This document shows, in pieces, positions 1 through 64,000 of a stretch of 64,000 nt of DNA; within the stretch, counting starts at the first letter, position 1, and each line of letters begins with the position of its first letter. Source of the stretch: Adineta vaga (lineage: Eukaryota; Animalia; Rotifera); NCBI GenBank assembly GCA_021613535.1, contig CP075497.1, forward strand, positions 13,826,001 through 13,890,000, given 5' to 3'. The notes below the pieces were generated by a model. It saw only the letters and a list, made by a program, of their open reading frames with translations, made no database searches and had not been told where the DNA came from. The position numbers were made by a program, and so were the translations under genes.

Positions 1-407
1 TTGAATAGGCAAGTGAACTTCTCTGATCGATTGAAAGCTATAGATGTTATTTGATGTAATACTTCGTCTGATATAGCAATATAATTAACTGAATCATTTG
101 TAGTTGCTACTTTTTTGCATTTTTTCATTGATACGCTTGTTTCCTCAACCACTGAACTAATAGTTGTTGATTCATTTGGTTTAATTATTTTGTTAGCTGG
201 TGGTAATTCTTCATTGATAGATAAGTTTACACGTTGTTTATGCAATCTTCGACGATAGCGTTGTGATTTTCGATTTCCACGACTCTTCTTCTTCTTCTTC
301 TTCTGTTTTTTCTGTTCTTGACCTTGAAATTGTTGCGATTCCTGTTCCATAGTTTGATTTGTATTGCAAAAGTTTGTGTACAAATCTTGAGAGAATGATA
401 TATCCAT
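1..407 (-). CDS. Athena/Terminon ORF1-like coiled-coil protein, paralog 3 (runs off left edge)
   Basis: ATG at 407, frame open to base 1. Contains KKKKKKSRGNRKSQRYRRRLHK and VNYIAISDEVLHQITSIAF, matching KKKKRSRGNRKLQRFR and PNYLSTPDHIFKKMLSTAL in the ORF1 at 2748-4389. Confidence 0.8.
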   Translation of the reverse strand, partial: MDISFSQDLYTNFCNTNQTMEQESQQFQGQEQKKQKKKKKKSRGNRKSQRYRRRLHKQRVNLSINEELPPANKIIKPNESTTISSVVEETSVSMKKCKKVATTNDSVNYIAISDEVLHQITSIAFNRSEKFTCLF

Positions 408-679
408 TATTGTAATAAGATAATATTAATATAGGAATACTAGATCTAACATGTAAAATAATACAATGAATATATGAGCTTAGATCAAATGATTATTAGA
501 TATATAAAGACGAGTAAACATTAAAAACATTCTTAGAAAAAGACCAAAAAAAAAATACTTTCTAGATTAGACTAAATATCTTAAATGGAATAGAACATGC
601 AATCTAACCAAATCTATAATATTTTTCTTGATAAAAGACTTTTATAAAAAGAATTTATTAAAATATTATCTTGTTTGTT

Positions 680-2790
680 TTATTGTGCAATTGTAGTATT
701 CGTATCGAATAGCATTGATTTTGTTGGCTTTTTCTTTACTAATAATTGTTGAAGAGATTTATTAGTCCGTGTACGAATCTTTAATGTAACATTGTTCATA
801 AGTGAACCAGGATAGATATAAGACTTTTTCCATAGTTGTCGTAGTTTTTGTTTAAATTCAGACATTGGACCACTTGAATAAGGGAAATGAACATTGATTT
901 CTTTCTTACTATAATTATGAGAAGATTCACTTTGCTTCGAAGTCATTTGTTGTTGTTGTTGTTGTTTTTCTCGTCGACTGGGTTGATTAATTAATTTCTG
1001 ATGAAGTTGCTCATAGATGTCCTTATCTAATTGTTCCATCAATGTTATAGCATTATGTTGTTGAAAGAACTTGTTAAAATGATAGGAAATAAATTTTGGT
1101 GGATAGTCATTCAATAATAGAGTTAATTCAATATGTAATCTTTCTTGATCAAAATCTTCTACATTTGAACAAAGACGTATTGCTCGAAAAAGAGCACCTT
1201 TAATTGTATTACGATGAACATGACGTGGATGATCCGATAAAAATGGAAGAATATACGGTGCAGCTGCTGGTTTATGATAAACATTAGTTCTCAATTGTCC
1301 TTGATTATTATGTACTGATACATCAAGAAATTGAGCACTTAATCTTATTGTTTGAGTAATACTAATATTTTTATCTTTATGATTTGCATGATTGAGTAAT
1401 GTATTAATTTCATCCGTAGAAAGATTAGCCGTCATAAAAACATCATCAATATATCTATAGAAAGATATAAGCAAAAAATAGATAGATAGATAGAAAGTTA
1501 TCCTCTTACCGGCCATATAATTCATTATGAGCTTTTTGATGTTCAATTAATGATTGTTCCCATTTTAACATATAGATATTAGCTAAAGTCATAGTAAATG
1601 GTGATCCCATTGCTCCACCACGAATTTGTTTATAATATTTTCCTTCGTAAACAAAGGAATTTGTATCCAATACTGCATTAGATAATTTCATCAGAGTATC
1701 AATTGTCATGCCATGAATTCTTCCATTACTTGCATGCATATTTAAAAATTGTTGTAAAGCAACTAGAGCTCCATCTCTTGGTATCATTGTATACAAATCG
1801 GTCACATCAAATGTAATAAAATTTGTTGTTGGTGTTAGACGACCGATACTTTGATACAATGCCAATCGTCGAATAAAATGAATGTCATTAATAAATGTAG
1901 TCTGCTTAGTTGCTTGATCAAATATTGGCCGAAGAACTTGATCTAAAAAATGTGATATACCTATGGCTGGTGAATGTATCATGGAGATAATCGGTCTTAA
2001 TGGTGTACCAATCTAAAAATAATTAAAAATTATATTTTTATTATCAATATATTTTAAATACGATTACTTTGTGTGGTTTTGGTAGAAAATAAAGATGAGG
2101 TAATTCAATTGTTTCAATATTTGGATACATCTTTAGTTTCCATAGATTACGATTAATAGCTTTATTCTTCAATAATAGATTTAATAATCCTATAATATGT
2201 TGAAAATGATCTCTACATGGATTAATACCATTTTCAATTTCTTGATAAGCTTGAGTTTTTTCCATATAAGCCAATGATTTATTATGATAACTTTCAACGC
2301 TAGCTAAATGAAATACTTTACTTTTATCTGATCTTTGTATGACAATGTTATGTTTATTTCGTATACGTTTGATATTTTTTATCATTTGTTGTTCATATTG
2401 AGCGCGTGCTAATAATTTCGGTGGTAATGGTGTTGTATGTGATAAAGTCAAGAGATTCTTAATACCATCAAAAAATTCATTGGCTCGTTGATCAGATCCA
2501 GAAACACAATTATCATGAAAACCATCTTTAAAACATTTGACAAGTGTTTCATATTCTTTTGTAATGATAACATCTACGGATAAATTTGAGAAATGACTTT
2601 GACAAGTTGGTATAAAAGGTGAACCATTTGCAAGAAATTCAATATAATTTGATGAAGGAATTGGAGCTAATTCAATGATTGGTGCTGATAAACGAATATG
2701 ACTTAGTTTAGTAAAATGATTGCTCCGATGATTGTTGCACCAACCAGTTATTTTTCTTCTATAAACACCATCGGAGCATCGTCGAAAAAA
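680..2790 (-). CDS. Penelope-like (Athena-type, endonuclease-deficient) reverse transcriptase; -1 frame relative to ORF1, two introns
   Basis: Open -1 frame from 2790 (LANGSPFIPTCQSHF...). Introns 2013-2067 and 1455-1509 (GT-AG, 55 nt each) restore PHK|IGTPLRPIIS and YG R|YIDD. Motifs FDVTDLYT, QIRGGAMGSP, YIDD, FLDV, YHKP. Stop at 680 with no GIY-YIG domain. Confidence 0.92.
2721..2790 (-). promoter_or_regulatory. -1 programmed ribosomal frameshift signal
   Basis: Minus-strand T TTT TTC (2790-2784) in XXXYYYZ phase with ORF1, a 5-nt spacer, then a perfect 10-bp stem TGCTCCGATG (2778-2769) / CATCGGAGCA (2730-2721). Confidence 0.85.
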
Positions 2791-4389
2791 GACAATTTAT
2801 GCTTGGTAATTAATTCCATACGTTTAATAATATTTGATTGACGTGCTGCTATAGCATTGAGAATAGTAAAAAATGGTTTTGGTAGTGGAACTTGTCCACC
2901 AACTGATTCAATGAGTTTCTTCTTTTCACATGCAATCATATTTGTTTGACTTCGAACTATTTGTTCACTTGTATTAATTTCTAATGATATTAAATCATAT
3001 TTAAATTGGGCAATCATCTTTTCACGTCGAGACAAGATTGTAGCACATACATCTGTATTTAATGGTAGATTATCAAGTAATTTTTCAATATTATCAATGG
3101 CATGATCGAGAACATTAAATGATACTGGTAATCTTCTTGTATAAAGACGTTTTTTTAATATTGCCACATATTGTTCGGCTTGTTGTTTATCTAATGTTGT
3201 TTGCCATATAACTTTAGCTGAGATAATCTAAATATATAAATGTAGATTTATAACAATAATAAAATCTTTCTCACTTGATCTTCAGATGGTTTTAAATCAT
3301 AAAATGTTTGTACTAAATGATAATCATTCGCATCAAATTCTAATATAGATTTTTTTCGTTGAAAATCAGCTGCCAATTTATGTTGACCTCTACGTACCAA
3401 TGCAGGAATTATCATTGATAATCTTTGTAGATCAACAGATTGGCCAATTTGTAATTCCGTATGTTGATTCAATGAGATTTCTATTTGTTTTAATTGTTCA
3501 ATAGTTGTTTCTCGATATTTTTCTATGTTTTTCTCTGTTACAAATTGAACACTGTTTAATTTATTCTCTTTTAGAAATTGTTTGGATAATTTCATTGACC
3601 ATACTTTGGAAGTGACCATAATAGTATAATAATTCTCCCAATACTCTTGTTTCAATCTTAAATAGAATAAATTATTGAAAATTTGAGCATATTCACGAGC
3701 ATATTGTAATTTTTCAGGTGTATCCAGTGATTGAATTGTATGTTCAGCACCTTCTAAAGCTGTTGATAACATCTTTTTAAATATATGATCTGGTGTACTT
3801 AAATAATTTGGCTTCATATCTAATCTTGATGTAGTACTTGTTGTGGTGGTGGTGGTGGTATCATCAACAACAGCAAATGTGACTGAACGATGTCGTTTTT
3901 CTTTTGGTTGTGTGATTGAAATTGTGCTAATCGATGCAGTAACGCCTGTTGGTCGAGTTTCTCGTTTCCTTTTGACTATTTTGGACTGAACATCATGATG
4001 TACATCTGATTGCTCCTATTATATATTTTTTTATGATATTAATAGACAAATAGTATTCATATTTATAGAAAATATACATTACCGGAAGAGTCAATGAATT
4101 ATTATCTTCTTGTGTTTCATTGACAAGTTGATGTGATGAAGCACTATATGTTTCAATCATTGTTGCAATTGTTTCATCATTTATTCCTTGATTCTTCAAT
4201 TTTGATCTAAATCTCTGTAATTTACGATTTCCACGAGACCTTTTCTTCTTCTTGTTCTTGTTGAATTGTTGGTGTATTCTCTGCTGTCGAAAGAATAAGT
4301 TGTTGTCTATCGTCTGACTTGGAATGAGTAGAATTATTTTTATTAGTTTCATTATTATTAGTAGTTGTAGTATTATCATCATCAGCCAT
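2748..4389 (-). CDS. Athena/Terminon ORF1 coiled-coil protein upstream of RT (3 exons)
   Basis: Basic motif KKKKRSRGNRKLQRFR. Introns 4016-4082 and 3228-3274 join ORFs 3993-4382, 3248-3817 and 2748-3167 in frame. Ends KHKLSFFD at the slippery site. Start ambiguous (ATG 4382, or ATG 4389 plus a frameshift). Confidence 0.85.
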
Positions 4390-4541
4390 CTTGAGAGGGA
4401 AGCAAAAAATGAATATCTAAAATTTAAAAACTAACCAAAATTGAGAAATGAAAAGCTTTCATTAAGAATATTTTAAATGAATTGAAAGTTTTTTGATAAT
4501 AAAAAACATGATCAATATTTTTCTAAAGTTCTTTTTTCTAT

Positions 4542-4925
4542 TCATAATATTGATATTGATGCACGCAATTGTTTTGATTTGAATTTATAAAAACATTGAA
4601 TACGTTCATAAATCAGATTAATCATTATCTTCGATAATACTTGATTCTGTTCAACAGATGAATGTCGTTGATTGGACCATATTTCCTTAATAGTACAAAG
4701 GAGAAGGTGTTGTATGAATATCATCAATATTATAGCGATGGAAATTGCGTTCAATATTTGTATTGCTCATAGGCTTCATAATACAATAAAAATGATGAAT
4801 AATTTCTTTTTAAAGGAAAGATAATAACATATTATATTTGAATCTGTTGGACGAATGATTTGTTCTGATTTTTCATTATCAGTATTACCAATGGATATAT
4901 TTTGTTTATTTGAAAGATCATCCAT
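4542..4925 (-). pseudogene. Small hydrophobic (transmembrane-like) ORF with two in-frame TGA, inside the retroelement cassette
   Basis: ATG 4925 MDDLSNKQ...KKKLFIIFIVL*SL*AIQILNAISIAIILMIFIQHLLL is in frame with track ORF 4542-4754. Confidence 0.35.
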
Positions 4926-5659
4926 GTTATTTTTTCTACAGTTTCTTGTAATTATAAAATTATAATTTAATTATCTAAAATAAATCAAGCTAAAAACAAC
5001 AATTTAAATGTTCCAGTAAATCATTTAAATCATACAGTTTATTATTGTATATTTTATAGAAGAAAGAGTTTGTGATATTTAAAAACGAGTCAATCCAATT
5101 CTAACTATATTATAAAACTAAATGTGAATAGAATAAAAATAATGCAGTGATCTATATAAGATGCTTCACATATATATATATAGATGGGTGAGTGAGCGAG
5201 CGAGAGAGAGAGAGAGAGAGATTCTTGGATTTTTCTCATTGGTGAAAAATTAGATATGCATAGATGAAAGAGATAATATAAACAATTATATCACATGATT
5301 GAATTCATAATTGATGTCATCAAGAATTTGATAGACATTGTATTCTGATAAATATTAATGAGATGAAAGTAAACAAATACAGATATCTAAATATAATAAT
5401 ACCACTAAGTTATACCTAGATTAGAAACCGAATAGATGATAGAGTTAATCTGAAAAAAAAATGAATAAATGATGATTAATACATATGAAAGTGAAGCAAA
5501 ATGAGTTACCAATAAAACACATAATTAATAGTAGCAGATGATTAAATGAATTGAAAACAATAAATGAGAATGTATGTATGAATAAAAATAAAAAGGAAAT
5601 AACAACAAAAATTGTATGTTCAAAAGTCTTCAATATTTAGAATTAAATAGAAGAGAAAG

Positions 5660-6954
5660 TCAAGTATGCAAAAATGAGATAATTTTTTGTGTACGATTTT
5701 CTATGTTTACACGACGAGCTTCGATAATGGCACACATGAGAGGATCGAATTCGTGGGAAAATGGCATTTGATATGATTGATGATTATCAGTGCTCATGAA
5801 TGTTATTGTTGTATTACTTCGTTTGTTATTTGATGAATTGAATTTTTTTTCATGAATCTGACGTTGACAATATTTTCGTTTTCCACGCCAAATTTTTTCG
5901 GCTTTGATTTTCTAAAACGAAAAGATACAAATCAGTATGCTATAGTAAAGTTGAGAAGAAGAAAAAGAATAACGAATTACTTGATTTTCTGTCGGATGAA
6001 GTTCATAGAATGATTTCACCAGTTGAATTTCGTCAGCATCAACTGGTAACATACTTTTCTTCTGTTCAAATCTTGTATGTAATTCTTTTAAACCATTTTC
6101 AATGAGAACTCGCAGCGTATCCGATATTATATGCATTATTTCATGGGTTGATGTTTTATCAGATACCAACGAGTGATAACAAGAATATTGTTGTTGTAAA
6201 TGAATTCGTAGTTGTTGACAGATTTTATTGAGTTTGTTTTCGGTTAATTTTTGTCGATGTCGAATATTATGTTCAGTTCGAGGATAATCCCAATTGATTG
6301 AACATCGTTTTGTGAGATTCTTTGGCATTCTTGATAACCATTGGACGGCAAATAAAAGTCTATCTTGGACATGTTGCCAGTAATCTTTTTCCATTTCCAA
6401 CTGAAATCTCATACACATTAAATGAGCATAGTTTTGAACAAATGATAATAATTGTTGATTTTCTAAATATTGTTGAAGTTGTCGACGATAGTAAGGATTT
6501 GCTGTACGAGATAGTAAAATTTTAAATTCTTGTTTTGAAATTTCATTATAGTTTGGTGTTAATTCCGGAGATAATTTCCAGATGTCAGTGGACAAGTTTG
6601 ATATGTTTTTTGTTCGTCTACGATTTTGTTTATTTGATAAATATCGATTTGAACCATTGCTGTTGTTGTCGTCGTCGTCGTCGTCGTTTTCTTCTTCTGT
6701 TGCTGTTGTTGTCGAAAAGGATTGTATTGGTATTCCTCCAGTTACTAATGCTTTCGTTGTTGTTTCAGACATAACATTCGTTATGAGCTTAGTCATCTCT
6801 ACATTATGCATTCGATTGATATCATATTTTTTGGTACTGGCAAAATCAACAAAACGTTTGTTTATTGTATTCTGTTCTAATCCTAAAAATATGATTCAGT
6901 TCTATTTAAAATCAAATAACAAAAGCAGTTTTTCTTACCGTTCAATGTCGACAT
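5660..6954 (-). CDS. Athena/Terminon ORF1-like coiled-coil paralog 1 (3 exons, no RT fusion)
   Basis: Exons 6954-6939, 6882-5981 and 5911-5660 splice in frame. Shares PNY..., LVKSFYELHPTENQ| (vs LVQTFYDLKPSEDQ|, same intron position) and AIIEARRVNIENR (vs AIAARQSNIIKR) with the ORF1 at 2748-4389. Confidence 0.8.
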
Positions 6955-7371
6955 AGGTAATAGTAATATCGGACACAATTATATTAAATCTATTAATGTG
7001 TAGTGATATATGATCTGAAATATATATGAAGAATGCATAAATGAATATTATATTGAAAGAAAGTAGTTTTAACATTGCAATAACTAAATAGAACAATGAA
7101 GACACATAAGAGTGATACTATGAAGTAACAAATAAATAAAGAACACTATGAAATCAAAACAAAAGAGAAAGTTGGGTTTTCAAAACAATCTACAATATAA
7201 CTACAAGACGGACTAAAAAAGAAAATGTCTAACTTAAACTTTGTGCGGACATATTTTCATAAGTTCTTCAATTGGTTTTTGTTTTGTTAATAAAGTATTT
7301 AAGGAATAGATTTGTTTCGAATGTAAAATAGTTTGAGTATTTTTATGCACCAATTGTGGATCTCCAATAAG

Positions 7372-7411
7372 ACAAGATAACGCTCGTCAAGAGTGCCTCG
7401 CTTGACGCTCG
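7372..7411 (-). mobile_element. Helitron/Helentron-like 3' terminal hairpin
   Basis: Minus strand CGAGCGTCAAGCGAGGCACTCTTGACGAGCGTTATCTTGT with a CGTCAAG/CTTGACG stem; similar copy on + at 54599-54637. Confidence 0.5.
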
Positions 7412-8097
7412 ACTGAAGAATTGACAAAAATGAATTTATTGATTATTCCTGCTGAAAAGCGTTTAGTTTTGAAAATGAATTTTTTCATCTTGCTTACATT
7501 CTAAAACATCATGAATTGTTACAATATCATTATTATCATATGGTATCATTTTTCTTTCATCATTTATTTGTGAATATTTGTTGATATTCCTATAATATTC
7601 AAAAACTTTAACTTAGTGAATTTTATGGTTTACACAACTGAGATTCTAAGATGGATAAGAAAAGTACAGTAATCATTATACAACAAAATGTTAGAGAAGC
7701 AAGCAAACATCTGCATAAATTTCTTAGCACAATCATCATCTCTATATCGTTGTTCATGCAAGAAATCGAAAGTAGATTTTTCGAATGCTTTCATGTGTTT
7801 TTCACGTTGATTGGTGTAGTAGGAGGAATTGCATATAATTCACACCACACCGACTTAGTATCGCAAAGAATGATAGCTTTCGAGAAGGGAGCACTGTGAA
7901 GTGCTACTTCGAGGTATTAGGTACGCGCAATCAAACAACCATCAATAACTAATATCACGCACGCATTAATCAATGAATTCCATTATGTTCAATTTGTCAA
8001 CAAGAATTATATTAGTTTCATATGATGGGGAATATGATTTTGTAGCAAAATCATTTACTTTAAAAGTAAATGAATGTGTAAATAATTAATATTAAGT

Positions 8098-8461
8098 GAC
8101 AAAACCACAAAGACTACAAGACCACAAAGACCACAAGACCACAAGACCACAAAGACCACAAGACCACGAAGACCACAAGACCACAAGACCACAAAGACCA
8201 CAAAGACCACAAGACCACAAGACCACAAAGACCACAAGACAAGACCACAAGACCACAAAGACCACAAAGACCACAAGACCACAAGACCACAAAGACCAGA
8301 AGACCACAAGACCACAAGACCACAAGACCACAAGACCACAAAGACCACAAGACCACAAGACCACAAAGACCACAAAGACCACAAGACCACAAGACCACAA
8401 GACCACAAAGACCACAAAGACCACAAGACCACAAGACCACAAGACCACAAGACCACAAGAC
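8098..8461 (+). repeat. Irregular tandem array of GACCACAA/GACCACAAA
   Basis: Directly visible 8/9-bp units with rare GACCAGAA/GACCACGAA variants; degenerate at its left edge. Confidence 0.97.
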
Positions 8462-8730
8462 GGTCTTTGTGGTCTTGTGGTCTTTGTGGTCTTTGTGGTC
8501 TTTGTGGTCTTGTGTCTTCTGGTCTTTGTGTCTTGTGGTCTTGTGGTCTTTGTGGTCTTGTGGTCTTGTGGTCTTGTGGTCTTCTGGTCTTCTGTCTTTG
8601 TGGTCTTTGTGGTCTTGTGGTCTTGTGGTCTTGTGGTCTTGTGGTCTTGTGGTCTTGTGGTCTTTGTGGTCTTGTGGTCTTTGTGGTCTTGTGGTCTGTG
8701 GTCTTTGTGGTCTTGTGGTCTTTGTGGTCT
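8462..8730 (+). repeat. Inverted tandem array TTGTGGTC/TTTGTGGTC (candidate left TIR)
   Basis: Reverse complement of the preceding array; the switch occurs at caagac|ggtctttg. Confidence 0.97.
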
Positions 8731-9726
8731 CAGAGAGATAAGAGTTTTCGTGATTCTGTACGAAGTATTTGATGCAGATATGGATACACAGAGAATTGAA
8801 TTTATACCAGCAAAGACATATAGAACAAGTGCTATGGTAGTCATATGAGGAAGATAAGCTAGCGAAGATATGTTCGCCCAACATCAAAATATCTTTCATT
8901 GTAATCTATGAACGTTTATTCTTTGCGTTTTAGAGTTATAAATAGAAAATATTGATTTTAAAGGAAAACAAATCTTTCGCGTTATGTCATTTCTTTATTG
9001 TCAATCACGGAAAATACTTTCTTATTATTTAACAAAGTTAGCGGAAAAGCTTTAAATTTAATCGATTGATGCTTCCGCATAAATTCTTAGATTAATAGTT
9101 ATCACATGACTATGAATGTAAAATAATCATCGATGTATTATCCAAAAATTTTTCTCGTATTGTGTATATGAAAAATACGCTATGAATATGCACCATGTTA
9201 CCGACAATTGAAAGCGAAATGTGAGCAGTCAAGAGAAACTTCGTAACAAGAAATATATGAGTGCTTTTATAAAAAAAAAATGTTTATGTTGTAATCCCAC
9301 ATGCCATATATACACATTATATTGTTGCAGTACATCTCACTTATGTTCTCTCTTGTTATTATATGTTTTAAACGATAGTTAGTTCAAAATATAAGCAGTT
9401 AAATCTGAAAGAAAGGTAATTTGAATTCTATTAGTAGAACTAATGTTAAATTATACTCTAATTTCAACATGACTTGAATATTACGTTGAAATCTTGTTCT
9501 TATTCTAATTTAAGATATCAATACATTCAAAATAAGAATATATCTAAAGTTTGCATTGATATCATATGTAGGATCTTCAATAAGTGATGCTTATTTGTTT
9601 TTACTACTTAAGCGATCTCGAGTAAGAATGTGTTGAAGTAGTCGTTCATGTACGACTGGACATCAAATAGCTTTAATATTTATCTTTTATGTTTCAAAAA
9701 AAAATTCACTATGATAAATGTCAGTT

Positions 9727-12175
9727 TCAATCCTTTTCAATGTTCCCAATATTCATAGTATCTATTACTTTGTCAGCAACTTTAGAACCATATTCATGAT
9801 TTTCATCTTTCAACATTAGTGTTTCAAATACACAATAACTTTGATACGTTTGTTGACCTTGAATCACATTTTCAAGATGGGTATTGAAAATAAGACCACG
9901 ACGAGCAGGATCTTGATCAAGTGTATCACAATTTTTCAAATGAAAAAGTAAAATTGTAAATAATGCTGCTGTAGGATAAGAAAAACTTCGTAAAGATGTT
10001 TTAAAATTGGTGAGATACGAAAATGTTTGTTCAGCAACGCTTGTGTTGATACCAATAAACTTTATTTTGTTTTGTTCGGAATCAGGATTGAATAAAGTTT
10101 TACATAAATTACCTGTATGTACTGTATTATGAAATCGATCTGTTACCAAAGTCATATCCATTAATTGTTGGGAATATTTCGTTTCTTGCATGTATTCAGT
10201 ACCAAATCGATATCTCCAGAACTTATATAATTGACATGCAGCATCATAAACTAATAATGAAGGTAATTTTGCTCCAAGTTTTAACATTGTTAAAAGATGA
10301 TCGGTGATTTTGCGAGGTCCTTCATGATTAACTGAATCAGAAAAACCAATAATAATTCCACAATTTAAGAAGGAAGCAATAAAACCCATCGATCGTTTCT
10401 TCGATTCAAAACGTTCTTCCATATCATTTCGGCCAACATTACATTGAGATTCTTTATGATCAAGTTCTTTAAGATATTTCAAATATTTTTGTAACTCATT
10501 ATCTGACATTTTCGTTTCCATTGACAATTCTTCAGTATGTTTGTCTCGATGATAATCACAATAATGGTATACATCATCTAAAAGTAAAAAACATTCACAC
10601 GATTTGTTATCAAACAAAAGTCGATATAGGAATTCAGTATTTTCTCTTTCAATTCTCATTCCATTAAAACAGTTGAAAATAGTTCAAGGATATTTCTCAT
10701 CAACTCATTAATCCATATGAAAACACGATGAATAATGTTAAATTAAAACATTAAATTCCATACATACTATTTAATTCTTGATTATTCGATTTCTTTCTTC
10801 TTGGCATGTATGGGCAACCTTTGTTGATTGGCCCAAGCTCGGCACTATTAATAATACTGGTAACATTATCATATCTGCATACTAAACGACGTCTAAATCA
10901 GGTAAAAGAACATTATTTTTATTTAATAAGATACTTATTGAGTATTTTTAAACATTCTAAATAAAAAGCTCATGATGAATTAGTGAAGCTTTCTTTGAAG
11001 ATTAAATGACTAATTCATTATTTTATCCTAAGCGATGAAAAAGAAGTTTATTGAAAACAAATAGATCATACAGAAGTATACTTCTATCTTGTTCCATCTT
11101 TGATTATGAGCAAAGTTAAAAGAAACATTTTCAAGAAAAAAACATACGGTTTTTGATGACCATCAATAACCATAACTTTCGAGCAGTTACCACATTTACA
11201 TGCACCAAAGACGATTTCGTGATGTGACCAAAAAGTAGTGAAAACATGGTAGATCCAATCCAAGTTTCTTTCAATAAATATTGCTCTTAATGATTGTTGA
11301 CCTTTGATTCTTGTTCGACCTTCACTCATAGCATACGGAAAATGAATATCCGTTGATTTACTCGCCATTAATATAAAATTTGTTAATTCATAATATAGCC
11401 AAACAGCTTCTAAATTTCGAGCAAGATTATCTGCTGTAATATTATCTTCCCTTTTGGGATGAAGTCTATTGAAGACTTTTATCGTAGCAGAAGAAAAACC
11501 TTCAAAAGTGGCATAATCATCAATTAATTGCGAAGAAAAAGAAATGAGAATTTCTTTCGAAAAGACAGTAACACCGGAAAAATGAATAAAATCAGATTGT
11601 TGTGATTCAGCAGTGACGAGTGTTTTCTTTTGATCTATCAGGTAAACAGATGATACACGATAAGAACGACGACATGGATAGCAGTCGGCTTTATAAAGAA
11701 GACATGATTGAACTTTCGTGCAGTAAACAACATAACCACATGATTGGAAAATTGTTTTCAATTGTGCATTACATATACTACATATGGTTCGATGCGGTAA
11801 CAGAAGAAGAGGACTAAAATTTCTTGCAAATGCAGATTGAGGTTGAGAATGTTTGTATTCGTTCAAATAATGTTGTATTGTCTCAATACTACAATCAAAA
11901 ATCAATTCTTGTTGTATATTTTCATTACCCATTAAGATATTATGGGCAATAAGTACATCATTGCTTGAATAATCAATACCAGTTTCTTTTTTTAAAATGA
12001 AACAAATAAAATCGAGTCGTTCTTCACTAGTACAAGGCGGTGGTAATGGATAAACATAACTAGCGGGAATTAGATGGCCGACATTGATAATGATCGTAGC
12101 TGCTTTGAGAGTTCGTTTATTTTCATCTGGAAATGCTAATTTGAGACGTTGGTATACAACTTCAATGATAGACAT
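9727..12175 (-). CDS. KDZ-family transposase with CxC5/CxC6-like cysteine clusters (3 exons, ~670 aa)
   Basis: Exons 12175-11148, 10892-10768 and 10577-9727 splice in frame. N-terminal CSIC...CYPCRRSY cluster; CKCGNC..VIDGHQKP RRLVC...GCP...YCDYH; catalytic-region motifs NCGIIIG, LVYDAACQL, DRFHNTVH, INTSVAEQTF. Confidence 0.85.
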
Positions 12176-12912
12176 TTGGAATAAAGTAAATTTGAATTGA
12201 AGATCAAATATGTCGGTGATTCTAGAAAATACAATCTTATAGAAGGATTTAACGGATAAAGAATACTGTAGATTTCTACCATAGAATATAAATATTCTTT
12301 ACCAATATTCTTTCAATACGGAATATGGGAAACATTTTAAAAATCGCTAGAAAACATCTATTCATTCGTCTGAACGAATTTTTCATTCGATTATTTCAAG
12401 AGAAAGTAAATTTGAATTCTTGAGTATAAAGTTTATTGTTATAATATACATATTTTTCTTATGATTTTGAGTATTACAAATCATGTAACAACAATAATAT
12501 AATATACGTTTTCAGAAAAAGAAATTACATTTGTGAAATTATACCACAGAAAATATACAAATATACTCAATGAAAGTTTTCGATGTCTTCGAAAAAGATA
12601 ATTAACAACACGATGAGTACAATATTTCAGAAAAGAAAAATTAAAGAACAAATTATTTTTAATAAGAAATAGAAATGTTATGAACTAAAAGACATTGGGT
12701 TTGTTCATAAAAAGAAAACTTCGAATTCAAATAAACTCGGTTAAATATCAGAGAAACAAGAAAATTTCAATATCGTAGAAAACAAGTTTACGAATAAAAA
12801 CAATTTTCTCAACGTGTCGACGAAAATTCATCAAAAAATAAATAAAGATTGTGTACCAAGAGGAAAAAAACAAGTACATGATGCTGATCTGAAGAACAAA
12901 AGAGTACCTATC

Positions 12913-15900
12913 TTAATCATCACGTATTTTTGGTTTTCGTTGACGTTTGACTGGCATATCGGTGCCACATATATTTGTAGTTTCTTCTTGTAATTCTTCA
13001 ACCTTCTTTCTTTTATTTATTAATGTTCGTTGAGCCTTTTCTTTTCGTTGTTGTTGGAATTCATCAATCTCTATAAAAGAAAAAAATAGATGATTATGAA
13101 ATTTCGAATTATATAAAATTTGTCACTTACGATAATTAGACGTGGTTTGATTTAATGTGCTTGTGGTGTAAATAAATCTTTCATTAATTTCCATATTTTG
13201 TTTAAACCATTCGTCATTGTCTATTTGTTCTTGTAATACATTGCTAAATAAATACGATTGATTGATAATCTTTCCATCAATTTGTCGTTTGATGTTTTGA
13301 TTTGGATTTAAAGAAAGTTTATACTCTTGAATATCAATACCAAAGTCAACTAAATTGATCGCCACTTGAGGATCAGTTGGACTTCCTTTCAAAAAACCAT
13401 TAATCGAATCACCTTTTGCATTACGAAACCAATCACCTTTAATTAATATATTTTTTAATATAAGATAATCAATTATTTTGAATCTGGACTTTTCGTCGAA
13501 AAGTCTAGATGGTATCATCTTGAATAAATCTGTAGATGTGCCAATAATGAACTGCCGTTTCAGAATAATTGATTTCCATGTGACAGATTTTGGATTTAAA
13601 ATAAGATTGTCGACTTCTATAAATACATAACATTTTCTAACATTTTTATATAAGAAGACATTTTTTCCTCAAAGTAAAGTCAAATAATAATTTACTCAAT
13701 CATTTATTCGTTAAAAAAAACTATATCTTCATCATCCTCATTAGCTGTCTAAAACTGACACAATTTTTCTCACATTATTTTCATTCATAGAAAAAACCTT
13801 AGTTGAACATTTATCGAAGTTTTTCTAGAATATCACTGATAAGAAGGCAGATTTGATAGTCTTAAATTATCTCGCTTTATCGACACTGCACAGTGAATTT
13901 ACAATGAAAACTTCTACCTTCTGTGGACCATTTTGATGTTATATTTGTTTTACTTGGTCGACCACGTCCTTTTGTTTTTGAGATATCTTGATCATTAGAA
14001 TCTAAAATATACAGATTTCAATCAAAAAGCGCTTAGTTTGATATTGTAAAATACTTGTTGAAGATCGATTCATATTATTTGTAACATTAGTCAACACCAC
14101 ACCCGTATTTGACAACATGGGTTCATATGTTGAATTTCGTTCATCTATAAGAAAATACAAAAATAGTTTCTATTGAAAAATTATAGAATTAAACTCACCA
14201 ATTGACATGGAATTATCAACGAGTTCATTTTCACTTGATTTATCAGTCATATTAATTGAATCAAATTGTTCATCATCATCAAGCTGTTCATCATTGGTAA
14301 CAATATGGTTTCCATTTGAAACTAAAGAATGAAAAACCGAATGAATATATTTTACAGCACTAATCGTAGACAAAAATATGCTCTATTGTATGAAAACTAG
14401 CAATGTGGTTCGTCATTCTATCTTATAATTGATTTTACCAGGACGTTTTTATTATTATTTCGAACGATAGAACAAACAAAATAACCTGAAGCTGATGCAG
14501 GACCAATACTAATCGATGAAGCCGTTGTTTCATATGTAATTGAACGATGTTGAAAAGAATCTACGCAAATAAAGCAGTTTGAAAAAAAGAAACTCATTTA
14601 TTCTGTCAAATGCAGTTTATAAACAAATGGAATAAATATTTGTTATTCACTTACATTCCATAGATGATTCAGTTGAGGAATTGCCACGAATAGAATCTAG
14701 TATATCATGTACTGCCGACATTTGTTCATTACCAGTGATATTTGTTGTTAAATTTGTTGATGTTGCATAAGAATGTTCGTTTGTTGTTGTAGTATTTGCA
14801 TTAACTGGATCATAATCAAGAGGAGCTTCCTCAACCATTGATTGAACTAGTTGATCTATATAAGAAAGTAGATAATGTTATTATTGCAATTTATTACCTG
14901 TCATAGATTGTAAACTATTATTATCGTCGATTTCATCACAAGAGACAATACTAATTCCATTTGTTGTGTTTGTCACGATTTTTGGAAGAGTTTTGTTCGA
15001 TTCAGTCATTTGTTTCTTTTGAATATGCTCATTCTGTTGGTTATTACTGGGTGTACGACCACTTGAATATGAATTATCTACGAGAAAAAAAGGAAAAAAA
15101 GATTCACAAATACAAATGAGAATGTATGATGTACGTAAATTTGTACAAACTTTTATCCGGTATGATTTCGCCCAGACGAACACGTTCATGTACCATCTCT
15201 CGGAATGATTGAAAACGATCGTCTTCTTTATAATAGTTATGATAATATTGTACAAATTCATCGTTCAATTTCATAAATTGAATAGCTTCATCAGTAAATT
15301 CGTTTCCCATTGGTAAATATTGATGTTCGAATGTTTTTTCATAACGTGACATATCCAACCCTAATCGCTAAATCAAAGAGAAACATCATTTTAATTACGT
15401 TTTAATTATGATCAGTATTCGTTCATATTTTATCTTATAATCGTCTTTAATTTAATCCTCATTTTTAATAGCCTTGAGTTTATTAACAGCCTTACATTTA
15501 TTCTAAGTTATGCATATATCAAAAAGATAATATATGTTAATACTTACTTCGAAAGTTTGTTCAATTCGAGGATTATTTTTAATTGTTGATGGAAACTGTT
15601 TACAAAAAGATGAATATTGTAAATCTTCTTTACCACTACGAACATTTTTAATAAAATTCCCACCAATCAATAAACCATCGTCGATTAAGGTACTCAAGAC
15701 TTCATCAGGCTTCATATCAGTAGAGTGACAAAATTGTCCTGATCCTACGCCTTGTCGTTTATTGGTTAAAAAAGTTCGAGAAAAAAACACGACTGGAAAA
15801 TTCAATACTTTCGTCTTGGCCTTGTCCAGTTTGCAATCTTTTTGACTTCTAAATGGAAATAATACATGAAAATCTATCTCCATCATTCTATAAATACATC

Positions 15901-17907
15901 AACTAACTTTTCAGTTGGTTTTTTTCCTAATCGTTCGTTAATTACGCCGTTCAATGGTTGAAGTGTAAGAAGATTTTCGACAACCAGCATTTTACGTAGA
16001 TACCAAGTATAACCCACAGTAACATCGTTGATATTTGACCATATGATCCATTTAGAACGATCAATTCGTTGACATTCAGCCAATAAAAAATTATTTATGG
16101 ATCTTTCCATAGCATGTTGAAATGATACATCAATCGAAGCCAAATTGGATGTTAATCGATCACCTTGTTTTTGATCTATATACTTCAAGTTCTTGCTCAT
16201 TAATCGAAATATAATACGAATAACTTTCATTGACCAAATGCATTTTGATAACATATTGACTACTTTACGATAAATTGATTTTAAATGTTTTTCAGAAGAA
16301 TTCGATGATTTCCACCAGTCATTGATTAAAGATGCCAGAAGTTTGAAAGAAGAAGTATCATGATTGTGACTTTGACTGCCATAATAATCGTCCTCTCGAA
16401 TATCATTGCTAGTCAAAGAAGCAGCATATGTTGCTGGTGTTGTAATGTTTTGTTTTTTCAGTTCTTCCAATAAACGTTCTTCATAATCAATACCTATATG
16501 TGAGAAAAAACGAAACATTCAATAAGAAATATATATGTATAGATAACAATGAGCCATTGACTCATAGAAAGAAGATTGTGAAAGGATATCATACACTGAT
16601 CGAAATGAATCTCAACAGATTTGCAAAGGTGGAATCCTTATGTTTGATAGTTATAATTGAAATATGAAATAGATACTCACATTCTGAATTGATTTCAGCA
16701 ACATCAGCTTTATCTGCCATATAACGAAATTGAAGTTGATTTTTAAAAAAATAAGTAACTGAATGTGCAAAATGAGGAAAAGAAGGAATATGTGTAAAAG
16801 ATTTTGATTTCATTTTTGGTAATTCATTAATAGACTGACACCATGTAAAGAAGACACGTCCAAAAACACCATCTTGAATTCGTGTTTCATGAAAACGTTG
16901 AAGCATTGAAGTTAATTTTGTACCTGTACTTGCAACAAACATGTTAAAAAGTGCTACTGGTCGGTTGATTTTGATTTGTAATACACCTGTTCCTCGAATA
17001 AAACCACCACGAATACCATCGGATGCATCGCAAAATAAACTTACACCACCGGATGTTTCATTTTTACCTTGTTCATAGTAACCTAATTTACCAAGTGCAA
17101 CATCTCCATCCGAATGTAATAGTATGGTATTAATTTTTGCTAAATTTGTAAGTAATGCTACTTCTGTTGTATTGGAAACCACCAAAGAATATTCTGGTTC
17201 TTGTGATTTGTTTTTATTTTTCTCCATATGAATGTTTTGATCATTATCATCATTTTCATTGTTTGGATTTCGTTTTGCAGATGAATATCGATCAGGAAAT
17301 GAATTGATAACACTTTGTAAAGCTGCTGACACTTCTTGGCAGATTGAACTTTTGTTGGATGCTAAAATAAAGAATAAGTTTTAGTACTAGAATATAATCA
17401 ATCAAAAGATAATTTTCGACAAGATTTTTCGTGAAAAAAGTATCCTTGAATTATTTATTATTAAAAATATATCATTTATGATGGATAATGTAAAAATATC
17501 TAATTTCATTTCTCAACATATGATTCCTATTCTAAGTTCTGCCGAATTCTTAGAAGTCAACAGAAATATATACATCGAATTGAATTGTGAAGAACACTAT
17601 ACATACCACTTTCACCTAACAAATGGTGATTTTGATTCAAGAAACCAATACTGTTATTAACTGGATTATAAAAATATGATTCATCAGATAATGCACCAAT
17701 GATGGCATTTAAACCTGCCAATGTTACTTCATAAGAATGACCATTACGTTGTTGTTCTTTTAAGAAACACAGTAGATACCAATCATCTTCTTTATCAAGA
17801 AATTCAACATCAAAACTTGGTAATGAATTTAATTGCTGGAAATTTGCATCAAGAACCAATGCAAAATCATTGGGAATTGCATGTGATGATGTTCGATTGT
17901 TCGCCAT
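12913..17907 (-). CDS. Large multi-exon protein: N-terminal DUF3987-like P-loop NTPase/helicase domain plus two repeated C-terminal domains
   Basis: Intron 17362-17606 joins LLGES|ASNKS (Walker A-like), followed by TTEVALL, ILLHSDGD (Walker B position) and DGVFGRVFF (Arg-finger-like). Co-oriented ORFs continue to the stop at 12913 (...KRQRKPKIRDD*). Internal exon borders only partly resolved. Confidence 0.65.
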
Positions 17908-19024
17908 AATATATCATAAAATAAAGCTTGTTTTATCTAAATAGTAAGAAAACAATTAGAAATTTAAAGATATCTTACAGAGAGAGACTAATTCATATAA
18001 ATGCGTTTGAATCGTTCAAGTTGGTGGTATTTATAAGGATCAAGTATAACAAAGAAATTTTATTCAAATAATGAAAATGACCTGGACAAATGTATTCTTA
18101 TCATAATGTACACAATGAATTGAAACCGACGGACTATTTATTATAGCAACAGAAATAAAGAAAATAAAGGCAGAGAGATTATAAGAAAATCTTTGTAACA
18201 AAGAACGCATCTTACTTCTTCTTGGCAGTCGAGTCAACTAAGATTTCCGAATACAAATATCTATTCAAGATTAAATCCATTTAGAAAAAAGAAAGAAATT
18301 ATTTTTTGTTTTCAAAATACAATTTTATTAATACATTGAACTTATAAACACCAAAACTTGACGAATAAAGATGTCGCCGGAGATCAACATGTATGTATAA
18401 AATGACATCGTGAAATTTTTTATGTTATATTAACGTATTCAGATGGATAGTATAATAATGGTATGTACGATACAGAAAAGAATAGGAGGATAATTGAATT
18501 TCTAGATAAAAATCATAATTTTATAATTGATTATAATACAGTCAATATACACTCATTCAATTGATTGTACATATATATGTATTATGTACAACAAAAAGCA
18601 GTTTCTACAAAAAATTACCGTTCAACAGCAATAATGTACCATAATGGAAACCGACGACAGTATTATCATGTTATCTTGAAATGATTATATTGAAGTTTCT
18701 ATAATTTTCAATGCAACTATAAAAGATCGATAATGATCTGAAAATTTTTAATATGGTTATTCATACATAACAAGATAATCTACCAACGAATTGATAATTT
18801 TATTCATTTATGTTGTTATTGTTCTATGAATGTTTATCAATACTCGAATAAATATTGCTTCTACGTCAATCATTTTATTCTTTCAAATAATTTGTAAATC
18901 CTATTTTCCTTTAAAAATAGTGAGCTTATAAAACAGAAAGGCTTATTGTTACTAAGTAATATGCCTATTCATGAACAAATTTCATATTAATGCACTTCCA
19001 AAAAAATCTCTTTCATTAGGACAA

Positions 19025-19346
19025 TGATTCTGTATTAATGCATTAAAATGCATTATTTTAATAAAACCTCGTTGATTAAGATCATGACTCTATATCAATG
19101 CATTAATATGCATTATTTCAAATAAACCTCGTTGATTAAAACCATGACTCTATATCAATGCATTAAAATGCATTATTTTAATAAAACCTCGTTGATTAAG
19201 ACCATGACTCTATATCAATGCATTAAAATGCATTATTTCAAATAAACCTCGTTGATTAAGACCATGACTCTATATCAATGCATTAAAATGCATTATTTGA
19301 AATAAATTTCGAATAGACCGTTGGTCATGTATTAATGCATTATAAT
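19025..19346. repeat. 60-bp tandem repeat (~5 copies) with an internal palindrome AATGCATT-aa-AATGCATT
   Basis: Successive 60-nt lines 19021-19320 are near-identical (ATGACTCTATATCAATGCATTAAAATGCATTATTT...AAACCTCGTTGATTAAG). Confidence 0.95.
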
Positions 19347-21090
19347 GCCTTAGTAACGTTTGATTGAGGAGAGTTTGTTGGGTATATTTTTACATATTTT
19401 CTTTAGCAATCATTCAAGGAACGTGAAAATGGAGATTTTGTATCAAAAAGTCTTTCCTTAAATAATGGTAAACGATACGTTTCTGTCCTTTTTCTCCGAT
19501 GATCATCCTTAAAAATTCGTTAAAAGGTCACTATGAAGTTGATTATAAAATTTACATTAGAAAACGAATGATTCGATATCAGGCATAAATAGATCTTTTT
19601 TCCCTTTCGTCTGTTTTTTTGTTGAACGGCATACATGGGGTTCGGGAATATGATTGTTCACAGAAGAGCTAAACATAGTAGATGGACAAGAAAAGAAAAT
19701 TTAATGATGACTTCGACGAAATTAAATTTAACATGGAGAGTTGAAAAGAAATTGATAGTATATGAAAAGAAACAATGATTTATTCAAAATAAAATTTATA
19801 GAATTGATAAGTTCGAAAAATAAAGTTGTTTATGTTAAGTGGTTGAACAATGGATGCATGATATATCCTTCGATTTATCTATTGTTTTTATAGTTATTGT
19901 TTGAATTATTTGATCTTATTCGAAATTAACAGACACATTTGAAAAATACTCTACACAATACATTCGAGTTAAATTTGATCTTGTTTCCTTTTACTTTTTT
20001 CTGATAAAGAAAGTAAAAAAAAGAAAACAAAATGTTAATATGGAAGGAGGTAAAACACAAATAAATAGATAGTTGGGAAAGGAAAAACAAATAATGAACA
20101 TCACCTAATACAAGACCTTTCGAATTTTACGAATCAACTGAGTGTGTATAGATGCATGTAACCAAATCTGTTTTCTACTTGTATGTTATCAAAATACCTG
20201 AGTTATTCATTTAGTTATTTTTTGTCAGCATACTTTATGGTATCATATTGGCTTTTTTCGTGATATAACAATTTTTCCTTGAAGAATACCTCAATATTAA
20301 AAGTCTATAGACTTTTACTGTAGATTATATATCTGAAAATAGTTCTTTATTCCATTTACAAATTTAAAGAGTATCCTTTAGTTTCATTTTACAGCAATAA
20401 AATGCATTGTCACTACATCACTGTGATGATAATACAAGTAATATTACATTATTACATATGATTTGTGTCTGATACTTTGCTACGAATCGAACGTTTTTCT
20501 TCAGCACTTGTTATGTATGAGAAATAATTTAATTAAATGATGAAATTCTTTTACAATGATTATAAGCATGATAGTTTAACATTGAATAGTATCTTGATGT
20601 TCAGGATCAATGTGTTTCTTTATTAATAAATAATCATGCATTGTCATTCTTGTGCATCTATTTCTTTTAATTTCTCCTCTTATACCATATGACATCAAGA
20701 ACTGATGAAGGTGAAATTACTCATTACACTTCTACGCTAGGATACATCGAATCTTTGAAGAAAAATCGGCAATTAAATTTTCTATGGAATTATGTCAAAT
20801 TCATTGGTCATAATTATCGAATGCATTCATTTTTCTTTAGTACATGTTTATGATTTAATCTATATACTAAGTCAGTATAAGATTTTATATTTAACACACG
20901 TGAGAATCGACATTCTTTTTATTTATAAAAAAACAATGAAATAAATTGGCAATTTAATATGGTTTTATTTGAGGATCATTACATGTTCAAATCAAAAGAA
21001 TTAAATCACACGTTAATATGATGCATATTCTTACGACATCTATTGATATAATAACCTCCATTTTTTTGTGCCAATACAGAAATGTATATA

Positions 21091-22294
21091 CACTAAGGTG
21101 CAAAAGTCTTTGCCCTACATATAGCTTGTCTTTTTCACAATATATGTTTCGAAGTTTCTGGAAAGATCTTTCGAGAATGTTCTGGCATGTGAGGAGGACT
21201 ATATAAACAACTATATGTGCCGTGAATCACCGTTAATATCTTTTCTATGATGAAAAAAATGTCTAAACCACGTAATCTATATTCAATGAAAATAGTGCGC
21301 TCGACTATATTATATCACTGGAATAATGGTCAACGATCTCCTCAAACCATTGCTCGTATGACAAAGATCCCACTTCGAACTATTAAATATAATATTGCGA
21401 AGATCAAAGAACAAGGTACAATCGAGGATAAACCGCGTCGTGGTCGACCTCATAAGGTCACTGCTAAAGATCATCAAGCACTCGGTCAATGGATTCGACG
21501 TGACAACGAGATAACATCAAAACAATTAGCAGAAAAACTGCTTCACGACCGAGGTCTGAACGTATCCCGATGGACTGTTCAACGTGAACTTCATCGAATG
21601 GGTTATAAGAGTACTTTACCACGTGGTACACCAATGCTGACTCCACAGCAGAAGGATGCACGTGTTCAATGGGCAATTAAACATCAAAACGATGACTGGA
21701 GTCGAACAATTTTCACCGATGAAACATGCTATCAATTGTTTCGAAATACCATACGTCGATGGTCGGGCTATCATTCTTTCAATACAATCATGGATGGTAA
21801 ATTTTATGTTCAAATTCTTCAAGATCATCTTATTTCCAATGCTAGAAAGCAATTTGGTCGACGATGGCGACTTCAACAAGATAACGATCCCAAACACACA
21901 AGTCGAGTGGCACAACATTTCATATCCAAAGAAGTACCTGAACTAATCGACTGGCCATCAAATAGTCCGGACATTAATCCGGTGGAGAACTTGTGGTCAA
22001 TTATCAAACACCATGTTGAAAAACGAAAACCAACAAATCTTCAAGAATTGGACATGTTTCTACATGAAGAATGGTACAAAATTGACATGGCCGTTATAAA
22101 TCATTTGATACGTTCCATGAAATCACGATGTTTAGCTCTGATTGCATCGAAGGGAGAGAGAATCAAATATTAAATGTAATACTTTTGTACCTTGAACTAT
22201 ATCTTATCTTTGTATATATTTAGTTTTTATATGGCTTACTTCTTTGCTAATAAATATTTGAAATAATGAGGGCAAAGACTTTTGCACCCTAGTG
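21091..22294 (+). mobile_element. Tc1-family DNA transposon
   Basis: 26-bp TIRs CACTAAGGTGCAAAAGTCTTTGCCCT / AGGGCAAAGACTTTTGCACCCTAGTG (1 mismatch); TA on both sides (21089-90, 22295-96). Confidence 0.95.
21247..22173 (+). CDS. Tc1 DD34E transposase, probably with an in-frame internal deletion
   Basis: HTH, GRP, FTDE, QQDNDPKH, WPSNSPDINPVENLW (34 residues between D and E). The usual VWG segment after the first D is missing. Confidence 0.9.
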   Translation: MMKKMSKPRNLYSMKIVRSTILYHWNNGQRSPQTIARMTKIPLRTIKYNIAKIKEQGTIEDKPRRGRPHKVTAKDHQALGQWIRRDNEITSKQLAEKLLHDRGLNVSRWTVQRELHRMGYKSTLPRGTPMLTPQQKDARVQWAIKHQNDDWSRTIFTDETCYQLFRNTIRRWSGYHSFNTIMDGKFYVQILQDHLISNARKQFGRRWRLQQDNDPKHTSRVAQHFISKEVPELIDWPSNSPDINPVENLWSIIKHHVEKRKPTNLQELDMFLHEEWYKIDMAVINHLIRSMKSRCLALIASKGERIKY

Positions 22295-22667
22295 TATATT
22301 GAACGTGGATTACATGATTTTATTGTTCAATATTCAATAGTATTTTTATTCAAATTTCTATTCGAAATATCATATTTCAGATATTCATTTCGATTTTGGT
22401 ATTATTTTCCAATAATTATAGATTTTGAAGAATTATTGTTTTTTGCTTATTAATCATGACAAGAAAATCATCATCTAATAAAATAAAAAAAGTCGATCGA
22501 TCGTAAATCTGCTCATTCGTGTAAAAAGGTCCATCATCGATTGATTTTCGTTCGAAATAACTATTTGGACTCATCTGGTTAGTCAAATTGCTTTCACCAA
22601 ACATATAAAAATTAATACTTTGGATAAATAAATAAAACTGAAAGAGTCATTCATTTTTACTTTTAAG

Positions 22668-25011
22668 AGGATGAATCGTCAATGAATAAAAATATTGAAC
22701 CAACAAAAATTGGTAAAAATAATAACAAGAATATTTTGTCAAATTCTGACTCTACAAGTAAAATTTTGCATTTTGATGACAATCAAAAGCAATTGCCATG
22801 TTCTAATCAAAGTAAGTGAAAATGTGCTTCATTCATTCATTTCTTTTCTGATCGGTCTAATATTACTTGATATTTTAGCTATTCCACCAGGTGCTACCCA
22901 CTCGTCGATTGAAATTCTTCATGCACCAGATAAATCATCATCTTTTTCACCAAAACCAAGTTTCAGTAATGAAAATTCTTCAACAATAGCTTTATCATCA
23001 GGTATTGATGAAAGTTGATCGTTATTAATAAAGATTTTCATTCAAAACTAAATAAAAATAAAGCTTTGTATCATTTTCATTATTGGAAAAGAAATGAGAA
23101 GTCGATTCTATATTTATTTATGTCACATAATTTTCTTATTATTTGAAAGATCTTGACTTATGTTATCTTATTGTGATTGTTCTTTTATAGGTTGTCACAA
23201 GGAGGATCAGAATATAAATTCTTCGTGCACAACATGTAGTGAATTTCAAGAACAAATTTTTCTTTTGAAACAACAAATAAATTTTTATAAAACACATTGG
23301 ATACCTCGGTTAGCTTTTGATTTGCAAATACAATACAAATCAATTAGTTTCTTTCATAGGTCTGTCGGTTCGGAACCACAATATTCTTCTACATCAACTC
23401 AAACAATTGATGAGGAAAATTTTCCTCATCATACACCACAGGTTGTTTCTAATGAACCAAAAAGTATGTTCGAGAAAAAATTCAAAAAAAATTTTCACAA
23501 AATGAATTATTAAAACAGTTAAAGATAATGAGCAATCGCACATATTTAAAGAACAAAAAAATCTAATAAAAATTAAACAAGTTTCTGATTTGAATTGATG
23601 TCAATCCCTATAAAAAAAAGTCAGAAATAGATTTTAACGTAATCTTGTTGAAGAAAAATCGATTTATATCACTTCATAGAATAATCTATTTTAATTCATT
23701 TTAATGAATTAAATCTTCTAGAATGATTCATTGTAATCAAGTTGAAAAATTATAATTGATCTTCATAGATGTTTCGAATAAGAAAGACTTTTGATTCATT
23801 AAACTTTACAACAAGCATATTTAGATTTATCGTTTAAATCGATATCGGTTTATTCAGTTTTTTTAAAATAAAAAATTCGGTTTTCACCGGTTAAATAGTG
23901 AAATTATTTTTTAAAATCAATTCTTGAATATCAAATCTATTAAAATCATTAGAGTTTAATGAAATCTAGAAAAAGACAAGTATAATCATAAAAAAGTTTT
24001 AGTCAATTTTGAATGATCTTTTCATATAAAACTTTGATGAAAAATGAGTGAAAATCATAGCATTCGAGTTTATTATTCATCACAGAAAGTCTATCAAAAT
24101 GCATTTCAGATTTTTTGATATTTTAAATCATTTATGTTTTTACGTTCAAATTATTAATATTTTTCTTGAAATAGTTTGATAAAGTTTCTCAATTTTTTAG
24201 AAGGAAAACATGATGAAGAAGAGGAAAAACAACAACAACAACTGAAAAAAAAGAGAAACAAAAAGAAAACAAAAAGACTTGCAGCCATTTTAGGTTTAAC
24301 TTTTGATGAAATAATCAAATGTAAAAAATCGACAATCACCAGAAGTTGTCGAAAAATAATTAAAACCATGTATCCCACGAATAAATTACGCCAAAAAGAG
24401 CGGATTTCATCGATGTCGTCAAACAAACTTGATGCAGTACACGGTAAAGATATTTTAAATTCGATTTATATCTAATGAAAAAAAGTACAGAAAATATCAT
24501 GGAGTACTGGACAACATACAATAGACTATTTTGATAAGATTAAGAGGATTTCGAGGATTTATACATAAAGACATACATTAGAAAGGAATTGTCTACTCGT
24601 CTTTGTTTTATTTTGCATAGCTCATTCAAAAATAATGATCTTTCAGCAAAGTACATAAATTTGATCTTTGCTCATAACTATATAGCGTTCTTCTTAAATT
24701 TCACTTGTGACTATCGATATAAGGCTTTCAACCATTCTTCCTATGATGGAACACACTATTTACATTTTAACTATTATACATAAACATAAAAATGTATCTA
24801 TACGAGTGGAGTATTCACGTATAAATATCAATATTATTGGCATTGTTGCCCATTTACAAATATATATATATAAACTTCTCTTTTGATAACGATAATAATT
24901 AAAGATTTTTTTTTAGATTTGGTCAAATTATTCCATCCAAAGCAAAAACAAACACCAGCACATGTTTTAAATAACGCCATAGGAAATGTTTTTTCTGTTG
25001 CTCGTCGATAA
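22668..25011 (+). CDS. Multi-exon gene ending in a BEN-like helical domain (5' exons unresolved)
   Basis: Six phase-compatible GT-AG exons. C-terminus LAAILGLTFDEIIKCKKSTITRSCRKIIKTMYP...LDAVH|DLVKLFHP...VLNNAIGNVFSVARR*. The BEN assignment is by resemblance only. Confidence 0.55.
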
Positions 25012-26548
25012 AAAAAAAGAATACTTATTTTGTTATTCGAATAGATAAAAGAATGTTTTTCAAAATTTCGATCTATATAATTCTTCTATAGGATATGTTT
25101 ATGGGCTAGCCTATACAAGATTAGATTAAACTAGGAAAAAGTAGCGAATATGTTTCTGAGCCAAACGTCCACAGAACAATGTGGTTTGTTGGTAATTCTA
25201 CAGAAAAAGAGTAGTTTTTTAAAATCTTAATATTGTAAACAATATGTAATTGAAAACGCCAATTTCATAGTTATTTCTCATCTCACTACTCATACTTGCA
25301 CAAACTCACCATGTAAAGTTCTAAGAGAAGAAATGAATTGTTACATGATAGAATTTTGTTGAAATTATTTTTCACAGTAAACTCTTTGTATCGCACAGAG
25401 GAAGCTAGTGACAATGATCAATACTAAGATCTATTTTTGAATTACTTTTCACCAACATTACATAATTTGAGAAAAGATAGATGTGGCCCTATAATAATTG
25501 GCGATGAAAATGTTGAACACGATCGATACTTGATTGAAATTATCCTTTACAATAATAAAATGCATCCATTGAAAATTCAAAGGTACAGATTATGAAGTTT
25601 GAAAAAGAAACAATGATTTTTATAAAACATATACAAAAGGAATCTAGTTCTAATCGCGTTAGTCAAACACCTAAATGTCATATCAATAAAATCCAACTGA
25701 ACCGCATTTTCTATAAGAGTGTTGCTTTCTTCGTGTACTGTGAAAAATTTAGAGCTTCGCCGAAATTCATTCGAAAGGGCAATTTCATGTCCAAAAGCAA
25801 ACATGTAAGAGAATGCATAACTTTATTCGAATTCATAGTGATCCCAAACAGGCATACACCATATTCACGGGCACACTTTACACCTGAGAATAGGTTATTT
25901 CCTCTGAACGAATTCACAATGGACGACAGAAACTTACTGTCTAATGATATGTTACTGAAACCAACCTAGTTAACGATACTAAAGTGAGTCCCATCTACTT
26001 TCAAGTTTTGTACCATACTTTTCCGCTCTTCAAATAACATCGGCCGCTACATTATACACTATGCTCAACTAAAAATTTCATGTCATTTGGTAATTTTCTA
26101 TCACAACCTCATATCTTGAAGACCAGCTACTATCAACAAAGGCATAGAAGCAAATTACCATTGAAATCATTACGAAACACCTATCTACAGTCTCTAATCG
26201 ATCACAATCCCACCATACAAACTCGAAGACGCTCCATTCACCACATTATTTCCATTATGGCAGCCATCGACAGAATTCCATAAAATATCGAATCATCATT
26301 GAGGCTATCACGCAAAATAAAAATAAAATCCATGATAGAAACTGGGAAATTCCCGATTATGTCCATCACAAACGGTAAAGCTAAACTCTATAACTGTTAC
26401 CTACTACCAACGAAAATTTAGATTTCCCGCCGGAAAACGCTAAAACGCAACAAATCAGATATTCCCGATGTAAATATATGTATTAAGGTCTATAAAACAG
26501 AATTCACCGGCTATTCACCTCTGAAGTCGACGTAATATTCGGTTTACT

Positions 26549-26997
26549 AAGACCACAAAGACCACAAAGACCAGAAGACCACAAGACCACAAAGACCAGA
26601 AGACCAGAAGACCACAAAGACCACAAAGACCAGAAGACCACAAGACCACAAAGACCAGAAGACCAGAAGACCACAAAGACCACAAAGACCAGAAGACCAC
26701 AAGACCACAAAGACCAGAAGACCAGAAGACCACAAAGACCACAAAGACCAGAAGACCACAAGACCACAAAGACCAGAAGACCAGAAGACCACAAAGACCA
26801 CAAAGACCAGAAGACCACAAGACCACAAAGACCAGAAGACCAGAAGACCACAAAGACCACAAAGACCAGAAGACCACAAGACCACAAAGACCAGAAGACC
26901 AGAAGACCACAAAGACCACAAAGACCAGAAGACCACAAGACCACAAAGACCAGAAGACCAGAAGACCACAAAGACCACAAAGACCACAAAGACCACA
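26549..26997 (+). repeat. GACCACAA(A)/GACCAGAA array organised as a 59-bp higher-order repeat (candidate right TIR)
   Basis: Unit of 9+9+8+8+9+8+8 bp repeated about 7.5 times. Confidence 0.97.
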
Positions 26998-27138
26998 CAT
27001 TCCAGGGAAAAGCACTATACCACTATCACTCCCATAGTGTGACAATTTTCTTTGGATATAAACTCTTCTTAAAAGAAGCGTTCAGTCGTTTACTTAACGC
27101 ATTGCATAAGTAAATTAATTATTTTATTTTGTCGCAGA

Positions 27139-27652
27139 ATGTGGTTAAATTCGAATTTGCCGCAAAATCAAATTCCCCATGAACTCAAGTTTATATCATC
27201 AATTACACCGATTTTCCATCAAATTCGTACCAGTGATTTTGTTCGTGATGCATGGCTCAATTACGTTAACTATCGTCCATTTCTTGAAGCACAATTTCAT
27301 TATTTTGCAGATTTTCGTCATTCAGCTTATGCTTTTTTTCAATGTTACGTACACTTTGTAAATTAGCTTTACAAATAATTTTGTTATTATACTTGATTCA
27401 GTTATATTAATGGGACAAGTGAATAATATGATGATTAATCGATTAGGAACAAATTTGCAATTATTTGTTATAACATCAACAAGTGATAATCAATACAAAC
27501 AAGCTTGGTCATATCGTCCGTATCCAGACAACGACAATTGTACACGTGCAAAAGGTGTCTATTGTACTCTATCAACAGGTATTTACTCGAGAAAATCTAA
27601 CAATAAAACGTCCTCTAATATACATTACGTAAAATTAACACAGAAAAAGTGA
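27139..27652 (+). pseudogene. Degraded fragment of the membrane-protein family seen at 38388-45960
   Basis: FISSITPIFHQIRTSDFVRDAWLNY resembles FLSLSPVLHRICSSDYITESWI; frameshifted. Confidence 0.55.
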
Positions 27653-28109
27653 TTCTGACAATTCTCTATAAAACATTTACACATCCTAATACTAAATGTG
27701 AAAATACTTCACAATGGAATGTCAATTCTTGTCACCAGTAAAAGTCGATCTGTCTACCGAAACTAATAGTAGAACGATTAAGTCGATATATAGTTGTGAT
27801 TGATCAATTGACGGAAAAATAATTTCATAAGATTTCTCTTTCAAGATTGAATGTGTATACATTCTGTTTGCTGACGAACTAGAATTACTTTTAAAAACAA
27901 TTTATAATGGAGTGTCATCCGCAGAAGTACAGTAGTCATCAAAATCATTATGCTGGATAAATTGCAAGAAAAGAATGAAAATGATTTTGAGGGAGTGATT
28001 TATCAATTTAAGATTTTCTTTAAGATAGTTTTTTCGATCTTTATTTTAGAGAAATACCTACGTATGTATCAAAGAATCACAAAGGATACACATGTAAAAT
28101 ATTGATTAT

Positions 28110-28715
28110 AGGGCGGTATTCATTGTTCGTGGTTGAGGACGAGCAAATAATATTGAATTTGTTTCTTCTCTTTCTGAATGTTTAAGAGTATTTATAATAA
28201 ATCGTTTGATTTCTTGACGAAATGCTTTCGATATTCCAATATAAAGATAAAAGTAACACAATAATTTAAATATAATAAAACAATAAGTGTCAAAAATGAT
28301 AAGAATCCTTCATTTGTAATACGATCGACACTTTTATTTGGTATATTACTTGTTAAGACAGAATAAAGTACATTAATTGGATATAGAGTTGTAAGAATTA
28401 TACCAACAAGAATTTCAGCCACGACAAGTTTGATTAAAGTCATATCACGTTTGGAAAGAACGCTTCTTGATTCATTTTCACTTCGTATTTGAGGTTGAAC
28501 ACGAATACGAACTTTTTTCAGATTTTTTGCAATAAGAACAACAAAAACTATTTGTATAATAGGTATAATAACACCATAAATACAAATTTGATAAATACTA
28601 AAGAACAATCCATATGTACCAATAACAAAACATCGATTATTTTGTATTGTTTGATTAAGTGGTAAATGTATTGAGATAAACAAACCAAATAGAATACTTA
28701 CAATAATAACTTTAA
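28110..28715 (-). pseudogene. Class A GPCR C-terminal half (TM4-TM7), 5'-truncated and frameshifted
   Basis: Hydrophobic helices, KRDMTLIKLVVAE, LYLNYCVTF; an alternative frame continues YLYIGISKAFRQEIKRF. Confidence 0.75.
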
Positions 28716-31700
28716 TTGCTACCTTATGAATTTACTAGAATAAATCTTCCTGGTGCATTACCAACTGTTACAACAATTCATACTTTGATACAGAACAATG
28801 ATGATAATATTAACGAAGCTAGATTTCGGTTCAATCAAATGAAAAATTATCTCAAATCCTTCGGTGTACAACATGCATATTGTGCAGAAGATTGTAAGTA
28901 TCTTATAAATAATATTGATTAGATTCGAGTTTCGTTTTTATAAACAGATCTTTTAAAAATTCTGTTCCCAGAAAAGATTGAATTGATGATCAATCAAAGG
29001 CAAGATGATTTTTGCTTATTGAGTACTCGATAAATATATCGATATGAGATAGAAAATAAATATCATTGTATGCATCATACATTTTTAAAAATCCCTTCAA
29101 TCCATTCAGAAGATTGGCTTCTTTGAGAGAATATGAAAAGGTTATCTTTGTCCGTTTGTAGAAATTCCAGTTATATGTAAATTCAATAATTAAAAGATTT
29201 CGCTTTACTTATTTGTGTTCTATTGACAATAGTAGTGATAGTGCATCAAAGTCTTTCAAAACAAAGATCAGGGTTAACTGTTTTTGTTTACTTTTTTCTC
29301 ATATTATAGGTACAGGAGTGATACGTCGAATCAAATACGATACAAATACGAATAGTTTTATTGGTTTTTCCACTCCTCTTCGCGATGGTGTACCAATACC
29401 ATGTCGTTTCAAAACAAATTCACTAGCTGAACTGAAGATATGGATGGAGACATATGAGAAGGCTCCACTATTGAATGCTCATTGTGTTCAAGCCATTCCA
29501 TCAGCAAATCAAACAGTAGCTCCATCTAGTTTTGTTTTGTCTGGTTATGGAACCAGTAGCAAATATTCATCATTAGATATTCTTAGACGATGGATATTTA
29601 TATACAAAAAGTCACTTGAACAAGATGTACGAATCATCGGTTTTTCTACTGGTAAATCGAACGCTTTTCTATAATCTGAAAGTTCTGCTTATAATGATTG
29701 AAAATTGCTACTAAATAGTTTCAGCTGAATAATTTCTCTTTAATACCTAATAAAAAAACGAATACCTTAGCACGTAGTTAGTCTACAATCATCAAAGAAT
29801 GCTTTCTTTATCGAATAATAATCTAATCAAATATAAATTAGGAAATTTACTTTAAATATATGATTTGTTTATCATAAGTTAGATGCAGACAACAAATATC
29901 TTCGCGGGATGCGCTTAATGTCTGGATTTTATGCCAACATGCCAAATTTCAATCCACATGTCGATTCTTCTGCATTTTCAATTCGAACTGGTGATTGGTC
30001 TCGGTACTATTTCAGACCTGAACAACTCTTCGTTTTCATGCAAGATCCCACTCATTTAGTTACAAAGCTACGGAATCGTCTGTTATCTGCAACAGCAGAA
30101 TTACAAATTGGTGATACAAATATAACAATTGAACACTTACAGCAGATACTTGATGATTCGGAATTAACAAAATTAGATCACGGACTGACACAAACTGACT
30201 TAACCCTTTGAGTCCCAGTGGTACATATATGTACCACCTAGCGAAAACTTCTAATTTTCAAAAAAATTTCTAGTTTTTAAGATCTAGAAGGAATATTTTC
30301 GACAAATGTTTGTAGTTAAGACATATTTATGCGGAATTGCACAAATATCCGTATGAATAGACAACGTGGAAAAAAGTATTGCGATATATCTATTTGATTT
30401 CAGAAAGTTTTCTTCAAAAATCTAAATTTTGAAAAATTCATGTTTTAATTTATTGTGTCGTGGTGAAATTTATACAGGAAAAAATACAGAACGATATTTG
30501 TCATTAGGGGAGCATGTGGTTATGTCACTAGTAAATGGAATAAGCATGAAAAATCGTCAATTGTTTTTTGATAATTATTTTACTTCGTTACGATTACTTC
30601 ACAAGCTTAGGAGAAATAAAATTTCAGCTACTGGTACAATTCGTTCAGATAGAAAATATTTTCCAACTGAATTGAAGAAAAAAGAAAAACTTGAGAGAGG
30701 CGATTATCGATATCTAACATCTAATGGAGTTTCTGTAATAAAATGGATGGACAAGAAAGAAGTTCTTATTGCATCAAACTACTTTGATCCTGCAGTTAAG
30801 AATGAAGTTAGTCGACGAGATAAAGAGGGAAATAGAAAGCAAATTTCTTGTCCGTTAGCAATTGTTGAGTACAATAAGTATATGGGAGGAGTGGATCTAT
30901 CGGATCAAAAAATTAAGTATTGTACAATTGATCGAAAATCAAAGAGAAACTGGATAAGAATATTTTTACATTTCCTTGGTATGTCATTGGTGAACTCATT
31001 CATCTATTATAAACATTTTTCTAATAGTAGTATTAGTACAGTAGAATATATATCGTCTATTAGTACTGCACTGATAGGTAATTATTGTAGTAGAAAAAGA
31101 CCAGGAAGACCTTTGCCAATGAGTAATCAGAAGAAGATGCGCATCGAAAAGAGCATAAATGACACAAAAAGTTCTGAAAAACCGCAGCTGTTAGCTCATA
31201 TGCCAGAAGTTATTTCAACTCGTCGTAGATGTGTTTATTGTAGTACGAAAGAAAAACAGAAAAGGACAGATGTGATATGTACTTTTTGCGGTGTTGGTTT
31301 ATGTGTGAAAAACTGTTTTTCTTTGTATCATCAAAACTATGTGTATCAGCATTGCAATGAATAAATAGGTAACCATATAATCACATAGATTTTGATTTTA
31401 ACCTAACCAGAGGTGTCGTAATATCATATAAATGCTTAATAGTATGTTTTATCAAACTTCAATTCTGTAGAAATAATTCGGGCCTCAAAGGGTTAAAACC
31501 ATCAGACCGACAAAATTTTCGATCATGTTTACGAATTACAAACTCTCATGTTCTTAATTTGCTAGCTCGTGATGAAAATGCGAATGGAACTCATGTGTAT
31601 TTGGAATTAATTAAATTTATAATAACTTCTTATATTGAACCAACAACGTCGATTGAAGAACGTATGTTTCAACGTTTACTATTTAAGCACTTTTTGTGAT

Positions 31701-33385
31701 GCTTGATAATAGAAAATATCTGATTTCTCGTGAACAGAAGTAATCTTTTTCTGTAATATCCTATATAAAAAAAAGAAGCAAAATATCTGATTTTAATCAA
31801 ATTTTTTATGAAAAATCGATTACAATAGTATGATCTTATCTGGTGTTTATCAGATTTTTAATCGAAAAAGAATTAGTTAAAATCAATTGTTTTCCAAAAG
31901 AATCGATTTAACGGATTTTTTTTGAATATCATTTGATTTGAGTCATTTTGTATCAAAAATCGATTTTAATCATATTTTCGATGTTTTTTTACATGAGTAT
32001 TTTAATACTAATTGGGAAAAACTGAGTATCACTTTTATGAATAAAAAAATTCAGAATCGACTTGTTCTCTTTTTGTACATTAACATTGGTGATGTACCTG
32101 ATCTACTGTTTAACAACTGTAATGAACATGAAACGCATTCAACTATGTGCTTGTCTCTACTGTTTAGGTCTTCAAGGTGCTTGGACTGCTGTTTTTCTTC
32201 TACGTTTATGGTGGGTATGGCTATTGTTAGTACGATTATCTTCTTTATCTTCATCACATGTAAAATCCAGAAAGAAATCTCGTGAGAAATATTTCATTAC
32301 TCGCGCTGCATTTTTTTCAACCGAATTGAATGCACACTTTCTTACTTATGTTATTATTCTTGTTCAACAGCAGCAATTACCTACGGAAGTATTAAATATC
32401 CATTTGTTTTCATCGCAAACATGTGAATCACTTTTTCGTAGTACACGTTCTCTCAGTGGAGTTTTTTCTACAGTTGTTAACTATACAGTTGACGATTTTC
32501 TACGACGTTCAACAAAACTTTCTATTCTGAATTCAATTAAATGTCAAAACAAATCAACTTCTTCATTAAAATTTCCAATTCATCACAAGCATCTATCTAA
32601 TGACGCAACAACAACCAATCAAAGTCTGATTGACATTAGTCATTTGGATGTGGAAAATGTAGTTCTACAAGCATATCAAACTGCTGTTTCTATTGTAGAC
32701 AGTTTGAATATTTTACCTGTAAGTTATCTATCGATTTCATCTTGATTTTCTTGTAGGGTATATTATTTCGTTCCAATTCGAATGAAGACATTCATTCACA
32801 GAAGTTTAAAGAAAGCGCTAAGAACTATATTCGTTTGAAATTTTAATGTTTTAGTTATTAAAAAAGCACAAGATCTCGAATCTGGACGCGTTGAGCAAAT
32901 ACTTAAATCAACATTTGAAGTCGAAGTCGAAACTGCATGATAATATACAGATTTTCAATGATCAAAATGATGATTCCGACTCAGAATTTGAGCTCGATAG
33001 TGATGAAGATGATGAGATAAATTCTATGTAAGTTATATAATCATTATGATGTAAGATTCTTGGCTTTTGCTTCTTTGTGCATTGTCATCTAACGTTTCTG
33101 ACTCACAGACCGTAACATTTATGCAAAACAATTGCATAAGAAGATTAGTCTAAATTTAAATATAACTCGTTGTAACGCAATCTTCATGAATATTTTAGTT
33201 CAGACAAATCAAGTGGTAGTGAAGGAGATGAGAGCGACGGCAACGCTGTCGAGGAGGAACTGACAACATACAGAACAACTTTTCATGGACTAAACATAAA
33301 AGGCAAAGTACCTGTTAATCAGGAACAAGCATATTTTAAAATCAAAATTAATGATACAAATAAATTCCTACATAAATCCACAGTA
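28716..33385 (+). mobile_element. P-element/THAP9-like transposase gene, multi-exon, truncated and interrupted by piggyBac
   Basis: YEFTRINLPGALP, AEDC|TGVI, GFST|D, QDPTHLVTKLRNRLL, DRQNF, FSSQTCESLFRSTRS; no termini seen. Confidence 0.75.
30204..31492 (+). mobile_element. piggyBac element, internally deleted
   Basis: TTAA at 30200-30203 and 31493-31496; TIRs CCCTTTGAGTCCC / GGGCCTCAAAGGG. ORF 30429-31364 has DNYFTS, YNKYMGGVDLSD and a Cys-rich C-terminus but lacks the first catalytic D. Confidence 0.95.
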
Positions 33386-33392
33386 GTGTCAA

Positions 33393-34155
33393 ACTCGAAA
33401 CTTGAATTCGAGTATTCAATTAACCAAGTATTCTAGAGTCCACTCTTTTGATATCCAGACATAACTTCAAGAGTTACACAACTGGCACAGAAAGAGAAAA
33501 CATGTCGATTTTTAGGTACGCGCGCTCAGAAGGCCTTTGGCCCTCTTCGCTACCGGTCTCCATAGGCGAGCGCTCAGACGGCCTTCGGCCCCCTTCGCTA
33601 CCGGTCTCGATAGGCGAGCGCTCAGACGGCCGCCTTCGCTATCAATTTTCGCCCTGTACAGAATCATGCTATATCATTCGTCGGTCGCACGGCATCCTAC
33701 TAGCAAAACCGTGACTTATTTTTTCCGCAACAAAGTAGATGTTAACCTTCCGATGGATCAAAGGAATTGTCAATGGACGATTGACGACGATAGCCATTAC
33801 AAACACTAAACGCACAGCAAACAAACGAGCTTTCTTCTTTATGTATATAAACAGAACAAGAAGACAGCGAAACCCATCGCGCCTATATATTTGACATTGG
33901 CATTTCTGTCAGAACACTTTCTTTTACTCAATTAAGGACGAACTCAGCTGTCCACGAAAAATGTCCCAAATCATATGTCCAATATTGTCATCTTAGTTTT
34001 CCGCCAAAAATCAGGCAACTCACCTCTTGTCACACCTTCACCCCACCCTGAAGGTGATACACTGCATCACGCTTCGCAGCACCCTCACTCACAAATCCTG
34101 CATCACGCTTCGCAGCACCCTCACTTACGTGAATACTCGAATTCAAGTTTCGAGT
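33393..34155. mobile_element. Non-autonomous TIR element (MITE-like)
   Basis: Perfect 26-bp inverted repeats ACTCGAAACTTGAATTCGAGTATTCA / TGAATACTCGAATTCAAGTTTCGAGT. Internal GC-rich direct repeats at ~33521-33641 and 34063-34126. Confidence 0.75.
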
Positions 34156-37100
34156 ATTACATGTATGGCTAAAGTAGGTAAATTAGTCGCTAAATTATTT
34201 TTAATCTCCTGAAAAATAGAAAGAACTCTCGTAGGTAAAAGTCCTCCTGGTCTAAATCCTGATTGCTCATCAGGAATCAGGTGGTTTCCATTTGTCCACC
34301 TTCTTGTTCTATCGAGTAATATTTTCTCAAATAGTTTCGAATGAGTTGACAATAGAGAGATTGGGCGCGTTTGATCGGCACGCGGAATTCCTGTTTTCAA
34401 TTTATTTATAGTAACAATTTTAGCAATTTCCCAAGCATCGGGATAGCGACACTGTTGAAGCCATGCATTAAAACAAATGGTTAAGCATTGAATATAGGAT
34501 GGTGGAAGCAACTTTAGCATACAGTTAGATATTTCATCATAGCCTGATGACTTTTTGTTCTTTAGTTTTTTAATAAGTCTTTTTACTTCTACCAGTGTGG
34601 TAGGTTCCATACTTGTACCTGAATTTCTAATTAGAACATCTTTTATAGACGAAAACTACCTGCTGATATAATTGTCATGGTTATTGTTGTGGTCAATCTC
34701 TAGGGATTTGGCTTGTTCTTTATAATACTTATATAAGACTGCTACTATGTCCTTACGAGTTGATTTAATATCTACGCTTGTTTGTAATTTAGATATTGGC
34801 AGTGCTTTTGGTTTGTATATTTTAGAAAGGCGCGACCAAAAAGCTTTTCTACACATATCGTGAGCTTCTTGTATTTGGGATAAGAAAACACTCCATCGTT
34901 CTCTCTTATACTTAAAAACTTCATATCTAGTGGCTCTACTCATTTTTCGTAGAGTTAATCTACTTTCTTCATCTACCACGCTCTTGTATAGTTGCTTTTC
35001 TCTATAATACTTATTTCGTACCTGTCTTAACTTCTTTAGCATTTCGACAATGTAGTTAGGTAAATACGGTCGATATTTTTCTTTGTCCGTCCAAGATGTC
35101 ACTCTTTTCTTTAAAGCTGATAGAAATCTGGTATAGTTTACATACCAATTATCTACATTCTGTCCTTCTAGCTCCAGTTCTTTAGTCCAAAAGTCTTGTA
35201 GTAATATTAGTATAATCTCATATACGGTCCAATTTGTTACTGGAAGAAATCCGTTTGTTAGGAAACCTAAATTGTTACTTTTCATAATAATTGGCCAATG
35301 ATCACTTGATCCTACTTCTAAGGTTTCTGCCGTTATGTCATTTATATTCGTGAAAACAAAATCTATATTTCTATCTGAAAACTTGGATGAGTTTTTTGTA
35401 CCTGGAATATAAAATAAATTGCTCTCTTCTATCCAATTTTGTCATATTTTATCTCTGGTCTCTGTTTTTGAACTGTTCCAGTCCTCAACTGATGCGTTAA
35501 AATCCCAAGTTACTATCGTATTTTCAATAATGAATGGATTCAGATCATTCAGATTACGATACTGACAGTTAGGCCAGTAAATACCAATAACTCTAATCTG
35601 TTCGACTAGTCCTTCAATATCCACTATCACTGTGTTTTCAATGTTAACTTCTATACGGGTGGCTTTAAGATGTTTACCTACTACTATACTAACACCACCC
35701 TTAAAATTTGTTCCTTTTTGATAAAAGGATTTAAAATGAGGGATAGAAATTTTGTTTGATTGCTTTTCCACTTCTGTGAGTACGCATATAGAACTATCTG
35801 TATTAAAAATCATTTCAATAGTTTCTAAATCTCTTGATCCCCATCCTTCTACATTGTATGTAAGTATATTAATCGGTATTAGGTTGACTAATATCAGGTG
35901 TTGTTCTGAATTCCCATAAATCAAGTATACCATTCAATGTGTTACCTCAATACCATTCCTTTACAATATTCTTGACGTAATTAACTGTCTTCGGAGGAAA
36001 TCACTAGTCAATGACCCTACGAATCACAGCATCTTTTACAGATTTATTAGTTGGGAGGTTGTCGGAATGGAAGTTGAAAGAGAAGGGAGATGCATGCACA
36101 TTCAAAGTGTTACATACTAATTTGTTATTCATCCAGTGAGTTCATCGAATGATCTACCTCTGCCGACTTCTTATTACGAGAGTTAGCTGGAGCAGTTTGT
36201 TTGTTACTTAGCTGAGTTGATGGTGTGTCAGGTGATTGTTGTTGCTTACTTGATATTAATACGAACTTTTCAATGATATCATTTTTAAAATCTTCGAGTT
36301 GACGGGATAATTTTGGAAGTGCTTGTTTATTCTTCTTGTTCGTGCCAGTTGTTACTGCATTGATGGTTTGTTGCATTGTATTAGCCAGTACCAGAATACC
36401 TTGTTTGTTAATTAATATTGATTTTTCCATTAGTTCGAACTTTATTAGTTGATTGTCATACTTTGTTTCCAATCTTCGAGTGGCCTCGAAAATATCTTGA
36501 ATCTGCACCTTAATGTCTTTCCATTGATCACATGCAGGTTCTGTATATGCAGCACCTGATGCTACTGCCTGTTGAGGTCAAGTTTGTTGTCTGTAAATCT
36601 AGGTTTCTTCGTTGGAAGGTGCCTGGATTATAATTCGAACTCTCTTCACTAAATATTCCATCCTTCCTTGCCATATCCACTTCTTCTTTCAAGGTTTGAC
36701 GATGATTTCTCATCACCGCACACTCCATTCCAAGAGAGAAATGAACACCTTTGCATTGTGCACAACAAACCGGCTTTTGACATTGATGATTGAAATGCCA
36801 TGGATCTAAGCATTTCCGACACCTTGCTCCTCCTTTACATTGATTCCTTGTATGTCCTAACTCCCAACAATTGTTGCAGTAAGTCATTTTTAATCTAGGC
36901 ATAAATGGTGTTATCGGTAGTAGCAAATGACCAATTGCAATTCGGCCGATTTTAATTATCTCTTTATATTCATCATCTTCAGTAATGCAAAATCGATAAT
37001 CCACAGGGGTCCTTGGGCGGTTGTAGTTGATTTTTGATAGGGATGCTGCCGATTTGATTGTCTTTGTTATTTCTTGGTATGGAAATTCGTTGCTGAGATC

Positions 37101-38030
37101 CATAGGAACGCACCGTACCACTACTGCACAGAAATCTGGTAATGAGCGCGGACGTTCAGCTTCTACATCTAATTTGTTCATTTTATTCGGTCAGCTACAC
37201 TTCCAAAGAGTCAAGAATTCCTCTTTGGAAGCTACTCCAAATTTGTATCTGTTACCACCAGCTGGTACAAATATTGAAAATTCTTCGATTCTTCCTATAT
37301 CTTGCTGTTGTACTGTATCTCTAATCCGTTTAATTGTGACCAAGATTGACGAAATTTGTATATGTCCGTTATCATTGTTGCTAATGAATTTAATGAAGAA
37401 GCATGGCGATTTATTAGCAACAGCATGTATCAGATAGTTTATAGAAAAACCAAAATGCCCTGCCGCTAGAAGAGTTTTAGATGCCGAAGCTATTGATGTC
37501 GTCGTTGTTGTTTTCGATTCATAGTCACGTGGTTTCTTAACTTGTCTTTGATGTTTTTCCAATGAGCTGCTTTCATCAAGAGGTCTTCTTGGTGCCGATG
37601 AGACTTGATTAAAGGGTGTTAAGATGGGATGACCGGTATCAACAGATGTCTTTGTTTTACGTGCTTAGTCGAACGGTTGAGTTCGTAAGGATGGTGATTC
37701 TTGAGCTGCTTGGTCCGTTAAACGTGGTAACTGTTTTGTGATTTGCTGTCCTGCTTGATTATTCATTTGGTGATTCATTGGTTTCTCATAGCCCTTGGTC
37801 TTTCGTATATCTACCTGTTGTTTCTTGTAAATTTCCATCATATATTGAACGAATTGATGATCCTTATTCATTTTTTCTTGCCAATAATCCGGATTTAGAT
37901 CAGGAGGTTCATTGTCTGTCTGTGAACCTTCTTGAAATCCGTTCGTTGAGTACATACGAACAGATTAAATTGATGACCGGAATTTGAAGAAGAGAAAAAA
38001 AGAAGTCAGAACGCAAGAGAAATACGTTTT
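34156..38030 (-). mobile_element. Non-LTR retrotransposon (I/Jockey group), decayed and 3'-truncated within RT
   Basis: ORF1 (36125-37955, broken) with three CCHC knuckles (CNNCWELGHTRNQC, CRKCLDPWHFNHQC, CAQCKGVH...C). ORF2 has an APE endonuclease (TYNVEG, LTE, DFNA, SDH) and the RT start (KSSGYDEIS, RPISLLS, EQSGFR). Stops and frameshifts present. Confidence 0.9.
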
Positions 38031-38387
38031 GTCGTGATAAACTTAATAGGGAGAATGAATTAGTAAGAATCTCATATTGATACATATGATAAATACACGC
38101 AGTGTGTATTTTTTATCGGCTTCAATCTCGAGGATGTAGGCAAGTATATCAAATGCATATCATTATCTCTATCCACATTCATCCTTAGAAAACTGATCCC
38201 TTATAACAACAGAAACGACTTGTATCAACTAAAATCTGCTACTATAATCTAGTGTTGCAATTGAAAAAAAGTACTACAATTTATTTTGATTTTTTAAATA
38301 GCATAAATAATGAAATCGAGAAGGAAAGCGTAATGAGTGATTTAGAATTGCAAAGCTCTGTGAAGAAAGATAAATTTTACATTGCGT

Positions 38388-41300
38388 TCAAAGCATACAA
38401 CATTGACATGTATTCAAGAAAATGTTAACAGTATTTAGTCCTACATCTGTGATTGCAAGATCTAATTTTCCATCCATATTGATATCTTTTGCTAGAATTG
38501 CCAACGGTATACTTTTATCTTTAACTCCAGTTGAAAATGTTATATGGTTTATAAATGTTCCATTATTAGCTCCAAGTAATATATTTATATTATAAGCGCT
38601 ATTACTAGTAAAAGCAATATCTGTTTGATTATCATTATTAAAATCACCGACAACAAGTGATCTAGGAAAAGCATAGACACCAGTAGACGATATAACTGGT
38701 GTTCCGAAGCTTTCATTACTATTCCCAAATATTATAGCTACTTGATCACTTCGAGAACTGGCAATAATAAGATCCAAATGAGTGTCATTATTGAAATGGC
38801 CCACTTCAATTGAATCTGGATAATTAATCGATTCAATAAAAAATGTCATTGGTTTACTGAAAGATCCATTGTTATTATTAATTAGTACATAATATATACC
38901 TTTTTTGACATTACTAGTAATAACGAGATCTAATTGACCATCATTATTGAAGTCACCCGTAGCAACTGATGATGGAGAACTGCAATTATTATCACATAAA
39001 TTTGTATGTGTTATATAAATTCCACTCTTGTTATTATAAATTATGAATACTATTTCGTTATGTAAACTAAGAAAGATCAAATCTAAATAACTGTCATTGT
39101 TAAAATCATTCATAATAACTAAGAATGGTTGAATAATTCCAAGTCTATATATTATTGGATATGAAAAAGTTGCATTCATACTACCATATCGTATAGATAA
39201 AGTACCAGAAATCGAATTAGGGACAATCAAATCTGAAAAGCCATCTTTGTTAAAATCACTGAACCAAATTGATGTAGCACATACACCAAGAGTATCGTAT
39301 TTGTTCTGTGTTTTAAAAAGTCCGTCGTGAGTGGTAAACAGAATACTTAAGCTCGTATCATCACAATCAGTAACAGCAATATCTAAATAATTATCGCCAT
39401 TAAAATCATTGATAGTAATTGAATTTGGATAAGAATTAGGACCAGTATTATATGAAAATATTGATTGAAATGTCAGTTGACAATCTAGTTCTAAAAAGAA
39501 AACGAATTCAGTTTCAATATACAATCTGATCTGAACGAAAGTATTGAAGCGTTAAAAACACAAATTTGTACTCATCTTCCCACGGACTGTGATAAATATA
39601 CGTTAATATAAGGTCATAATGAATTTTGCAAGGGATTACGCAGAATACTTTTGTTAGTTGACCGAATTTGAAGCTGTTTCCGTGTGAGAAATTTATGAAT
39701 ATTTGAAAAACAAGTGCTCATACTTTAAATGAAAATTAATATGTATAAAAATCTCCAATGGCATACGTACTTGGCAAATCCGTACTGTTCATTGTCGAAA
39801 TAATTGAAGTTGTTATTATAATAGCTGTGTTATTGTTTGAGGATACTAATAGTAAAATAACAAAATAATGGTGCAAATTGAAAGTTTGTATGTTAAAGGA
39901 AAAGGGCAACAGCAGCGATAATCGTTTTCCGAATCAAGTTATATTGTGATATAATATTTGGATCAAATTACAGTAAAACCTCTCTATGATGAATGCTAAC
40001 AGGATCGCTCAAAATGCGTTCATTATAAATTAAATGTATGCTTACATATAAAGAGTAGATGATGACTGTCACAGATTAATCAGTATGAATCTTTTTTGTA
40101 GTATTTATCACACACCTTACGGGTTTAAGTGAATGTCTGGAAATTTTACCCAAATTCTCAATCATATTCTTTATTTTCTTTTTGGTGATTGCTAATGAAT
40201 TTTACTGTCCTCTCATAAGTGTAATAGAACAAAACTCATATTTCTGTCATCTACATGCGATAGATCAGTTCAATTTGAACTTTTGATACACATTTGTAAG
40301 AAACAGATCATCAATGAGTTTGCATTAACAGAGGTTTTACTGTAATAGTTTTTTTTTATTGAAATCATTCTTAAATTCTGTTTCTAACCTTCTGTTAAAA
40401 GAAATATTTCATGCGTTTAATTATTCTGTAAATACAATAACTAAATAATCATACTTAATGATATAGTATTTGCATCTGTTTGTTGATTGAAGTGAATAGA
40501 TACAATAATCATAGCCACAATCATAAATATTAATAGAATAAAACCCAAGATGAAACAATACATTAATGTAGAAAACAATTTTGTTCTAGAAAAGAAAACT
40601 ATGATTCATAAGTGAGATTTTGAAAATAGAAGTAATATACGTTCGTGTTGAAGATGTAGATATAGAATTCACATCTGTAATGACTTCGTAAATGTTCGTA
40701 ACAGTTTCATCTGTAGTACTTTCAATAGTAGATACAGGATCAATAATATTTCTTTTTCTCTTCGAATATTGATAGATTTTTATAATAGTAAAAACAATAC
40801 TGGGACAAATCCATTTGAGAAAGAATGTAAGACCACCATAAAGACCGAGCAGAATAGTAATTGTTTCAAATGAATTTATTTTTTGACTATATGTATATGA
40901 ACAAAACACAGGTGAACATTGATCAAAATATAATGAATAATCTTTTGTTGTTGACCACTGTTCAATAAAAAGTTTTTGTACGAGATTATTTATCGTTGTA
41001 TTGATTAAAAATTGACTTTTGTTTGTTAATACTGGTAATAATATATTTCTATTATTAGAATTATTATTAATAGTTTCTTGAATAAGTTTAATACATAACT
41101 GATTATAAAAGCATTCAAGAGTAGAAGCAAGAAGTGATTCTGTTGGTGTACATCCCATTTTCAAACCTTGAAGATGAATATTTTCAGACGAATTTAAATT
41201 AATAAACTGGGCTGATGTTGTACAATTTGCAGTTGATGCACATGAACATTCATTGTCATAAATCATTGGTTGTGTAATTGCAGAAGATATACTTAAATTA

Positions 41301-44300
41301 TACCAAGGAATAATATATTGAAAATTTGTTCCATAAGCTGTTATAATAGCATTGCCATGATTTGTACTTCGTAACAAGGAGAGAAGACGAGCAAACACTG
41401 TAGGAGCATATGATTTACTGTCTTCAATAATTGAATCAATTTGTATATCAAAGATTTTTTGTGATATAAGATTGCCAGTGACAAAACTTGATAAAAGTAA
41501 TTGATCTATTGAATTATTTACAGACTGAATAGAAAGATTACATAATTCTGCAAGAAATCGAAAATGAGCTGAGAAAAAACGACGATAATCCTTAGTATCA
41601 TAGGTAGATAGATCAAAAACTAGACCTGATGTTATATTTATTCGCCATTCATTTGAAACAATTGGACTCGAACAAATCTAAAATTAATCAAAGATAAAAT
41701 CAAAATAGAATTTATTTTATAACTAAACTATTTTTTCAGCTTACTTCATGAAATTCAGGTCGAATATTGATAAATTTGTTATACAGCGAAGAAACAGATG
41801 AACAAGGACATTGAATCGTATCATCATATTCAGCCAATAGGCGGTTGTATATCATGAGGGATGGTTGAGAAACAGTTTTTGTTAGAATTCGTGGTTGAAT
41901 GATCATATAAAAGCTGAAAATGACAAAACTTATAATTAGTAAGATAATGTAGAGCCGTGTTGCCCAACGACCAAGACTTTTCGATTGTAAACGATCAATA
42001 TTACTTCCAAAAGTTCGTATTGGAAATATGTTTACATTGATTAATGTAGTATATGACTTCATGATTAGATTTCGCATCATTTGTTTGATTCGATTGAGTA
42101 TTGGTGGACGATCTATAAAGAAAACGACAAATTAAAAAAAAAATTTTTATATTCTATTAGACACGTATAAAACATTGATCAATCATATATTAACAAACTA
42201 ACTTTGCTCTTGTCTGTTGATCTTTGGCTCTAGTAATTTATAGATAAATTGAATAAGTTGAGATATGATTAAACGTAATATTATACAAAGACCACCAATT
42301 GTAGATAATACTTTCATTATTATTCCAAAGAAATTGAAAGTATGTTTTGTATTAATATAAGTACAATAAGTCGGTGCACAACCTTCATAATAACTATCGA
42401 ATGATGATACATTATTCCATTGATCTACCATCATTTCTTTCACTATGGTTGAAAGTAGAGTATCCGGAGGAAAACGACTAGTCTTTTGATCATATATAAG
42501 AGGACGAACTTGCACCCATGATATATTGTATACAGGGGCACCTAAAAAAGCATTGACTACCGTATTATATTGTAATTGTATACACCAATCCAAATGATAA
42601 CATTTGAGTGTTGAAAGTAGCAAAGTGTCAAAGGTGGAACATCCAAGGATTATTCCAGGATCCATATCATCTTTGGATGGAATGCCAATAGTACAATACG
42701 GATCCGTAGCACAAGTACAAGTCACATCTTCTTCATATGAAGATATGAAATAGAATTGTAACTAAAAAGAACAAAAATTTTATCTTTAGTACAGCATCGA
42801 TTGAAAATAGGGATAATTTCAACTAATGGTCTACCTGAAATGGTTGCTGATTTCTAAATCCAACTGTCGTATTTGTAAGCTTTATCCCGGCATTTCTCGC
42901 GTATGCAAAAGGTTGGTCTATTTGAGTAAAAAGACGTGCTATATCAACAAGAAGATGAAAATTGACAATTAATGACTGCATAAATTGGTTGATAGTTGTG
43001 TTTAGTTGTGCATAAAAATCTAAATCGATCAGTACATCTGAAGTGATTATAGTCTGTTCATAAAAGCGATTGATAGCATCATTTAGTGTTTTATTAGATA
43101 ATTGACAAAGACCAGATAACAATCGAAAATGTGTTGCCGTAAAACCAAGAAAAACATATCGAGCACTAGTTGAACCGTCGGTATAAATCACGTCATAAAA
43201 TGAATCGAGCAAAATCCAAGACTCAGTTATATAATCACTTGAGCATATTCGATGTAAAACTGGTGATAATGAAAGAAATTTACCATAGGGTATCGCTGCA
43301 TTTGAACAAGAACATCTGAATGTATTTGGATATAGATCTTTGAGATACTTATAGTTAGATAATGTTGGATTAGATACAATCATTGCAGTCATTTCAGTAC
43401 TTATCGATGTAAATATAATAATCAACAGAATTGAACCTTAAATGATAGAAAAAATAAAACAATAAAATAAATCAATGTTCATTAAAAATATCATTAGATT
43501 TTATTTGACAGAACTGAATCATACATTATCATTATTCGAATTGTATATATAACTGTGTATGAATTCGAGTTGTGATCGATACAACAAAGAGTTCAGTAAT
43601 CAGTCAAATCATACCTGTAAGTAAAAATAAATATATGCGTGTAGTGACATGTTGTTTATCAAGATCAGTTGCTGTTTGATGATGGATAGATTTGAATAAA
43701 TTTAATTGTTTTAACCATTGAATAAATTTTCTAATATATGTGATTGTCTGTACTAGAAATCAAAAATATAATATATATATATAAGAATAAGTTTCATTTT
43801 TCGTTTTCATTTATACTATTTTCAGTGTTACGTCTTGATAAATGATATTTGATTTGCGATAAACTTTTCACTAAGAATAGTACAACTATGCGTAATATCA
43901 TTGTAATACCACCATATAAACTGATTAGTAATGTGATTGAAAAGGTAATATTCATATGATCAACTTTTGTATATGTACAATTATTAGGAGCACATCCAGC
44001 AAAATATTTCGAATAATCTACTTTTGTTGACCATTGTTCAATGAACAAGTTATTCACACTTTCTTGTACAGATATATTTGATCTATCTAAAGATGAAAGA
44101 CCATAAGTCCAATTTAAGTTTACCTAAATAAGAAAAAACATTATTATAAAAGATAATGTTTCAAAATGAATATATACTTTGCTTAGAGCTGGAAAATAAT
44201 TCGGAAAGATTTGAAGACAAGTGATATTATAAAGACAATCAAGTGTACTTGCAAGTAAAGCATCAAGTGGAATACAACCTCCATAGAATCCATTCACCAT

Positions 44301-45960
44301 TGCAGAAGCATTAGGTATTGACCAGAGCGGATTGATAGGCCAAAAGACATGACGTCTCGAACTTACATCTAGTGATAATGAATAAAAGCCAGCAGGAGCT
44401 GTTTTACTGTTTAAATAGCATGGAAAGCCTAAAACAATACTAGAGATAGATGTGCGTGCACTCGTAGTATAAACTTCATAGAAAAGAAAACTATCGATCT
44501 TTATCAGTAGTTTCCCTTGTGTGAGATTAAAGTTGATTTCGAAGAGTCTAAAATATTGACATCGGATGTTAGTTTTCTTTTAGATATGAAAGCTCGCATA
44601 TTTTTTTAAAATTAACTCGATGATACCAGCGCATACCTATGCCCATAGCGATAAGATCTTTATCAAAATAATATGTTGGCATTTGATTAATAAAAGGCGG
44701 TGTATATTGTGAATATACAAAAATTATAGTATTGGTATTGAGAGCAGAATATAAAGAATTTGCACGAGTTGTTATTTGTATGAAATTTAAGGGTGAAACT
44801 ATTTGAGCAAGGATGTTAGTTCGAGCAATTCGAACATTTTCATCAGTATAAGATTGAACTTCACTTTCTTGTAAGAGTTGAATGGTAATAAGTTGAGTCT
44901 TATTGAAATCAACAATGCCTTGAAAAACTGTTTTTTCACACAGTGAACAAAGTGCGGCAAGAAGTTTAAACTATATATGAAATTAAAAGATTATGTGTTG
45001 TAGAAATTATTAAAATATTTTTGCTGTCTATTGAAAAAAAGGATAGTCCTGAGTATTTTTACAATAATTCAAGGACAGAGATGGTTATAATGTTCTACAT
45101 ACCGTTTTGTTGGAAATAAGACTTCGAATGATATGCTTCAACTTACTTTTTTGTTTCTGTTTTAGCAACGTTACATGATAGAGCACGTCTACCTCTACGA
45201 AATAGACACATAAAAATAGAAAAATAAATAAAAGCATATCGTTCGAAATCGACATGATTTTATGCCCCATATAATGCTAAATCTCTTAGGGCAAATTGCA
45301 TTGCAAGTCGTTAAATCTTTCCGTTGTTCAGTTTATATTGTAGAAATACTCACAACTATTCTATTTTGAACAAATAGCAGCTATAAAATTTATTTACTTG
45401 AGCACTAGCTGTTATTCGAAAATCCACGACTAAATATGCACTTGCATATTCTAGATAAAGTGCTCGAATCCATTCTTCACTAACAAAAACACTTGAACAT
45501 ATTGGATGAAATGAAACTGTCGTTGACACAAATATATCATACGATGCTGTAATATTTGTACATGGACATGAAAGTGTTTTTCCATGTTTTTCATAAAGTT
45601 GTTTGAAAAGAGATGGAGTAATATTTGATATAGTAATGATTTCAGTTTGTGGTCGAATTAATTCAACAAAAAAGAAAATATAAATAATAACTAGAAAAGA
45701 AAAGAATAGAAATATGTTTTTTGTCGTTTATATTTAATGTAAATGCCAAACAAGAATCAATCATTTCATACCTATATTTTAATTTACTTACTGATGAGAA
45801 AAGGAATATAAAATCTAGTAGCATATTTCTGATGTTTTAAAATTGTTTGTTGATCTTCTGATTCATTATTTTGATCAACATATTCATCATCTTCGCTAAT
45901 AAATATATTATAGTTTTGTATTTGTTTATCGATTGATTCAAGGAAATTTTTGATTTTCAT
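38388..45960 (-). CDS. Large multi-exon membrane protein with repeated Cys-rich/TM modules and C-terminal FG-GAP (VCBS) repeats
   Basis: ATG at 45960. Three repeated modules (TR.Y...CPCS...C.S...GC...LL.STL.C.Y...QWS...Y..YF..C.P..C.Y + TM helix). Last exon 38388-39490 has DFNGDNYLDIAV-type repeats. Intactness not verified. Confidence 0.8.
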
Positions 45961-47310
45961 ATTAAATATTAATTTAAATCTCTAAATTTACTTGTGTACA
46001 ATATCAATCATATGGATGCGAATAAAACAGATTGATTATTACAATTGAATAATATTGAAGAATACACTAATCATATATTCCATATTCAATTGAATTCATA
46101 TTATAAATCTAAATAAAATGTGTTGAATTAATTTAGATCGAAATATAATCATATATTCACGAAATTACTATTGATAAAGACGAGCAAACAAATCAAAGAT
46201 TGAACTCAAATGAACAGGAAAAAAAATAAGAAATGAACATTTTTATGATCATTTCATATTATTTATATGAATTTTTAAGAAGTAAAATTCTATATAATGA
46301 ATATTTATTGAAGCAAAAAAGAAGAATATAATAGAAAAATTTTAATTTATTTTATATCAATTACAACAGAGAAAACGCTAAGTTATTTAATGTTTCGAAC
46401 TAAAAAAGGACAAAATTAAAGTTAAAATAATACCTCGAACTAAATAAGCTATTACAAAGTTGTTAATGCAATTCATATGACATTAAAAGTGTGAAACACA
46501 ATGAATTTTCATCTATTCTGCAAGAGATAAGTAGTTTCTTTGGTTTTTCGTCAATACTATCAGATAGAAGAGAATCCACATTTCTGCATTTAAACACTTC
46601 AGTACTCTTTTTCAGAGAGTGTTCCTTAAAGATATATTAAATTTTTTCATAATAAAGACCTTCATTAAGGAACACATTCAGATAGATCCGTCTTTTGCAT
46701 ATTTCTAATACCTGAATTAAACTAATATCAAGTTGTTTATTTTTTGTTCGATTAATTTTTAAAATATTCTATTCTCTGTTCTATTTGAAATAAAAGAAAG
46801 GAAATTGAGTAGAAATGATTTCTCGTTATATTTCATTTTCTATTCATTACTTCAAAGTTTTTGTCGTTTTTTGTTATCGTAATTGTTGCTTCGTGATGAA
46901 ATAACTAGTAAGTTGACAATTACATTCTTTGCTCACTACTCAATGATTTGTATTAGTTTTTCTTTTTTTCTTTTTGTTCTTATCTGTTACAATTTCATTT
47001 CTTTTAATGAGCAAAAAGAGGTTTCTAGTCATTGTGACTTTTGAAGATAGAATAGCACCGATACGTTCAGCTATTACAGTCATCACTTATTTCCATAACT
47101 TTGATTTGTTAGTATTTCAAGAAACGTACAACATGATACTAAATTATAGTTTTAGAAAGAAATTCTTTTTCTCTTTAATTTAAATCCGGTCAAATATTCA
47201 ATAAATAGAATTCTTTTCTAAAAACAAATAATAAATAATTCGATTATTTTATAAGAAACACAAGATGTTGAATAGATCATGTAGTTTGATTGGATAATTG
47301 ATGAGATATA

Positions 47311-47392
47311 ATTCTCTCGACTGAAAGGAGGGTCATATGAAATAAAATAGTTTGTATATCTGTCTGTCTGTGGCTGTCAGGGTCAAAGGTCA
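47311..47392 (+). mobile_element. HINE/Helentron-like left end
   Basis: TTCTCTCGACTGAAAGGAGGGTCATATG, then (TCTG)n, then GGGTCAAAGGTCA; the motif recurs at 53311 and 53883. Confidence 0.55.
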
Positions 47393-47423
47393 AAAAAAAC
47401 ATTTTTTTCGGAAAATGGATCGG

Positions 47424-47766
47424 TGTGAAGCTAGCACGACGAAACAGTATGTTGCCTAAAAACTTTTAAGAAGTGTGTTCCGTCCATAGAAACTAGTCCA
47501 TTCGACTCAGAATTTAATTCTACGTCGAATGGTGCTACTTTTATTCACGGGACAAATTTTGGAAAAATTTTATCTTGGTTTTTGTCTCGTACATGGGCGA
47601 AAAATAAAGTTATAGGAAAAACATTTTCCAAAGTTTGTCCCGTGAATAAAAGTAGCACCATTCGACGTAGAATTAAATTCTGAGTCGAATGGACTAGTTT
47701 CTATGGACGGAACACACTTCTTAAAAGTTTTTAGGCAACATGTTGTTTCGTCGTGCTAGCTTCACA
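47424..47766. repeat. Long inverted repeat (~148-bp arms, ~46-bp spacer)
   Basis: 47424-47571 is the near-perfect reverse complement of 47618-47766. Confidence 0.95.
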
Positions 47767-48793
47767 TCAATATAAATCAAATAATATTATTGGCCTTTGT
47801 AGGAATTTTCACGAGACAAAATAAATACAATGATGAAAGTATAGCCTGTTTAAATATATGTTTAAAAAAATACTTTCAACCTCTACATAATAACCGTAAA
47901 ATTGTTTCTAAATGTGTGAAATTATTTATGAATAATACTTTTTATTTTGATAGAAGTCAAGATCAATTACTGGTGTATCCATCTATCATTCAAATATTAA
48001 CAGATATTCTAACAAACGAAACTAATTATTATTACTATTTGTTTGTTCTTTTTGAATTATGATTTTGACATATGCAGGACAAGAAGTTCTATCATTAAAT
48101 CCTTGAGAAATATCGATTTGATTTGTTTGCAAGCGATGTTTCATAAAAAACAACATTTATTTGTTTTTGAGATTACGAAAATGAAAATATGATGACACGT
48201 TATTTGTTTTTAAAACCAGATATTGATTATATCTTTCACAATTATCTCTGTTGCACCATTTGACTTTGTTAGAAGAAAAGTACAAAATGATTCACGTTTT
48301 TCTTTTCAAACTACTGATAGACATAAAAAAAGTACGAAAAAAAACAACTAATTTTTGCGTTCTGTCAGAACGTTGAAGGAAAAAAAATCACTTACTCTTA
48401 CGTTCTGTCACTCGATATTAATTGAATTTATATGCTATGTTCATTGTTTATAATATACAAATAGAAAAAAAAGAGATTTCTAGATGATGTTTTCCAGGTG
48501 TTCTATAACTTATAATTGAACATTTAGTTCAAAAATTTGTTTAATTTATATATCTCTCTCGAAACAATAACTCTTGTTAGATCATTTTCATGTAATATTA
48601 TTATTCATCATAACCATACACAGTTCCTTTTCTTTCTTTGATGGTTCTATTAAGCAAGTTATTTAAATAGACGAATATTTTTATCTTTTGACATTAGAAA
48701 TGGATTTGTTAACCTTTTCTATCATAGTCTTCAAACATTGGAATAAAAACGAAAGAAAAAGAAATATTTACATAGAAAATTGATTTCATTATT

Positions 48794-49030
48794 ATGGGTA
48801 AACCTGCATGGATCTATGCAGATGCAACGGTTAGATATCAAAATGGCATAAAAGCTATGCTTGAAAATGATGATTTGAAAGTAATCGAAGTTGAAAAATG
48901 TCATTGGGGTGTTTGGAATTATATTGCATTTTGGTTATCAGATGCAATAAATATAGGTATATGGATGGTAATTAGTGCTATTATAGGAAATGATCGGAAT
49001 TTATCTTGGTGGGTGTACCAACATCTATAG
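48794..49030 (+). pseudogene. NCS1 nucleobase:cation symporter (fungal Fur4/Dal4-like) N-terminal fragment
   Basis: LENDDLK...HWGVWNYIAFWLSDAINIGIWMVISAII...LSWW matches the NCS1 TM1 region; similarity ends after LSWW. Confidence 0.75.
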
Positions 49031-49749
49031 AATCATCATTCAGAATATCTCGTAGACATTTATTTCGATCTACGATTGAAATATAGTTACCTTTCTATTC
49101 ATCGTAATATCAAGATTACGTCATACCTTCACAACCTTTCATAAGAAATATTCCCTTAGTAACTACTTATATAATCACATCAGAATATACTTTTCGATAC
49201 TTATAAATAGAAAAAGCCATTGAAGGAATTCGTTACGAAATCACTCTGAGCACAAATGATATAACGTACTCTAAGAACAAAGGAATGAAGGAGTATATAA
49301 AGGAGGAGGAAGAAGCGATGGAGGGGACTGTTGATTGAGTGAAAAGTGTGGATATAGGAGTGGATATACAAGAAGCAACCGAACGGTGATTGTCGGATAG
49401 AGAAGAACAACTGAAAGAGAAGTTATTCCCTCAGATCGGTTATATCTTTTTGGTTTGGTGTTCAATCAATTTTTATGTGTGTGATTACTTTGTGTTCAAA
49501 TAAATATCAGTGAACTTGTGACAGCTTGGATCAAGTTCTACGGTTACAAAATTGTTACACATGTTTTCGTTCTCGTCCTTTCTGTATATATGACATATGC
49601 TCTCTCTTGTACCTGCTAGAAACTTCTCTTATTTCTGTCATTTTCTAGCGGGCTCCTTGATTTTCTTCATAAAAACCTATATAAACCCATTCACAGAGAT
49701 AGTAAAATCATGATATATTTCACTACATACAACTATTATACGAATACAT

Positions 49750-51601
49750 ATGGATTCGAAAAAACGCTCCGATTCCAATCAATCGAAACACTGGTCTCGA
49801 TATTCCAAGCACTCCAGTGATGAATCCAACGACGAAGATGATGATGCTGATAATGATTCTGAAGATGACGAGATACCTTCTACTCTTCAAGATAGTTCTG
49901 ACGAATCAGATGGTGGCGTGGTTGAAAAGGATTCAGATGATGAATCTGATGCTAGCACTGTTGAAACTGGAAGTAACAGTGATGATGAACCACCTAGACG
50001 CCGAGCAAAACGTCAACCACAAGTTGAACAATCACCGGTTCAAATATTTACAGCAAAATCTGGACGTCAGTGGACATCAAAGGAACCTCCCAAACGAAAA
50101 ATACCATCAGCTAATATCTTACGACAGCAAAATGGTGTTGGGCGACCAGCTACAGGTATACAAACAATTAAAGAAGCATTTCAGGTTCTGATCACTCAAG
50201 AAATGGTTCTTATTTTGGTGAAGGAAACTAATCGACGAGCTCATCTGATCTTGGAACAATGGAATAAGAACAATTCTGGTAAAGAATACCAATGGAGGGA
50301 TACGAACCTTGAAGAAATGTGGGCTTTCATTGGGCTTTTACTCCTTGCAGGTGTTCATCGAGCGAAGAATGAGACTCTGGATGAATTGTGGTCAATGATC
50401 AATGGACGACCTATATTTCGAGCAACTATGAGCAAGAATCGTTTCAAAGCCTTACTTCAGTTTTGTCGATTCGACAATACAACAACACGAGAGGAACGAC
50501 TGAAGTCAGATAAACTAACAGCAATACGAGATTTATGGACAATGTTCTTAGCTCGATTACAAATATGCTACACGCCTGGTGGATCGCTCACGGTAGACGA
50601 ACAGCTTATTCCAACGCGTGGTCGTTGCAGTTTTCGTCAATATATGCCTAGTAAACCTGGGAAATATGGACTGAAGATCTTTTGGTGTTGTGACTCAAAT
50701 ACAGCATATCCTTTGAATGCCGAAGTTTATCTTGGTCGTCAACCTGGAGCAGCAGCTGCAGCTAAAGATACAAATCGAATTCGTAATTTAGTGAAACGAT
50801 TAGTACATCCTTGGATCAATACAGGACGAACCATTACTACAGACAACTATTTTACCAGCGCAGAGTTGGCAGAAGATTTTCTAGGTGTTCAAACAACTCT
50901 TGTAGGAACTATTCGACGAAATAAAAAGGAAATTCCACGAGAGCTGCAACCAAATACTCAACGTCCTGAGCAATCATCGATATTTTGTTTTGATCGACAG
51001 TTAACACTAGTTAGTTATGTACCTAAAAAATCACATGCCGTGATTCTGTTGTCATCTCTTCATCATGATCAGACAATTGTCGACGATGAAAAGAAAAAGC
51101 CAGAGATTATTTTATATTACAATAGCACAAAAGGTGGTGTTGATCATATGGATCATATGGTTCAAACTTATTCGTGTAAACGAAAGACAAAACGATGGCC
51201 AATGACTTTCTTTTTCAACATACTTGATCTTGGTGCTCTTGCTGCTTTTGTCGTATGGATGAACCAAAAATCCTCAATGGAATGAAAAGGAAAACTACCG
51301 TCGACGTCTATTTCTAATGGAACTAGGTTATGATCTTGTTCAGTTGCATCTGGATCGACGACAACATCAACCACAGGCACTTCAAAAGAACGTTCTAGTG
51401 GCTATGCAAGCGATTGGACTAACTGTTACTACTTCACACCCAACTATTGTTTCAAAAGCTACTACTAAACAACGGTGTCATCTGTGCCCAAGAGAGCGTG
51501 ATCGCAAGGTTATGACTCACTGTTCAAGTTGTAATGCTCCCTGTTGTCCAGACCATCACAAAGTTGTTTGCACGACGTGTAGCGAAAAATTTTTAGGATA
51601 A
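49750..51601 (+). pseudogene. piggyBac (PGBD4-like) transposase with one frameshift near 51270
   Basis: TVDEQ, QYMPSKPGKYGLK, TTDNYFTS, YNSTKGGVDHMD. Removing one A from CAAAAATCC joins the Cys-rich ORF 51317-51601. Confidence 0.92.
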
Positions 51602-51757
51602 AAGTGGATTATACGAAAGTGTTTTAGAAATAAACGATAAAAGAACGAAATATAGTTTCTTTTTTAAGCTATTGAATGTTTAAGAGACAAACTATATACC
51701 ACATAATACTATCATAGTATACTACTTGAAAGGTGTATTGTACCTATCTTATTGGGT

Positions 51758-51823
51758 TGGGGTCCATGCGGACCCCAGGTGGGAAATAAGTGGTAGTCCT
51801 ACGGGTGGGCGGATGAGGGTTAA
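51758..51823 (+). mobile_element. piggyBac right end
   Basis: Subterminal palindrome TGGGGTCC..GGACCCCA and terminal ...GGATGAGGG|TTAA (51820-51823). Matching left TIR not found in the window. Confidence 0.8.
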
Positions 51824-53315
51824 TAACGTTGAAAAGATTTCTTCCATCAAATTATATTGATATTGTTCATACTTTACATCGTGTTGCTAATACATATATT
51901 GAATTGCAAAACAACTATGATCAAGCTTTTCATTATTATCAACAATGTTTGAAGATTTTAGAAGAGTATTACTCATGAAATATTCCAACGATTTCTCATG
52001 CACTCAACAATATGGGACATTTTTATTATAAACAAGTAAAATATGATGATTCTCTGAGATTACTTGAAGATCATCATTCAACGGATCATATTGAATTAAC
52101 TACGACTTTGATGAATATTGCTAATACTTTATTAAATCAAGAAAAACTCGATGAAGCTATGAATATTTATCAACGAGTTTTACTCATTCAATAAAAGACA
52201 TATTCATCGGATCATTTCCATATTGCGCAAAACTTCATCAACCTCGCGTATATATCAAGAAAGAAAAACCAATATGATAAAGCTTTAGAATTATATCAAA
52301 AAGCATTAGTAATACAAAAGAAATACTTTCCATTTGGTCATTCAGCGATTATTTATACACTTGAATGTCTTGCTACTGTTTTCAGTGATCAACGACAATA
52401 TAATCAAGCTATTAATTATCATGAACAAGTCATAGAAATGAAAAGAAGACTTTTTCCAAGTAATCCAGTAAAAATTGCCGATAGCTTAAATAATATTGCA
52501 AATATTTTCTCCAAACAAGAAAAATATGAACAAACACTCGGTCTTCAACAACAAATTTTACTTATTAATAAAAAATTCTATTCACCTAATCATGTTCAAA
52601 TAGCTACAAGTCTTAATAACATCGGCGAAGTAGTTGTTTATCTAATGAAAAAATACGAAGAAGCTTTGAAGTATTTTCAAGAAGCATTAGATATTGACAA
52701 AATACTAAACCCTCTATCCAAGAATATTCATATGATCCATAGTCAACTGAAATATAATGATGCTATTATTTATAATGAACAAGCAGTAAACATTCGAGAA
52801 AAGTTGGATCAATACAATTATGAATCAATATCTCAAATACTTTACAATATTTCATATTCATTTCGAAAACAAAATCAATTCGATGAAGCAATGGAATATC
52901 AACAACGATCGTTGAATATTCGAGAAAAACATCAAACGTTTGATTACGATAATATTGCAGATAATTACATATATATGGGTCATATACAGAATGATCAGAG
53001 AAAATTTGATGAAGCAATGGATTTCTGTACAAAAGGATTGAAAATCTATGAAGAATTTTGTCCGTTTAAACATGATAAAATTACATTATATCTTGAGCAT
53101 ATTGCATTGAATTTTGACAATCAAGGAAATTATACTCAAGCACTTGAATATCGAAGAAAAATTGAAAAAATTGAAAAAGAAAATTATCTATCAATTTATT
53201 CGACAATTGCTGATAGTCTTAATGAAATTGGGCATATACTCTGTAAACAAGAAAAATTGAATCAGTCATTAGATTATTATCAAGAAGCAAGGAGAATTTT
53301 CGAAGAATATTATTC
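51820..53315 (+). pseudogene. Tetratricopeptide-repeat (42-aa, kinesin-light-chain-like) protein with in-frame stops
   Basis: Repeats of IA.SLNNI......Q.KY..AL..YQ.AL.I; stops at ~51976 and 52192. Confidence 0.85.
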
Positions 53316-54637
53316 CCTCGATTGAAAGGAGGGTCATATGAAAAAAAATAGTTTGTTTGTCTGTGTCAGGATCAAAGGTCATAAAATTAGATTTTTCGGT
53401 AATCACGATAAAACTTAACTAAAAGGGTAATCGAGGCCAGGGATGACGAATATGATGTTAATTCTGACTAGTTATTAACTAATTAGTTAATTAATTAGTA
53501 TTATTTCTCATAAAATTTGACCAAACGATTTTCTGGGTCAATGATCAAGAATCTGGTGTTCCTTTTGATTTATTACTAACTGATTGGCTAATTAATTATT
53601 AATTAATAATATTTTAAATAAAACTTCGCCAAATAGTCATCAGATGTGAGGATCACGAATATGACGTTAGTTTTAACTGATTATTAGTTATTAATATTCT
53701 CAATAATACTTCACCAAAAGGTAATTGGGAGGAAAGAATATGAATATGATATTAGTTTTCAAAATTTTTTTCCGAGTTTTCTTCTGAAATATTGAACTAA
53801 GTTTTACAAGAAAAACTAATGGGGTTTGTAAGGGTTCACCGAAGGGTTATAGAGGTTCAGGATTCGAATTTGATGTTAGTTGTTCCCTTGGCTGAAAGGA
53901 GGGTGATACGAAAAAAAGTGGCCGAAAAACGAAAATGCGTTTGTGTTTGTGTCTGTCGTAGGTCGAAGGTCAAATACATATACACTAATACAAAGTATGA
54001 AGATATCTATAGGTGTTCAAGCCTTATATAAAGAGTTGCACAGCAGTTCTCTAGTCCTATGAGAATGGTTGGTTACTGAATCAGATAACCCACAGCCTCG
54101 CTCAATATAGAAATGATGAGGGACAGTTCCTATTGTTTGCAGGAACGGAAGAATATGTGTTTCAAAGATTGAAAATGGGATGGTTGCGGAGCGGCGAGTC
54201 GTGAGTGACGCCCCATCGGGACGCCGATGAACGACGAGCTGCTCTCGATAATATCTTCTGATATACCGATGAAGAAAATCAACCGAATTGGCAGTGAAAT
54301 CTCTTGAAGAATCGCACCCTGTTTATCGATATTTATGGTTCTGTTCGAAATAGAGGCATAGTTGAAGATGGTAACGTCATTGTGATTGCTCTAAGAAATT
54401 TATCATTTTATTTGGACAGTTTTTTCCATTTCCAAACATCTAATAAATGGGACGAATGACACTATAGGTGGAAGTTGGTTAGATTAGAACTGTGGCAGAA
54501 ATAAGGATCCTTTTCGACAAACCATTTCCGACGAAATCTCTGCCTTTTCGTGTGTAAAACGTTTTGGGAGGTACTTGAAGGTGAGGTATAAAGTCGGTCG
54601 AGAGTCAAGCGAGTCAGCCTCGACGAGCGTTATAGTT
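53311..54637 (+). mobile_element. Two tandem HINE/Helentron-like non-autonomous elements
   Basis: Left-end motif at 53311 and 53883; 3'-type hairpin at 54599-54637 similar to 7372-7411. Confidence 0.5.
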
Positions 54638-54771
54638 AACCTAGAATTCCCTCTTGAGAAAGCACTATGCAATGTCCTTATCATGATTTATGTGAGTCTT
54701 TTGATGACTCAACAAAAACTGCTTGAAGTCAAGTATATATTCAATCTGCTAGATTAATTTATATTTGGAAT

Positions 54772-55467
54772 TCATCGAAGTAGTAGACAAGCGAGAAAAA
54801 GCACCAGATATGTACTTGAGTATCGAATACTGGTGTTCGAGTCAGTATAAGGTTCTCCAACGATCGTTAAATCTTCAAAATTAATATCAAATCCATCTGT
54901 GTTTTCATTGGGCGAAGCACACATAATTCCAACCATCATCGGTCGAGTTCTATCAATTACTGGAAAATATGCCAATCGCATCATTTTGACTTCGCTTTGT
55001 ATACCTTCAGCAAATTCAATATGAATTGTTTCTTTCACCCTACGAACCCTCAATTTCAAAACATCAGGTGAGTTAATTTGAACAACACTCCAATCCGACC
55101 AACCGTTAACTGTTACAACAGCACTTGCATATTGTTGACCTTCAACATATTCCACTCCACATTTAATCCAATTTTTATTGTCAATTCGTATCATTAAACC
55201 ACCTTGGTCGTAAAGCTCACGATATTTGCCTCGTACATTCACTGTTAAATTAAAAGGTTCCTCACCAGATAAAGATTTATAAAAGAAATGTCCTGTATCA
55301 CGCTGAAAACCATAGAACGTACTTTGCCAAAAGTCGGTATTTTTGTCCGTATGAACAGAAATTGTTGTATCATTAACAGACCATCTTTTCGGTTCGTTAT
55401 ACCAGGTGAAATTCATTTGAGATAAAAACGTCGAAAAAAGAACAACGTTCTCCATGGATGTTTGCAC
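54772..55467 (-). CDS. DUF1349 (Ree1-like, concanavalin A-like fold) protein with a hydrophobic C-terminal tail
   Basis: WYNEP..W, TDFWQSTFYGFQRDTGHF, YRELYDQGGLMIRID..NWIKCGVEYVEG, SAVVT..GWSDWS, GIMCASP; uninterrupted ORF. Confidence 0.88.
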   Translation of the reverse strand: MQTSMENVVLFSTFLSQMNFTWYNEPKRWSVNDTTISVHTDKNTDFWQSTFYGFQRDTGHFFYKSLSGEEPFNLTVNVRGKYRELYDQGGLMIRIDNKNWIKCGVEYVEGQQYASAVVTVNGWSDWSVVQINSPDVLKLRVRRVKETIHIEFAEGIQSEVKMMRLAYFPVIDRTRPMMVGIMCASPNENTDGFDINFEDLTIVGEPYTDSNTSIRYSSTYLVLFLACLLLR

Positions 55468-55690
55468 TCAACTGCGTAGCTTTATTGTCATTTACATGTG
55501 TCCTTTTGTATTTATAATCTGCGTAATAAAAAGAAAGTGCGTCGTATTCTTATCTTCAACGTTTAAATCATCTAATATTTAACCAGTATAAACTTTGTAT
55601 AAAACGTCCGTGTTCTTCACACACCAAAAGGACAGGGTATGGGTGAGAGTTAGGTGTGTTCCTTTATTTTTTACTTTTCTTTATATAAAG

Positions 55691-55981
55691 AATTAAAGTA
55701 ACGCAAAATTTTTATTCATCTAATCATGAACAAGTAGCTGCGTGTTTACAATATATCGGTTATGTTTTTGAACGATTAAATATGTTTGAAGAATCTATTG
55801 AAATACTATCGAAAGCATTGACAGTTTTGGAAGAAAAATCTCCACCTGATAATCCAAAACTTGCATCATGTTTATTTTCAATAGGAACTACTTTGAGTAA
55901 ACAGGATAAAGATGATGAAGCGCTCATTTATTACAAACGAACACTTGTAATTCGAGAAAAACATTATGTATTAGGCGATAT
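55691..55981 (+). pseudogene. TPR gene continuation, cut at 55981
   Basis: FYSSNHEQVAACLQYIGYVFERLNMFEESIEILSKAL...LASCLFSIGTTLSKQ. Confidence 0.8.
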
Positions 55982-58900
55982 CCCAGACAGACATAACCCT
56001 TAAAAATACGCGTAATCCCTCGTTATATGTACGCATTTTTGTCGTATATACCAGTAGCATTATGAAAGTGTATTTTCGAGTGAGAAATAGTTTCGTATTT
56101 TGATATAATTAAATTATTTCTTACTCGTATTTACCAGTAGGATTATTAACGTGCTGTTGTGTCTGGATACAAATTAATGTTGTTTTAAATGTCAAAGAAG
56201 TCGGATATGTGTAATGATTCGTATCGGGAACCGATTGTTAAGTGAAGTTAGGGAACGTATATAGGTTGGATTGTATTAGTTCGAATTGTATTCGGGTCGT
56301 GCGTGAATTTTTGTTGAAAGATGTGTCAGATGAGTTCTTTTACATAACGAACGTGCGTTTTTGCGAACGATCGTAGTTAGATTGTAGCATAGCTAGAATA
56401 GGAAAGAAGTAGTATGAAGATTTTATTGTTAGAAATAGTATAGAAAATTGTTATCAAGACACATTTCAGGTTTCCTCCATTAAATTGGGAAATATATAAT
56501 ATTGTGAAGAGGTTGTGAATTGTAAATCTCTTCGATAACCAACTTTTTCTCTAACGTTTTTGCAGTTGACTGAAACAGTTTTTGGTGGAGATGAATGCTC
56601 GGCGAAAACCAGAAAATCATTAACATATTGTGATCCATCGAAGGAAAAGAAATCAAATCCAGTAATATATGCTTGATCAACTATGAATATGATATCATTG
56701 GTTGTTTTCATTTATATTATACCAAGAATTATTCCAATATAAAGATCATTGGAATTATCAGCATATATAATGGCAGAATTATCCACTTGTTTATGGTTCG
56801 AACGGTAGATTGTGAAAGATGTATTTTGATAAAAGCAAAAGGAATGATGCGTATACTGATTCTTTCGATAAACGTTTTGAAGATATTCAGTAGCATATAA
56901 GGAAACAGGACATGTTATGTGACCCAGACCAAAATCGGTAATTTTTTCAATAGATGTTGGTATAGCACGTCTCTTCGATGAAAGGATCTGATGGATTAAT
57001 AATGAAATTTTTGGATGAAAAGCAGAATTCTTAAGCAAAGTTGTAGCATGAGATGTAAACTCGAAATTGTTAATCAATTGCTTTAAAACCAATGATGGAC
57101 CATGAATAGATTTTACAAATGATCCTATTTAAACAGAACGATGACGAAGAAAAGCTTTAAACATCTCTATAATGCACTCAAAAAAATGTCTTTAGAGATT
57201 AGCTGAATTTGAAAAACTCTTCAAGGATAAGTAGTTCCAGATGATGAAAATTTTGTTAGTGTTGACTGTAAGATTATCACTATTTACCAAAATGAAAGAT
57301 CAAAATACATCTGTCTTTACAAATGATCCTTAAAGACTCATCATATCATTATGAATTTTTCATATAGCAAGTTCTATATTAAAATCTATATGATTCATGA
57401 TAAACACATGATATTAACTAAGTATATCATAAAATGGTTCTTGTAATAGATATTAATTAAAACTACTTCTGACTTTATAAACTCTCTTGTATAATCACTA
57501 TTCGATAGTTGAATATATGTACTGAAAGATATCTTAGAGTTATCACTTACGTGGATAGAAAAGATAGTTTTGCAAGAAATAAGCTATACATACCAACTGT
57601 GCTTTCAAAATTGAATGTACTGTAATTATGAATAGGCCCAAATTTGACTAATGATTGATGAACATGTGAAAGTGCATGTACATTCGGAACACAATTAGAC
57701 GTCTTCAACATACAAGAAAGATGATGTTATGGCGTAACATGGTTGAAATCAAGAATACAAACTCCATATAACAACGAAAACTCATTCTCAAATTTATCCA
57801 AGAGCCTTTTGATTTCACTTAAACGAGTAGTTGTTAAAACCCTTGCTTCCGAGAAAATAGCTGCAGAAGCTAATAAGCGAAAATGTTCGTAATATTTTGT
57901 TTTCATTACTTGTTCGAATACTCTATCCAAAAGAAACTTTTATGTTATGAATTTATGAATATTCGTAGTATATATACTTATATCCAAAAAGTAGTGTCAT
58001 GCTAAATTTATTGGCTTTCCACGTTGTATAATACCGTAAAGCACGTGGTAATCCATTGGTAGTCGGATAATGAATATTTTGTAGTAGTTTCTCTAAGCGA
58101 GATAATTGCTTTTTAACTGAGTAATCTGCTTTAACCGTCTCCAACCACAAATATATCAATTTTTTCTTTAAGTGAAAAGAAAAGAAAATTTTTTTTTATT
58201 CACAAACTCTTTCATTCTCCATCAATTGAAAATATGGATTACTTACGAATACACCAGCATATAATCCATGTAACGAATCAAAACAAAAACTCGCACCAAT
58301 TTCAAAATAAGTTAATTGACGTACAGCACAATAACCTACATGACCACAAGCTCTATCGTCTGATGGATCTGTTGGTACATAATTCTATACGAGAAGTATT
58401 GATGAAATAAGTAAGAAAAGTGACAAAATTAGGTTTTTTACTTTATCTAAAATCTTCATGAAATGGTCATATGTCGTATTATTTCGAAGTTTTTCAGGAT
58501 TTCTGTTGTCGTTAATAAAGTATCGTGAGTTTGATGCACCAGTTTTACCTATATGTACAAACATACATGCGCAAATATATATAGGCAGTTAGATAGGTAG
58601 ATAGATAGATTTATCGATTGAGAACCAGGTTTCTCAAGAAGAAAATACCAAATAATAAAACTATAATTCGCTACAGATATTAAACTATTCTAACCTGGTA
58701 TGCACACCAGTCACAACTGAAAAAGCCGGTAGGATCTTTAATGTGCATCATAAGAGATTGTGCTGGTTTGTCACAAACAGCTGCAATAGTAAAAGCATAA
58801 AAATGTGTGTAAACTCTATTTTGAGATTTACCATCAGATGGAATTTCAACATCAAATCCAGTATGTTCAAGAAATTTTAACTCATTTACAATATCTTGTA

Positions 58901-61140
58901 AAACTGTGGCATATTCTTGTTTCTTTGGCTTTTCAATTCCATTTGATATAGAACATATTAATATGTTGTTAATATTATAACGTTTGTTACGAGGCAACTC
59001 ATTGATACAAGCACATGTTATCCATATTGAACGACATATTCGTTTTAAAAATACTCCATCTCTGTTCAACGTGAGTGTTATACAGTTTCTGTTTGGATTA
59101 ATCTGCTTTTGTTTTAATATTATTTCTTCACAACGTTTAGAATTTAACATATCATCGCATTGATTTGATTCGTAAGTATGTTTAAGAAGGGTTTCTCTTT
59201 CAAGGATAGAAAGAATTTGTGGGACCAAAGGAAAAACAAAGACAGATGTTGGAGCTGGTATAGGAGTATTAATCGGTTGACATCTCATCAAATTACATTT
59301 CGAAGCGCTTGCACATTTATTACCACATGAAGGACAGATAAAAGATTGATTTCCTTCGAGTAATGTCGGATTATTTCTTTTCAAGTGCCTCATGACTCCA
59401 TGAAAATCCTTCGGCATATATGGAATATTGAACATATTAATAATACGGCATATATCATTTGCAGCAGTTTTGCTAATACTATGTCTTTTCCACGTGAAAA
59501 ATAACAATATGGACAATTCAGTAGCATCAGGTAATTTTTCTGATTCCAATCGATTTTTAGAAACGTTATTCGAGACTTCCGAATGTTCCTCAATGTCATC
59601 ATGAGCATCACCTGAATCTGTCTCGTCATCATCACCATCACCATCATCATCAACATCGTCATCATTATATTCATCTTCATCTTCGTACTCATTATAACAT
59701 TCACCATCATCATCTTTAGCTTTAGATTCATAATCATCATCAACATGTCTTTCTGATATATATCGTGTGGCTGCATCACTTGAAACTGGATCTGACACTA
59801 AGTAGTATCCATCATGTTGTAATGTGGATATTGTATCATCATCGGAAGCCATGTGTTGGTCAGAATCATGTGTTTCAAGTTCTCTAATAATAGTTGATAT
59901 CGTAGTGAAAACGTTTACAAAAAGTAGAACAAACATACAGTGGATTGCTCAATATATTTGTTGTCATCATTTCTGTTGTATCAAACTGGTTTTTTTCTCG
60001 AATTCGAGTACGATAAAGGCAGAATCGAGATTTTCTATCCATTATCCTTTGTATCTCATTTTCATCTTCGTCAGTCATCTAGAAACATTCTTTTTTTGAG
60101 ATCGTTTAAAAGAATTTTCGTATACTTTTTTATACTGAAACATTCAAAGCAAATGATGACATATTTTATACAGATCTGATGGTTTGTATTCATTACAACT
60201 ACATTTAATCGGTATATTCATATAATATTTGGATTTGTAAATAATGGTTACGAAAAGTTTATTAAAAAGTAAGAGAAGAATACGAGGATATATGTCTTTG
60301 AGTTTCATTAAAATATGATTGAGAATCAAGTAATAAAAAAAATTAAAAACGAAGAAGATATAAGTGTTTAATGTAAAAAACTTCATAAAAGAAAATCAGT
60401 GAAAACTAATTCAAATAAATATCGAAGACATGAAAATTATTCCTCTTCACTACTTGATTCATCAACTATTTTACTTTTTCGTACATCTGATCGAACGTTA
60501 TCGAAATTTTCATCTTCATATAATTCCTCGTCGTCGTCTTCATCAGATTCATCATCTCCACTGCTTTCGTCACATTCATCAGCATTAGCACCATCATGTT
60601 GTGGAACATTTTGATCAATTGGCATAGATCTTCTTGTTCGATCAGATTTATTACCTTGTCTTATATTAGCTGCAATATCACTCCGCATCTTCTTATAACT
60701 AACACTGTATTTCGGTCGAGAAAGCCGAGCAAATGCTAAAATAAAAAACAATGGAATGATAGACTTTTCAATATTAAATCAGTATTTTATATTGTCCTCA
60801 GAAATTATAATTTTTTTCTCAAATAAAGTGAAACAATAAAGAGAAATTAAGCAATATGCTCAACCTTTGTATTCAGTAATGAACTAGAAGAACTTACCAT
60901 ATATATTTCTGAGCGTCGCCATGGGTACTTGTTTTATTGAATGAACATAAACTTTGTCATCAACTGTTGGACATAAATGTCTCCAAACGTTCATTGCAAC
61001 TTTATCAGGTCTGATGGCATCTCTTTGCACGAATTCTATTGTTTGATCACTTAGATCGAGTTCACGTGCTACTTCTTCAATCGTACGATTATCATTTTGA
61101 TATTTGTTCTCATTTGATTCAATGAATAAAAACAATTCGT
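55982..61140 (-). mobile_element. CACTA/EnSpm(CMC)-like DNA transposon, decayed
   Basis: Begins with CCCAG where the TPR frame breaks. Spliced transposase 56466-60078 with LTLNRDGV, SIW, INELP...R, DKPAQS, TGFFSCDWC, DSLHGLYAGV, WKAN, NVHALSH, FGPIHNYSTFNFES. Right end uncertain. Confidence 0.8.
60437..61135 (-). CDS. Accessory gene fragment with a BEN-like helical domain
   Basis: VARELDLSDQTIE...VAMNVWRHLCP...LRNIY|AFARLSRP; similar layout to the domain at 24200-25011. Confidence 0.4.
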
Positions 61141-61189
61141 TCTAAAAATTCTCCTGAGGTTTTACTAAAAAGCAGAAATGTTGTGAATT

Positions 61190-62282
61190 ATTATTTGGAA
61201 AATTAATATAAAAATGGCTAATTTCGCTGTCTTCGAATAAGATTTACAAAGGATCATCAATAGCATTTTCATGAATAAACTATCATACAATATAGTGCTT
61301 ATCAAAGATATTCGAAATACACTGCTTGCCTGATAAATTCACTGCTTAATACGCGGTCCGATTCTTCCTGCAGATCCTTACAAATATATGAAAACCGGTC
61401 CAACTAATTTTCCAGTCATACTAATTATTGGCATAATTGTGTATTGAATGAGTAGCAGCATTCATTGATTTGACGTGCCCTTTAATTATTTTTTCACCAG
61501 TTGTTGCTGGCGTCCGTGTCGATGGATTGTTATAGCTAATACATTAGAAATTAGTTTCTGATTAATTATTTTCTGGCTGCAAATAACTTACTTGAAACTG
61601 CTTTGATCACTGTTCAATACATGAACTTCAGCATAATCCGGAATTGTATTTTTCACTGTTTTCACAAAACGCTCGGCGGATTTTAATGTTTCATTCTGGT
61701 CTTCCAAATGTTTTTAGTTACCAGTTTTGTCACTTTTCTTGATGAAATATAGTGCCGTCTTTTGAAGTTTAGTATTCAGTGCGAAGATGCCATGAAACCG
61801 ACCGGATTTAAATTACGTGCTTTTCTGATGGCCAAATGCCTTATGTCAGAGTCGTGTATTGACAAACAATATTCTCGAACCCAAATAAATTCTGAATATA
61901 CAAAATCGTCGATAAGTTGGAGTTTCTGTGTTTTCGTACCATGAGCATTAACTTATTGCTTTATTCGACGCAGTTGTTCTTTATGTTTTACTTGTCTATA
62001 TTGTCTACATAATGTAGGAAAGGTATGTGTTTTTGAAAACTCAACAAACGCACATATTGTATCATAAGAATATTGTATTCCATCAACATTCACTGCAACA
62101 GCATTCTCTTTTTCTTCTTCTTGATAGTCAACACTACAATCGTCATATGCAACAAAATCCAATGTTACAATATGATCGACCAGCTCATAACCTATGGATG
62201 ACGCTTCATCTTTAGTAGGTTCTGGATATTTCCGATGCACCAGATTGTTAAAAATATGAAGAATATTGTGAACATTTATCAT
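61190..62282 (-). pseudogene. pogo/Tigger-like (CENP-B HTH + DDE) transposase remnant
   Basis: IHDSDIRHLAIRKARNLNPVGFMASSH*ILNFKRRHYISSRKVTK around 61730-61870; stops and frameshifts. Confidence 0.7.
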
Positions 62283-63421
62283 GTTGCTTTTGAAAAACTT
62301 GTAATAAATAAATTCAGAAGTTGTAAACGTTACAGTATACTTTATTTAAATCATACGTGATCTATATATAAAGGTCAAAAGACTAACGAATATACGAATA
62401 CAAAAACGATCGATATTCGAAGAACAAAGAATTAATGATTAAAGAAACATGGAGACAAGAATACATATACACCAAAATATTTGAAAAATCTCAAAATGCG
62501 CATAGTATAGAGAAACATATATGTCAATACTATACAAACTGTTTTGCGTGTAATTTTTTATTGAGGTAATAAGAGCACCTAATTGTTTCGCATCTGAGAT
62601 AGGTATACTTATGACAACACATCTGCATGATTTCCATTAAAATCCCCGGGACACACCTGGGTAGGTTCCCTTGTAAGTATATTTATCGTACGTATTATAA
62701 GATAATATATTTGATATTTGTATTAATGATAAAATTCTAATGTGACGACGAATCCATTGAAGAAAATATTGTAAAAACATTATTTTATAGAAAAGAAGAT
62801 GTTATTAGATGAGGAAATAAAAAAAATTACATAATATGAGTGTGTATTAAAGAACACACGCACATCTTCATGATGGAAAAGAAAATATGAAGTGGATCTC
62901 TTAAACATTTAATATGTATTATTATTAAATTATTTCTATTTCAGTAAATTAAAGTTAATCAAAGATACGAAAGAAAAAAAAAGAAATTAAATTATTTATT
63001 TATTCATTTTATTATGTATGTAGTCGTATATTATTGGAAAGGATCTTTTTCTTTGACATAATGTCATTTTTTTCATCTAAGTAATCTAAATTGAAAAGTA
63101 TCCTTCTCTATATATATGAAATAATTTTGATTACAAACAGAACCGTATCAACACGTGGGCGCATGAAAAGATTTTAATTGACTGGCGTTGACACTATTCA
63201 TTAACGATCTATTCTTAGTAAAAAAAAAAGATCTAATTACTATACTGGATTTGAAACAAAAAATAATATTTCATGTAAAATAAACCAACAGAAATAAACT
63301 TCACAGAAGAAGAATTTATTTCTGAGCACATTCTTTCTATAGTCATATACAAATTTTTATCTTTTTCAAGAAGAAAAATCGAAGTAGATTATTATTATTT
63401 TCTATCATTCTAATTTTGTTA

Positions 63422-64000
63422 ATGGATATAAATAATATTACAGATTCTATATCGATAGAATGCGATTTAGAAGATGATTTAGGTTATAATCTTATTCCAA
63501 TGTATCGTATTTTATTTATTTTAAGTTGTATTACTGTTCCACTTGGAATTTTTCTTAATATTATATTTATCATTACTTTGATTTCTCTTGCAAAAAAGAT
63601 CTTTGATGTTAATATTCATGCTCTTTTATTGAGTTGTATAGCACAAATTCCACTTTCTATTCTTCAACAACCAATTCGACTTTATTTTTATTATCATAAT
63701 GGATGTTTACCTGTAGCTGGTACTTCATTGTGTCAATTAACAGTTTATCTTGATTATATTCCACCACAAATTAATAATTTTCTTATAGTTCAACTATCAT
63801 TTGAACGTTTACTTCTTGTTATAAAGCCTTTTATATTTCGTCAAACTCGTCATCAAAGATATACTTATGCAATATATCTTCATTATATTGGTCTTTTTCT
63901 AGCTATCATATTTCCTTGTCTTTATTATCCAATTATTATGCAAAATGGCGCATCAACAATTGATCTCGATGATCCATCATTAACACAAACATGTGATCTA
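63422..64000 (+). CDS. Class A GPCR (runs off right edge)
   Basis: ATG 63422, open frame with TM1 (VPLGIFLNIIFI), TM3 SLCQLTVYLDY...LSFERLLLVIKP, and TM4. Confidence 0.85.
   Translation, partial: MDINNITDSISIECDLEDDLGYNLIPMYRILFILSCITVPLGIFLNIIFIITLISLAKKIFDVNIHALLLSCIAQIPLSILQQPIRLYFYYHNGCLPVAGTSLCQLTVYLDYIPPQINNFLIVQLSFERLLLVIKPFIFRQTRHQRYTYAIYLHYIGLFLAIIFPCLYYPIIMQNGASTIDLDDPSLTQTCDL

Follow-up and report, generated by a model that had tools for sequence, protein, structure and literature searches.

Do the two mutually inverted microsatellite arrays found 18.5 kb apart in this stretch of the Adineta vaga genome mark the ends of a single giant mobile unit, as originally predicted, and which of the genes between them belong to it? 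Within the window, i.e., the whole 64,000-nucleotide stretch analysed, the interval 8019-27186 is very probably a rearranged copy, and probably an immobile one, of a cut-and-paste KDZ (Kyakuja-Dileera-Zisupton) transposon bounded by terminal inverted repeats (TIRs); to its family, W1, belong a 12.7-kb copy with two genes and short non-autonomous derivatives of foldback-like structure. The locus comprises:

7366..8018, no strand: dispersed flanking repeat, truncated by the left end of the W1 copy (97% copy at C2:16161978-16162626)
8019..27186, 19,168 bp, minus (gene strand): whole copy of the very probable KDZ/Zisupton-like DNA transposon, collinear with C2:141055-153766 past both arrays, family TIR at its ends
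8019..8055, plus: left TIR (End A), starting CATATGATGGGGAATATGATTTTGTAGCAAAATC, core 8025-8049
8099..8461, plus: extra array (GACCACAA/GACCACAAA)n, 43 units, head-to-head with the next array and absent from the C2 copy
8462..8730, plus: left subterminal array (TTGTGGTC/TTTGTGGTC)n, 33 units; just TGTTGTGGTATAGCGGTATAGGTGGTATTGTGG in the C2 copy
9727..12175, minus: KDZ-type DDE transposase gene, its exon ORFs (11084-12175 and 9727-10659) separated by an intron
12916..17907, minus: multi-exon DUF3987-like P-loop NTPase gene, 3' limit about 12916; exon ORFs (minus) 17557-17907, 16589-17332, 15883-16518 and 15503-15886, plus 3' exons to ~12916
18796..26457, no strand: right arm missing from the C2 copy, collinear with C3:16387517-16372226 (66-84% DNA identity)
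18999..19306, no strand: tandem array of 5.1 60-bp units within the C3-like right arm
21089..22296, plus: nested Tc1/mariner with 27-bp TIRs, TA duplication and a 308-aa ORF (21247-22173)
26549..26997, plus: right subterminal array (GACCACAAA/GACCAGAA/GACCACAA)n, 53 units; just TAAGACCACCTATACCACTATACCACC in the C2 copy
27150..27186, minus: right TIR (End B), ending ...GCCGCAAAATCAAATTCCCCATGAACTC, core 27156-27180

Long minus-strand ORFs are indeed present between the 8/9-bp arrays, and the predicted identity of the transposase is upheld by indirect homology. ORF 9730-10683 matches C3:18357280-18358245, an ORF passing PF18758, with a BLASTP E-value of 1e-36, and two further PF18758-passing ORFs at 1e-18 and 2e-18. 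Its D/D/E-bearing motifs (DGHQK, YDAAC, DRFH..H..C and AEQTFSYL) align with those of KDZ ORFs, and the nearest Atlas cluster is a rotifer KDZ cluster (0.94). This transitive homology supports the assignment of window ORFs 9727-12175 to a KDZ DDE transposase with a predicted intact catalytic triad. PF18758 itself gave no direct match to the window ORFs, either by hmmscan on the separate ORFs (E<=10) or in a six-frame search. Exon ORF 11084-12175 is cysteine-rich (CSIC...C...C...C.PC); the CxC Pfam models have no match there, and CxC5 is matched by the transposase of a second family (family 2, see below) and by its Adineta ricciae ortholog.

The DUF3987-like gene lies upstream of the KDZ gene on the same strand, and its exons match residues 12-689 of the 916-aa model P0055 with zero stops inside them. 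Searched singly, the window exons gave no direct match to PF13148, even at E<=10. A profile of homologs of the window gene finds the PF13148-passing proteins P0071, P0073 and P0078, and hhalign aligns the window-family profile with the rotifer DUF3987 family over 150 columns (96.6% probability, E=5.5e-10); here too, the predicted identity is borne out through intermediates. Regarding the nucleotide-binding motifs, Walker A reads GES(A)SNKS in the window family, is split by an intron and departs from the canonical GxxxxGK[ST], while Walker B reads hhhH-(S/P)-D-G-D, against hhhxDExD in the relatives and the canonical hhhhDE; the Lys-Ser and one acidic residue are retained. Since both motifs are altered (GESASNKS; S/P-D for D-E), the window-family accessory protein may bind nucleotide without efficient hydrolysis. 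AlphaFold2 models (pLDDT 46 and 64, core <50) left the P-loop fold unconfirmed, Foldseek returned no match, and a PDB sequence search with the DUF3987-like protein retrieved no relative. Three probable RNA runs of the species yielded no contig over 8740-14700 (the KDZ gene plus the 3' portion of the NTPase gene), and an index search of 9000-18700 in probable RNA runs found almost none of its words.

The closest relative of the window copy, at C2:141055-153766, is 12.7 kb long and 84% identical; it possesses the two genes, shares the TIRs and is flanked by a target-site duplication (TSD) matching at 7/8 positions. Between these copies, dN/dS is 0.20-0.26 for the KDZ gene and about 0.2 for the DUF3987-like gene, which indicates selection on coding capacity. 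The short derivatives, found on other chromosomes, have the same ends and perfect 8-bp duplications; one of 1.1 kb (L006) consists almost wholly of two inverted arrays. The window copy (on C6) and the C2 copy are situated within 60-155 kb of the ends of their chromosomes, and chromosome ends are also where KDZ loci are concentrated.

Is the association of the two genes fortuitous? Genome-wide, 14 of the 16 NTPase loci have one of the 33 KDZ loci at a distance of 2.3-7.1 kb, with 0.1 expected by chance; the NTPase gene has thus essentially no life outside these elements. This linkage spans no fewer than three families, between which the KDZ proteins share just 30-35% identity. Moreover, in Adineta ricciae an annotated CxC5+KDZ gene adjoins a DUF3987 gene, and the pair is present in Rotaria socialis and in metagenome contigs. 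The claim that a KDZ-type transposase gene is tied to a DUF3987-like gene in a large DNA transposon is therefore supported by recurrence, and in the KDZ literature searched we found no mention of a DUF3987-like gene beside a KDZ transposase, nor a description of this pairing.

What the second gene does for the element can be read in two ways. It might be passenger cargo: a captured gene, possibly obtained by horizontal transfer, that plays no part in transposition, similar to the TET/JBP genes or unknown ORFs of fungal KDZ elements, which do carry cargo (PMC12730594; 10.1101/2024.08.15.608186). The degenerate Walker A and B motifs of the window family are in line with this, as are the 19 of 33 KDZ loci with no NTPase detected nearby and the transposition of gene-less short derivatives, although the protein could have served these in trans. 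However, linkage has been kept across Adineta and Rotaria in families whose transposases are so divergent, nearly all NTPase loci are KDZ-linked, and purifying selection acts on the DUF3987-like gene as it does on the transposase; we hence regard mere cargo as unlikely. In bacteria, one DUF3987 protein is known to work as an ATP-dependent 5'-3' helicase (PMC11724360). Another reading, which we put forward tentatively as possible rather than probable, is that bdelloid KDZ elements have permanently recruited a replicative-type helicase of the DUF3987 group (superfamily 6), of prokaryotic mobile-element origin and needed for movement. If so, the helicase could unwind or replicate excised or donor DNA, leading to a replicative or episomal phase, or, alternatively, the protein could be a partner for ATP-dependent target selection, in the manner of MuB or TnsC; in both cases, no such two-component DDE system would previously have been described in animals.

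With regard to the limits of the element, the arrays (TTGTGGTC)n at 8462-8730 and (GACCACAA)n at 26549-26997 are present and inverted relative to each other as claimed, the right one consisting of a 59-bp higher-order repeat present 7.6 times (99% matches). The left extent was correct as far as it went, and the further 43 units at 8099-8461 had been overlooked, so that 8099-8730 is an imperfect head-to-head palindrome of (GACCACAA)n and (TTGTGGTC)n. The arrays are, however, not the termini: similarity to the C2 copy passes outward of both and ends at the TIRs, at 8019 and 27186, beyond which the flanks of the two copies are unrelated. The TIRs are imperfect and ~30 bp long, with cores that agree at 22/25 positions once the right one is reverse-complemented, and the ends are asymmetric (5'-CATATG...GAACTC-3'). 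The genome contains 58 copies of their core, 28 in forward and 30 in reverse orientation, whereas the reversed control gave 0/0; many of these copies are arranged in inverted pairs spaced by 0.2-1.7 kb. Zisupton and Dileera elements generate TSDs of 8 bp (PMC12730594), and duplications of this length are found in the W1 family and in family 2. Among 12 W1 elements, two match at 8/8 positions, two more at 7/8 and one at 6/8 (P ~8e-10 for at least four with >=7/8), and the match is poor in the remaining 7. The window copy has no TSD, its flanks matching at 3/8 positions only. The repeat interrupted at its left end goes on, in its 97% copy at C2:16161978-16162626, with ATAGATCGATTG..., a continuation that was sought throughout the window, including the right flank, and was not found there.

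Searched with <=2 mismatches, a 25-mer taken from the array maps to just two places in the 100.8-Mb genome, both in the window copy (reversed control, 0), and the C2 copy has 3-4 units instead. Copy-specific expansion of short 8-9-bp subterminal motifs has produced the 8/9-bp arrays; these motifs run oppositely at the two W1 ends and have grown independently in each copy. Units differ among W1 copies, the 1.1-kb derivative carrying another 9-bp unit, which argues against strictly sequence-specific transposase sites. Inverted-array ends of variable copy number are found in the window copy, in this derivative, in the C3 element (16371057-16396355; 86-95-bp units near its ends) and in family 2, whose copies at C1:17427387-17450777 and C5:763864-781989 (99% identical, 23 and 18 kb) have inverted arrays of 52-bp units over 0.35-2.3 kb and two perfect 8-bp TSDs. 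As inverted arrays recur around KDZ + DUF3987 pairs in the window family, the C3 element and C1/C5, the genome search proposed with the original prediction is positive in its general form, whereas arrays of GACCACAA are unique to the window copy.

The interior is also more composite than anticipated. The right arm contains 7.7 kb similar to part of a different KDZ element of ~25 kb on C3, without the KDZ gene of that element. The 60-bp array reported between the termini is there, at 18999-19306. The nested mariner, whose ORF matches HTH_Tnp_Tc3_2 (1e-15) and partially DDE_3 (4.5e-10), has its empty site visible in the C3 homolog. The divergent BEN-like gene did not withstand scrutiny: the BEN domain (PF10523) has no match in the ORFs at 22.6-26.3 kb at E<=10 or, in a six-frame genome search, anywhere in the window, and Atlas gave no usable match for ORF 24176-24475. 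Thus, out of the three genes named at the outset, the transposase and P-loop genes stand, in the company of a mariner and a C3-like stretch. The window copy is chimeric and rearranged. That 8462-26997 would be one intact giant unit with array termini, owning all enclosed genes including a BEN-like one, is consistent with mutually inverted arrays near both ends and with their counterparts in other KDZ + DUF3987 elements. Yet it is hardly tenable given TIRs and C2 similarity outside the arrays, arrays that are unique to this locus, a right arm not in the C2 copy and resembling another element, the mariner, the lack of a TSD, the interrupted left-flank repeat and the failure to find a BEN match. 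Even less credible is that, in place of a transposon family, ordinary subtelomeric DNA with old transposase relics was segmentally duplicated: the position of both copies and the missing TSD of the window copy would suit it, but in each copy the TIRs mark the precise limit of similarity, amid unrelated flanks, the C2 copy has its 7/8 TSD, short derivatives with the same ends and perfect 8-bp TSDs lie on other chromosomes, and dN/dS points to selection on coding capacity.

Returning to a rearranged KDZ transposon, the KDZ transposase would excise and integrate the W1 element, with the reiterated subterminal units as putative binding or synapsis sites, by analogy with En/Spm. The DUF3987-like protein would be an element-encoded accessory factor, putatively a helicase-type motor or an ATP-dependent helper like MuB, TnsC or IstB. 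The window copy would later have undergone array expansion, duplication of the left array in inverted orientation, exchange of its right arm for a fragment resembling another KDZ element, and the mariner insertion.

Several known systems share parts of this organization. CACTA (En/Spm) elements, whose transposase clade is related to KDZ, have short TIRs, encode two proteins and carry reiterated subterminal motifs, both direct and inverted, to which a protein encoded by the element binds. W1 resembles them in its short TIRs, reiterated subterminal motifs and two-protein coding capacity; it differs by its 8-bp TSDs and P-loop gene, since CACTA elements have CACTA termini, 3-bp TSDs and, as second protein, TNPA, which is DNA-binding and not a P-loop NTPase. 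The Drosophila foldback elements FB and Galileo also end in inverted tandem repeats of variable copy number and, like W1 with L006, have short derivatives made almost wholly of two inverted arrays, but they belong to other transposase superfamilies and have no NTPase gene; foldback is a structural class, not a clade. The pairing of a DDE transposase gene with a P-loop/AAA+ gene inside one element is known from Mu (MuA/MuB), Tn7 (TnsB/TnsC) and IS21 (IstA/IstB). W1 shares it in a eukaryotic host with intron-bearing genes, and the likeness to MuB, TnsC and IstB, which could extend to target capture or transpososome control, is a functional analogy and not a demonstrated homology. AgaPH, a PriCT-DUF3987 protein, is an oligomeric ATP/dATP-dependent 5'-3' helicase that constitutes the replication module of a bacterial mobile element (PMC11724360). 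Its DUF3987 domain is predicted in the W1 protein too, whereas the rotifer proteins, in which no PriCT or primase partner was detected, lie beside a DDE transposase and, in the window family, have non-canonical Walker A/B motifs. Large multi-gene KDZ transposons are already known from Cryptococcus, where the 'gigantic' elements KDZ1-3 and KDZx1 (6.4-10.9 kb) have, like W1, TIRs, TSDs and ORFs beside the transposase, but with extra ORFs devoid of predicted domains and no tandem-array ends reported (10.1101/2024.08.15.608186). The closest match remains Zisupton/KDZ, with which W1 shares a predicted KDZ-type DDE transposase, TIRs, 8-bp TSDs (PMC12730594) and large size, and from which it is set apart by a transposase too divergent for a direct PF18758 match, asymmetric CATA.../...ACTC ends, foldback-like subterminal tandem arrays, a bdelloid rotifer host and a constantly linked DUF3987-like P-loop gene.

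The locus described here (8019-27186) belongs, in rearranged form, to a genuine class of transposons, as a copy of the KDZ/Zisupton-like family W1, of which contig C2 holds a 12.7-kb sister copy (C2:141055-153766). The original prediction, one mobile unit at 8462-26997, has been confirmed in part as an observation and partly supported in its interpretation, while the clean single unit that it proposed has not stood.

Regarding the transposase gene (9727-12175, minus strand), neither of its two large ORFs (11084-12175 and 9727-10659) has a Pfam match; among all large window ORFs searched at E<=0.1 and E<=10, Pfam recognised that of a mariner insertion alone. Six-frame genome searches with PF18758, PF13148 and PF10523 likewise gave no match in the window element. 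Elsewhere in the genome, the PF18758 search returned four loci above the cut-off, and BLASTP showed ORF 9730-10683 to be related to ORFs at three of them:

PF18758-positive relatives of ORF 9730-10683 (BLASTP)
C3:18357280-18358245, 35% identity, E=1e-36
C1:17436437-17437792, E=1e-18
C5:775509-777368, E=2e-18

The motifs GF.A..CG..E, YDxAC, D(R/K)(F/L)H...H...C and N..xEQxFS are kept in the KDZ alignment, with the first aspartate motif (DGHQK) closing the upstream exon, and the protein language model Atlas independently places the ORF beside a rotifer KDZ cluster (score 0.94, 198/256 features in common). On this indirect homology, the window ORFs are taken to encode a divergent KDZ transposase, its catalytic triad being intact in the window copy; in the C2 copy the gene is interrupted by in-frame stops.

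The neighboring gene (12916-17907, minus strand) is assigned to the DUF3987-like P-loop NTPases. Its exon ORF 16589-17332 has homologs in bdelloids and metagenomes only, none of them annotated by Pfam, and only 30 matches were retrieved when 1.84 billion proteins were searched with a profile built from them. Of these, four fit PF13148 DUF3987 (the proteins P0071, P0073 and P0078 above the cut-off, P0067 weakly); the contigs encoding the first three belong to two NCBI assemblies, which, judging by their accessions, are probably bdelloid. Compared profile to profile, the window family matches canonical rotifer DUF3987 proteins with a probability of 96.6% (E=5.5e-10, 150 columns). With gene models searched exon by exon, residues 12-689 of P0055, a 916-aa Rotaria model, align to the window exons, within which there are no stops. 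In the window family, Walker A reads GES(A)SNKS and is split by an intron, and Walker B reads H-(S/P)-D-G-D, with DExD in relatives. AlphaFold2 models reached a pLDDT of 46 for this family (P0055:1-520) and of 64, with a disordered core, for a canonical rotifer DUF3987 ORF; a Foldseek search of the PDB with the latter model returned no match at E<=0.001, and a sequence-profile search of the PDB gave chance matches only. DUF3987 has been placed in the superfamily 6 helicases, and a bacterial PriCT-DUF3987 protein has been shown to be an oligomeric ATP-dependent 5'-3' helicase forming a mobile-element replication module (PMC11724360). The NTPase may have a role in the element. The C-terminus of P0055 (...KKRGRPNSAHAKSEKWSHD, AT-hook-like) is also the N-terminus of a second Rotaria model, P0052, which runs on into KDZ exon 2; this overlap suggests read-through or alternative splicing joining both genes, or an error in the gene models.

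KDZ and NTPase genes occur together on the same foreign contigs, and two fetched contigs are collinear with the window. Six-frame profile searches of the genome detected 33 KDZ and 16 NTPase loci, with a KDZ locus 2.3-7.1 kb away from 14 of the 16 NTPase loci (0.1 expected by chance). The pair is also seen in Adineta ricciae, where 1.1 kb separates a CxC5+KDZ gene annotated with 572 aa from a DUF3987 gene of 715 aa, and in Rotaria socialis, where the distance is 1.2 kb between a DUF3987 gene and a KDZ ORF that shares 52% identity with the one on C5. The protein homologs all belong to bdelloid rotifers (Adineta, Rotaria, Didymodactylos). Between window and C2 copies, dN/dS is 0.20-0.26 in the main exons of both genes. 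An index search identified no probable RNA run with the stretch 9000-18700, and three probable RNA runs yielded no contigs for 8740-14700, silence not being thereby proven.

Both arrays that had been proposed as termini, (TTGTGGTC)n at 8462-8730 and (GACCACAA)n at 26549-26997, are present according to Tandem Repeats Finder and direct reading, together with an overlooked third one, (GACCACAA)n, at 8099-8461. The region 8099-8730 is hence a head-to-head palindrome, with 43 units in one arm and 33 in the other; the two arms do not mirror each other exactly, and the palindrome might conceivably stem from the assembly. In the right array, a 59-bp higher-order unit is repeated 7.6 times, with a 99% identity that indicates recent expansion. 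Genome-wide, an array 25-mer (<=2 mismatches) is found at the left and right array sites only (reversed control, 0). The arrays are not, however, the ends of the element. A DNA search of the genome identified a copy 84-85% identical to the window element at C2:142255-153619, and pairwise BLAST with the C2 copy extended the match to window 8011-8101 and 27052-27186, outside both arrays. Reading the ends of the two copies against each other, homology begins with CATATGATGGGGAATATGATTTTGTAGCAAAATC at 8019 and ends at ...GCCGCAAAATCAAATTCCCCATGAACTC at 27186, and these ends are imperfect terminal inverted repeats (TIRs) with a core identity of 22/25. Where the arrays stand in the window, the C2 copy carries no more than TGTTGTGGTATAGCGGTATAGGTGGTATTGTGG (left) and TAAGACCACCTATACCACTATACCACC (right), mutually inverted; the window arrays are therefore copy-specific expansions of short subterminal motifs.

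The 25-nt TIR core (<=3 mismatches) occurs at 58 genomic sites (28 forward and 30 reverse; control 0/0), many of which form inverted pairs spaced 0.2-1.7 kb apart. To compare target site duplications, termini were set six bases outside the core and flanking 8-mers were compared for 12 fetched elements, namely the window and C2 copies plus ten short inverted pairs of 195-1,728 bp. Two elements match at 8/8 positions (TTCGTGGT and CTAGTTAG), two more, one of them the 12.7-kb C2 copy, at 7/8, and a further one at 6/8; a random pair reaches >=7/8 with p=0.0011, and at least four such cases among 12 have P ~8e-10. Duplications of 8 bp are a hallmark of Zisupton/Dileera elements (PMC12730594). No duplication was found for the window copy, whose flanking 8-mers match 3/8 only. 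One short element of 1,126 bp (L006), with W1-type ends, a perfect duplication and an interior made of (GGKGTCTAY)n followed by inverted (RTAGACMCC)n, is a foldback-like W1 derivative with a repeat unit unlike that of the window. The array units of the three W1 copies (window, C2 and L006) have a common A[TG]ACC[AC]C-like core spaced at 8-9 bp. A third, more divergent W-type copy (L004, C2:16240735-16244246; KDZ protein 64-72% identical) starts with a GAGTTA-type end, which matches several inverted-pair derivatives of ~0.4-0.5 kb (L007, L008, L011) and thus defines a separate subfamily.

Arrays are also present in other families. A second KDZ and DUF3987 family has two copies that share 99% identity (loci L018-L021, L037-L040), one of 23.4 kb at C1:17427387-17450777 and one of 18.1 kb at C5:763864-781989. 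Both contain a KDZ gene (PF18758 and CxC5) and a DUF3987 gene (92 bits), and both have the ends CATACATG... and ...CACTACTC, with inverted 52-bp arrays of unequal length beginning ~35 bp inside each end, and each copy is flanked by a perfect 8-bp duplication (GTTTATTG and AAATCAAT, respectively); such identity and duplications indicate that this family has been recently mobile. An insertion of ~2 kb (17434479-17436470) splits the KDZ ORF of the C1 copy, and these elements also hold a 774-aa ORF without Pfam match and a weak GDSL-lipase-like ORF. The Adineta ricciae protein P0080 is 95% identical to the family-2 DUF3987 protein (L018:7661-8908) and the adjoining KDZ ORF 88%; these values, seemingly high between two species, could reflect a recent horizontal spread of the element. 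A third array-ended element of ~25 kb, about C3:16371057-16396355 (L033, L005, L035), has inverted ends 87-89% identical, inverted tandem arrays of 86-95-bp units, a divergent KDZ gene (32% protein identity to that of the window) and ORFs resembling the 3' part of the NTPase gene. The general idea of inverted arrays repeatedly enclosing KDZ and DUF3987 genes hence holds.

The window copy itself is rearranged. Where the window extends from 18635 to about 26490, the C2 copy has ~0.9 kb, and window 18796-26457 is collinear with C3:16387517-16372226 (66-84% DNA identity), without the 6.7 kb holding the KDZ gene of the C3 element and without either terminus of that element. A clean nested insertion is ruled out, neither C3-type terminus being present. 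Since the DNA similarity of this right arm is far above the 32% protein identity of the transposases, the arm looks like the product of an exchange between elements and not of shared descent. This arm contains a 1.2-kb Tc1/mariner (21089-22296) with 27-bp TIRs, a TA duplication and an empty site in the C3 sequence; its 308-aa ORF aligns with DDE_3 only towards the C-terminal end of the model, so that it is probably internally deleted, and it has relatives at C2:95352-96649 and C1:948970-950143. As for the BEN-like gene of the original prediction, ORF scans and a six-frame PF10523 search detected no BEN domain, and that assignment is rejected.

The genome comprises 100.8 Mb in six contigs (~30% G+C) and, contig C6 being 13,893,210 bp long, the window (C6:13826001-13890000) takes up the greater part of the terminal 67 kb of a chromosome. 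On the left, the element is flanked by a dispersed repeat (7366-8018; >30 genomic matches, the best 97% identical at C2:16161978-16162626, another 87%), which its left end truncates. The continuation of this repeat in the 97% and 87% copies (ATAGATCGATTG...) is absent from the right flank and the rest of the window; the right flank matches unrelated loci, and no empty or filled site was found via either flank. Further along, a G+C-rich 48-bp tandem repeat (33522-33631; 2.3 copies, 93% matches) stands within an otherwise A+T-rich region.

Large multi-gene KDZ elements of 6.4-10.9 kb, with extra ORFs without predicted domains, have been reported in Cryptococcus (10.1101/2024.08.15.608186), and fungal KDZ elements bear TET/JBP (PMC12730594). 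In the literature searched, no report joins DUF3987 to a eukaryotic transposon, bdelloid KDZ elements are not described, and a review of giant transposons leaves KDZ unmentioned; the original Zisupton and KDZ papers or Repbase may mention a P-loop partner. The class to which the locus belongs is a variant of the KDZ superfamily set apart by a linked helicase-family gene and foldback-like subterminal arrays. Among the giant subtelomeric repeats of bdelloids, one class is explained by KDZ and DUF3987 elements; these elements, with roughly 50 short derivatives, are apparently missed by standard Pfam scans. They show foldback-type array ends arising from short subterminal motifs. At least one family has been active very recently, with 99%-identical 18- and 23-kb copies and perfect target duplications, and the elements offer a testable animal system for the contribution of an NTPase to DDE transposition. 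A DDE (KDZ) transposase is here stably linked to a helicase-family gene, across several divergent families and rotifer genera and under purifying selection. In general, the transposase alone is regarded as sufficient for eukaryotic cut-and-paste transposons; partner ATPases typify bacterial systems such as Mu, Tn7 and IS21, and helicases typify Helitrons.
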